Positions 1 to 64,000 of a stretch of DNA of 64,000 nt are shown piece after piece. Both the position numbers and the translations under genes were made by a program. Each line of letters opens with the position of its first letter. Position 1 is the stretch's first letter. Source of the DNA: an uncultured Anaeroplasmatales bacterium (GTDB lineage Bacteria; Bacillota_I; Bacilli_A; Acholeplasmatales; JAEDCM01); contig CAZWLD010000004.1 in NCBI GenBank assembly GCA_964634685.1, positions 12,430 to 76,429 on the forward strand. The letters run 5' to 3'. The notes below the pieces were generated by a model. That model did not search any database. It was not told the origin of the DNA and was given only the letters and a program-made list of their open reading frames with translations.

Positions 1-615
1 AACTATGCTCAGGCTTTAGAAAAAGCAACCCCGGAGGATGAAAAAAAATACATCGACACGATTATTTTTGCGGCTAATCGTTTAACTAATCTAGTTAATA
101 ATATAAAAATATTGAATAAACTGGAAAATGATGGAATAAAGCCAAATTTTGAAGAAATTGAGTTAAATGAGCTATTAAGTGAGGTCATTCTTTCCTATGA
201 ACAAATATGGGAGAATAAAGGTTTAGAACTCAGTTTAGATATTGATGAGATTTCAATGGTTAGTGTTAAGACATACTTAGAGATTGTTTGGTCAAATTTG
301 ATTTCTAATGCGTTGAAGTTCACTGATTCAGGAATGATATCGATATCATTAAAGGAAAAAAATAAAAGAATCATTTTTTCAATCAAGGATACTGGCTGTG
401 GCATTAGTAATGAAGTTGGAAAGCATATTTTTGATAAATTTTACCAAGGTGATACCTCCCATTCCCAAGAGGGCAATGGGTTAGGATTGTCAATGGTAAA
501 AAAAATAATTGATTTGCTTGGCGGCGAGATTACTGTTTCAAGTGCTTTGGGCAAAGGAAGTACCTTTACGGTTATATTAGAAAAAAAGGAGGAAAATGAT
601 GAAGGAAGATTTTAA
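1..615 (+). CDS. sensor histidine kinase, C-terminal part (5' end lies outside the window)
   Basis: Frame 1 is open from nt 1 (NYAQALEKAT...), so the ORF-track start at 112 is internal. HATPase_c motifs are present: N-box NLISNALKFT, G1 DTGCGI, G2 GNGLGLS. Confidence 0.9.
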   Translation, partial: NYAQALEKATPEDEKKYIDTIIFAANRLTNLVNNIKILNKLENDGIKPNFEEIELNELLSEVILSYEQIWENKGLELSLDIDEISMVSVKTYLEIVWSNLISNALKFTDSGMISISLKEKNKRIIFSIKDTGCGISNEVGKHIFDKFYQGDTSHSQEGNGLGLSMVKKIIDLLGGEITVSSALGKGSTFTVILEKKEENDEGRF

Positions 616-967
616 CTATTCATATAAGGCTTTGAATAAAAAAGAAAAGGATGAGGTAATTGAGATTAGGAATAAATATGTAATAGATGATGATGTGGAT
701 AAATTAAAAAAGCTTAATCGCAAGGTTGAGGCGATACCTCAGGTAATTGGCATTTCAACAGGAGTAATCGGAACACTAGTTTTAGGAACAGGGATGTCTT
801 TAGTTTTAGAAATGAATGTTTTTGTTTGGGGAATTATTTTGGGAGTTATTGGTTTATTAATGGTTGCGGCTGCTTTTCCTTTGTATAATCATTTTTACAC
901 TAAAAATAAAAATAGATATAAAGATGAAATTATCGCTCTTGCGAATAAGATTTTAAGTAAGGAATAA
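596..967 (+). CDS. small 2-TM membrane protein (uncharacterised family)
   Basis: The ATG follows GGAGGA located inside the kinase 3' end. The protein has a charged N-terminus, two adjacent hydrophobic helices and a basic tail. It is a paralog of the next gene. Confidence 0.6.
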   Translation: MMKEDFNYSYKALNKKEKDEVIEIRNKYVIDDDVDKLKKLNRKVEAIPQVIGISTGVIGTLVLGTGMSLVLEMNVFVWGIILGVIGLLMVAAAFPLYNHFYTKNKNRYKDEIIALANKILSKE

Positions 968-1060
968 ATTTTTTCTTCTTTTACAAAACATTAACAAATG
1001 ATTAATGATTTAGTAATAATCATCACGTAAAATATGGTTGTAATAAAGGAGAAGATAAAA

Positions 1061-1399
1061 ATGGATGAAATTAAAGAAATTGAAAGAATTCGCAATAGTT
1101 ATGTTGAAAAAGAGGAAACGAATGTTGATCGTTTAAAAAAATTAGATAATAAGGTCAAAAATTTTCCAATGATTTTTTGCTTGGCATTTGGTGTTGTTTC
1201 TTCATTAATAATGGGAGCAGGCATGAGTATTCTTTTGGGATCACTAGAATTAAGTGTAATCTTAGGCTATACTCTAGGAATTTTAGGCCTAGCCTTAATG
1301 ATTATTAATCCTTTTATTTATAGAGCAATTTTACAATCTCGTAAGAATAAATATGGGCAAGAAATAATTCTATTATCTGATGAAATTTTAAATGATTAG
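1061..1399 (+). CDS. small 2-TM membrane protein, paralog of 596..967
   Basis: Same architecture and shared motifs (IRNxYV, D+LKKL+xKV, G.GMS..L). I prefer ATG 1061, preceded by AAGGAG, over the ORF-track start at 1034, which has no RBS. Confidence 0.6.
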   Translation: MDEIKEIERIRNSYVEKEETNVDRLKKLDNKVKNFPMIFCLAFGVVSSLIMGAGMSILLGSLELSVILGYTLGILGLALMIINPFIYRAILQSRKNKYGQEIILLSDEILND

Positions 1400-1442
1400 T
1401 CCTTAGGTCAAATCTAAGGATTTTTTCTTTAGGAGAGGGAAT

Positions 1443-2435
1443 ATGATAAAGATTATAAATGATTATTTTAACAAAAGCTTTGAGGAAAAAATTGTTTTCA
1501 CAACCTTTATATCGATAATTTTTAATTTAGTAATGGCATTAGCCAAGGTTTTGTTAGCTTTATTTTCTAGAACATATATTTTCTTGGTTTGTGGCGCTAT
1601 TAATTTGTGTTTAGGTATTTCTAAGGCCGAATGCTATGACGGGATAAAGAAGAATGCCCGGGGAATTGATTTTAATCGAAAAAACAATATCATAAGTGCT
1701 TTATTTATCACATCGGGAGTCTTGTATTCCTATTATATGCTTAGGTTTTTATTGTTTAATCCGAAAACCTTTGATTATACTGAGATTCTAGGAATCACGA
1801 TTGCTCTTGTTTCTTTTATCGAGATTGGTATGGCAATTTATGGAATTTTGAAAATTCATAAAAGCAGTCATTTCTATCGAAATATCAAAATCATCAATTT
1901 AGCTACTGCTAGTTGCGCTATCGTAATGACACAAATAGCGATTTTATCATTTACTAAATATGAAAATTCGTATCTTTATAATGGTATTACAGGATTAATT
2001 GTTGGTGTATTTATGATTATTTTAGGAATATTCATTATTATTTTACCGAAAGTAAGTATGATAGATTGTATTGAAAACAATTATCAAGCCCCAATTAATT
2101 TTCAAGAAAAAAATCCGGATATTGTAAAGAATGGAAAGGTTAAAATCATTTTTTCAAAAAGTCTAATTTATGGTGATTATTATTATCTTGGATATCTTAA
2201 TCAAAATATAATTACTGGCAAGCTTATTCATGAAAGAAAAGGCTTTAAATGTTTTAATATTTATGTTAAAATCATTGTATGTATTTTATCAGAAATATTA
2301 ATTTTTGTGTGGCTTATTGGACGTTTAATCAGCTTCACTAAAAATAGCTGTTTGCCCGAAAGACTCAATCGAATTATGTTAGATTTAGGATGTATACGAA
2401 TAGAATTACCAAGAGGAGGCAATAATAATGTTTGA
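1443..2435 (+). CDS. multi-pass membrane protein, unknown function
   Basis: 330-aa ORF with an RBS (AGGAGAGGG) and several hydrophobic segments. I recognise no motif. Confidence 0.55.
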   Translation: MIKIINDYFNKSFEEKIVFTTFISIIFNLVMALAKVLLALFSRTYIFLVCGAINLCLGISKAECYDGIKKNARGIDFNRKNNIISALFITSGVLYSYYMLRFLLFNPKTFDYTEILGITIALVSFIEIGMAIYGILKIHKSSHFYRNIKIINLATASCAIVMTQIAILSFTKYENSYLYNGITGLIVGVFMIILGIFIIILPKVSMIDCIENNYQAPINFQEKNPDIVKNGKVKIIFSKSLIYGDYYYLGYLNQNIITGKLIHERKGFKCFNIYVKIIVCILSEILIFVWLIGRLISFTKNSCLPERLNRIMLDLGCIRIELPRGGNNNV

Positions 2436-3453
2436 AGTGATTAGTGTGAATTTTTATGAAAATATTAAGAAATTAATTAATGAATCTAGAGAACATATTG
2501 TTACTTATGTGAATACAACTATGTTATTTACTTATTGGAATATTGGAAAAATGATTGTTGAAGAACAAGGTGGTGATAGTAAGGCAAAATATGGAAATAA
2601 ATTAATTGCTGAACTATCAAAGCAGATGACTTTCGATTTCGGAAAAGGGTTTGATGAAAGAAATCTTCGATATATGCGTCAGTTTTATTTATCATTTCCA
2701 ATTTGGAACACAGTGTGTTCCGAATTAAGTTGGTCTCATTATCGTACACTTATCAAAATTGAAGAACAAAAAATAAGAAACTTTTATATGGAGGAAGCAA
2801 TTAAAGGTAACTGGAGTGTAAGACAACTTGAAAGACAAATTGCTACATGCACATATAGCAGAGTAATTGCAAATAATACTAAAGTACAAAAGATTGATAA
2901 TGTTGATGAGTCTACATCGTTAATAAAATATGAACCTAATACAGTTATCAAAGATCCATATATGTTAGAATTTTTAGGATTAGATAATAATGTAAATTAT
3001 TTAGAAAAAGAATTAGAAGATGCATTGATTAATCATTTGCAAAAATTTTTGCTAGAACTTGGTCGAGGTTTCTGTTTTGTTGCAAGGCAAAAAAGGATTA
3101 CTTTTGACAATGAACATTATTTTATTGATTTGGTATTTTATAATGCTATATTAAAATGTTATGTAGTTATAGATTTAAAAACAGACAAGCTATCTCATGA
3201 AGCGTTAGGACAAATTGATTTATATAGAAATTATTATGACCAAGAAGTAAAAATGGCTGATGATAATCCAACAATTGGATTATTACTTGTTACTGAACAA
3301 GATACATTAGTGGCTAAGTATTCAAGTATATACAAAGACCAAAATATATTTGTTTCCAAATATATGACATATATGCCGACGGAAGAAGAATTGAAAAGGG
3401 TTATTAATGAAGAAAAAAGATTAATCGAGGAATATAAAATTTCTAGTAAATAA
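2428..3453 (+). CDS. PDDEXK nuclease-domain protein, YhcG/DUF1016-like
   Basis: DUF1016-style N-terminal region, followed by a C-terminal PD-(D/E)xK-like core (IDLVFYN ... VVIDLKTDKL). Confidence 0.75.
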   Translation: MFEVISVNFYENIKKLINESREHIVTYVNTTMLFTYWNIGKMIVEEQGGDSKAKYGNKLIAELSKQMTFDFGKGFDERNLRYMRQFYLSFPIWNTVCSELSWSHYRTLIKIEEQKIRNFYMEEAIKGNWSVRQLERQIATCTYSRVIANNTKVQKIDNVDESTSLIKYEPNTVIKDPYMLEFLGLDNNVNYLEKELEDALINHLQKFLLELGRGFCFVARQKRITFDNEHYFIDLVFYNAILKCYVVIDLKTDKLSHEALGQIDLYRNYYDQEVKMADDNPTIGLLLVTEQDTLVAKYSSIYKDQNIFVSKYMTYMPTEEELKRVINEEKRLIEEYKISSK

Positions 3454-3654
3454 TTATTGGGGGATCCAATGGGACATTTCTTTATTCTAAGAGCAATACT
3501 CATTGGAGAGATTCTAGGATAAATCATAGGTCCGATATGTAATTTTGAGTTACAACTTATGTCAATTATAAAGATGATGGTTAAGAATTTAATGGCATTA
3601 TAAAAGTGTATGATTATCTTGGTTCAACTGTTTTTAAATGAGTAGGTATTATTT

Positions 3655-4116
3655 ATGAAAATTGAAATATTAAAAAGAGAAGAATTTGATAAATGGCTAG
3701 AGCAATCAATTCTTGAATATCAAAGGGAATTGACTTTACAAAATAAAATTGATTCGAAAATCGATTTTAGTATTGAGTTTGCGAAAAAGGATTTTTGTGA
3801 ATCCTTAATAGACGGCTATGATACTAAGAATTCACATATCCTTAAAGCAACTGAAAATGGCGAAATTAAAGGATATCTATGGTATTTTGTCCGAGAAAAT
3901 GATGTATTTTTTATATCCACCTTATTTGTTTTTCCGCAATTTAGAAATCAAGGAATAGCGAGTAAGATGTTAAACAGTCTTAAATGTAAAACAATAATGC
4001 TTCATGTTTTTGAATCAAACAAAAGGGCTATTGAATTTTATCAAAGGCGAGGCTTTGAAAGAATTAATATGGAAGCTGAAAAAGGCTCAATTTATATGGT
4101 CAAGCATATAAATTAA
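3655..4116 (+). CDS. GNAT family N-acetyltransferase
   Basis: Acetyl-CoA loop QFRNQGIASKML and a C-terminal AIEFYQRRGF motif. Confidence 0.75.
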   Translation: MKIEILKREEFDKWLEQSILEYQRELTLQNKIDSKIDFSIEFAKKDFCESLIDGYDTKNSHILKATENGEIKGYLWYFVRENDVFFISTLFVFPQFRNQGIASKMLNSLKCKTIMLHVFESNKRAIEFYQRRGFERINMEAEKGSIYMVKHIN

Positions 4117-4139
4117 CCTTTTTTTATTTATTATTTAAA

Positions 4140-4165
4140 ACATTTTGTTCAAAATGTGGTAGAAT
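4140..4165 (+). promoter_or_regulatory. 7-4-7 palindrome (ACATTTT-GTTC-AAAATGT) abutting an extended -10 (TGgTAGAAT); candidate operator and promoter of the GTPase pair
   Basis: The inverted repeat was read directly at 4140..4157. TGGTAGAAT lies at 4157..4165, about 30 nt upstream of the start at 4197. Confidence 0.35.
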
Positions 4166-4196
4166 ATATAGTGGTAGAAAAAGGAGTTGACTAATA

Positions 4197-5501
4197 ATGA
4201 TTAAGGTTGACGTAATTTCTGGCTTTTTAGGAGCTGGAAAAACAACATTAATTAAAAAATTATTTGAATCATCTTTAAAGGATGAAAAGGTAGTATTAAT
4301 TGAAAATGAATTTGGTGAAATTGGAATTGATGGTTCCTTTTTAAAGGATGCAGGAATTGACATTAAGGAAATTAATTCTGGTTGTATTTGTTGTTCTTTG
4401 GTCGGAGATTTTGCAGCTTCAATTAAAGAGGTTATTGCAAAATTTAATCCTGACCGCATTATTATTGAGCCATCTGGTGTCGGAAAGCTATCTGATATTG
4501 TTAATGCCATTGAAAATGTCGATGCCAATTTAGCATTGAATATTCTTGCGACGGTTGTGGATGGAACAAAAGCCAAGATTTATATGAAGAATTTTGGTGA
4601 GTTTTTCAACAATCAGGTTGAAACAGCTAATACCATTATTGTAAGTAAGACTGATAAAATGCAAGAGGATAAAATATTAACTGTTGTCGATCAGCTTAAG
4701 GAAAAGAATGAGCATGCCTTAATTATCACAACTGCAATTAATCTTTTAGATAGTAATAAGCTTTTAGAAACATTAGAAAAATCAGTTTCTTTACGTCAAG
4801 AGCTCTATGAGCAAATGATGGAAGAGCATCATCATCATGATGATGACGAATGTTGTTGTGACCATCATCATCACGACGATGATGAAGAATGTTGTTGTGG
4901 ACACCATCATGATCACGAGCATCATCACCATGACGATGAAGATGAATGTTGTTGTGGACACCATCATGATCACGATGAGGACGAAAATGAGTGCTGTTGC
5001 GGACATCATCATCACGACGATGATGAAGAATGCTGTTGTGGACACCATCATGATCACGAGCATCATCACGACGATGAAGAAGAATGTTGTTGTGGGCATC
5101 ATCATCACGATGAACACCACCATGATGACGAATGTTGTTGCGGACACCATCATCACGACGACGATGATGACGAATGCTGTTGTGGCCATCATCATGATCA
5201 CGAGCATCATCACCATGCTGATGAGGTATTTGTTAGTTGGGGCAAGGAAACACCACTTAGCTTTACGCGCGAACAATTAGAAAAATTCTTAAATGAATTG
5301 GCTAACAATGAGGAAGTTGGTATGGTTCTTCGTTCAAAGGGAATTCTTAAGGCTTCTGACAATGATTCTTGGTATTATTTTGATTTCGTTGCTGGTGATT
5401 ATGATATTCGCTTAGGCGAACCTGATGTTACAGGTCGAGTTTGTGTTATTGGCTCTAAATTAGATATAAAGAGAATTGAACATTTGTTTAGTGAAAGGTA
5501 A
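4197..5501 (+). CDS. COG0523 (CobW/YjiA/ZigA-type) G3E GTPase metallochaperone with a giant His/Asp/Cys-rich insert
   Basis: Walker A GFLGAGKTT, the family-defining CxCC motif (GCICCS), an SKTD specificity motif and a CobW_C-like tail. A 130-aa HHHH-DDD-E-CCC-G array sits between the domains. Confidence 0.9.
   Translation: MIKVDVISGFLGAGKTTLIKKLFESSLKDEKVVLIENEFGEIGIDGSFLKDAGIDIKEINSGCICCSLVGDFAASIKEVIAKFNPDRIIIEPSGVGKLSDIVNAIENVDANLALNILATVVDGTKAKIYMKNFGEFFNNQVETANTIIVSKTDKMQEDKILTVVDQLKEKNEHALIITTAINLLDSNKLLETLEKSVSLRQELYEQMMEEHHHHDDDECCCDHHHHDDDEECCCGHHHDHEHHHHDDEDECCCGHHHDHDEDENECCCGHHHHDDDEECCCGHHHDHEHHHDDEEECCCGHHHHDEHHHDDECCCGHHHHDDDDDECCCGHHHDHEHHHHADEVFVSWGKETPLSFTREQLEKFLNELANNEEVGMVLRSKGILKASDNDSWYYFDFVAGDYDIRLGEPDVTGRVCVIGSKLDIKRIEHLFSER
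4827..5216 (+). repeat. coding tandem array with eight CCC triplets embedded in His/Asp/Glu runs
   Basis: Eight TG(T/C)TG(T/C)TG(T/C) triplets, each flanked by CAT/CAC and GAT/GAC/GAA runs. The unit length is variable, roughly 39-48 nt. Confidence 0.9.
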
Positions 5502-5506
5502 TCGAA

Positions 5507-6442
5507 ATGAGAGATATTCCCGTATTTATTATTAATGGCTTTCTTGATTCTGGAAAAACCTCATTTATTATCGAAACCATTGCTCAAGATGAATTCTACA
5601 AAAAAGGGCGTACTCTAATTATAATGTGCGAGGATGGAGAGATTGAATATGATCCTGAATTCTTGCAAAATTACAATGTTGAACTATTGAAATTTGAAAA
5701 TCAATTAGAATATTCAATGCGTAAGGTTAATGATGTAATTAGAAAAAATGATATTCGTCGGGTAATTGTGGAAATGAACGATATGTGGGATTTTGATGCC
5801 ATTGATTTTCCATCCTATTGCCAGGTTATGCAGGAAGCTTTATTCATAAATTTTGAAACCTTTGGTATTTACTTCAATAACATGCGTCAAAAATTCGTGG
5901 AGCTAATTAAGCAAGCTGATTTGGTTGTCTTTAATCGTTGTGATGATATTGATGAATTACGAAAATACCAAACTAACATTAAAATGATTAATAATCAAGC
6001 TCGATATGTTGCGATGAACACTAGCGGTCAAATCCAAGAAGCATTTTTACGCGAGCTTCCATATGATATCAATGCCGATATCATTGAAATCCAAGATGAT
6101 GATTATGGTATTTGGTATATGGATACCTTTGATAATAAAGAGAATTATGTAAACAAGGTAGTTTGCTTTAATTGTCTAGTCGTATTATCAGATCAATTAC
6201 CAAAGGGAACCTTTATTGCTGGAAGATTAGCTATGACTTGCTGTGCCGATGATGTTCAGCTATTCGGACATCTTTGCAATGATATGCTTAATCTAAATTT
6301 GAAGGATCGCGAGTGGATAAAATTAACCGCAACCATTACCTATGAATATTCCGAAGAATATGAAGAGGAAGAGGCTATCCTAACACCTTTAAAAATTGAA
6401 AGAATAAAAGAAATCAAAACACCAATATTAAATTTTAGCTAA
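5507..6442 (+). CDS. P-loop GTPase-like protein lacking CxCC, fused to a DUF1980/YcgQ-type C-terminal domain (TCCxDD motif)
   Basis: P-loop NGFLDSGKTS and an NRCD motif in place of NKxD, with no CxCC. The C-terminal segment FIAGRLAMTCCADDVQLFG ... REWIKLTATI matches the DUF1980 (TIGR03943) C-terminal pattern as I remember it. Confidence 0.65.
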   Translation: MRDIPVFIINGFLDSGKTSFIIETIAQDEFYKKGRTLIIMCEDGEIEYDPEFLQNYNVELLKFENQLEYSMRKVNDVIRKNDIRRVIVEMNDMWDFDAIDFPSYCQVMQEALFINFETFGIYFNNMRQKFVELIKQADLVVFNRCDDIDELRKYQTNIKMINNQARYVAMNTSGQIQEAFLRELPYDINADIIEIQDDDYGIWYMDTFDNKENYVNKVVCFNCLVVLSDQLPKGTFIAGRLAMTCCADDVQLFGHLCNDMLNLNLKDREWIKLTATITYEYSEEYEEEEAILTPLKIERIKEIKTPILNFS

Positions 6443-6533
6443 ATAAATTGAAATACGTTTTCCGAATAAAAATTCCGGTTTATGTATTTCTTTTTTTCTA
6501 TTTGTGCTAAAATAAAGAAAGGGAGATGGTCAT

Positions 6534-7193
6534 ATGGATTTTTTATCAATTGATGGTCAATATGGCCATTATAAATTGATTTTAAAGGAAATTGAAGTCA
6601 AAAATATTGCTTATATCATAATTGATTCATATTCGGATTTAAAGCTTGTCCTCAAGGAGGCTAAAGCTGTGTTAAATAATTATCATCCGAAGAATATTTA
6701 TTTTCGGGTAAAAGAACCAATTAATGATTATTCTTTGCATTGTACAATTGATTGCTACTTGATGAAGCATCAGCGTTTTAAGATTAATAAGGATATGAAA
6801 TTTAAACCCCTTGATTTGGAAAATCGCTATGATTATCCTACTATGTGCAATAAAGCGATGGAAAAAATTGATTGTAGTGCAACCTTAACAGATGGTGATG
6901 TCTTTCAAATGATGAAGGATCAAACCAACAATATGGGATATATTCAGTATAAAAAGCAATTCGTGGCCGGATATAATATTTGTGGTAACACCCTTGATAC
7001 CTTCTTTGTCGATAAGGCTCATCAAAATCAAGGAATTGGTAAAATGGCTTTAGAGAAAATTATTAATAAAATCGATGATGATGTTTATCTAAATGTTGCT
7101 TCGACAAATAGTATTGCAATTAATTTATACCAAAGATATGGATTTACTTATGATCACACCGTTAGTTACTTTTATAAATTGGAGGAAAAATAA
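6534..7193 (+). CDS. GNAT family N-acetyltransferase
   Basis: C-terminal HQNQGIGKMALEKII and AINLYQRYGF motifs. RBS AGGGAGA. Confidence 0.7.
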   Translation: MDFLSIDGQYGHYKLILKEIEVKNIAYIIIDSYSDLKLVLKEAKAVLNNYHPKNIYFRVKEPINDYSLHCTIDCYLMKHQRFKINKDMKFKPLDLENRYDYPTMCNKAMEKIDCSATLTDGDVFQMMKDQTNNMGYIQYKKQFVAGYNICGNTLDTFFVDKAHQNQGIGKMALEKIINKIDDDVYLNVASTNSIAINLYQRYGFTYDHTVSYFYKLEEK

Positions 7194-8201
7194 ATGCGTA
7201 ATTTAATTTTAAAGGAAAATTATACATCTAAGCTTAGCTTACTAGAAACCGAAATCGCCATCAAATACGTTAAGGATACCTTCGAACAAACCTTAGCCAA
7301 TGCCCTTGATTTAACAAGAGTCTCTGCACCCTTATTTGTCGCTCCAAAAACGGGATTGAATGATAATTTAAATGGCTATGAGCGAGCTGTTCGCTTTGAT
7401 ATTTTAGATTTAAAGCAGGATGTTGAAATCGTCCAATCGCTTGCAAAATGGAAAAGAAATGCCCTTAAAAAATATAACTTTGAAAGTGAAAAGGGCTTGT
7501 ATACCGATATGAATGCGGTAAGACGCGATGAGGAGCTTGATACCTTTCATAGTGTTTATGTTGACCAATGGGATTGGGAGAGAATTATTAAGCCCAATGA
7601 AAGAACATATGAATATTTACAATCTGTTGTTAGAAAAATATATGCATGTTTATTAAAAACAGAAGAAAATGTTAATCAAAAATTTAAGGTTTTATCAAAA
7701 AAACTACCGGAAGATATTTTCTTTATTTCAACGCAAGAGCTTTTAGATACGTATCCAGGATTAAATTCTAAGGAAAGAGAAAATGCCATTTGTAAAGATA
7801 AAAAAGCTGTTTTCCTTTATCAAATTGGCTGGCCATTAACGAATGGAATGCCACATGATGGAAGAGCAGCTGATTATGATGATTGGAATTTAAATGGTGA
7901 CATTTTAGTTTGGTATGATGAGCTAAGTGTAGCTTTAGAGCTATCAAGTATGGGAATAAGGGTGGATAAGGATTCAATACTAGCGCAAACCAAGCACAAG
8001 CAAGAGGAAGAAAAACTTTATTCACCATATGCTAAAAATATCATTAATAATGAGCTTCCACTTACAATTGGTGGTGGAATTGGCCAATCCCGTTTATGCA
8101 TGTTCTTTTTAGAAAAAGCCCATATTGGCGAGGTTCAATCATCAATTTGGAGTGATGATGATATCAAGCTTTTAGAGGAACACAATATTCATTTGCTATA
8201 G
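7194..8201 (+). CDS. asnA: aspartate--ammonia ligase (asparagine synthetase A)
   Basis: Collinear with AsnA along its full length, including SLAKWKR, HSVYVDQWDWE, ELSSMGIRVD and GGGIGQSRLCMF. Confidence 0.93.
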   Translation: MRNLILKENYTSKLSLLETEIAIKYVKDTFEQTLANALDLTRVSAPLFVAPKTGLNDNLNGYERAVRFDILDLKQDVEIVQSLAKWKRNALKKYNFESEKGLYTDMNAVRRDEELDTFHSVYVDQWDWERIIKPNERTYEYLQSVVRKIYACLLKTEENVNQKFKVLSKKLPEDIFFISTQELLDTYPGLNSKERENAICKDKKAVFLYQIGWPLTNGMPHDGRAADYDDWNLNGDILVWYDELSVALELSSMGIRVDKDSILAQTKHKQEEEKLYSPYAKNIINNELPLTIGGGIGQSRLCMFFLEKAHIGEVQSSIWSDDDIKLLEEHNIHLL

Positions 8202-8852
8202 CTCAGAAATGCTTTTAAAAACATAGGTCTTTTTTAAATCAGTTAGGATTTTATCTAAGGCCAAGGCATTGGAGTCGAGCATTGTATGCATAAGAATAAT
8301 GGAACCATTTTGGACATGGGGAACAATTGAATTATAGGCATAAGAAACACCATAATCCTTTGTTCGGTCATAATCAACATAATTGACATCCCAAAGAAAG
8401 ATTTTATATCCCCGATAGGAGAGAATTCTTTCTTTTTTTTCATCGATAAAGCCCATCGGTGGTCGGAAATACAAAGGCATTTCTTGATTTGTGATTTCCT
8501 TGTATCTTGCACGATAGAGATTTAATTCCCGGACAAATTGATCATTAGAAAGTAAAGTTATATCGCGATGAGTCCAAGTATGACAAGCCACAATATGTCC
8601 CTCATCAATCATTCTTTTGATTAAAGTTGGATGATTGTCGAGAAATCCGCCCTCCAAGAAAAAAGCCGCTTGGATGTTATGTTTTTTTAGGGTATCTAAA
8701 ATAAGACAAGTATTTTTATAGCTATAGCCATCATCAAAGGTCAAATATATTTCGTTTTTTTCGCGAGAACCATGATAGATTTTATTAGGCTTAGCATTCA
8801 TTAATCCTGTAAGTGATAGAATACTAATTACGATATTTAAAAATTTTATCAT
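8196..8852 (-). CDS. secreted polysaccharide deacetylase (NodB homology domain)
   Basis: N-terminal signal sequence. NodB motifs LTFDDGY and HTWTH are present. Confidence 0.85.
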   Translation of the reverse strand: MIKFLNIVISILSLTGLMNAKPNKIYHGSREKNEIYLTFDDGYSYKNTCLILDTLKKHNIQAAFFLEGGFLDNHPTLIKRMIDEGHIVACHTWTHRDITLLSNDQFVRELNLYRARYKEITNQEMPLYFRPPMGFIDEKKERILSYRGYKIFLWDVNYVDYDRTKDYGVSYAYNSIVPHVQNGSIILMHTMLDSNALALDKILTDLKKTYVFKSISEL

Positions 8853-8991
8853 TATTTATACCTCCAAATTTAGTTTTTTCAAAAAGATAAAAAACATAAT
8901 TTGAAAAATATGTCTCGTAATTTGAAAAAAATGACTTTAATTTTTAAAAAATAAAGTATATAATAAATACAAACTCAGGGAGGATTATTAT

Positions 8992-9525
8992 ATGAATCTA
9001 TTAGAAATCAAAAATAGTATGCAAGCAATAGGTATTCGTGATCGAAAAAATTACCAGGAGGATACCTTTGAGGTTGTTAGATATGCATCTCGCGGTGTTG
9101 TCATAAAAAATAATAGGATTCTTTTGACGCAAAGCACTAAATATGGCGATAATAAGATTCCTGGAGGTGGAGTTGAAGATAATGAAGGTCCGATTGAAAC
9201 CTTAATTCGTGAAGTTCATGAGGAAACAGGCTATCGCGTTATCCCCTCTAGCATTAAACCTTTTGGCTATTTTGAGGAAAAAAGAAAGGGCCTCAAGGAG
9301 GATGCCATTTTTCATCAAGTATCCTTCTATTATTTTTGTGATGTTGAAGATAACCCTGATTCCTTGAGTTTAACATCAAGCGAGATTGAGTGTGGATATC
9401 ACCCAATGTGGAAATCTCTTGATGAAGCGATAAAGGAAAATGAAGCTTTGATTGATATTGAATATAGCGGAACCTGGATTTCCCGAGAATTAGAAGTGTT
9501 AAAAGCATTAAAAGCGGCTCAATAA
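8992..9525 (+). CDS. NUDIX hydrolase
   Basis: Nudix box GGGVEDNEGPIETLIREVHEETGY. RBS GGGAGGA. Confidence 0.85.
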   Translation: MNLLEIKNSMQAIGIRDRKNYQEDTFEVVRYASRGVVIKNNRILLTQSTKYGDNKIPGGGVEDNEGPIETLIREVHEETGYRVIPSSIKPFGYFEEKRKGLKEDAIFHQVSFYYFCDVEDNPDSLSLTSSEIECGYHPMWKSLDEAIKENEALIDIEYSGTWISRELEVLKALKAAQ

Positions 9526-9539
9526 TTGAACCGCTTTTA
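9511..9539. terminator. hairpin between convergent genes (AAAGCGG / CCGCTTT)
   Basis: A 7-bp stem with a 13-nt loop spans both stop codons, with a TTTT run on the plus side. Confidence 0.45.
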
Positions 9540-11768
9540 TAGTATTTCCTTATTAAAATGTCCTCTCGTGTTTTCACGCTCGTTAAAGTAATTTGTTTTA
9601 TCACCATTGAGTCTGTTTTTATATTGATTGATGATTCTTTGTGTTTCTTCCTTTGATTCAATTGTGAATTGAAGACGATAAACATTAACAAAAGAAATTT
9701 TTTCTAAATCATCAATTAGATTGAGAGTTTTACTATTAAGAATAGTTGTTGTGCAATCATCATGACTAATAAGAGGAAAGGAGGCAACATCATCTCTTAG
9801 ATAGTATTGTTGATCCTTGCATTTACCGCATAGATTGAATTTTTTTAAAGGACAATATTCGGTAAAGAGAAGATCCTGTCTTCCATAGACAATCATTTCA
9901 AGGTTGGGGTAACCGCCGGTGTTTTTTTGATATTCTTTTATCAAGTCCTTGATTTGTCGATTGTTTATCTCATGAGAAAGGGTTACTCTTTTTACCCCTA
10001 AGCTGTGGAGAAGATTAACGGATTTGGCATTCACAACATTTAATGAAAAGTCAGATACCATTTCTTGTCCCTTGTAATGGTATACTCCACTATATCCTCC
10101 AACTAAAACCTCACCAGTGATTTCTTTGAAATCGACATGGTTTCTTCTTATAACATTATTAAAATAAATGATTTCGATATTGCTTTCCTTGGCGGCCTCA
10201 TATTGCTCGATAGTCGTGCAATAGCATGCAAGCTTAGGCTGATTTATCTTGAAGCTAATAGGAACGTAATTTGGCTTACCTACAATCATTTCACGTTTTT
10301 GAATTCTTTGCTCATTTAGGGCCTTTATTCCCAATCTTCTTAATTCATTGATATCTCTCATATTGATAAATAAATGATCATCTAAATAAATGCTGGCATT
10401 ATTTATTTCATAAGGAGTATCATTTAATTTGGATAGCTGCTTATAAACATTATCCTCGGAGGTTGGATTATTAATGGCTTTCGTAGCGATTCCATATGTG
10501 ACAGTCACATAATAATCTTGATAGGAAATAGATAAGGACAAAGGTTCATTTTCCTTCGCGACGAAGATGATATCAAGAGGAAGACGTCTAAATTCTTTCG
10601 GGTATGATTTTTTCATATTGTTTAGATAATCAATATCCATTGTTTTATAAACAATATCACCAACGCTCGTCTTTTCCTTGAGTTCAATACAGCATAGACC
10701 TTTGGCTTCCTTGATTAGGTTATTGTTTTTGTCAAAAAGCTTTGTTATCGGAAGATTGATTTCACTCCTTGATTGAATCCGAATTTGATCTCCTTGCTTA
10801 AGGGGTAAAAACAATTCAAGGAAGCATTTGTTATTTAATGTTTTAATTACTTTGCCAATTTTGTAGCCATAATTATTGGGCTTTTCGATATTGGTAATAT
10901 TTTTTTTATCTTCATGGAAAAGATAGCCCTTGGTAAAGGTTCGATTAAAGGTTTTCGCAAGATTAAGATTGATCTCATCTATGGCTTCACCATTATTATC
11001 AAGAAGAGCTCGATAATTTTTAACGACACTCGCAACATAGGTAGGCTCCTTCATCCTACCTTCGATTTTTAAGGAATCGGCAATTTTTAATTCGTTTATA
11101 TGTTTAGTTGTATTTAAGTCCTTCATACTAAGAAGATAGCCATTACCAATTTCTTTTGAATTGGTAAGAAGAGTAAATTTTTTTCGACAGCTTCCAACAC
11201 AGCGTCCGCGATTACCGCTTCGTAATCCGATTAATCCACTCATTAAGCAATTACCCGAATAGGAAACACATAAAGCTCCATGCATAAAGAGTTCAAGAGG
11301 CATTTTCGTCTGCTTTTTCATTTTTTGGACTTCATCAATCGGAACCTCGCGCGCTAAGACGACGCGATCAGCCTTTAATTCTTCGAAGAATCTCACTCCA
11401 TCAATATTATCAATTCCTGTTTGCGTAGAAGCATGAGCCTCAAGATTAGGAAAATTATCCTTGATATAAGAAAGAAGAGCTAAATCCTGAACGATTATCG
11501 CATCAACACCCATTTCATTTAGCTTATCTAGGGTTTTATAGGCTAAAGGTAATTCACTTTCATAACAGATGGTATTCATTGTTACATGGACCTTAACATT
11601 TCGCAAATGGGCATAGGAGATAACATCCTCTAAATTATCAATAGTAAAGTTTTCCGCATAGGCGCGAGCGCTAAAGACATTTAATCCTAAATAGACAGCA
11701 TCGCAGCCATTGGAGATTGCGGCTAAAAAAGCTTCATAGCTTCCGGCCGGCGCTAATAATTCACTCAT
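9537..11768 (-). CDS. peptidase U32 family protein (long form)
   Basis: U32 signature ELFMHGALCVSYSGNCLMS. I start the gene at MSELLAPAGS (ATG 11768, GGTGA 7 nt upstream), not at the ORF-track start 11972. Confidence 0.85.
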   Translation of the reverse strand: MSELLAPAGSYEAFLAAISNGCDAVYLGLNVFSARAYAENFTIDNLEDVISYAHLRNVKVHVTMNTICYESELPLAYKTLDKLNEMGVDAIIVQDLALLSYIKDNFPNLEAHASTQTGIDNIDGVRFFEELKADRVVLAREVPIDEVQKMKKQTKMPLELFMHGALCVSYSGNCLMSGLIGLRSGNRGRCVGSCRKKFTLLTNSKEIGNGYLLSMKDLNTTKHINELKIADSLKIEGRMKEPTYVASVVKNYRALLDNNGEAIDEINLNLAKTFNRTFTKGYLFHEDKKNITNIEKPNNYGYKIGKVIKTLNNKCFLELFLPLKQGDQIRIQSRSEINLPITKLFDKNNNLIKEAKGLCCIELKEKTSVGDIVYKTMDIDYLNNMKKSYPKEFRRLPLDIIFVAKENEPLSLSISYQDYYVTVTYGIATKAINNPTSEDNVYKQLSKLNDTPYEINNASIYLDDHLFINMRDINELRRLGIKALNEQRIQKREMIVGKPNYVPISFKINQPKLACYCTTIEQYEAAKESNIEIIYFNNVIRRNHVDFKEITGEVLVGGYSGVYHYKGQEMVSDFSLNVVNAKSVNLLHSLGVKRVTLSHEINNRQIKDLIKEYQKNTGGYPNLEMIVYGRQDLLFTEYCPLKKFNLCGKCKDQQYYLRDDVASFPLISHDDCTTTILNSKTLNLIDDLEKISFVNVYRLQFTIESKEETQRIINQYKNRLNGDKTNYFNERENTRGHFNKEIL

Positions 11769-11854
11769 TTTGACATCACCATTATAATTATACCAAAATT
11801 GACAAATAATAAAAATAGGTCTTGATATCTTTTTTAAGTATGCTATAATAATTA

Positions 11855-11956
11855 GGAATGACAAAGGGAGTAGATTGCATATAATATATGCAGTATAGTC
11901 GTCAACACAAGATTTTTTAATCTTCGGGTATACTTTAAATGTCGAGACTTTGTATG
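11855..11956 (+). promoter_or_regulatory. probable yybP-ykoY (Mn2+) riboswitch in the 5' leader of the CaCA antiporter
   Basis: P1 pairs ACAAAG (11861) with CUUUGU (11948). Also present are the L1-like GGGAGUAG, a hairpin UGCAUAUA/UAUAUGCA, the helix AGUAUA/UAUACU enclosing GUCGUCAA plus a hairpin AAGAUU/AAUCUU, and a 3' GAGAC element. The layout parallels the L. lactis Mn2+ riboswitch as I remember it. Confidence 0.55.
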
Positions 11957-12005
11957 AAAAAATTTTTTTCATATGGGGTCTTTTTATTTTGTTTTGGAGG
12001 TAAAC

Positions 12006-12968
12006 ATGTTAAAAATCTTTTTGAATGTCTTATTTTTGATATTGGGGTTAGGATTTTTAATAAAAGGGGCAGATTGGTTTGTTGGAGGCTCAAGCTCGAT
12101 TGCAAAGAGACTTAAGATTTCACCATTTATTATCGGATTAACGATTGTCTCCTTTGGGACAAGTGCACCAGAATTATCGGTTAGCCTAGCGAGTGCGATT
12201 AATGGTAGTGCCGATATTTCGGTTGGAAATATTATTGGCTCGAATTTATTTAATTTTTTGATGGTTTTAGGCTTCTCCGCAATTTTTGTGCCGATTGCGG
12301 TTGATAAAAGTGTTATCAAAAAGGAATTTCCATTTCTATTAATGACGATGGTTGTTTTGCTTGCCTTCTCCTTTGATGTTTTTTTAGGAGAAAGTTTTAA
12401 TATCATCAGCCGGGGCGAAGGAATTGTTTTAGTTTTGTTGTTGGTATTATACATCGTGATTTTAATTAAGTCAGGAAATAAAGAAGAATTTGTTGAAGAA
12501 ATACCTGCAAATCAACCATTATGGAAGGCAATTCTTTTCTTTGTTGTTGGCTTAGGACTAGTGGTATTTGGCGGTGAATGTGTAACCCAAACCTCCAAAT
12601 TTCTCGCAATGAAAATGGGTATGAGTGAAACCCTAGTTGGTTTAACAATTGTGGCCCTAGGTACATCCTTACCGGAATTGATGACTTCCATAATTGCGGC
12701 TCAAAAGGGTGAAAATGATATTGCCTTAGGCAATGTAATTGGATCAAATATTTTCAATGTTTTGATGATTTTAGGCTTAACTAGTATTATTACACCGCTT
12801 GCGATTAACAATCTTGTTTTAATTGATATGGTTATTATGATGATTGTAGGTATCATTGTCTACATTTTTGCCGCAACCAAAAAGGGAATCTCAAGACTAG
12901 AGGGGGCCATTTTGATTTTGATTTATGTTGGATATGTAACCTATATTGTTTTACGAAATTATCTATAA
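12006..12968 (+). CDS. Ca2+/Na+ (CaCA, YrbG-type) antiporter
   Basis: Two alpha-repeat motifs, GTSAPEL and GTSLPEL, in about 10 TM segments. ATG 12006 is preceded by GGAGG. Confidence 0.85.
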   Translation: MLKIFLNVLFLILGLGFLIKGADWFVGGSSSIAKRLKISPFIIGLTIVSFGTSAPELSVSLASAINGSADISVGNIIGSNLFNFLMVLGFSAIFVPIAVDKSVIKKEFPFLLMTMVVLLAFSFDVFLGESFNIISRGEGIVLVLLLVLYIVILIKSGNKEEFVEEIPANQPLWKAILFFVVGLGLVVFGGECVTQTSKFLAMKMGMSETLVGLTIVALGTSLPELMTSIIAAQKGENDIALGNVIGSNIFNVLMILGLTSIITPLAINNLVLIDMVIMMIVGIIVYIFAATKKGISRLEGAILILIYVGYVTYIVLRNYL

Positions 12969-12970
12969 AT

Positions 12971-13002
12971 GAGGTTGGAAAAATTTTTCCAACTCTTTTT
13001 TC
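12971..13002 (+). terminator. rho-independent terminator
   Basis: GTTGGAA...TTCCAAC stem followed by a T-run. Confidence 0.7.
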
Positions 13003-13085
13003 TTTGTAAACGCATTCTTTCTTGTATTATTAGCTATCTTGTTATATTATATATATAGCACATACAAAACGAGGAGGTTTTTTTG

Positions 13086-15488
13086 ATGAACTATAATCAT
13101 TTAGAAATAGAAAAGAAATGGCAAAAATATTGGGAAGAGCATCAAACCTTTTACACTGATGTTTGGGATTTTTCAAAGCCGAAATTTTATTCAATCGATA
13201 TGTTCCCATATCCTTCCGGTCAAGGACTTCATGTTGGTCATCCAGAAGGCTATACTGCTTCTGATATCATTTGTCGAAAGAAAAGAATGGAAGGATATAA
13301 TGTTCTTCATCCGATGGGATGGGATGCCTTTGGACTTCCAGCTGAGCAATATGCAATAACGACCGGAAATCATCCTGATGGATTTACGAAAAAGAATATC
13401 GATACATTCACTCGCCAGTTAAAGATGTTAGGCTTCTCTTTTGATTGGAGTAAAGAAATTTCTACCTGCGATCCAAAATATTATAAATGGACGCAATGGA
13501 TTTTTAAGCAATTATATAACGATGGCTTGGCTAAGCAAATTGATATGCCAGTTAACTGGTGTGAGGAATTAGGAACTGTTTTGGCCAATGATGAGGTTAT
13601 CGATGGAAAAAGTGAGCGTGGAGGCTATCCGGTTGAAAGAAAGAATATGAAGCAATGGGTATTAGATATTCCGGCCTATGCTGAACGTCTATTAGCTGGT
13701 CTTGATGACTTAGACTGGCCAGAATCAACGAAGGAAATGCAAAGAAATTGGATTGGAAAATCGGTCGGAGCCCATGTTAATTTTAAGGTTAATGGAACTG
13801 ATGATTCCTTTACTGTCTTTACAACACGCTGTGATACCTTATTTGGCGCAACCTATTGTGTTTTAGCTCCAGAGCATAGGTTAGTTGATAAAATAACAAC
13901 TGATGAATGCCGTGAAAATGTTTTAGCGTATAAAAAGGTTTGCGCAACCAAATCTGATTTAGAGCGCACCGAGCTAAACAAAGAAAAAACGGGAGCCTTT
14001 ACAGGAGCCTATGCTGTTAATCCGGTTAACGGAAAGCTGATTCCGATTTGGATTAGCGATTATGTTTTAGCTAGCTATGGTACCGGCGCCATTATGGCTG
14101 TTCCAGCTCATGATTCGCGTGATTATGCTTTTGCTAAAAAATTTAATCTTGAAATTATTCCGGTTCTCGAGGGTGGAAATATTGAAGAGGAGGCCTTTGA
14201 GGATGATGGAATCCATATCAATTCTGGTTTCCTTAACGGTTTAGGCAAACAAGAGGCTATCGATAAAATGATTGAATTCTTGGAAGAAAATAAAATTGGT
14301 AAGAAAAAGATTAGCTATCGCTTAAGAGAATGGATTTTTGCTCGTCAAAGATATTGGGGAGAGCCAATTCCGGTTATTCATTTTGATGATCATGATGAGG
14401 CTCTAGATGATGATGAGCTTCCGCTTGTTTTACCAGTTTTAGATGATTATAAGCCTAAAAAATCAGGCTCTGCACCACTTGAAAATGCCAGCGATTGGGT
14501 TAATGTTTGTAAAAACGGTCAAAAGGGAAGAAGAGAAACGAATACGATGCCAGGTTCTGCAGGTTCAAGCTGGTATTTCCTAAGATATATTGACCCAAAT
14601 AATGATGAATGTTTGGCTGATAAGAAATTACTTGAGCATTGGATGCCTGTTGATTTATATATCGGTGGACCTGAGCATGCGGTCGGACATTTGTTGTATT
14701 CCCGCTTCTGGACAAATTATTTATATGATAAGGGCGTTGTTCCGGTTAAGGAGCCTTTCCAAAAATTGTTCCATCAAGGAATGATTTTAGGAGAAAACAA
14801 TGAGAAGATGAGTAAATCTCGCGGTAATGTTATTAATCCTGATGATGTGGTAAGAGAATATGGTGCCGATACCCTACGTTTATATGAAATGTTTATGGGA
14901 CCACTTGAGGCTTCGTTGCCTTGGTCTTCAAAGGGCTTAGAAGGATCACGTAAATTTCTTGATCGTGTTTTCCGTTTCATAACTAACGAGGAATATACAA
15001 ATAAATTTACATCTGAATATGATTCATCATTAGAAATTATTTATAATCAAACGGTTAAAAAGGTCACAAATGATTTTGATTCCTTGAATTTTAATACGGC
15101 TATTTCCCAAATGATGATTTTTATGAATGAGGCTTATAAGGCTGATAAGGTATATATAGGCTTTGTGGAGGGCTTTGTAAAAATGTTATCCTGTATAACT
15201 CCGCATCTTGGTGAGGAATTATGGCAAATTTTAGGTCATGATAATACGATCGCCTTTGAGCCTTGGCCAACCTATGATGAGGCGAAGACGGTCTTAAATG
15301 AAGTCACAATTGTTGTTCAGGTTAATGGAAAGGTCCGCGATAAATTAATTGTTCCGATGAACTCGAGCGCTGATACAATTAAGGAATTAGCTCACAAATC
15401 AGAAAGAATTATGGCTTATACTGCTGGCAAAGAAATTGTTAAAGAAATTGTTGTGCCAAATAAGCTATACAATATTGTTGTTAAGTGA
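13086..15488 (+). CDS. leuS: leucine--tRNA ligase
   Basis: HIGH motif (HVGHP), KMSKS motif and a full-length class I LeuS pattern. RBS GAGGAGG lies 8 nt before ATG 13086. Confidence 0.97.
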
Positions 15489-16312
15489 AGCTAGCTACTT
15501 TAGGACCTATCGGAACGTATGCTTCAATTGCGGCAAATATATATGATTATGATATAGAAAAGCTTTATTTTCGCTCGATTAATGAGGTTTTCAAGGCTGT
15601 TAATGAGGATATCTATGCGATAATTCCTTATGAAAATAGCCTTGATGGCTTCGTTCAACAAAGTATGGATTTACTAATAAATGATCGATTTCAAATAATT
15701 GATGAGCTATATTTACCAGTAACCTTTTCGGTTGTGGGAAATGTCAATAAGAAAGAGGAAATCAAAAGAATTTTTGTTCAATTTAAGGCTAAGGGTCAGT
15801 GTCTAAATTTTATTAATCAATTTCCAGATGCCGCAATAATGAATACCGAAAGTAATATGATTTCCTTAGAGGAAGTAAAAAAGGGCATTCATGGTGATGT
15901 GGCGATTATTCCAACCCATTCCTACGAAGATACCTTTCCCTTTGGCATTAAGGATGTCACAGACGCAAAAAATAATCAAACAAGATTTTTAGTTATTAAG
16001 CAAAGGGATAAAATTGAGCTTCAAAAGGAAGGGCATATTAAGGCAACAATTGTGGTTACGGCGATTAATGACCGCCCAGGAATGCTTTATGATATTTTAG
16101 GCTGCTTTTATCAAAAGAGCATCAATTTAGTTTCGATTGTCTCTCGCCCGACGAAAAGTGAGATTGGCAAATATCATTTCTTTATTGAAATTGCCTTTGA
16201 TAATAATATTCATATGATTGAAGAAGCAATTGAAGAAATAAAAAAGAACAATGATTTAAAAATCATCGTTCTAGGAATCTATGAAAATAAAGATCAAAAT
16301 CACTCAAATTAA
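15485..16312 (+). CDS. pheA: prephenate dehydratase with a C-terminal ACT domain
   Basis: The GTG start overlaps the leuS stop (GTGA). PDT motifs NQTRFLVI and SRPTKS are present, with an ACT-like tail. Confidence 0.85.
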
Positions 16313-16333
16313 GTCAACGCAAGTTGGCTTTTA
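16313..16333 (+). terminator. short hairpin plus T-run between convergent pheA and ktrA
   Basis: GTCAAC-gcaa-GTTGGC (one G-U pair) followed by TTTT. Confidence 0.45.
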
Positions 16334-16987
16334 TTTATTTAAATAGTTTTCGAATTTACGTAGATTATTATCCTTACCAATAACTAAGATGATATCGCCG
16401 GGTTTGACTAAATCGGTACCCTTAGGGATAAAGCTCTTTTTATCTCTTACAATCAAAACAACATTGACATCAAAACGATTTCGACTATTTAAATCTACTA
16501 AAGTTATTGGCGGGAAATCTTCTTTAATAAGCATTTGGACAACGTTATGATCATCGCTAATTTTGAAGTAATCGACAAAGCTATCCGAAATAATACTGCG
16601 GGCTAGACGGTTTCCTCCAGCCTTTTCTGGATAGACAATTGAGGTTGCGCCGAGCTTTAGAATGGTTTTCTCATAATAATCATTGTCGAGACGAACTGTT
16701 ATTTTTTTGACACCCAATTCATTTAGAATGGCTGTCGTTAGGATGGTTGCTTGTAAATTGGAACCAATTGCGACAACGGCATGGGTTACATTAGCAATTC
16801 CAAGCTCCTTTAAATTTACTTCATTTGTCGAGTCCGTCACAACCGCATAGCTTACAAATTTGCTTGCCCTTTCAACCGCATGACTATCGGAGTCAATGGC
16901 GATGACATCAGCTCCCATTTTGCTTAATTCTTCAACGATACCTAAACCAAATCGGCCTAAGCCAATAACGGCAAAACTCTTTTTCAT
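16331..16987 (-). CDS. ktrA: K+ uptake regulatory subunit KtrA/TrkA (RCK domain)
   Basis: Rossmann motif IGLGRFG and an RCK_C tail. ATG 16987 is preceded by AGGTG and lies directly after the ktrB stop. Confidence 0.85.
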   Translation of the reverse strand: MKKSFAVIGLGRFGLGIVEELSKMGADVIAIDSDSHAVERASKFVSYAVVTDSTNEVNLKELGIANVTHAVVAIGSNLQATILTTAILNELGVKKITVRLDNDYYEKTILKLGATSIVYPEKAGGNRLARSIISDSFVDYFKISDDHNVVQMLIKEDFPPITLVDLNSRNRFDVNVVLIVRDKKSFIPKGTDLVKPGDIILVIGKDNNLRKFENYLNK

Positions 16988-16996
16988 GAATAACAC

Positions 16997-18292
16997 CTAC
17001 CCAATCATAATTTTTTCTTCAACATATTTAATACTGTCCTCAGTATCCTTGTTCCATCTCGTATTGAATAATGAGGCAATTGTAAGAGGTCCTAAACGAC
17101 CAAAGAACATACCGACACAGAGGACTAATTTACAAATTACATTTAATTCGCTTGTTATACCTAAGGATAAACCGACAGTAGCAAAGGCACTAAAGCATTC
17201 AAACGTTACTTGTTTGATATTGAAATCACTAAAGCATAAGATCATAAAAGCCATAAAGATGATAAATGATGCCGAGAGGGCCACAACCCAAAAGGCTTTT
17301 AAGACATATTTATCTGAAATTTTTCTTTTAAAGGCAATACAAGGCTTTCCGGTCGCAAAGCTGTAGATTGATAAAACAATTACAAAGAGCGTTGTTGTTT
17401 TGATTCCCCCACCGGTTGATACAGGAGAACATCCGATAAACATGAAGACATCCATTAATAAAATGGTTGAATCATTTAGCGAATTCAAATCAACCGTATT
17501 GAAGCCTGCCGTCCTGACCGAGACGGCTTGAAAGAACGAATCAAGCCAAGATAAGGATGGTGATGTCAATTTAAATAGTAATGTTCCAATAACTAAGAGG
17601 ATAAAGGTTGTGATCACAACAATCTTTGTATGAATAGAGAAATGATGATTTTTTCGGAAATTGACAATATCAAGAATAACGACAAAGCCAATTCCTCCTA
17701 AAATAATCAAAAAAGCGGTATTAAGTAATAATAAGACATTAGTTTGATATGGGACAAGTGATTCACCACTTAGAATATCAAAGCCGGCATTATTGAATGA
17801 TGATATTGAGTGAAAAACACTAATTCCCAAGCCTTTCCAAAAGCCGAGCTTAGGGCAAAAAACAAACATATTGATGATGGCCCCAAAAACCTCAATAACC
17901 AAGCTGATTAAAAAGATAGTTTTAACGAGGCGCACGAGCCCAGAAAGACTGTTTTGATTTAAGGATTCTTTAATTAAAACACGTTCCTTAACGCCAAATT
18001 GAAATCCGAGCATTGATAGAAAGAAGATTCCAATTGTAACTAATCCTAAACCACCTGCTTGGATTAAAATCATTAAAACTATTTTTCCAAAAGGCGTCAG
18101 GGTGGTAGTAACATCAATAGTTGATAATCCAGTAACACAAATCGCACTCGTTGAGATAAAAAATGCATCAACGTAGTCTAAATGTGCCCCTTTTCGAACG
18201 GAGATAGGTAATACTAGCAAAATTGATCCTAATAGGATTACGGATAAAAAGGCGATAAGTATTACCAAATATGGCGAGATTTTTTTCGACAT
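16997..18292 (-). CDS. ktrB: K+ transporter KtrB/TrkH family membrane subunit
   Basis: Four pore-loop glycine motifs (CVTGLS, NNAGFD, RTAGFN, TGGGIKT) in a multi-TM protein. Confidence 0.85.
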   Translation of the reverse strand: MSKKISPYLVILIAFLSVILLGSILLVLPISVRKGAHLDYVDAFFISTSAICVTGLSTIDVTTTLTPFGKIVLMILIQAGGLGLVTIGIFFLSMLGFQFGVKERVLIKESLNQNSLSGLVRLVKTIFLISLVIEVFGAIINMFVFCPKLGFWKGLGISVFHSISSFNNAGFDILSGESLVPYQTNVLLLLNTAFLIILGGIGFVVILDIVNFRKNHHFSIHTKIVVITTFILLVIGTLLFKLTSPSLSWLDSFFQAVSVRTAGFNTVDLNSLNDSTILLMDVFMFIGCSPVSTGGGIKTTTLFVIVLSIYSFATGKPCIAFKRKISDKYVLKAFWVVALSASFIIFMAFMILCFSDFNIKQVTFECFSAFATVGLSLGITSELNVICKLVLCVGMFFGRLGPLTIASLFNTRWNKDTEDSIKYVEEKIMIG

Positions 18293-18410
18293 CTTGGTTC
18301 CTCCTTTGTTGTACTCATCTATTATATCATATTAATATCTATTATTAAAGAGATTTTATTTTGAAACTCATTAAACTTATGGTATAATTGTAAGATGAGG
18401 ATTGATAATT

Positions 18411-19022
18411 ATGGACTATAATAAAGAAATGGAAATGATAATTGAAAAATTACAGACAAAGCCTAAATTGCTATTACATAGCTGTTGTGCTCCTTGTAGT
18501 AGTCATTGTCTTTTATTGTTAGCCCCATTTTTTGAAATAACAGTTTTTTATTTTAATCCTAATATTTCTCCCTTTGAAGAATATGAAAAAAGGGTTATTG
18601 AACAAAAAAGATTTATCGATGAAATAAATAAAGAATTTGGGTATAATATTTCATATGTTGATAGCCCTTATGATAGTATTCCCTTTTATAATAAAATAAA
18701 AGGTCAAGAGGGATTAAAAGAGGGTCAGGCGCGCTGTTATAATTGTTATTATTTGCGCTTAGAGGAAACTGCAAAATATGCTAAAGAAAATCAATTTGAT
18801 TATTTTTGCACGACCTTATCGGTTTCGCCATATAAAAATTCTAATTGGATTAATGAAATCGGAAAAGAGTTAGAAAAGAAATATAATATTTTATTCTTAC
18901 CATCGGATTTTAAGAAAAAGGAAGGCTATAAGCATTCAATTGCTTTATCTAAACAATATAATTTATATCGCCAACATTATTGTGGATGCGAGTTTTCAAG
19001 GAGAGATTTCAATGAAAAATAA
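18411..19022 (+). CDS. queH: epoxyqueuosine reductase QueH (DUF208)
   Basis: The QueH cysteine motifs HSCCAPCS and HYCGCEFS are present. Confidence 0.85.
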   Translation: MDYNKEMEMIIEKLQTKPKLLLHSCCAPCSSHCLLLLAPFFEITVFYFNPNISPFEEYEKRVIEQKRFIDEINKEFGYNISYVDSPYDSIPFYNKIKGQEGLKEGQARCYNCYYLRLEETAKYAKENQFDYFCTTLSVSPYKNSNWINEIGKELEKKYNILFLPSDFKKKEGYKHSIALSKQYNLYRQHYCGCEFSRRDFNEK

Positions 19023-20121
19023 AATTATCAAAAAACAATTATCCTTTGATTTATATTTTTATGGATTTGTGATGTTTGTTTGTATATCAGTTATTGCTTG
19101 TGGATTTAAGCTAGAATCAAATCTATTGATTTTTTTGTTTTTTGGTATATTAGTTATTTATACCCTTTTGTTTTCCTTTTCTTTAGTTAAATATTTATTT
19201 TGTTATGGTGATTTAACCAAAAATGAATTTACAGATTATTTCAAAAATATTGATTTATTCACTAAAGAATATGTTGAAAAAAAGAAAAAAACAGATACTA
19301 TTTTAAAAAAGGTTTTTGATTGGAGCTTAATTGGAATATGCTTTGTTTGTGCTCTTTTTATCCTAATAGGTTCATTTTTTGACCAAATGGTTTTGGCATT
19401 AGTTTACCCGGGATGGTTTTGTTCATTGTTAGTTATTTTCTTTATTGTAATGATGATTATGAAGCATATTGATCATTCAAATGATTTTTTATATAAGCTT
19501 AAATATTGCTTCATAAGAATAACAAATGATTCGATATATTACCAAGGAAATGTTTATTTGATTAATCGCTTAGGCTTTAAATATCAGGATGGTGTTATTT
19601 CTTTTTTAGGGTTAAAGCTTGCGACCATTGATTTTGATGCTTTAACGAAGGTTGAACCAGAAATTGAATATTTAGTAAGTGCTTGTTTAGTTGGAAATAA
19701 TGTCAAATATGATGGTGGAAATAATTTACGGGAGCCAATTAAGGCTTTATTTCAAGAAGGAAAGGCTATTACTATTTGTCCAGAGGTTATGGGAGGAAGA
19801 ACAATTCCTCGTAAAACTTCAGAAAAAAATGGTGAGATTGTTATCGAAGAGGATGGAACGGATGTGACTAACCAATTTATTAGGGGTGCAGAATTAGCTT
19901 TAGAAAAGGCTGTTTTATATAATGTAAATAAAGCCATTTTAAAAGCGAAGAGTCCATCGTGTGGAGTGAATCAAATTTATGATGGAACCTTCTCGCATAC
20001 ATTGACATCAGGTGATGGTATTACGACGGAATTATTAAAGAAAAATGGAATTTTTTGTATGACGGATATTGAATACTTAGAATCCATTAAAGGGGAAGAT
20101 AACGATGGAGAAGAAAGTTAA
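19012..20121 (+). CDS. membrane-anchored DUF523 (TudS-like) protein
   Basis: ATG 19012 follows AGGAGAG and overlaps the queH end. The N-terminal ~210 aa contain four hydrophobic helices. The C-terminal part carries DUF523 motifs SACLVG..VKYDGG, CPEVMGG and SPSCG. Confidence 0.7.
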   Translation: MKNKIIKKQLSFDLYFYGFVMFVCISVIACGFKLESNLLIFLFFGILVIYTLLFSFSLVKYLFCYGDLTKNEFTDYFKNIDLFTKEYVEKKKKTDTILKKVFDWSLIGICFVCALFILIGSFFDQMVLALVYPGWFCSLLVIFFIVMMIMKHIDHSNDFLYKLKYCFIRITNDSIYYQGNVYLINRLGFKYQDGVISFLGLKLATIDFDALTKVEPEIEYLVSACLVGNNVKYDGGNNLREPIKALFQEGKAITICPEVMGGRTIPRKTSEKNGEIVIEEDGTDVTNQFIRGAELALEKAVLYNVNKAILKAKSPSCGVNQIYDGTFSHTLTSGDGITTELLKKNGIFCMTDIEYLESIKGEDNDGEES

Positions 20122-28529: not shown

Positions 28530-29453
28530 ATGAAAAAAATTATATTTAGCATTGCCATGGTCTTAGTTGCCTTTGGCGGAATTCTTGGTTTATCAGCATG
28601 TGGAACTAAGGATGAAGAAATTAAACTATACACACGTGACGTAACAAGTGGAACCAGAGATGGCTTCTTTACGGGAATTGGTTTTAGTGAAGCAAAAGAA
28701 GATAATGGACCTTTAAAGGCTGGATACATTGAGGTTGCATCAAATGGTGATATGATAACAGCTATTAAAGGAGATCAATACGGAATTGGATATATCTCAT
28801 TATCATCACTAGCAGATTCTGGATTAAAAGGCTTAGTATATGAAAATGTCGACCCAACTGAAGCAAATGTTCTAAATGGAACCTATAAGCTTACAAGAAA
28901 CTTCAATTATTGCTTAAGAGCAGAATACAGCAACGAGAAAAACGAACAAATAATAAAAGCCTTTGTAGCATATTTGAGTACAGTTGAAGGCAAAGCAACA
29001 ATCAAAGACAAGGGTGGAATCCTTGAAACATCTTCAAGTGATAAGTCTTGGGAAGCAATTAAAGCTGATTACCCAATCGCAAGTTTAGACAATTCAGGTG
29101 TTACAATCAATGTTGGTGGATCAACATCAGTTAAATCAATTGTTAGTGCCTTACTATTGGAATTCTCAAGTAAATGCGGAAATTTCAAATACAACTACAA
29201 TCCAACGGGATCATCAGATGCCTATAAGCGAACAAACGGGAATGACAAGGATTCAACAAACGCTTGTGATTTAGCCTTCGCTTCTCGTGAATTTAAAGCT
29301 GAAGAAGCAATGGACGCAAGCCTAAAGGGAAAAATGTGTATTGATGCAATTGTAGCTGTAGTCAATAAAAACAATAAAGTAACTAGCGTAACGGCTGCGG
29401 TGTTAAAATCAATATATAAAGGTGAAGTCGCTAAGTGGAGTGAGGTAAAGTAG
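28530..29453 (+). CDS. pstS: phosphate ABC transporter substrate-binding lipoprotein
   Basis: Lipobox LSAC. PBP-like pattern and its position at the head of the pstCAB genes. Confidence 0.9.
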   Translation: MKKIIFSIAMVLVAFGGILGLSACGTKDEEIKLYTRDVTSGTRDGFFTGIGFSEAKEDNGPLKAGYIEVASNGDMITAIKGDQYGIGYISLSSLADSGLKGLVYENVDPTEANVLNGTYKLTRNFNYCLRAEYSNEKNEQIIKAFVAYLSTVEGKATIKDKGGILETSSSDKSWEAIKADYPIASLDNSGVTINVGGSTSVKSIVSALLLEFSSKCGNFKYNYNPTGSSDAYKRTNGNDKDSTNACDLAFASREFKAEEAMDASLKGKMCIDAIVAVVNKNNKVTSVTAAVLKSIYKGEVAKWSEVK

Positions 29454-29471
29454 TCTTCGGACTACTTTTTG
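29449..29471 (+). terminator. intra-operon hairpin with a UUCG loop plus T-run between pstS and pstC
   Basis: AGTAGTC-TTCG-GACTACT followed by TTTTT. The pstS stop codon lies within the stem. Confidence 0.7.
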
Positions 29472-29475
29472 GCTT

Positions 29476-30402
29476 ATGGAAAATATAAAAAGAAAAACAA
29501 TTATTGATAAAATCATTCGCTATGCCTTTCTTGCAATTACCTGCTTATGTTCGCTTTGTGTTATTTTTATAGCTATCTTTATTTTTATCAAGGGCTTAAC
29601 GCCATTCTTCAAAAAATATGAAATAAATGGTTCGTACTATCGTGTTAATTTTTGGAAATTTATTACCGGAAATACCTGGTTTAAAAGCCCAAATATTTAT
29701 GGGGCTGGATACATTATTATTAATACCATTATTGTGACGACCTTGTCTCTTTTGATAGCCTGCCCGATATCGATATTAACAGCCCTATTTATCTCGAAGA
29801 TTGCCCCGAAAAGACTATCAATTATTTTGAACTCCATTATTGAATTATTATCGGGAATCCCATCGATTATTTACGGTTTATTTGGGGCCGGTATAATCAC
29901 CCAAATTGTTAGTAATTTAGGAGCTTTCTTTGGCATCCAAACAGCTGGAGGAATATCCCTTCTTTCCACGGTTTTAGTATTAGCAATTATGATTCTCCCA
30001 ACTATTACAATGATATCTGTCACATCAATTAACAGTGTCAATAATTCCTTGATTTTAGGATCCCTAGCCCTTGGGGCCTCAAAAACACAAACGAATTTCA
30101 AGGTTGTATTAACGAGCGCTAAATCGGGTATATTTTCAGGAATTATTTTAGGTGTTGGTAGAGCCTTAGGTGAAGCAACAGCGGTTTCGATGGTCTGTGG
30201 AAACAGTGGTAGCGGTCCGAATATTGGGTTATTTGATATTACGAGAACCTTGACATCGACTATGCTTCAGGGAATCCACGAAACAACGGGGATGGATTAT
30301 GATATTCGTTTTTCAATTGGTCTTTTATTAATTGTAATTATTATTATAACAAATGTTCTTTTAAATTTTATTAAGAATAGGATTGGTCGCCAAAATGGAT
30401 AG
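29476..30402 (+). CDS. pstC: phosphate ABC transporter permease
   Basis: Six-TM permease with an EAA-like loop (GASKTQTNFKVVL). Confidence 0.9.
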   Translation: MENIKRKTIIDKIIRYAFLAITCLCSLCVIFIAIFIFIKGLTPFFKKYEINGSYYRVNFWKFITGNTWFKSPNIYGAGYIIINTIIVTTLSLLIACPISILTALFISKIAPKRLSIILNSIIELLSGIPSIIYGLFGAGIITQIVSNLGAFFGIQTAGGISLLSTVLVLAIMILPTITMISVTSINSVNNSLILGSLALGASKTQTNFKVVLTSAKSGIFSGIILGVGRALGEATAVSMVCGNSGSGPNIGLFDITRTLTSTMLQGIHETTGMDYDIRFSIGLLLIVIIIITNVLLNFIKNRIGRQNG

Positions 30403-31582
30403 AAAAAGAAAAGATTTAATCTTAAATATTATTACTTATCTTTGCTCATCATTTTCGATTATCGTTTTGTTTGGCTTAATTATTTTCTTATTTTCAAGAG
30501 GAATAGGTAATCTATCCTTTAATATGTTGACAAAAGATTATTATGAAACCCCATATTTTGCCTATGTTGAGGAAAGCAGTAGCTTTGATCTTTTTGATAA
30601 AGATGGGATTTATTACTCTAAAAATTTTGGAATAGGTCTAAAGGATTCATATGATTTAGAAAAAAATGCGGTTGTTGAGATTGCTTATATTGATAATTTA
30701 TCTCCTTTAAAAAATGCGATTTCTCATAGTGGTGGGCGTCTCGAGGTTAAGGTTGGACAAATAATCAAAAGAATCCAAGTTAAAAATGGTGAAGAGATTA
30801 AAATTGAAACGCAAAGAAGCGGAGCCGAAGCGATGCGCGATGCTTTAGATTTTGGTTCGGAGATAACCGAATTATATTATCTTGATATGGGCGGCGGAAT
30901 CAGAGGTTCGCTTTTATCGACCCTTTATTTGATTGGATTAACCTTAATCATTGTTATGCCAATCGGCATAATTGCGGCAATTTATCTAGCGCTATATTCC
31001 AAACAAAATACCTTTGTTAAGGTATTGCGAAGCTTAATTGATATGATTTCGGGAATTCCATCAATCATTTTTGGTTTGATAGCAATAATAGTCTTTATTC
31101 CGATTGTGAGTGGCATAACTAAGAATAATGGTGGAAGTATCATTTCGGGTGCCTTAACTTTATCGGTTATGTTGTTACCGACTGTTATTAGAACAACAGA
31201 AGAGGCTATCAATAATATTCCCAAAAGCTATAAAAGTGCTTCTTTAGCCTTAGGAGCCTCGGAAACCCAAACGACCTTTAAGGTTATTCTTCCAAACGCT
31301 TTACCAGGAATCTTAACATCAATATTGTTGTGTATCGGACGTATAATTGGTGAAAGTGCAGCTTTAATTTTTGCCATTGGAACGGCTATTCAGGACCAAA
31401 TTGATATCACAAAGGGCTCGACAACCTTAGCTGTTCATATTTGGAGTGTAATGTCGGGGGAAAATCCTAATTATGGGCAAGCCTGTGCTATTTCATTAAT
31501 TATCCTAATGATTGTCTTATTATTAAATATTTTAGTAAAATTAGTTAGTAAAAAGCTAAATAAATTTGAGGTGAAACAATGA
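30395..31582 (+). CDS. pstA: phosphate ABC transporter permease (with a long first external loop)
   Basis: EAA-like loop ([14 protein letters not shown]). The ATG 30395 start overlaps the pstC end. A loop of about 125 aa follows TM1. Confidence 0.88.
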
Positions 31583-32328
31583 CAGAAGCTTTTAAAATTG
31601 AAAATGTCAATTTATCCTATGGTGAAAAGCATGTTTTAAAGGATGTAAGTATTGATTTATATAAAAATAAAGTGACAGCCTTTATTGGCCCATCTGGCTG
31701 CGGTAAATCAACATTGCTAAGGTGCTTGAATCGGATGAATGACTTAATTGAAAATTGTCAAATAACGGGGAGTATTAAATATAATGATTGTGATATTAAT
31801 GTCATCAATCCGATGGAATTAAGAACGAACGTGGGAATGGTTTTTCAAAATCCCAATCCCTTTCCAATGTCCATCTTTGATAATATTGCCTATGGCCCGC
31901 GCTGTCATGGCATTAAAAACAAGGCTAAGCTCAATGAGATCGTTGTCGATGCTTTAAAAAAAGCGGCAATTTATGATGAGGTTAAGGATAGGCTAAAGGA
32001 TTCAGCTCTTTCATTATCGGGAGGCCAACAACAACGTCTTTGTATTGCAAGAACGATAGCGATGCATCCGGATGTGATTTTGATGGATGAGCCAACAAGT
32101 GCCTTAGACCCAATCGCAACATTGAAAATTGAAGAATTAATCGATGAATTAAGAAAAGAATACACGATTATTATTGTGACCCATAACATGCAACAGGCCA
32201 CAAGAATTTCGGATTATACGGCCTTTTTCATGTTAGGTGAAATCATCGAATATAATAAAACCGAGGAATTATTTAAAAATCCTAAGGAAAAGAAAACAGA
32301 AGATTATATCACAGGAAGGTTTGGATAA
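31579..32328 (+). CDS. pstB: phosphate ABC transporter ATP-binding protein
   Basis: Walker [10 protein letters not shown], signature LSGGQQQR and Walker B ILMDEPTS. Confidence 0.95.
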
Positions 32329-32329
32329 A

Positions 32330-32968
32330 ATGAAGCTAGAAGAAGAAATTGAACACTTAACACAAATGGTTGTTAAAATGGCGGATGTTGTGTTAGATAA
32401 TTTAAGAATTGCTTTAGAGATTTATTATCAATATGATGAGACGAAAATTGAATTAATCAATGATGATTTAGTTGATATGCACGAGCGATTGATTGAAGAA
32501 ATGTGCTTGAATATTATGCTTAAGGAACGACCTTATGCTAAGGATTTACGAAAGGTTTCAGGAATTTTGAAATTAGTTGAGGATATTGAACGCTTAGGAG
32601 ATCATGCCGAAGACATTAGAGATTTTGCGGTTAAAATCAGTAATGCAAGTCATCATAAGATACCAAAGCTTGATGAAGCCATTACCATTACCTTAAAAAT
32701 GGTAAATGATAGTATTTTGAGCTTTGTGAATAAGGATATCAATTTAGCTAATGATGTTATTAAGCGTGATGATTTAGTTGATAAATTATACAATGAGTGT
32801 CTAGATATTATTATTGAAAACAATAAAAAAGACTATAGTAGTGAATTTTCAATCTACACAACGTTGATTGTCAAATATATTGAAAGAATTGCCGACCACG
32901 CCGTTAATGTCGCTGAATGGGTTATCTATATCCTAAGTGGATATCACAAGGATAAACAAATATTCTAA
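32330..32968 (+). CDS. phoU: phosphate signalling modulator PhoU
   Basis: Two PhoU repeats with ERLGDHAED and ERIADHAVN. ATG 32330 lies just after the pstB stop. Confidence 0.9.
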   Translation: MKLEEEIEHLTQMVVKMADVVLDNLRIALEIYYQYDETKIELINDDLVDMHERLIEEMCLNIMLKERPYAKDLRKVSGILKLVEDIERLGDHAEDIRDFAVKISNASHHKIPKLDEAITITLKMVNDSILSFVNKDINLANDVIKRDDLVDKLYNECLDIIIENNKKDYSSEFSIYTTLIVKYIERIADHAVNVAEWVIYILSGYHKDKQIF

Positions 32969-33022
32969 TTTATCTTGCAAAAGAAGATAAAAAAGATAAT
33001 AATAGAGGTGGGAGATGATAAA

Positions 33023-33688
33023 ATGGAAGGTTTAATTTATTCGGTTGAGGATGACAAGGACATCTCAAAAATCATCAATTTGACCTTGTCTAAGCAAGGG
33101 TATACCGTAAAATCATTTTATGATGGAGAATCGTTTTTTAAGGCTTTATATAGCGAAAAACCGGATATGATTTTACTAGATATGATGCTTCCGGATTATG
33201 ATGGCTTAGAAATATTAAAAATAGTTCGAGCAAATAAAAATTTTGATGATGTTTTTATTATGATTATCTCCGCTCGAATTATGCTTACTGATAAGGTTGA
33301 TGGTCTTGATTATGGAGCTGATGATTATATCGAAAAGCCCTTTGATATTTTGGAATTAATGTCGCGTGTTAATTCGAAATTTCGAAGAATAAAGAAGAAT
33401 AATATCTTGTCTTATGGCAATTTACGTTTAGATAAGGAATATCACAAGGCTTATTATGATGATGATTTGATTGAATTAACCTTAAAGGAATTTGAAATTT
33501 TAGAATTATTAATCAAGAGCCAAGGAAAGGTCGTCACAAGAGAAGAAATATTAAATGAAATTTGGGGCGATAATGAGGATTTGCAGACGCGAACGATTGA
33601 TATGCATATCAAGTCTCTTCGAAAAAAAATTGGCCATGATGATATTATAGAAACCATTTATGGGGTTGGATATCGGGTGAAATTATGA
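33023..33688 (+). CDS. phoP: OmpR/PhoB-family response regulator
   Basis: Receiver domain (VEDD, LLDMMLPD) plus a winged-helix domain (TIDMHIKSLRKK, VGYR). RBS GAGGTGGGAG. Confidence 0.9.
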   Translation: MEGLIYSVEDDKDISKIINLTLSKQGYTVKSFYDGESFFKALYSEKPDMILLDMMLPDYDGLEILKIVRANKNFDDVFIMIISARIMLTDKVDGLDYGADDYIEKPFDILELMSRVNSKFRRIKKNNILSYGNLRLDKEYHKAYYDDDLIELTLKEFEILELLIKSQGKVVTREEILNEIWGDNEDLQTRTIDMHIKSLRKKIGHDDIIETIYGVGYRVKL

Positions 33689-35364
33689 GAAAAAAATACA
33701 TTGTTATCAATACTTTGATTTTAGTTTTTTCGTTATTAATTTTTTTGTTTACCTCCGCTTGTATCGTTTCTGATTTGAATTTATCGAATCGAAATCAAAC
33801 CTTAAAGAATTATTTGTCGCTTATTGAATCATCCTTTAATGGATCGAATATGGAGACAATTTCTTCAAATATTCAAAAGACTAATAAGGATTTACGAATT
33901 ACCTTTATTGATAAAGAAGGTAAAGTTTTGCTAGATACAGCTAAAACAAGCGAAGAGAATCATCTTGATCGTTATGAGATTAAAAATATTGGCAAAATGG
34001 CCTGCCGTTATTCAGAAACAACCAATATTAAAATGTATTATCTTGCAGGCTATGACAGTACAAATGGTATTTATATCAGGGTCGCAATTCCGGAATCAGC
34101 GGTATCTGATACGGTTAATCACTTTACCTATTATGGCTTTGCGGCAATTATTATTTTAAGCTTTATTTCGTTTGGTTTCATTTATTTGTCTTCAAAAAAA
34201 TTAGTCAAGCCTTTGAAAAATGAAATAGCAAATTTATCAAAAATTACGAATACGGAATTATCCTATAAGGGTGATGATTTGGTAGAATTATCTAACCAAA
34301 TCGTAAGTGTTAGTCGAATAATTAATAACTATATTGCCTCAATCAAAAGCGAAACGGATAAATTGAATTACATTATTGAAAATATGAATAATGGAATTAT
34401 CATTATTTCAGGTTTAGGAAATATTTTATTGATTAATAATGTTGCCTTGAAGGTTTTAAACCGTAAAAAAGAGGATATTCAAAATAAATCATATCTTTAT
34501 TGCTTTGTTGATTTAAAAATTTCTAATGAGATTGAAAAAGCGATGAATTCGAAGCAGGAATATAGTACTATCTATGAAAATGAGGATCGGACCTATCTTG
34601 TATCTATTACATCACTTTACGCCGATTTTGTTATGGATGGAGAACAATCGGGAGTTAGTGTCTTCATTTATGATGTGACCGAAGAAAAAAGACTCGAGAG
34701 GGTTAAGCTTGATTTCTTTGCGAATGCCAGTCATGAGCTTAAAAGTCCTTTAACCTCTATTATTGGTTATCAGCAATTGATTAGTGAAGGAATTATTGCT
34801 GATGAAGCTGAAATCAAGGATGCGACAGCTAAGACAATTAAAGAGGCTTCACGAATGAATCAAATTATCATCGATATGCTTGAATTATCTAAGCTTGAAA
34901 TGGTACCTAGTGTGTTAAAAAAAGAGAATCTTTTGTCAATGAGTGAATCTGTTGATTCAACCTTAGAATCATTTGATGAAATTATCAAACAGAAGCAAAT
35001 CAAAATTGTTAAGGATTATAGTGATTTTCAGGTTCTATTTGATAAGGATGATTTATATCATTTGATAAGAAACATTGTGGATAATGCGATTAAATACAAT
35101 GTTATAAATGGCGTGATATTAATTAAGATTGATGCCTCAAATAAAACACTTGCGATAAATAATACCGGGGAGATTATCTCAAATGAAGATCAAACGCGCA
35201 TTTTTGAGAGATTTTATCGTGTTGATAAGGCTAAATCAAAGGAGCTTGGGGGAACTGGACTCGGCTTGGCGATTGTTAAGCATATTTGTTTAAACAATGA
35301 TGTTTTAATCAACGTTGAGTCAAAAGCTAACGAAGGAACAACCTTTACCTTTAAATTTAAATAG
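33685..35364 (+). CDS. phoR: phosphate-sensing histidine kinase
   Basis: ATGA overlap with the regulator gene. H-box SHELKSPL, N-box DNAIKYN, G2 GTGLGLAIV. Confidence 0.9.
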   Translation: MRKKYIVINTLILVFSLLIFLFTSACIVSDLNLSNRNQTLKNYLSLIESSFNGSNMETISSNIQKTNKDLRITFIDKEGKVLLDTAKTSEENHLDRYEIKNIGKMACRYSETTNIKMYYLAGYDSTNGIYIRVAIPESAVSDTVNHFTYYGFAAIIILSFISFGFIYLSSKKLVKPLKNEIANLSKITNTELSYKGDDLVELSNQIVSVSRIINNYIASIKSETDKLNYIIENMNNGIIIISGLGNILLINNVALKVLNRKKEDIQNKSYLYCFVDLKISNEIEKAMNSKQEYSTIYENEDRTYLVSITSLYADFVMDGEQSGVSVFIYDVTEEKRLERVKLDFFANASHELKSPLTSIIGYQQLISEGIIADEAEIKDATAKTIKEASRMNQIIIDMLELSKLEMVPSVLKKENLLSMSESVDSTLESFDEIIKQKQIKIVKDYSDFQVLFDKDDLYHLIRNIVDNAIKYNVINGVILIKIDASNKTLAINNTGEIISNEDQTRIFERFYRVDKAKSKELGGTGLGLAIVKHICLNNDVLINVESKANEGTTFTFKFK

Positions 35365-35424
35365 TTGAGTAAATGTAGGTTCTATAAGACAGTATTAGAA
35401 CATTACTAACATCGAGTGCGCCAA

Positions 35425-35470
35425 AAACAAGCGATAATTTGTTTTCATAACCGAATATCGCTTGTTTTTA
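35425..35470 (+). terminator. rho-independent terminator after phoR
   Basis: AAACAAGCGATA / TATCGCTTGTTT stem with a 19-nt loop, followed by a T-run. Confidence 0.6.
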
Positions 35471-35611
35471 TATTTTTAATCGCCCAATGAAAGCGTAGTT
35501 GTCACCATTTTACTTTATTCGCTGTAAAAAATGTAATTATTCCCCAAAAATTCGTTGTAATTTTTGTAATAGTGCGCTATAATATCTTTGTATTATGACG
35601 GAGGTGAGTCT

Positions 35612-36928
35612 ATGTACCGAATTGCGATTGAGAAACTATTAAAATGGAAAGAAAGCAAACGCCGGAAGCCACTAATCATCGAGGGAGCACGCCAAGTTGG
35701 CAAAACCTGGCTGATGAAAGAGTTCGGCAGACTAGCATATGCGGATACTGTTTATATTAACTTTGACTCTAATTCCAGAATGGCGGAGCTTTTTGCGTCT
35801 GATTTGGATATAAACCGCTTGATAATGGGATTTGAACTATATGAAGGTCGAAAAATAGACCCCAACAATACTTTGTTGATTTTTGATGAGGTGCAGGAAG
35901 TTCCGAGAGCCTTGGCGTCGTTAAAATACTTCTATGAAAATGCCCCTCAGTATCACATTGTCTGTGCCGGTTCTCTACTCGGCATCGCATTACATGAGGG
36001 AACTTCCTTCCCTGTTGGTAAGGTGGATTTTTTAAAGCTCTATCCCCTTTCTTTTAGAGAATTTATGATGGCAACTGATAAGGAGGATTTTGCGGAGCTT
36101 CTTAATAAACGGGATTTCCAGATGATCGCAAGCTTTAGACAAACATATATAGACCTCTTAAAGCAATATTACTTTGTAGGCGGTATGCCTGAAGCGGTGC
36201 AGAGCTTTGTAGAGAATAAAGATTTCAATGAGGTACGTGACATTCAAAAGCGGATCTTAGCTGCTTATGAGCAGGATTTTTCAAAACATGCTCCCAATGC
36301 CATTGTTCCGAAAATTCGTATGTTGTGGAATAGCATCCCATCTCAGCTTGCAAAAGAAAATAAGAAGTTTATTTATGGACTTCTTCGTGAAGGTGCTCGT
36401 GCAAAAGAGTATGAAACAGCTATTATGTGGCTGTCTGATTGCGGACTTGTTCACAAGGTCAGTCGAGTCAATACAGCTGGTGTTCCTTTGAAGGCTTATG
36501 AGGACTTAAAAGCTTTCAAGCTGTTTGTAGTCGATATAGGGTTGCTTGGCTGTATGGCTGGTCTTAATCAACGTACATTGCTTGACGGAAATGATTTTTT
36601 CGTAGAGTTTAAGGGAGCATTAACAGAACAGTATGTTTGCCAACAGCTTAAAACCATCGAGGATTTTGGGGTTTACTATTACACCAATGATAGAGGATCC
36701 TGTGAGGTTGATTTTGTTGTGGATACGGGTGATTTAATTATTCCTGTTGAGGTAAAAGCGGAAGTCAATCTCAAAGCTAAGAGTTTGAAGACCTATCAAG
36801 AGAAGTTTTCACCCAGAGTATCGGTTCGCACTTCGATGACCGACTACAAAAAGGAATCTTGGCTCATAAATCTTCCATTGTATGCAATCGAACAGCTTTC
36901 TAGGATATTATTGGACAATAATAAGTAA
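35612..36928 (+). CDS. AAA+ ATPase with a DUF4143-type C-terminal domain (compositionally foreign)
   Basis: Walker A GARQVGKT and Walker B LIFDEVQ. RBS GGAGGTGA. By eye, the G+C content is clearly higher than in neighbouring genes. Confidence 0.8.
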   Translation: MYRIAIEKLLKWKESKRRKPLIIEGARQVGKTWLMKEFGRLAYADTVYINFDSNSRMAELFASDLDINRLIMGFELYEGRKIDPNNTLLIFDEVQEVPRALASLKYFYENAPQYHIVCAGSLLGIALHEGTSFPVGKVDFLKLYPLSFREFMMATDKEDFAELLNKRDFQMIASFRQTYIDLLKQYYFVGGMPEAVQSFVENKDFNEVRDIQKRILAAYEQDFSKHAPNAIVPKIRMLWNSIPSQLAKENKKFIYGLLREGARAKEYETAIMWLSDCGLVHKVSRVNTAGVPLKAYEDLKAFKLFVVDIGLLGCMAGLNQRTLLDGNDFFVEFKGALTEQYVCQQLKTIEDFGVYYYTNDRGSCEVDFVVDTGDLIIPVEVKAEVNLKAKSLKTYQEKFSPRVSVRTSMTDYKKESWLINLPLYAIEQLSRILLDNNK

Positions 36929-37276
36929 GAGATTATCGAGGTTAAGGGAATTTAATTCTTAAATAAACAGTATATAAAATCCTTAAAAATTCTAATTTAT
37001 TTTTTATCTAACTGGCTAAAATCAGGTAAATCTGTCCTATTAAAACGAAATTCAATGGATTACTTGCACATCATTTGTGTGAAATTATTCCTTTGGATTT
37101 TTTTATCTAAGCAAGACTGAACTATAACCTTATTTATTATGATAAATTTATTTTTTGTTTAAAATCATTGACAAAAAGTGTATTTTTTGTTAATGATATG
37201 ATATAAAGTGGATTAATATTTTGAAATGAAATTTGACTATTTTATAGATTAGGTGAAAAAGATAGGTGGTTTGTTA

Positions 37277-37522
37277 ATGAAATTTGATGAAAGCTAAGCC
37301 GAACCTCATTTAATAAATAAGCGTTTTTGCGGCGATTCAGATTTCTTGTTTTTGGTTGAAAAGGAAATTGATAAGAGTTTTATGGAATTAAAGAACATAT
37401 ATGATAATGATAAAAATGAATATTTTAATCTATTAAAGAAAAATGAAAAGATAAATGTTTTGTTTTTTTTTGACTATCGTTTATTTTTTTCCAGATATCT
37501 AAATATAGCAAAAGGGAGATAA
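37277..37522 (+). pseudogene. interrupted small ORF (MKFDES-TAA-then 74 more in-frame codons) abutting the ABC operon
   Basis: AGGTGG RBS and ATG 37277, with an in-frame TAA at 37295. The same frame then stays open to TAA 37520, 2 nt before the ABC ATPase start. An internal ATG lies at 37382. Confidence 0.25.
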
Positions 37523-37524
37523 TT

Positions 37525-38172
37525 ATGATTCAAATAGAAAAATTATCAAAAAAAATTAAAGGAAAAACCATTCTAAAAATTGATAACTTAATTATCGATA
37601 AACAATTTACCATTATCACAGGTAATTCAGGAGCTGGAAAATCAACTCTTTTGCGTGTTATTTCTACAATTGATTGTGATTATGATGGTAATGTTTTTAT
37701 TGATGGAGTTAATTTAAAAAACAAAGAGATAAACATTCCAATATTAAGAAACAAAAAAATGGGATTTATGTTTCAAGATTATTTATTGGATGAAAGACTA
37801 ACTGTTTTTGAGAATATTGAAATACCTTTATTAATTGCTGGATGTAGTAAAGAGGAAAGAAAAAAGCGAATTGCTGATGTTTTGGTTAAGGTTCATCTTG
37901 ATGAAATAAGTAATCAAAAAGCTAAAACCTTAAGTGGAGGCGAGAAGCAAAGAGTAGCTTATGCCCGGGCAATAATCAATAATCCTGAAATAATATTTGC
38001 GGACGAACCAACTTCTTCATTAGATGAAGGCAATGCTAAAGATATAATGGAAATGCTAAAGAAATTATCTAAAGAGGGCACAATGGTTGTCATGGTATCA
38101 CATGATGATGATTTATTTTGCTATGGTGATCAAATCATTACTCTTAAGAATGGGATGATTAGAGATGAATAG
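37525..38172 (+). CDS. ABC transporter ATP-binding protein (MacB/LolD-like)
   Basis: Walker A GNSGAGKST, signature LSGGEKQR and Walker B IFADEPT. Confidence 0.9.
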   Translation: MIQIEKLSKKIKGKTILKIDNLIIDKQFTIITGNSGAGKSTLLRVISTIDCDYDGNVFIDGVNLKNKEINIPILRNKKMGFMFQDYLLDERLTVFENIEIPLLIAGCSKEERKKRIADVLVKVHLDEISNQKAKTLSGGEKQRVAYARAIINNPEIIFADEPTSSLDEGNAKDIMEMLKKLSKEGTMVVMVSHDDDLFCYGDQIITLKNGMIRDE

Positions 38173-39226
38173 TATAAATCTAACTGCGAAGCCATATTTG
38201 ATTTACAAAAGAAGAGTAATTCTTGTCACAATGGCTGTTATTTTATTGATTACTTCAGTTTTTTCAATGCTTAGTCTTAAGAATGGTTGTGACGATTGTT
38301 TGAGGGAAAAATTAAATGAGATAGAAGGGTCTATTCAATTAAAAATTAGGTATCCATTTCAAGAACTTGAGAAAATTAAGAGTCTTTATTGCTTGAAATC
38401 GGATGTCTCTTTGGCTAGAATTGATGGATTTGATGAGCCTGTTTACATATCACAGTTTTATTCAAACATTCCTTCTGAACAAATAAATAATTATACTTCT
38501 ATTGGCGACTTCTATTTTTGCGGTGAAGATTACTATTATGGTGATACATTAAAATGTAAAATTAGTTTAGCAATTGCAAATCAGTTTTCGCTTCATGTTG
38601 GAGAATATATCAAATTAAGTGATGATAATCAAATATTATATATCTCGGATATTATCAATATTGGATCATCACAAAGAATTTCTATTCCGATAAATCTTTA
38701 CGAAAAAAGAGGAAGAATTAATCTATATCAGGGTGAATTTTTATTTGATGATTATGTCTTACTTAATAGTAATGGGTTAAAGAGTGATAACCTAAATATG
38801 TTTGTTTACTATGATACGGTAAAAATAATTAAGTCATTATTTTCAACATTGTCTAATGTATTTTTGGTTGTTTTGTTCTTATGTTATTTTGCTTACATAA
38901 TGACTTTTATTATAAGTAATAGGAAATATTTTTTGATTGAAAACTATTTAGGCATTTCTAAAAAGCGATTATTTTTTGAATATTTCATTATAAATTTGGT
39001 TCATACTGCTCTAATTGTTGTCGTTTCCTTGGGATTGATTATGATATCAAGTTCAAAAATTGTTGATAATTTAGGAAAAGCCTTTTCAGTAGAATCTTTG
39101 CAATTTGTTTTTGATGGACATTTCTTTATAGTAATTTCATTATCCTTATTTTTGTTATCATCATTGGTAATTTTCTTTTTCTTTATTACTTTGGCAAAAA
39201 GGGGGATAAATTATGTGGAAGATTAA
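38165..39226 (+). CDS. FtsX/MacB-type ABC permease
   Basis: Topology is TM1, then a soluble loop of about 180 aa, then three C-terminal TM helices. The start overlaps the ATPase gene. Confidence 0.7.
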   Translation: MNSINLTAKPYLIYKRRVILVTMAVILLITSVFSMLSLKNGCDDCLREKLNEIEGSIQLKIRYPFQELEKIKSLYCLKSDVSLARIDGFDEPVYISQFYSNIPSEQINNYTSIGDFYFCGEDYYYGDTLKCKISLAIANQFSLHVGEYIKLSDDNQILYISDIINIGSSQRISIPINLYEKRGRINLYQGEFLFDDYVLLNSNGLKSDNLNMFVYYDTVKIIKSLFSTLSNVFLVVLFLCYFAYIMTFIISNRKYFLIENYLGISKKRLFFEYFIINLVHTALIVVVSLGLIMISSSKIVDNLGKAFSVESLQFVFDGHFFIVISLSLFLLSSLVIFFFFITLAKRGINYVED

Positions 39227-40412
39227 ACATCTAATTAGAAATGTATTTTGTAATACATCATCATATTTATTATTGCTAATATCAATAACCGTTTTTTCTT
39301 CTTTATTCTTTTTTTATACCTCAACAAAAGCGGTTAAAGAGATAAAGGAAGAAAAACCAGAAATGTATCTAGCAAGCAATTATGTTTATTCTAAAGGATA
39401 TTCTGATTTAGATTATCCATATATTAAGGAAAGAATTGATGCAAAGCTTATTAGACATGTTCCCTTAAATCAAACATTTTATTTCAATGATTTGATTAGT
39501 GATAAAATCTCATCTGTTGTAATATATGTATCAAAAGATACCTCAAAATCAATAAATAGTGAATCTGATAATAAAAGGGTTACATTTTTAATAGGCTCTG
39601 AACCTAAGTCTTCAAATGAAGTTGTTGTAGGCGAAGAATTATTATCATGTTATAATCTTAATTATAAAAATGCAATTGGCAGTAAAATATCTTATAAATA
39701 TACAAATAATAGTGGAAGTATCATTGAATTCAAGGGTTTAACAATTTGTGGAATAATTAGTTCAGATATAAACAAATTATCTGGAATGAGTAATAAAAAA
39801 TCAAATTTATTTTGGTTATATGATGATTTAAATATTTTTGTGGATAGAAAACCAATCGAAGATACAATTTTTGATAGTGATGTTTTGATAGATGAAAGAA
39901 CATACTATTTTATGAAGGATTTTGCACATTTAGATGTGATGGTAGAAAATGGAAAGAGTAGAGGCTATGAAATGGTTTCTTCCGACCTTGATATTTTAAC
40001 AGTACTAGGGCTTATTTCTAGTAATGCTGTCGATAAAGCAATTACAATTGTTTGGGTTATCTTTGGGCCAATATTTATTTTTGTGGCCGGTGTAATGATT
40101 GTCTTTATATTAGAGCGCTTTTTAAATGAAAGATTGAGAGAAATAAAGATAATGAAATATTTAGGATTGGGCAAATTTTCTTTTGCAGTAATATTTGTTA
40201 TAGAATTATTTGTTTTGTTTTCGATTTCGGTCTTGGCTTCATATTTTATTGCTAATGCGCTATATTCTGCATTTTCTCATATGTTAAGCGAAAAATACAT
40301 GTGTGAACTTAGATATGATATTAATAAGGGTATTTGGCTTCTATTGATATTTTCGCTAATAGCTTTCTTAGTTGAAGTAGTTTTATTATATAGAAAGAAG
40401 AGGAATATTTAA
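39213..40412 (+). CDS. FtsX/MacB-type ABC permease (second subunit)
   Basis: Same topology: TM1, a loop of about 230 aa, then three TM helices. It overlaps the previous gene. Confidence 0.7.
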   Translation: MWKIKHLIRNVFCNTSSYLLLLISITVFSSLFFFYTSTKAVKEIKEEKPEMYLASNYVYSKGYSDLDYPYIKERIDAKLIRHVPLNQTFYFNDLISDKISSVVIYVSKDTSKSINSESDNKRVTFLIGSEPKSSNEVVVGEELLSCYNLNYKNAIGSKISYKYTNNSGSIIEFKGLTICGIISSDINKLSGMSNKKSNLFWLYDDLNIFVDRKPIEDTIFDSDVLIDERTYYFMKDFAHLDVMVENGKSRGYEMVSSDLDILTVLGLISSNAVDKAITIVWVIFGPIFIFVAGVMIVFILERFLNERLREIKIMKYLGLGKFSFAVIFVIELFVLFSISVLASYFIANALYSAFSHMLSEKYMCELRYDINKGIWLLLIFSLIAFLVEVVLLYRKKRNI

Positions 40413-40567
40413 TGAAAAAAATGATTTCTTATTTAAAGTTTAGTTTAATTTCGTCACGGTTATTATGAACTAGCTGAAAAAAGTGCTGTTTCCGAAGAAC
40501 AACTTCTTGTAAATCTCCTTCTATGTCGAGAACAAAACTGGATGCCTCAATTTTTTTACAAAAGTAC

Positions 40568-40596
40568 TTGCATGAATAAATGAATTGCTTTATAAT
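40568..40596 (+). promoter_or_regulatory. sigma-A type promoter of cysK
   Basis: TTGCAT, 17 nt, then TATAAT. Confidence 0.5.
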
Positions 40597-40636
40597 GCTT
40601 AGTAAAATAGTAGGAATTAGAAAAGAGGAAAAGAAA

Positions 40637-41554
40637 ATGTTATTTAAATCAATTTTCGAATTAGTTGGTAATACACCATTAGTTCAAATTAACAAATTAA
40701 ATGATACATCAGCAAATATTTATGCTAAGGTTGAATATTTTAATCCAACCGGTTCAGTTAAGGATCGTATTGCCAAAGCAATGATATTAGATGCGGAGGA
40801 AAAAGGATTATTGAATAAGGATTCAATTATTGTTGAGCCGACTAGCGGCAATACCGGAATTGGATTATCCGCGATGGCAACGGCTCGTGGCTACAAAGCC
40901 ATCATTGTTATGCCGGATACGATGTCGGTTGAAAGAAGAAATTTAATGAAGGCTTATGGCGCAACTGTTGTTTTATCTGAAGGTGCAAAGGGAATGAAGG
41001 GCGCAATTGAAAAGGCTAATGAAATCAAGGCCGCAAATCCTAATGTTTTTATTCCAGGTCAATTTGATAATCCAAGTAATCCAGAAGCTCATTATCTTAC
41101 AACAGGTCCTGAAATATATCGTGATTTAGATGGTAAGGTTGACGTTTTAGTTGGTGGTATTGGAACAGGTGGAACGATAACTGGTGCTGGTAAATATTTA
41201 AAAGAACAAAATCCGAACATTAAGGTAATTGGCGTTGAACCGTCTTCATCTCCAGTCTTATCAAAAGGATATTCCGGACCTCATAAAATTCAAGGAATTG
41301 GGGCTGGCTTTGTGCCAAATACCTTAGATCGTGATATTTTAGACGAAGTGATTACGATTGAAAACGACGACGCTTTTGCGACGGGTCGTCTTTTATCAAA
41401 AGAGGAAGGTATTTTAGTTGGTATTTCAGCCGGAGCTGCGATGAAGGCGGCGTTGATGGTTGCGAATAGAGAAGAAAACAAAGGAAAAAATATTGTCGTA
41501 ATTTTGCCAGACGGTGGAGATCGATATATGTCAACTCCTTTATTTACGGAGTAA
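40637..41554 (+). CDS. cysK: cysteine synthase A (O-acetylserine sulfhydrylase)
   Basis: PLP lysine motif SVKDR, GTGGT loop and full-length CysK pattern. ATG 40637 follows AGAGGAAAAG. Confidence 0.93.
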   Translation: MLFKSIFELVGNTPLVQINKLNDTSANIYAKVEYFNPTGSVKDRIAKAMILDAEEKGLLNKDSIIVEPTSGNTGIGLSAMATARGYKAIIVMPDTMSVERRNLMKAYGATVVLSEGAKGMKGAIEKANEIKAANPNVFIPGQFDNPSNPEAHYLTTGPEIYRDLDGKVDVLVGGIGTGGTITGAGKYLKEQNPNIKVIGVEPSSSPVLSKGYSGPHKIQGIGAGFVPNTLDRDILDEVITIENDDAFATGRLLSKEEGILVGISAGAAMKAALMVANREENKGKNIVVILPDGGDRYMSTPLFTE

Positions 41555-41558
41555 AGCT

Positions 41559-41714
41559 ATGATTTCGACAAAAGGTAGATATGCCCTTCGGGCAATGATT
41601 GATATTGCCTGTAATGAAAAAAATGGATTTGTTTCATTAAAAGATATATCAAAAAGGCAAGAGATTCCAATAAATGTAAAACAGTTTCCCTTTGGAGAGA
41701 ATATTATCAGGTGA
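41559..41714 (+). pseudogene. truncated Rrf2/CymR-family regulator (only about 51 N-terminal codons remain)
   Basis: MISTKGRYALRAMIDIA...VSLKDIS.RQ is the canonical Rrf2 wHTH N-terminus. Similarity is lost and a stop occurs where about 90 more residues are expected. Confidence 0.6.
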
Positions 41715-41890
41715 CAAAACAATTTTTTTCAAGTAAACATTACCAGATTTAATGTATTTTTCCAAAGAAGAAATGTAATAATTAATGATTGTAGCTGATT
41801 AAAGATTGTTTACTTGGTCTAGATTAGTTTTTTAATTGTCATAGGTGATTACTCTTTGGTGAAAATATCTTTTGTATTATGGTCAATCCA

Positions 41891-41919
41891 TTGACAAATG
41901 GTCGGCATGCCGATATAAT
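41891..41919 (+). promoter_or_regulatory. consensus promoter (TTGACA-17-TATAAT) with a perfect 12-bp palindrome TCGGCATGCCGA filling the spacer
   Basis: TTGACA 41891..41896, palindrome 41902..41913 and TATAAT 41914..41919. Confidence 0.6.
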
Positions 41920-41939
41920 GAAATTAAGGAGTGATTTTT

Positions 41940-42401
41940 ATGAACCTACAAGAATATTTAGATTCTAGAAAAATTACCAAATATCATTTGTCCCAAATCA
42001 GTGGTGTTCCCAAAACGACTATAATAGATATTTGTTCCGGAAAAAGCTCTTTACAAAAATGCTCTGCCCATACGGTCCAACAAATTGCAAAAGCTCTTGA
42101 TTGCACGATGGAATTTATTATGACATTAGATTCACCGAAAACGGAGTACGATAATGAAACTGGACTTCCCAAAAGTAAAGAGTTTCTTGAATGTGATCTT
42201 CCACCTTATCTACAAGCTTCATTAGAAAATATGATTGCTTCTTGGAAGATTATAGATAGTGGCGAAACGGATCTTCATTGGGACTTAGCCTGGTGTGAGT
42301 TGAATGCGGATATTAATTCTGCAGAAGTCGAACAAGAAATATCGAGTGAACAAGCTTGGTACTTGCGTGAAAAATATTTAAGGCTGGAAAAAGATGATTA
42401 A
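41940..42401 (+). CDS. XRE-family HTH protein with an uncharacterised C-terminal domain
   Basis: N-terminal HTH (ITKYHLSQISGVPKTTIIDICSGK). AAGGAG lies 8 nt before ATG 41940. Confidence 0.75.
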   Translation: MNLQEYLDSRKITKYHLSQISGVPKTTIIDICSGKSSLQKCSAHTVQQIAKALDCTMEFIMTLDSPKTEYDNETGLPKSKEFLECDLPPYLQASLENMIASWKIIDSGETDLHWDLAWCELNADINSAEVEQEISSEQAWYLREKYLRLEKDD

Positions 42402-42446
42402 TCTGTGATTATTTTTGCTATTCTTTTTGTGAATTTTTAATCAATA

Positions 42447-42472
42447 GGCTGATGATTTCATCGGCTTTTTTT
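42447..42472 (+). terminator. rho-independent terminator
   Basis: GCTGAT / ATCGGC stem (one G-U pair) followed by T7. Confidence 0.55.
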
Positions 42473-42644
42473 ATATTTTGCTGATGGTATTTTTATTTAT
42501 AATATTCATAATATATAGAAAAAAGAAGAATATTTAATAATCGTTTCCGGAAAATCACGAAAACTGAAATCGTATATATATTTACTTTTTATTAAAAATG
42601 ATATAAAATACTAACGGTATAAACAATTAAAGGAGAGATATATA

Positions 42645-44303
42645 ATGAAGCTATCACCACTTCAAAAAGCAAGATACCAATACAATCCTAAATTACCTGG
42701 AATGTTGAGAAATGGTATTGCTAGTATTTGTGTTAAGGAAGGAAATGAAACAGAGAGCGTTGCTGATCAAGAAAAAATCAAAGCTTTATTCCCTAATACA
42801 TATGGTAAAAAAGAAATTACATTTGAAAAAGGCATAAACACTTCAGTTGCAAAAAAACAAGTAGTAGGTGTTATTTTGTCAGGTGGTCAAGCCCCAGGAG
42901 GACACAATGTTGTTTGTGGACTTTACGATGCTTTAAAAGCCACTAATAAAGATAATGTTTTATTTGGATTTAAAAATGGTCCTGCTGGATTATTAGAAGA
43001 CAATTATTTAGTATTTGATGATGAATACATCGATCAATATCGTAATACTGGTGGATTTGATATTATCGGTTCTGGTCGTACAAAGCTTGAAACAAAGGAG
43101 CAATTTGCGGTTGCGGCTGAGGTTTGTAAAAAACATGGAATTACAGCTATCGTCATCATTGGTGGCGATGATTCCAACACTAATGCCGCTGTTTTAGCTG
43201 AATATTTTGCAGCTAACAACACAGGCGTTCAAGTTATTGGTTGTCCAAAAACAATTGATGGTGACTTAAAGAACGATGACATTGAATGCTCATTTGGTTT
43301 TGATACAGCTACTAAAACATATAGTGAAGTTATTGGAAATATTGAAAGAGATGCTAACTCAGCTAAAAAATATTGGCATTTTGTTAAGGTAATGGGACGT
43401 TCTGCATCACATGTTGCCTTAGAATGTGCATTACAAACTCAACCAAATATTTGCTTAATTTCCGAAGAGGTAGAGGCAAAGAAAATGTCTTTATCACAAA
43501 TCGCTGATTATATTGCGGATTCAGTCGAAAAAAGAGCAGCTAATGGAATGAATTTCGGTGTTGCGATTATTCCTGAGGGTGTTGTTGAATTTGTTCCTGA
43601 GTTCAAGGTATTAATTCAAGAAATCAATGAATTATTAGCTGGAGCTAAAGCCGAAGCCTTCAATGCTTTACCAACATGGGCTGAAAAATATGCCTTTATT
43701 GAAAAAGGATTAACTAAAGAATCAATGGCTGTTTTTGCGATTTTACCACAAACAATCCAACAACAATTATTCTTAGAAAGAGATCCTCACGGAAATGTTC
43801 AAGTTTCTTTAATTGAATCAGAAAAGCTATTCTCAGCTTTAGTTAAGGATAAATTAGATCAAAGAAAGAAAAACGGAACATATAATGGTAAATTTAATGC
43901 CCTACATCATTTCTTTGGTTACGAAGGAAGATGTGCGTTCCCATCAAATTTTGATGCTGACTATTGCTATTCATTAGGATACAATGCCTTTATGTTAATT
44001 CAATACGGATATAATGGATATTTATCAAAGGTTTCTAATTTATCTAAGCCAGCTGAGGAATGGGTTGCCGGCGGAATGCCAATCACAAAGATGATGAATA
44101 TGGAGCGTCGTCATGGTGAGGATAAACCAGTTATTCGTAAGGCTTTAGTTGATTTAAATGGTAAGCCATTCAAATTCTTTGAGGCTAATCGTGATACTTG
44201 GGCTGTCGAAACAGCATATACATATCCAGGCGCAATCCAATATTATGGACCATCTGAGGTTTGTGATTTAACTACTAGAACCTTAGCATTAGAAAAAGAA
44301 TAA
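42645..44303 (+). CDS. pfp: diphosphate--fructose-6-phosphate 1-phosphotransferase (long-form PPi-PFK)
   Basis: PFK motifs [16 protein letters not shown] and MGR in a 552-aa long-form architecture. Confidence 0.9.
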
Positions 44304-44318
44304 GCTAATCTAATGTTT

Positions 44319-44347
44319 AAAAAAGGCTTCAATGAAGCCTTTTTTTT
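44319..44347 (+). terminator. rho-independent terminator
   Basis: AGGCTTC-AAT-GAAGCCT followed by T8. Confidence 0.85.
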
Positions 44348-44415
44348 ACAATTAATTAACAAATATTAAATGCGTTTTTTTTATTGCTTTGGATATTTGT
44401 ATTATGGATGTAGTT

Positions 44416-44650
44416 ATGGAGTATTTATTAATGATTGTTGGCTTATTATTAGGTGGCATTTTTATTCCTCGACAATTTAAACAACAGATTTAAAGGTTGT
44501 TTCTGATGATTTAAATTCTGGAACCTTTAATGCTCTTAAGCATTGTGGAATTAAAATCGGAATTATCTGTTTTACTTTAGTTTTTTTGAAGGGCTTTGTT
44601 CCGGTATTTTTCGCATCTCTTTTTTTAAAGCCTGATAATATTTGTTTTTC
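44416..44650 (+). pseudogene. degraded plsY-like (glycerol-3-phosphate acyltransferase) remnant
   Basis: MEYLLMIVGLLLGG... stops after 25 codons. In a shifted frame, ...DDLNSGTFNALKHCGIKIGIICFTLVFLKGFVPVFFA parallels the PlsY GSGNxGATN...KG..PV region, but it is degenerate and ends early. Confidence 0.4.
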
Positions 44651-44727
44651 TTTGATGAGAATATCAAATAACCATTTATTAGAAAAGAAAGGATTAGAAT
44701 ATCGAACCTCTAATCTTTTTTTGTTTG

Positions 44728-44756
44728 TTGAAAAGAGAAAAAAAATAAGATATAAT
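44728..44756 (+). promoter_or_regulatory. candidate promoter of the sensor operon
   Basis: TTGAAA, 17 nt, then TATAAT, located 27 nt upstream of ATG 44783. Confidence 0.4.
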
Positions 44757-44782
44757 TGAGACAAGAGATGGGAGGGACAAAT

Positions 44783-46438
44783 ATGCGAAATGAAGTCAAA
44801 AAAAATATAGTATATATTGGCTGCTTTGTTGTTTTTTTGATAGCTGGTTTTTTTCAAGGTATTGATACTTATTTGCCCTATCCATATGATAGCTTTTTAA
44901 AAGTATCATCAAACCTTTTGTTTTTTTCGCTTTTAATTATTTGGACTCTTTCAATTAAAAATAGAATCATTCAAAAATCAACGAGAATGTCTCTTTTATT
45001 CATTGCCTGCTGTTTATTTTTTTGGATGATTCTTCGCTTTTATAAATATTACCTTTATTTAGGGGGACCTTTAATAGAGCGAATAATATGGTACCTATAC
45101 TATTTCCCTCAGCTTTTCGTTCCTCCAACGATGATTCTAGTTTCTTTGGGAATTGAAAGGAAAAATAATCAACCCTTAAAAAAATATTGGTATTTGCTTT
45201 ACCTTCCTGCCTTTGTTTTGTTTTCCTTTATCATCACCAATGAATTCCATCAATTAGCTTTTTCGATCTATCCAAAGACAGAATATACTTATTCATATAA
45301 GCATGAAATCATTTATTATTTAGCAATTGTTTGGATTTGCCTTACTATACTTTTAAGTATCATTGTTTTTACTGTTAAATCTTCCTTATCAACCGCAAGA
45401 AAAAAGGCTTGGATTCCAGTTTTTACAATCGTTTTTGCCTTTGTGTTCATCTTTATTAATTTTCAAATCGGCCATTTTTTTTATAATGATCCAGAATTGA
45501 TATCTTTCTTCTGTATTTTAATTATTGAAAGCTGTATCTACATTGGCTTGATTCCATCAAATGATAATTATGCTAATTATTTTAGGATTTCTAAAGCCTC
45601 AGCTATGATTGCGGATAATGATAATGAGATTGTCTATTTATCAAATAATTCGATTGATATTTCGAAAGAACAAATGGCCTCCGCAATTATCGATCCTCTT
45701 TATCTTGATGAAAATACGATATTATCCTCAAATAGAATTAATGGTGGTAATGTTTTTTATGTTGAGGATATCACAGAAATTAATGAATTAAATTCAGAAA
45801 TGAAACGAATTAATGAAAAGCTTGAGATGGAGAATTCATTAATCAAGGATGCTAATAAATTAAAAGAAAAAGAATTGCGAATTAATGAGCAAAATAAAAT
45901 ATATGATTCGGTTTCGGAATCAATCCATAACGAATTAAATATCGTTAATGATATTCTTAAGCAAACCTCGGCCCATAATGATGATTTTGAAATGAGAATA
46001 CGTTTGTCTTGCCTTTATATAGCATACATTAAAAGACTCAGTAATTTGATTGTTTCTAATTATGATAATGATTTGGTTAATTCAAAGGAATTAGAATATG
46101 CTTTAAAGGAGTCAGTTGATTATTTATCATTATGTGGCGTTGATTGTTCATTGTTAGCCTTTTGTGAGGATTTGGTTCCTATCCGAGTTATTAAAATGCT
46201 ATATTTGTTTTTCCAAACCTGTATTATTAAAGCTCTCCCTTCCTTATGCGCTATTATTGTAAGCTTGACAATTAATAAAAAAATCGTTTTTCGAATAACA
46301 TGTGATAATGCTAAAGCTTCTATAGATTCCTCGTTTTGTCAAGATGAGTTAGATAAGCTTGGTGGAAGTATTACGATTGAACAGCAGGATGATACGACAT
46401 ATTCAACCTTGTCTTTTGATTTGGGTGGTGATAAATGA
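44783..46438 (+). CDS. 8-TM sensor protein with a degenerate histidine-kinase C-terminus (probable pseudokinase)
   Basis: RBS GGGAGGG. About eight hydrophobic helices, a coiled-coil and a DHp-like SIHNELN motif. The CA-like tail (LGGSITIEQQDDTTYSTLSF) lacks recognisable N and G1/G2 boxes. Confidence 0.7.
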   Translation: MRNEVKKNIVYIGCFVVFLIAGFFQGIDTYLPYPYDSFLKVSSNLLFFSLLIIWTLSIKNRIIQKSTRMSLLFIACCLFFWMILRFYKYYLYLGGPLIERIIWYLYYFPQLFVPPTMILVSLGIERKNNQPLKKYWYLLYLPAFVLFSFIITNEFHQLAFSIYPKTEYTYSYKHEIIYYLAIVWICLTILLSIIVFTVKSSLSTARKKAWIPVFTIVFAFVFIFINFQIGHFFYNDPELISFFCILIIESCIYIGLIPSNDNYANYFRISKASAMIADNDNEIVYLSNNSIDISKEQMASAIIDPLYLDENTILSSNRINGGNVFYVEDITEINELNSEMKRINEKLEMENSLIKDANKLKEKELRINEQNKIYDSVSESIHNELNIVNDILKQTSAHNDDFEMRIRLSCLYIAYIKRLSNLIVSNYDNDLVNSKELEYALKESVDYLSLCGVDCSLLAFCEDLVPIRVIKMLYLFFQTCIIKALPSLCAIIVSLTINKKIVFRITCDNAKASIDSSFCQDELDKLGGSITIEQQDDTTYSTLSFDLGGDK

Positions 46439-47721
46439 TGAAGTTTTACGAGACGCCAATTGTTCTTCAGGAATACATATTAATTTTTTATACTATCTCC
46501 GCTTTATTAATGGTTATTAACTTAATCAATCAGGTTATATTAAAGTGGAATCTAAAAACGATTGCTTTGTTTGTTGTTTTAATCGTAAATGATGCTTTTT
46601 TGACAATGCTTTTGATTGATGGAATGTATTATTATAATTATGGTTATGATGTAGATTTGATCTTGATGAAGGTCATTAGCACTCCATTATGGCTTATTAT
46701 CATTCTTTTAGTGCTTTATTTAGCCTGCGGAATTGCTTGTAGCTATTTTCTTCATCGCTTTCGCAAACGTAAACTATCGCCGATGTCGATTAAAGAAAGT
46801 ATTGATCATTTGCCGGTTGGTATTTGTATTTATTCTAATGAGGGTAAACCTCGATTAATCAATAGCATAATTAATGAGCTATGCTTACAAACTACCGGTA
46901 GGGCGTTATTAAATGCGAATACCTTCTGGAGTCTTTTAGAGGAAGGTAAGGTTTTAGAAGGCTGTCTTGTTATAAAGGATGGAATTAATCCGATTATTCG
47001 TTTTACAAATGATAAAACATATTCCTTTTCAAGGTATGAGCACAATATTGATGGAATGATGTTCTATGAAATTGTGGCGGTTGATGTTACAATGGAATCA
47101 GAATTAAATTCGAAATTGAAAGAGAAGAATTATGAGCTTTCACAAATCAATACAAGCTTAAAAAAATATGGTGAAAATATATTGGAATACACTCACGAAA
47201 AAGAAAAACTAGCGACGAAAATTCGTATTCATGATGATATGGGAAAGCTTCTGTTATTTACGAAAAAGCAGCTATCTGAGCCTTTAAATGAAAATCAAAA
47301 AAATGATTTATTGAACACTTGGAAGGATACGCTTTTGGAATTTGGAAAAATAAAGGACGATACGGAAAAAACCTTTGATGAATTAAAAATAGCTGCCCAA
47401 TCCTTGGGAGTTGAAATCATTTTTAGTGGAATAAACCCTGATTATGATTTGGTTAGAAGAATTGTTATTAGCGCGGGAATTGAATGTATGACTAATACGG
47501 TCGCCCACGGTGAAGGCAATAAATTATTCATTGATATACAAAAGGATGATAATTGGATTATTAGGTTGTGGAATAACGGAAAGAATCCAGATGGAGATAT
47601 TAAGGAAGGAACAGGGCTTTCCTCTTTACGAAATATTGTGGAAAGCGAAGGAGGAATTATGAATTTTCTGTATGAACCTCAGTTTACGTTAAAAATAATC
47701 CTTACAGGGGGGAAATTATGA
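46435..47721 (+). CDS. membrane histidine kinase, HisKA_3 type
   Basis: ATGA overlap with the upstream gene. H-box RIHDDMGKLL, N-box-like CMTNTVAHG, and G2 GTGLSSLRNIVESEGG. Confidence 0.8.
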   Translation: MMKFYETPIVLQEYILIFYTISALLMVINLINQVILKWNLKTIALFVVLIVNDAFLTMLLIDGMYYYNYGYDVDLILMKVISTPLWLIIILLVLYLACGIACSYFLHRFRKRKLSPMSIKESIDHLPVGICIYSNEGKPRLINSIINELCLQTTGRALLNANTFWSLLEEGKVLEGCLVIKDGINPIIRFTNDKTYSFSRYEHNIDGMMFYEIVAVDVTMESELNSKLKEKNYELSQINTSLKKYGENILEYTHEKEKLATKIRIHDDMGKLLLFTKKQLSEPLNENQKNDLLNTWKDTLLEFGKIKDDTEKTFDELKIAAQSLGVEIIFSGINPDYDLVRRIVISAGIECMTNTVAHGEGNKLFIDIQKDDNWIIRLWNNGKNPDGDIKEGTGLSSLRNIVESEGGIMNFLYEPQFTLKIILTGGKL

Positions 47722-48371
47722 AGGATGGAAAATACTTAGTAATGGTTGTGGAAGACCAGGAAATGCCACGTCAATTATTTGAACAATTCATTAAACAATC
47801 GGATTGCTTTTTGTTGGCAATTTCAATTGCCAATGCTGAATATGCGGAAATATATTGTATGAATAATGCAATTGATTTGATTTTAATGGATGTTTTTACA
47901 AAGGAAGGACAAAATGGTCTTCAAGCTGCCGAAAAAATCAAACGAAAATATCCACATATTAAAATAATCATCGTTACATCAATGCCTGAATGCTCCTACA
48001 TCGATCGAGCAAAGGCCATTGGGGTCGAGGGATTCTGGTATAAGGATACCAGCAAGGATACAATTCTTTCCTTGATGAATCGCGTAATAAAGGGTGAGAA
48101 TGTCTATCCCGAAATGTCACAACCCGTTATGATTGGTTTAGTAAATAGCACCGAATTCACGAAAAGAGAAATTGAAATTTTACGAGAAATGACGGGAGGC
48201 TATAGTAATCAGGAGATTGGGGAAAAGCTTGGTATATCGGTTAATGTTGTCAGAAATCACATTTCCAATATGCTTGAGAAAACTGGTTTTCGCTCACGAA
48301 CACAGCTAGCGGTAAAAGCAAGGTCCACGGGTTTGGTTATTTTAGATAAGTCCGAGGATGATATCGATTAG
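47718..48371 (+). CDS. NarL/LuxR-family response regulator
   Basis: Receiver domain (VVEDQ, LILMDV, IIIVTS, YK) plus a LuxR HTH (TKREIEILREMTGGYSNQEIGEKLGISVNVVRNHISNM). Confidence 0.9.
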   Translation: MKDGKYLVMVVEDQEMPRQLFEQFIKQSDCFLLAISIANAEYAEIYCMNNAIDLILMDVFTKEGQNGLQAAEKIKRKYPHIKIIIVTSMPECSYIDRAKAIGVEGFWYKDTSKDTILSLMNRVIKGENVYPEMSQPVMIGLVNSTEFTKREIEILREMTGGYSNQEIGEKLGISVNVVRNHISNMLEKTGFRSRTQLAVKARSTGLVILDKSEDDID

Positions 48372-48391
48372 GTTATACACTTGATATGGAG

Positions 48392-48416
48392 AGTCACATT
48401 TTTGTGACTTTTTTTG
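48392..48416 (+). terminator. rho-independent terminator after the regulator gene
   Basis: AGTCACA-TTTT-TGTGACT followed by T7. Confidence 0.85.
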
Positions 48417-48420
48417 TTAA

Positions 48421-48465
48421 GGGTTACAAATGTAACTACTCATCCTCATAAATTGATGATAGAAT
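48421..48465 (+). promoter_or_regulatory. operator-promoter copy A: GGGTTACAAATGTAACT palindrome plus an extended -10 TGATAGAAT
   Basis: GTTACA-AA-TGTAAC at 48423..48436 and TAGAAT at 48460..48465. The same 17-mer and the same spacing recur at 52436..52480. Confidence 0.6.
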
Positions 48466-48510
48466 ATGGCGATATCATAGATATAGAAATAATTAAGGAG
48501 GTATGTAGAT

Positions 48511-51500
48511 ATGAATAGATTTACGAAAAGCATAGGAAAAATCTTTTTCTTACTATGCTTATTATTAACCGTATCTTTAGCGGTAAATAGTAATCCTGGC
48601 AAAGTGTATGCTGCTGATGCCGAAGGTATTAGCGTTACTCGTGACAATACGGATGGAACTAAGACGGGATCAGGATGGACCTGGACAAAAACAGGTAGTA
48701 ATCAGTCAGGAAAATTATCTTTAAACGGCTATAACGGTGGAAGAATTGCAATTGGAGGTCCGGTTGGAGATACTGAAATTGAACTTATAGGAGACAACAC
48801 GGTTACTGTTACCGAGCCATATATTGATGGTGGTAATATCTGCTATGGGATTATCGTTTGTAATGCTCAAAACCTCACATTTAGTGGAAGTGGAACCCTC
48901 ACTATAAATGTTATGGCAACTTCAATGGTGAAGGTTTGTGGCGTTTATATTTATAAGGATAACGCTGTATCTTTAGGAAATCTTGTTTTTAGCGAAGGTA
49001 CAGTAAGCATTAATGTTACGTGCTTGAATTTGTCAGATGGAGGCGGAGCATACGGCATCAATTCATATGAAATGACAACCGGTGGATCCGTTACTGTTTC
49101 TGAAAATGCAACCCTTAAGATTGACTTGAAGTCTGATTATTATGGCAATGCATATGGAGTTTATTCATACGGAGATATCATATTAAATGGAACAGTTAGT
49201 TCGAAAATGGAGTATACAGGATCTAGTAATCCGAATAATTATTGGAGAGATTTTTCTTCTAATAGTTCACAAAATGTGATTGGTCTAAATGCAATTATTG
49301 ATTCGTATAATCCTGGTACAAGTGGAACATTATTAGGTTATTTTGCACTTGAAGCTAATAGCAATACAAAGATTGAAACTTGGACTTTAGTAGGATCAGA
49401 AGAAAAGTATTTTGAAAATGATAATTGCTTTGTCCATATTTCTGAAGTGAATGTTTACAGTGGATATGCAAGGTATTCATATCGTAAAATAGAGACTCCA
49501 CTTACCTTTGAGGATAAGGATGAATATGATATTCCAGAGATTGTATATGGTAATGAGGCATATTCAGCTCCTTTTGTCGCAACTGGTGGTAGTGGAGAAT
49601 ATACCTATACAATATATAGTGTTGCAAATGGTAATCAAACAGGTCTTAGAATTGTTGATAACAAATTATGCTCATCTGGTAGAGGAGTAAGTGAAGCTAC
49701 AACCTGTACGATTCAGGTAATGGATAAGGGTGGATACACAAAATACATCATTGTCAATATTGGTGCGGTTGTTGCGCCAACCTATAGTGCTACTGTTGAT
49801 GATATCGATTTTGGTACCGTTAAACCTGGATATGAATCAGTTACTGCCGTTCCTATTAATATTCATAATACAGGTACTGGAAATATAAAAATTATTTCTA
49901 ATAGTTCAGTATATCTCAGTAGTCAAAGTTATTTTATTTTAACATATGATAGTGTGCCATCATTAATTAATGGTGGTGAAACAAACACAAGCTGGAGTAT
50001 CAAACCTAAGGATGGCTTATCAGTTGGTACATACACCGTGACGATAACATTTAGAGGTACACCAGAATTACCAGGATTTTCAGGTGAAATCCAAGTTTCC
50101 GCAAAAGTTACTTTTGTTGTAAGTGACCATAATTTTGATACATCAAAATGGGAACATGATGATGAAAAGCACTGGAATCCATGTAAGGATGCTTTATGTA
50201 CTGCTCATGGTAATGAAGCTTTACACGATAAAGATGGTGAATTAACAGGTTATTATCCTGCAACTGAAGAAACAAATGGATATACTGGTGATAGGCATTG
50301 CTCAGTGTGCGGAGCTATATCTGAATATGGAGAAGTTATTTTTGCTAACAAGATTAATAGTGTTGAATTAGGATTTTCATCAGGAACTGATGAAATGATT
50401 GTTAGAGGAAGTAGTTATAATTTTAAGGCAAAAGTTATTGGCACAGGTTCTTTTGATAACACGATTAAGTGGATTGTAGAAGGCGGTTCGACAGGTACAA
50501 CTATATCGTCTGATGGTGTATTAACAGTAGCAGCAAACGAGGTTAATTCAACCATTACGATAAAAGCAGTTGCCAATGGCGATAATGAAGTCTTTGCCAC
50601 AAAAGTCCTTGATGTTTATTCAGAAGTAACTATTGTTAATGGAACTGAAACAACAGATTATTATTTAGTAGGTCAAACTATTGATCTTGCGGCTATAGAG
50701 GCAAGCGAAGGATATCATTTTAAAAACTGGACTAAAGATGGCTATGGATCCTTTACTAACGATAAAGCTAAAAATGCTCAGTTTATTGTCGCAAATTCCA
50801 ATGTAACTATTACATCAAATTATGAATTACATTATACAAATGATACAGTATGGACACATAATGCAACAAGTCATTACCATTTCTGTATATGTGGAGAAAA
50901 AATTGATATTGAAGATCATGTTTATGATAATGATGTAGATACAACTTGTAATGTTTGCGGATATGAAAGACCAGCCCATACTCATACAGCTGATAGTGAA
51001 TGGCATTATGATAATGATAATCATTGGCATATTTGTACAATTAATGGTTGTACCGAAAAGCTTAATGTTGAGGAGCATTCCTTTGGCAATTGGACGGTTA
51101 CAGTAGAGCCACAGGTTGGTGTTGCTGGTGAAAAGAAACGTGAATGTACAATTTGTGGATATAGTGAAACCGCTCCTGTTGATGCCCTTATCGAACAAAT
51201 CACTGTAACAGTTAATGGAGGAAAAGTTAATGGTGGCGCAAGTGTAACAGTTGACAAGAATGGTTCCGTTACAGTTGTTGCGGATTCAGCTCCAGAAGGA
51301 AAAGAATTTAAAGGCTGGAGTAAGGATGGTGGAGAAACAATCCTAAGTGAGGATTCAAGCTATACCTTCAACGCAACCGAAAATGTTACACTTACAGCGA
51401 TTTATAAGGATATAAAATCAAAAGGACTTTCTGGTGGTGCCATTGCTGGAATTGTAATTGGCAGTGTTGTTGTTATCGGAATCGGAGGATTTTCTATTTT

Positions 51501-51558
51501 TTGGTTTGGTATTAAGAAAAAGAAGTTCACAGACCTTCTAGCAGTTTTTAAAAAGTAA
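48511..51558 (+). CDS. 1015-aa surface protein: signal peptide, beta-helix-like repeats, Ig-like/Listeria-Bacteroides-type repeats, three His/Cys modules, C-terminal TM anchor
   Basis: The signal sequence ends in VYA/AD. Repeats follow a G(V/I)Y...(L/V)T(F/V)S..GT(L/V).I pattern. G.HFKNW and FKGW repeat signatures are present. His/Cys modules lie at 50128..50313, 50830..50964 and 50977..51162. The C-terminal hydrophobic helix is followed by KKKK, with no LPXTG motif. Confidence 0.85.
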   Translation: MNRFTKSIGKIFFLLCLLLTVSLAVNSNPGKVYAADAEGISVTRDNTDGTKTGSGWTWTKTGSNQSGKLSLNGYNGGRIAIGGPVGDTEIELIGDNTVTVTEPYIDGGNICYGIIVCNAQNLTFSGSGTLTINVMATSMVKVCGVYIYKDNAVSLGNLVFSEGTVSINVTCLNLSDGGGAYGINSYEMTTGGSVTVSENATLKIDLKSDYYGNAYGVYSYGDIILNGTVSSKMEYTGSSNPNNYWRDFSSNSSQNVIGLNAIIDSYNPGTSGTLLGYFALEANSNTKIETWTLVGSEEKYFENDNCFVHISEVNVYSGYARYSYRKIETPLTFEDKDEYDIPEIVYGNEAYSAPFVATGGSGEYTYTIYSVANGNQTGLRIVDNKLCSSGRGVSEATTCTIQVMDKGGYTKYIIVNIGAVVAPTYSATVDDIDFGTVKPGYESVTAVPINIHNTGTGNIKIISNSSVYLSSQSYFILTYDSVPSLINGGETNTSWSIKPKDGLSVGTYTVTITFRGTPELPGFSGEIQVSAKVTFVVSDHNFDTSKWEHDDEKHWNPCKDALCTAHGNEALHDKDGELTGYYPATEETNGYTGDRHCSVCGAISEYGEVIFANKINSVELGFSSGTDEMIVRGSSYNFKAKVIGTGSFDNTIKWIVEGGSTGTTISSDGVLTVAANEVNSTITIKAVANGDNEVFATKVLDVYSEVTIVNGTETTDYYLVGQTIDLAAIEASEGYHFKNWTKDGYGSFTNDKAKNAQFIVANSNVTITSNYELHYTNDTVWTHNATSHYHFCICGEKIDIEDHVYDNDVDTTCNVCGYERPAHTHTADSEWHYDNDNHWHICTINGCTEKLNVEEHSFGNWTVTVEPQVGVAGEKKRECTICGYSETAPVDALIEQITVTVNGGKVNGGASVTVDKNGSVTVVADSAPEGKEFKGWSKDGGETILSEDSSYTFNATENVTLTAIYKDIKSKGLSGGAIAGIVIGSVVVIGIGGFSIFWFGIKKKKFTDLLAVFKK

Positions 51559-51573
51559 AATCGATTTGAAAAA

Positions 51574-51609
51574 GGATCTATGAGGTATATATCTCGTAGG
51601 TCCTTTTTG
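51574..51609 (+). terminator. rho-independent terminator
   Basis: AGGATCTATGAG / CTCGTAGGTCCT stem (two G-U pairs) followed by TTTTT. Confidence 0.55.
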
Positions 51610-51699
51610 GAGGGTTGATAAAGCATGGTAAAGGATATATCTTAATTTAAACTCACAAAAGAAACGGCAAAAGAATATTTTTTTCTAAATGATTGTAAG

Positions 51700-52155
51700 A
51701 TGTCTTCAATTGATCGTAATGGATTATCTAATTCGACTAAGTTTCGAAATTATTGTTTTTCTAATTCGACGTTGTCTGAATGGACAAATGAGTGGATGAA
51801 ACCAAAAATTGTGGAAGGGATAATCAATAAAGATTATGAACTTTTATATTCTTTTATCGAAGATTATAGCGATAGAATTGATGTTGATAATTCATTGCTG
51901 TTAATTGAATTATATAAAAGTGTACAACAAGATTTTAAATTCTTGGAAAGAAAAGAATTAGATGTTTTATATCACTGTGAAGAACCTGTATTTTTGGATA
52001 GGAAATTTGAGTATGGATTGATTTATTTGGCTCATAAAAATAAATTGCCTAATGAGCAAAATATCCTTTTTGAGCGTTTTTTAGTAGTAAATTCGTCAAT
52101 AAATTTTTATGATGATTTTTTTATATCTAAAATGAAAAGAGAATTAATGAACTAA
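51700..52155 (+). CDS. hypothetical protein
   Basis: 151-aa ORF with no convincing RBS and no recognised motif. Confidence 0.4.
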   Translation: MSSIDRNGLSNSTKFRNYCFSNSTLSEWTNEWMKPKIVEGIINKDYELLYSFIEDYSDRIDVDNSLLLIELYKSVQQDFKFLERKELDVLYHCEEPVFLDRKFEYGLIYLAHKNKLPNEQNILFERFLVVNSSINFYDDFFISKMKRELMN

Positions 52156-52435
52156 TTGTAATAAAGAGTCCCCAACAAGGAGGATTCTTTTTTTATGGTG
52201 TTAAATAATTTGAAATTATTATCGACATCTTATTCAATAGAAAGAAGTTTAATCAAAATGTTTTATGGAATTAAAAAGGGTAGAACCTTTTTTATGCATA
52301 CAATCCCTTCGTATTTGGTAATCAGTTGTTTATGTCAATTCCATTATACAAAGGAAGCTTTTTGCTGAAAGATTTACTCCGATTATTTTATTATTTATAT
52401 ATTTTTTGATATAAACTTTAATAAAATGAAGGAAG

Positions 52436-52480
52436 GGGTTACAAATGTAACTCCTCTCTTTTTTTTATTGATGATAAAAT
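52436..52480 (+). promoter_or_regulatory. operator-promoter copy B: GGGTTACAAATGTAACT palindrome plus an extended -10 TGATAAAAT
   Basis: GTTACA-AA-TGTAAC at 52438..52451 and TAAAAT at 52475..52480. The distance from palindrome centre to the -10 is identical to copy A. Confidence 0.6.
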
Positions 52481-52512
52481 AAGGTGAAATCTAAAGAAAG
52501 GAGAAAATTGTA

Positions 52513-52893
52513 ATGAAAAGAGTGATATTATCAATAAGCAATTCCTTAGTTAATGATGCTGTTAAAAATGCATTAAAGCAAGTGGGATATTTAGTTCAAT
52601 CAGTTCCTTCATATAAAACAGATGACGTTGTCAATTCCTGTGATGCTTTTTTTGCTAACCTTTTATTGATGGATGTTAATCGCGTTGGTTCAGATATCAA
52701 TGTTCGTCTTGAAACCATTGATAAGGTAAAAAAACAAAATCCGAAAATTAAAATTGCTTTGTTGTGTGATAATGTTTCAGATCCAGAAATAGCTTATAAG
52801 ATTAAACAAGCAAAAGAAGAAAAAATCATTGATTCATTTTTTTATGAATCGGTTAGTATGGATTATATGATTGATATCCTCGATTCATTGTAA
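52513..52893 (+). CDS. stand-alone receiver-like (pseudo-receiver) protein
   Basis: CheY-like length and pattern, with LLLMDV at the phospho-Asp position. However, the N-terminal acidic pair is replaced (ILSISNS), the T/S position is Cys (ALLCD), and no conserved Lys lies in FFYES. Confidence 0.6.
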   Translation: MKRVILSISNSLVNDAVKNALKQVGYLVQSVPSYKTDDVVNSCDAFFANLLLMDVNRVGSDINVRLETIDKVKKQNPKIKIALLCDNVSDPEIAYKIKQAKEEKIIDSFFYESVSMDYMIDILDSL

Positions 52894-52912
52894 GAAAGTT
52901 ATTTTATAAAAA

Positions 52913-53405
52913 ATGTTAAATTAGTTTTTGCTTTGACTTTAGTTATGATGATTTGTTCGATTATCCTTGTTGGTTGTGGTGAAAAGCAAGCCATTGCAAA
53001 AAAAAAATAGCTGCCGATGCTACTGCTCATGACCATTCCTATAATCTTTGGGAAGCTGATGAGGAAAATCATTATCAAGTATGTAGTGAAGGAAATTGTG
53101 AAGAAGAAGTTAATAGGGGACCACATAATTTTGATAATGGTACGGTTTTAGCCGTTGCGGATAGCGGAAAAAATGGCTTGAAGGTCTATACCTGTACTAC
53201 CTGTGGATATAAATCATATGTTTATTTTCCAATTGAAAAGACAGAGACTATTCAAAAAACCGCAACAATTACTTTTGAAGCGAATGGAGGTACTCCTGTA
53301 GCTCCAATAACTGCTAATGTTAGTTCGAAAATTGAAGAGTCTACTACAACTCTTCTACCCCTTGGATCAGCATCAAGCGGAATATTTAAGTCTTACCAAA
53401 AATAA
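52913..53405 (+). pseudogene. small lipoprotein with one His/Cys module and a Listeria-Bacteroides-type repeat, disrupted at an A10 tract (and possibly at its start)
   Basis: Lipoprotein signal KLVFALTLVMMICSIILVGC-GEKQAIAKKK ends at TAG 53008. In the next frame, AADATAHDHSYNLWEADEENHYQVCSEGNCEE...YTCTTCGY...TITFEANGGTPV runs to 53405. The ORF track shows only 53178..53405. Confidence 0.55.
52998..53007 (+). repeat. poly(A)10 homopolymer at the frame break of the small lipoprotein gene
   Basis: Counted directly. One extra A joins the signal-peptide frame to the downstream frame. Confidence 0.95.
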
Positions 53406-53423
53406 AAGGAAAGGAAGAAGATT

Positions 53424-55736
53424 ATGCAAAAGAAATCAATTTTAAGCTTAGCCATTATGGCAATGTTAATCGTTGGATTAACCTTAACTGGTTGTGGCAA
53501 ATCGCACAAATATAACGAAAATTGGTCTTCTGATGCCGAAAATCATTGGCATGCTTGCGAAGATAAAAATTGCGATAAAAAGAAGGATGTTGCAACCCAT
53601 ACATTTGATGAAGGAGTAGTTACAGTTGAACCAGGTATTGGTACAAAGGGTGTAAAAACTTATACCTGTAGCGTATGTAATTACCAAAAAACGGAAGAGA
53701 TTCCAGCAATTGACCACACTCATGTGGCTGGAAGTACTTGGGAGAAAGATGCTACAAATCACTGGACTTTATGTACCTGTGGTGAAAAAATGGATGTGGC
53801 TGCCCATACATTTGATGAAGGAGTAGTTACAGTTGAACCAGGTATTGGTACAAAGGGTGTAAAAACTTATACCTGTAGCGTATGTAATTACCAAAAAACG
53901 GAAGAGATTCCAGCAATTGACCACACTCATGTGGCTGGAAGTACTTGGGAGAAAGATGCTACAAATCACTGGAATTTATGTGAATGCGGTGAAAAAATGA
54001 ATGTCGCAGTTCATATTTCTAGTGATTGGATTGTTGATAATGAACCAGATTATGGTGTTAAAGGTAACAGTCATAAGGAATGTACTGTTTGTGGATTTGT
54101 TCTTGAAGAAAAAGAGACTGATGCCCCTCCAGCTAAGGATGTAACCATTACTTATGATGTTGAATTAGATAAGACATATGATGGTACTCCGGTAGCCTTT
54201 AATATCGCTGATGTAGTTGTTTCTAATGGCGCAACTCCAGTAGCTGAATGGTATAAGGTTGATGGTGAAAGCAACGCTACGAAGATTGAAAATGTACCTG
54301 TTGATGCTGGAACTTATAAGTTATTACTAAAGACTTTAGGAACTGCTGAATGGAAGGAAGCAACCCTTTCAGTTGATGTTCTTATTTTCACAAAATTTGG
54401 TGAAATTGAAGTTACAAAGGTTTTAGATAAAGTTTATGATGGCGAAGCTGTTTCTTTAAGTGATTCGGATATTACTGGAAATAGTGATGATCTAAGCTAC
54501 ACTATCACTTGGTATAATTATACAACTGATCATCCTGATTATGTGCTTGCTGAAGCACCAAAGGATGCTGGAAATTATACAGTGAAGGTTGAAATGGCTG
54601 AAACAAATAATGTTAGTAAAGCTTCATTTGTTGTTAACTTTGATATTTCAAGACGTACATTGTATTATGGTCAAACATATGCATACGGAAATCCAAATTA
54701 TTTAAACCCAAATCTTACTTGGGAAATCGGTGATACTTATTCTAATAATGGCTTTAAATCTACAAATAAAGTAGAAGGTGATTATGTTGCAATCAATTTC
54801 TGCTTTGATAATATTTATGTTGGTTCAAATTTAAGTGTATTTAAAATTGACGAAGCAGCTTGTATTGCTCATAATAGTAAAGCTCATTTAAATTATGTCT
54901 TAGATACAGAGGTTAAACCAGTGATTGTTCCGAAGAAATTAACTAATCTTAATTTAGTAACGGAATATAACGGCGAAAAAGGAAGACCTAATTTTGTATT
55001 AACAGCTGCCGATGGAATATTTGAGGATGATGATGTAAGAGTAGTAATCTCTGGTAATGCTCTAAGCTGGGATGCTTTGACCGAATTAACATTATCCTTA
55101 GCTGACAACATTGTTGGTGATGAAACTATTTCCTTTGTTGAGGAAGGTGAGTACGCAAACTATGTCTTGACTCTTACTGGTGACTATGTTGGAACACTTA
55201 CAATTAATCAAAAGGTTTTAACTAATCTTGATTTACAAACATATTATGATGAAACAGCCGGAAGAACAAATTTTGTTTTAACTGAAGCTGATGGAATTGT
55301 GGCTGGTGAGTCCGTTTTTGTAAATATTTCAGGAGATAATTCCAGTGATTGGGGAGAAGGAGATTCATATGTCTTGCGTTTAAAGGGAACTGTTCAAGGT
55401 GAAGAAACTATTACTTTAGTTGAAAATGAAAATTCATCAAACTATATTTTAGTAGAAAAAGATGGTAGCGTTGGAACAATTACAATTAATCATTCTGTTA
55501 TTCTAAAGAATATTACCTTCAAGGCTTCTCAAGGAATATTTTCTAATCGATTTGGATTTAAAACTTGGATATTTTCGCTAACTAATGAGACAGGACTTGA
55601 AGCTGGTGATACTGTAAATATTAGTGTTAAAGTATTTGATAATAGCGGTAAAATTAGCTTAACAAAAGAGAATACTTCATTTAATAATAAGAAATATTTT
55701 ATTGGTAGTGGTTGCTATCTTGATTTAGATAACTAA
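53424..55736 (+). CDS. 770-aa surface lipoprotein with three tandem His/Cys modules and Ig-like repeats
   Basis: Lipobox LTGC. Modules lie at 53505..54095. Repeated segments of about 90 aa follow (KV/TYDG..V ... AG.Y pattern). Confidence 0.85.
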   Translation: MQKKSILSLAIMAMLIVGLTLTGCGKSHKYNENWSSDAENHWHACEDKNCDKKKDVATHTFDEGVVTVEPGIGTKGVKTYTCSVCNYQKTEEIPAIDHTHVAGSTWEKDATNHWTLCTCGEKMDVAAHTFDEGVVTVEPGIGTKGVKTYTCSVCNYQKTEEIPAIDHTHVAGSTWEKDATNHWNLCECGEKMNVAVHISSDWIVDNEPDYGVKGNSHKECTVCGFVLEEKETDAPPAKDVTITYDVELDKTYDGTPVAFNIADVVVSNGATPVAEWYKVDGESNATKIENVPVDAGTYKLLLKTLGTAEWKEATLSVDVLIFTKFGEIEVTKVLDKVYDGEAVSLSDSDITGNSDDLSYTITWYNYTTDHPDYVLAEAPKDAGNYTVKVEMAETNNVSKASFVVNFDISRRTLYYGQTYAYGNPNYLNPNLTWEIGDTYSNNGFKSTNKVEGDYVAINFCFDNIYVGSNLSVFKIDEAACIAHNSKAHLNYVLDTEVKPVIVPKKLTNLNLVTEYNGEKGRPNFVLTAADGIFEDDDVRVVISGNALSWDALTELTLSLADNIVGDETISFVEEGEYANYVLTLTGDYVGTLTINQKVLTNLDLQTYYDETAGRTNFVLTEADGIVAGESVFVNISGDNSSDWGEGDSYVLRLKGTVQGEETITLVENENSSNYILVEKDGSVGTITINHSVILKNITFKASQGIFSNRFGFKTWIFSLTNETGLEAGDTVNISVKVFDNSGKISLTKENTSFNNKKYFIGSGCYLDLDN
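53596..53973 (+). repeat. tandem duplication with a 207-nt period and a 171-nt perfectly identical core
   Basis: 53596..53766 is identical to 53803..53973, and the flanks diverge. The repeat duplicates one His/Cys module exactly. Confidence 0.92.
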
Positions 55737-55850
55737 AAATGGGGATTAATTATATAGTTTTAGTTAGTACTTCAATGCTAAATAGTTAATAAGATTGTTA
55801 ATAAGTGATGGTGGATTTCTGCCATCACTTTACTTCTGTATAAAAAAAGT

Positions 55851-55882
55851 TTTCCCAATATGAAAATGGGAAAGCTTTTTTT
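55851..55882 (+). terminator. rho-independent terminator (a second hairpin lies at 55805..55829)
   Basis: TTTCCCA / TGGGAAA stem followed by T7. Upstream is a GTGATGG / CCATCAC hairpin. Confidence 0.7.
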
Positions 55883-55945
55883 ATATAGCTATGTTCTTTT
55901 TTATAAAAATAATGTATAATTAGGAAGAGAAATTTAGGTGAGAAA

Positions 55946-56410
55946 ATGATTAGAGAAGCGAATAAAAATGATATACCAGAAATAATTAATTTATTAAAGC
56001 AGGTTAATTTAATTCACCATCAAGGCCGACCAGATATTTTTAACATTGGAACGAAATATACTAAAGAAGAATTAGAAGAAATTATCAATGATAATAAAAG
56101 GCCGATTTATGTTTATGACGATAATCAAATATTAGGCTATGCCTTTTGTATAATTAAAGAAACCAAAGATGATAATATCTTAGCTAGTAGAACGGAATTA
56201 TATATAGATGATTTATGTGTTTTAGAAGGGAATAGAGGCAATCATATCGGTTCCTCTTTATTTTCCTATGTCAAAGAAAGAGCAATTGATTTAAAATGTG
56301 ATGCGATTACCTTAAATGTTTGGAGTTTTAATGAAGGGGCAATGGCCTTTTATAAAAAAATGGGGATGAAGCCCTTAAAAACAGTTATGGAATATCCGAT
56401 AAAGAAGTGA
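55946..56410 (+). CDS. GNAT family N-acetyltransferase
   Basis: NRGNHIGSSLF acetyl-CoA loop and AMAFYKKMGM motif. RBS AGGTGAG. Confidence 0.8.
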   Translation: MIREANKNDIPEIINLLKQVNLIHHQGRPDIFNIGTKYTKEELEEIINDNKRPIYVYDDNQILGYAFCIIKETKDDNILASRTELYIDDLCVLEGNRGNHIGSSLFSYVKERAIDLKCDAITLNVWSFNEGAMAFYKKMGMKPLKTVMEYPIKK

Positions 56411-56414
56411 TTTT

Positions 56415-64000: not shown

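What the first reader, a model, noticed from the sequence alone, without database searches (positions are those of the whole stretch)
53505..54095. Recurrent extracellular His/Cys module (~45-62 aa) in four surface-protein genes, eight copies in this window
Module pattern: H-x(3-7)-W-x(3-6)-H-[WY]-x(2,3)-C-x(1-5)-C-x(5-9)-H-x-[FY]-x(8-20)-G-x(4-6)-C-x(2)-C-[GN]-[YFA]. Copies lie at 22967..23218 (LRR lipoprotein), 50128..50313, 50830..50964, 50977..51162 (1015-aa protein), 53028..53210 (broken lipoprotein), and three in tandem at 53505..54095 (770-aa lipoprotein). An example is HTFDEGVVTVEPGIGTKGVKTYTCSVCNYQKTEEIPAIDHTHVAGSTWEKDATNHWTLCTCGEKMDVAAH. Four Cys (a CxnC pair and a CxxC pair) plus three to four conserved His suggest one or two Zn sites or a disulfide-stabilised knuckle. 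The module always lies near the N-terminus, just after the signal or lipobox, or between Ig-like repeats. I cannot assign it to a named domain family from memory.
Basis: partly seen in the sequence, partly recalled or inferred. Interest (0 to 1): 0.7.

Follow-up and report, generated by a model that had tools for sequence, protein, structure and literature searches.

The report
Zinc-stapled stalk module of surface proteins
The repeated His/Cys module is real: it matches the predicted zinc-binding rod domains recently described in the Thomasclavelia ramosa IgA protease, belongs to a very large family with no database model, and most likely acts as a rigid, length-adjustable spacer next to the membrane anchor of surface proteins.

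Summary
Eight copies of a ~45-75 aa His/Cys module lie at the stated coordinates, in three surface-protein genes and one pseudogene of an Anaeroplasmataceae-like (wall-less) bacterium. No Pfam or NCBIfam model covers it. It is, however, clearly homologous (E 1e-22 to 3e-30) to ZBD1/ZBD2 (also called CTD2/CTD4) of the T. ramosa IgA protease. Three 2025 papers described those domains from AlphaFold models and SAXS as a possibly new zinc-binding, rod-like "periscope" fold.

A profile of the eight copies hits 27,380 protein clusters, with up to 64 copies per protein. An AlphaFold2 model of two modules (pLDDT 94.5) shows two three-stranded sheets per module and has no significant PDB fold match. 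Conservation over ~790 units points to two tetrahedral metal sites per module, not disulfides. Four ligands are ~100% conserved, Cys and His swap at ligand positions, and His5 of one module is replaced by Cys51 of the preceding one. I infer that each site sits at a sheet-sheet junction.

Arrays lie next to the anchor. A related strain has one fewer 207-nt module. Best reading: a zinc-stapled stalk module. It is a new member of a recently described but uncatalogued kind. Zinc binding itself is untested.

The parts
22829..24442 (+). LRR_5/BspA-type lipoprotein gene (537-aa ORF; the likely start is the MNIKK... Met, with lipobox LTSC). It carries one module directly after the lipobox.
   Evidence: ORF and translation. 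Pfam LRR_5 at 3.7e-65.
22958..23188 (+). Module copy 1, the 'ATCEH' variant: the second knuckle Cys is replaced by His. A mini-knuckle HEF...CPNCG follows, up to 23218.
   Evidence: The C26/H28 variant occurs in 186 of 786 family units.
48511..51558 (+). 1015-aa surface protein gene with an N-terminal signal peptide and a C-terminal TM helix plus KKKK tail. It carries three modules interleaved with Flg_new_2/Flg_new (InlB B-repeat) domains in the anchor-proximal half.
50122..50352 (+). Module copy 2 (A+B form with a longer hairpin).
   Evidence: domain E 1.4e-21.
50818..50970 (+). Module copy 3, the short form. Sheet A is followed by a minimal knuckle HVYDNDVDTTCNVCGY. The B hairpin is deleted, but H20, H38, C61 and C64 are kept.
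   Evidence: The same short form recurs in homologues (output).
50968..51198 (+). Module copy 4 (canonical A+B).
   Evidence: 3.5e-33.
52933..53405 (+). Pseudogene remnant of a module + Flg_new lipoprotein. It has three lesions: the start codon is ATG->ATA, there is a +2 frameshift in a poly-A tract (A10 at 52998-53007 against A8 in the related strain), and a ~1.5 kb deletion fuses it to the 3' end of a second lipoprotein gene.
   Evidence: Window 52418-53354 matches L004 1486-2420, and window 53360-53797 matches L004 3937-4374.
53019..53246 (+). Module copy 5, inside the pseudogene.
   Evidence: 6e-31. It is intact in the 328-aa orthologue of L004.
53424..55736 (+). 770-aa lipoprotein gene (lipobox LTGC). 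Three tandem modules follow the lipobox directly, then MBG-type repeats.
53493..54140 (+). Module copies 6-8 in tandem, each 69 aa.
   Evidence: domain E 4e-33, 3e-34, 5e-30. AlphaFold2 model of copies 7-8 has pLDDT 94.5.
53571..54008 (+). 207-nt DNA tandem repeat (2.1 copies, 93% identical), equal to one module. One unit is absent from the 701-aa orthologues.
48423..48436 (.). Palindromic motif GTTACAAATGTAAC, 75 nt upstream of the 1015-aa gene and just downstream of a LuxR-type response-regulator gene. It is context only; a link to the module is not shown.
52438..52451 (.). Second exact copy of the motif, 62 nt upstream of the 126-aa gene that precedes the pseudogene and the 770-aa gene.

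Best explanation
Each module is a pair of small three-stranded antiparallel beta-sheets. Sheet A is W...HW-x2-C-x1-4-C...H. Sheet B is H-x-[FWY]...G...C-x2-C. Together they correspond to subdomains II+III of the zinc-binding domains ZBD1/ZBD2 (= CTD2/CTD4) of the T. ramosa IgA protease.

The sheets stack end to end. Each sheet-sheet junction is clamped by one tetrahedral metal site, presumably Zn2+:
- Site II, at the A/B junction: His20 + His38 + Cys61 + Cys64.
- Site I, at the junction with whatever precedes sheet A: His7 + Cys24 + Cys29 (or Cys26 + His28), plus a fourth ligand. That ligand is either His5 of the same module or Cys51 from the tip of the preceding module.

The result is a thin, stiff rod with almost no hydrophobic core, roughly 7 nm per 69-aa module. 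It is placed directly next to the membrane anchor and holds the functional part of the protein (LRR, MBG, or the N-terminal head of the 1015-aa protein) away from the cell surface. Because tandem modules are near-identical at the DNA level, recombination can add or remove whole modules and so change stalk length.

Shown: homology, family size, the conservation pattern, ligand co-variation, anchor-proximal placement, and the copy-number difference between assemblies. Inferred: that the metal is zinc, the exact ligand pairing, rigidity, and the spacer function.
For: Homology:
- phmmer of the triple array against PDB sequences hits only 9qa6_A (IgA protease), E 1e-22, on residues 899-971 and 1054-1131.
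- A profile of two-module segments gives E 3.4e-30 on the same chain.
- Those residues are ZBD1/ZBD2. They are described as three-stranded up-and-down sheets linked by predicted 2His+2Cys sites at subdomain interfaces, ~110 A for 129 aa (PMC12237041). SAXS of isolated CTD2 shows an extended rod (PMC12415215).

Fold:
- AlphaFold2 with a 45-sequence alignment gives pLDDT 94.5, all-beta, six strands per module.
- There is no PDB fold match: best E 0.04, TM < 0.2.

Metal rather than disulfide:
- H20 is 99% conserved; H38, C61 and C64 are 100%; G55 is 99%; H7 is 88% (605 units).
- The knuckle alternates between C24..C29 (479 units) and C26-H28 (186 units), and 64% of units have exactly 8 ligands.

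Site geometry:
- H20 and C24 lie at opposite ends of strand 2, and C29 and H38 at opposite ends of strand 3. They therefore cannot share a site.
- H5/H7 are kept in first units that have no preceding CxxC. C61/C64 are kept in last units that have no following His.
- H5 of module n+1 anticorrelates with C51 of module n: OR 0.086, p 4e-44. This is stronger than within one unit (OR 0.16-0.18). It still holds where C51 differs between neighbouring modules (OR 0.31, p 0.001).

Stalk role:
- In 49 lipoproteins the array starts a median 14 residues after the lipobox Cys, with mean relative position 0.31. In 27 C-terminally anchored proteins the position is 0.59. Mann-Whitney p = 3e-9.
- The window follows the same rule. 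So does IgAse, where the ZBDs sit next to the sortase anchor.

Length variation: the 701-aa orthologues (90-92% identical) lack exactly one 69-aa module, and the DNA repeat is 207 nt at 93% identity.
Against: - No metal analysis or experimental structure of this fold exists, in the three papers read or here. 9qa6 contains the sequence, but Foldseek found no matching coordinates.
- I had no atomic coordinates. Ligand pairing is deduced from strand positions and co-variation.
- PMC12237041 reports a 3Cys+1His site in ZBD2. I could not map it onto my scheme.
- Co-variation counts are not corrected for relatedness of repeats within and between proteins.
- The placement statistics use the highest-scoring family members only.
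- The 701/770 difference comes from short-read metagenome assemblies, which can collapse repeats. One contig (L003) ends inside this repeat.
- PMC12237041 and PMC12402451 report flexible linkers between the C-terminal domains of IgAse. An array may therefore be segmentally stiff rather than one rigid rod.
Confidence: 0.7

Rival explanations
1. The module itself is a binding or adhesion unit. It would recognise a host or microbial ligand, or mediate zinc-dependent cell-cell association as the G5-E repeats of Aap/SasG do. The stalk would then be functional, not just a spacer.
For: - The module occurs in adhesin-like proteins: LRR_5/BspA, MBG, cohesin, dockerin and fn3 partners.
- Non-ligand surface positions are highly variable.
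- PMC12415215 leaves additional functions of CTD2/CTD4 open. PMC9704523 notes that stalk repeats can have functions beyond scaffolding.
Against: - All four coordination positions of each site appear to be filled by protein ligands. No free metal valence remains for Aap-like dimerisation, the same argument made in PMC12415215.
- The position is anchor-proximal rather than distal.
- The C-terminal domains of IgAse are dispensable for IgA cleavage (PMC12237041).
Confidence: 0.15
2. The four Cys form two disulfides. The module would be an EGF-like knotted unit, and the conserved His would serve another purpose.
For: The location is extracellular. Most units have two Cys pairs.
Against: - One Cys of a pair is replaced by His in 186 of 786 units, including window copy 1.
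- H20 and H38 are as invariant as the Cys.
- His5 and Cys51 are interchangeable.
- The hosts are strict gut anaerobes.
- No disulfides were seen or predicted in IgAse (PMC12237041).
Confidence: 0.06
3. The arrays act mainly as an extracellular zinc (or other metal) reservoir or buffer at the cell surface.
For: Site density is very high: two sites per ~69 aa, with up to 64 matched stretches per protein.
Against: - Cys2His2-type tetrahedral sites buried at domain junctions are typical structural sites, with slow exchange.
- There is no link to metal-transport genes in the window.
- Placement follows the anchor, as expected for a spacer.
Confidence: 0.04
4. The similarity is a chance or low-complexity coincidence of CxxC/His motifs, not a domain.
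For: Pfam reports only scattered sub-threshold hits to many unrelated zinc-knuckle families.
Against: - There are 0 full-pattern matches in 100 shuffles against 4 observed, and 8 core matches against 0.2 expected.
- 11,255 clusters match at E <= 1e-10.
- The predicted fold is confident.
Confidence: 0.01

Closest known systems
ZBD1/ZBD2 (= CTD2/CTD4; beta3, beta4, beta6 domains) of the Thomasclavelia ramosa IgA protease IgAse/ThomasA (UniProt Q9AES2; PMC12237041, PMC12415215, PMC12402451)
   Same: - Significant sequence homology (E 1e-22 and 3e-30).
- The same His/Cys ligand pattern.
- The same predicted architecture of three-stranded up-and-down sheets joined end to end (against the papers' models).
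- The same position next to the cell anchor, and the same partner domain (InlB B-repeat/Flg_new).
   Different: - The window proteins are lipoproteins or a TM-anchored protein of a wall-less Anaeroplasmataceae-like organism, not a sortase substrate. They carry no M64 protease.
- The modules here form near-identical tandem arrays with copy-number variation, which IgAse lacks.
- Variants occur here that the papers do not describe: the Cys->His knuckle, the hairpin-less short form, and Cys51 in place of His5.
Periscope proteins (SasG/Aap G5-E, Rib, SHIRT repeats; PMC9704523)
   Same: - Surface-anchored single-chain proteins with tandem repeats that are highly similar at the DNA level.
- A predicted rod shape and variable repeat number between strains.
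   Different: - The fold is unrelated.
- Rigidity would come from Cys/His metal clamps between sheets, not from hydrophobic interfaces or the Zn-mediated dimerisation of Aap.
- There are only 2-3 repeats here.
- The variation is seen only in short-read assemblies.
Zinc ribbons / rubredoxin knuckles and classical C2H2 zinc fingers
   Same: - A CxxC 'knuckle' in a beta-hairpin turn.
- Cys2His2 ligand sets.
- C-x2-C-x13-H-x-H spacing across module boundaries.
- PMC12237041 notes a distant resemblance of subdomain I to the TFIIS zinc ribbon.
   Different: - All Pfam hits to these families are below threshold, with no significant stretch.
- There is no helix, so it is not a beta-beta-alpha finger.
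- Each site has one Cys knuckle plus His from neighbouring sheets, rather than two knuckles.
- The context is extracellular and non-nucleic-acid.

Membership tests
IgAse ZBD / CTD2-CTD4-type zinc-binding beta-sheet domain | Sequence homology to ZBD1 (879-1008) or ZBD2 (1101-1171) of Q9AES2 | tested here: met
   phmmer E 1e-22, with two stretches on 9qa6_A 899-971 and 1054-1131. Profile E 3.4e-30.
IgAse ZBD / CTD2-CTD4-type zinc-binding beta-sheet domain | Subdomains made of three-stranded antiparallel up-and-down sheets arranged end to end | tested here: met
   AlphaFold2 model with pLDDT 94.5: 12 strands over two modules and no helix. The end-to-end packing itself could not be checked, because no coordinates were returned.
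IgAse ZBD / CTD2-CTD4-type zinc-binding beta-sheet domain | Four-ligand His/Cys sets, mostly 2His+2Cys, one per subdomain junction | tested here: met
   All eight window copies carry the ligands. Family conservation and compensatory Cys/His exchange are shown.
IgAse ZBD / CTD2-CTD4-type zinc-binding beta-sheet domain | Actual zinc occupancy | not testable with these tools
   Also not measured for the ZBDs in PMC12237041 or PMC12415215: 'ICP' does not occur in either text, and the sites are called putative.
Periscope proteins (PMC9704523) | Cell-surface-attached single-chain protein | tested here: inconclusive
   Lipoboxes LTGC, LTSC and LVGC, or a signal peptide plus a C-terminal TM helix, are read from the sequence. 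No experimental localisation exists.
Periscope proteins (PMC9704523) | Highly identical tandem repeat domains at the DNA level | tested here: met
   For the 770-aa gene only: 207-nt period, 2.1 copies, 93%. The modules of the other genes are diverged (25-40% identity).
Periscope proteins (PMC9704523) | Repeat-number variation between closely related strains | tested here: met
   Cluster members of 770 aa against 701/710 aa differ by exactly one module. Caveat: these are short-read assemblies, and L003 breaks inside the repeat.
Periscope proteins (PMC9704523) | Anisotropic rod in solution | not testable with these tools
   Shown by SAXS only for IgAse CTD2 (PMC12415215).
Classical C2H2 zinc finger (Pfam zf-C2H2 clan) | Beta-beta-alpha fold and a Pfam match above threshold | tested here: not met
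   No helix in the model. zf-C2H2/zf-H2C2_2 hits are below the gathering score, with 0 significant stretches.
Zinc ribbon / rubredoxin-like | Two CxxC knuckles per metal and a Pfam match above threshold | tested here: not met
   There is one Cys knuckle per site plus His ligands. On the window proteins and two-module segments, RUBY_RBDX, Zn_Ribbon_TF and similar families stay below their cut-offs. On long many-copy homologues their whole-protein scores exceed the cut-off only by summation, and no single stretch is significant.

The most novel reading that the evidence does not exclude
These modules define a very large, uncatalogued class of extracellular zinc-finger-like rods, apparently concentrated in strictly anaerobic gut bacteria (Clostridia, Erysipelotrichales, Anaeroplasmataceae, Treponema). 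Their stiffness, and therefore how far adhesins and enzymes project from the cell, would depend on ambient zinc and on the redox state of exposed Cys ligands. That would make them environment-responsive periscopes that collapse on oxygen exposure or on host zinc withholding.
Probability: 0.15. Interest if true: 0.7.

Novelty: new member of a known kind. Interest (0 to 1): 0.5.

Why it matters
Three 2025 papers treated this domain as a peculiarity of one enzyme. Here it turns out to be one of the larger protein-domain families still missing from Pfam and NCBIfam: 27,380 clusters at 50% identity, often with 10-60 copies per protein. It is spread over adhesin-, cohesin/dockerin-, LRR- and enzyme-bearing surface proteins of gut anaerobes.

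A curated model would annotate tens of thousands of 'hypothetical' regions and help delimit the functional heads of these proteins. The proposed principle is a core-less beta-sheet rod held together by a Cys/His metal clamp at every junction. That differs from known stalk domains and can be tested directly. Extracellular Cys-Zn sites are unusual, so the family may also say something about surface biochemistry under anoxia.

Tried and rejected
- The word-indexed search with the 8-copy profile returned only 11 short fragments. The exhaustive representative search was needed.
- Single-sequence AlphaFold2 of the triple array plus the MBG domain was useless (pLDDT 48). A homologue alignment fixed this.
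- My first ligand model was {H20, C24, C29, H38} plus {CxxC with the HxH of the next module}. I rejected it for two reasons. H20/C24 and C29/H38 sit at opposite ends of strands. H5/H7 and C61/C64 are also retained in terminal units.
- A second model was an intramodule clasp {H5, H7, C61, C64}. It fits the terminal-unit statistics but not the strand geometry, and it does not explain the stronger cross-module H5/C51 exchange.
- hhalign of sheet A against sheet B showed no significant homology (probability 5.5%; only the knuckles align). The two sheets are analogous, not demonstrably duplicated.
- The genome-contig scan did not find the source genome. It found only distant relatives in Butyrivibrio and Eubacteriales MAGs.
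- An exact look-up of the 770-aa protein found no contig on record.
- Literature searches for an independent description of the repeat found nothing beyond the IgAse papers.
Full report
**1. Is it there?**

Yes. The stated coordinates translate to the quoted peptides.

The host genes are:
- a 537-aa LRR_5/BspA lipoprotein (22829-24442);
- a 1015-aa protein with a signal peptide, Flg_new/InlB-B-repeat domains and a C-terminal TM anchor (48511-51558);
- a frame-broken small lipoprotein (about 52933-53405);
- a 770-aa lipoprotein with MBG repeats (53424-55736).

An HMM of the eight copies recovers exactly those eight in the six-frame translation and nothing else below E = 0.3. That test is circular by construction. 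Non-circular support comes from shuffling. The core H[WY]-x2-4-C-x1-5-[CH]-x5-10-H occurs 8 times against 0.2 expected. The regex is therefore too strict, since it misses four divergent copies, but the module is real.

**2. Is it in a database?**

No model covers it. Pfam and NCBIfam give only sub-threshold hits to assorted zinc knuckles. This holds for the window proteins and for 45 two-module segments. In ten strong homologues, a few knuckle families exceed their whole-protein cut-off only by summing many weak hits, and no single stretch is significant.

A sequence search of PDB chains gives a single, strong hit: 9qa6_A, 'IgA protease', E 1e-22, on residues 899-971 and 1054-1131. A profile gives 3.4e-30.

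These residues are ZBD1 and ZBD2 of the Thomasclavelia ramosa IgA protease. PMC12237041 describes them, from AlphaFold models only, as chains of three-stranded up-and-down beta-sheets. The sheets are linked by putative 2His+2Cys zinc sites at subdomain interfaces. [quoted passage not shown] PMC12415215 calls the same domains CTD2/CTD4. It shows by SAXS that isolated CTD2 is an extended rod and proposes an 'uncharacterized periscope domain fold'. PMC12402451 found little or no structural similarity to reported structures for the non-catalytic domains, these beta-sheet domains among them.

None of the three reports metal analysis or experimental coordinates for these domains. Consistent with that, Foldseek of my model against the PDB finds nothing (best E 0.04, TM < 0.2).

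**3. How big is the family?**

A profile of the eight copies, run against 1.84 billion cluster representatives, gives:
- 27,380 proteins at E <= 1e-3;
- 11,255 at E <= 1e-10;
- 1,588 at E <= 1e-30;
- up to 64 matched stretches in one protein.

Named relatives are all 'hypothetical protein', apart from one named for its dockerin repeat. They come from Faecalibacterium, Eubacteriales, Christensenellales, other Clostridia, Butyrivibrio and Treponema MAGs. Partner domains include fn3, cohesin, dockerin, LRR_5 and Flg_new. Two phage-labelled metagenomic proteins (SLH, LRR) carry the module too.

The window itself comes from an Anaeroplasmataceae-like organism. Its LeuRS is 79% identical to Anaeroplasmataceae MAGs and the GC content is 32%. 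That lineage is wall-less, which fits anchoring by lipobox or TM helix rather than sortase.

**4. Anatomy**

AlphaFold2 of window modules 7-8 with a 45-sequence alignment is confident (pLDDT 94.5). The model is all-beta with six strands per 69-aa module, i.e. two three-stranded sheets:
- Sheet A: strand 1 carries W13. Strand 2 is H20-W21-x2-C24. The knuckle is C24-x1-4-C29. Strand 3 ends at H38.
- Sheet B: strand 4, a hairpin with the invariant G55, strand 5 ending in C61, the knuckle C61-x2-C64, then strand 6.

This equals subdomains II+III of IgAse. hhalign does not show A and B to be homologous to each other.

**5. Metal or disulfide, and which ligands go together?**

Conservation over 605-786 non-identical units:
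- H20 is 99% conserved; H38, C61 and C64 are 100%; G55 is 99%; H7 is 88%; W13 and W21 are ~85%.
- The A knuckle exists in two interchangeable forms: C24..C29 (479 units) and C26-x-H28 (186 units, including window copy 1).
- 64% of units have exactly eight ligands.

A Cys replaced by His keeps a metal ligand but destroys a disulfide, so this argues for metal.

For the pairing:
- H20/C24 lie at opposite ends of strand 2, and C29/H38 at opposite ends of strand 3. The obvious 'H-C-C-H' grouping is therefore unlikely on geometric grounds.
- H5/H7 are kept equally often whether or not a CxxC precedes them. C61/C64 stay invariant even without a downstream His.
- In a meander of sheets stacked end to end, H20 and H38 (the top of A) meet the C61/C64 knuckle (the bottom of B). 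This is site II.
- H7 and the C24/C29 knuckle (the bottom of A) form site I. Its fourth ligand is either H5 or C51 from the hairpin tip of the preceding B sheet.
- The last point made a testable prediction, and the prediction held. H5 of module n+1 anticorrelates with C51 of module n (OR 0.086, p 4e-44). This is stronger than with C51 of its own module (OR 0.16). In pairs where neighbouring modules differ in C51, H5 follows the preceding module (OR 0.31, p 0.001).

The counts are not corrected for phylogenetic or repeat relatedness, and I had no coordinates. The assignment is an inference. It agrees with the papers' statement that the sites lie at subdomain interfaces. I could not place their 3Cys+1His site 8.

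**6. What is it for?**

Placement follows the anchor:
- In 49 lipoproteins of at least 500 aa, the first module begins a median 14 residues after the lipobox Cys, and the mean relative position is 0.31.
- In 27 proteins with a C-terminal LPXTG-like or TM anchor, the position is 0.59 (Mann-Whitney p 3e-9).
- The window obeys this rule. Modules lie directly after the lipobox in the three lipoproteins, and in the anchor-proximal half of the TM-anchored 1015-aa protein.
- In that protein they are interleaved with InlB-B-repeat domains. IgAse CTD1 is the same kind of domain (PMC12415215).

Scaling from the published ZBD1 model (129 aa, ~110 A), a module adds about 7 nm. This figure is an inference.

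In the 770-aa gene the modules form a 207-nt tandem DNA repeat (93% identity, 2.1 copies). Orthologues 90-92% identical have 701 aa and lack exactly one module. That is the behaviour that defines periscope proteins (PMC9704523). The caveat is that these are short-read assemblies, and one contig ends inside the repeat.

The best-supported mechanism is therefore a metal-clamped, anchor-proximal spacer of adjustable length. Confidence by step:
- homology is near certain;
- metal binding about 0.8;
- spacer function about 0.65.

**7. The locus is evolving fast.**

In a related strain (L004), two intact lipoprotein genes sit where the window has its 'broken lipoprotein'. They encode 328 and 334 aa, each organised as lipobox-module-Flg_new. 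Relative to that strain, the window copy has:
- lost its start codon (ATG->ATA);
- gained two A in a poly-A tract (A8->A10, 52998-53007);
- suffered a ~1.5-kb deletion fusing the two genes.

**8. The operator idea**

GTTACAAATGTAAC occurs exactly twice. One copy is 75 nt upstream of the 1015-aa gene. The other is 62 nt upstream of a 126-aa gene that heads the pseudogene and the 770-aa gene. The two sites share a wider conserved block, GGGTTACAAATGTAACT...ATTGATGATA.

A HisKA_7TM kinase, a 428-aa protein and a LuxR/NarL-type response regulator lie immediately upstream of the first site. The LRR lipoprotein gene has no such site. This is suggestive of co-regulation of part of the set. It is not a property of the module.

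**9. Verdict**

The module is not without precedent. It is the IgAse ZBD/CTD2-CTD4 fold, published in 2025 but still absent from Pfam and NCBIfam and never shown experimentally to bind metal.

What this analysis adds:
- the size and spread of the family;
- the ligand co-variation and the junction-clamp model;
- the anchor-proximal rule;
- copy-number variation.

Novelty: new member of a known, recently described and poorly characterised kind. Interest: moderate.

Noticed in passing
window 48423-48436 and 52438-52451 (wider block about 48420-48475 / 52435-52490): There are two exact copies of the palindromic GTTACAAATGTAAC, embedded in a longer shared upstream block (GGGTTACAAATGTAACT ... ATTGATGATA). 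The first lies directly downstream of a three-gene unit: a HisKA_7TM kinase (44756-46438), a 428-aa unknown (46435-47721) and a LuxR/NarL-type response regulator (47718-48371). It is a candidate operator for that regulator.
   Followed up: partly
window 52914-53405; L004 1974-3982: The 'broken lipoprotein' is a decayed fusion of two genes that are intact in a related strain (328 and 334 aa). Its start is ATG->ATA, a poly-A tract reads A10 against A8 (52998-53007), and ~1.5 kb is deleted. The same A10 frameshift is present in a second assembly (L003).
   Followed up: yes
window 53571-54008; L003 end (10345): The Logan contig L003 stops exactly inside the 207-nt module repeat. This shows that short-read assemblers struggle here. 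Module counts in public assemblies of this gene should be treated with care.
   Followed up: partly
window 22829-25489: The LRR_5 lipoprotein ORF ends at 24442. A second LRR_5 ORF with no signal sequence follows at 24665-25489. This may be one adhesin gene split by a frameshift or stop. Other members of its 90% cluster are only 186-191 aa.
   Followed up: no
window 52513-52893 and 51700-52155: Two small conserved ORFs (126 and 151 aa) sit between the module-bearing genes and have no Pfam or NCBIfam match. The 126-aa one sits directly behind the second operator copy and is conserved in the related strain.
   Followed up: no
whole window (e.g. LeuRS 13083-15488): The source organism is an uncultured Anaeroplasmataceae/Acholeplasmatales-like Mollicute: GC is 32% and the best named LeuRS relatives are 76-79% identical. 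The GTDB representative scan did not contain this genome.
   Followed up: partly
homologues P0010/P0011 and many representatives with matches to profile positions 35-77 only: Some family members consist of sheet-B units alone: ~37-aa repeats H-x-W...ATC...C-x2-C, giving 3Cys+1His per junction. The minimal repeating unit of the family is therefore one sheet plus one knuckle, not the A+B module.
   Followed up: partly
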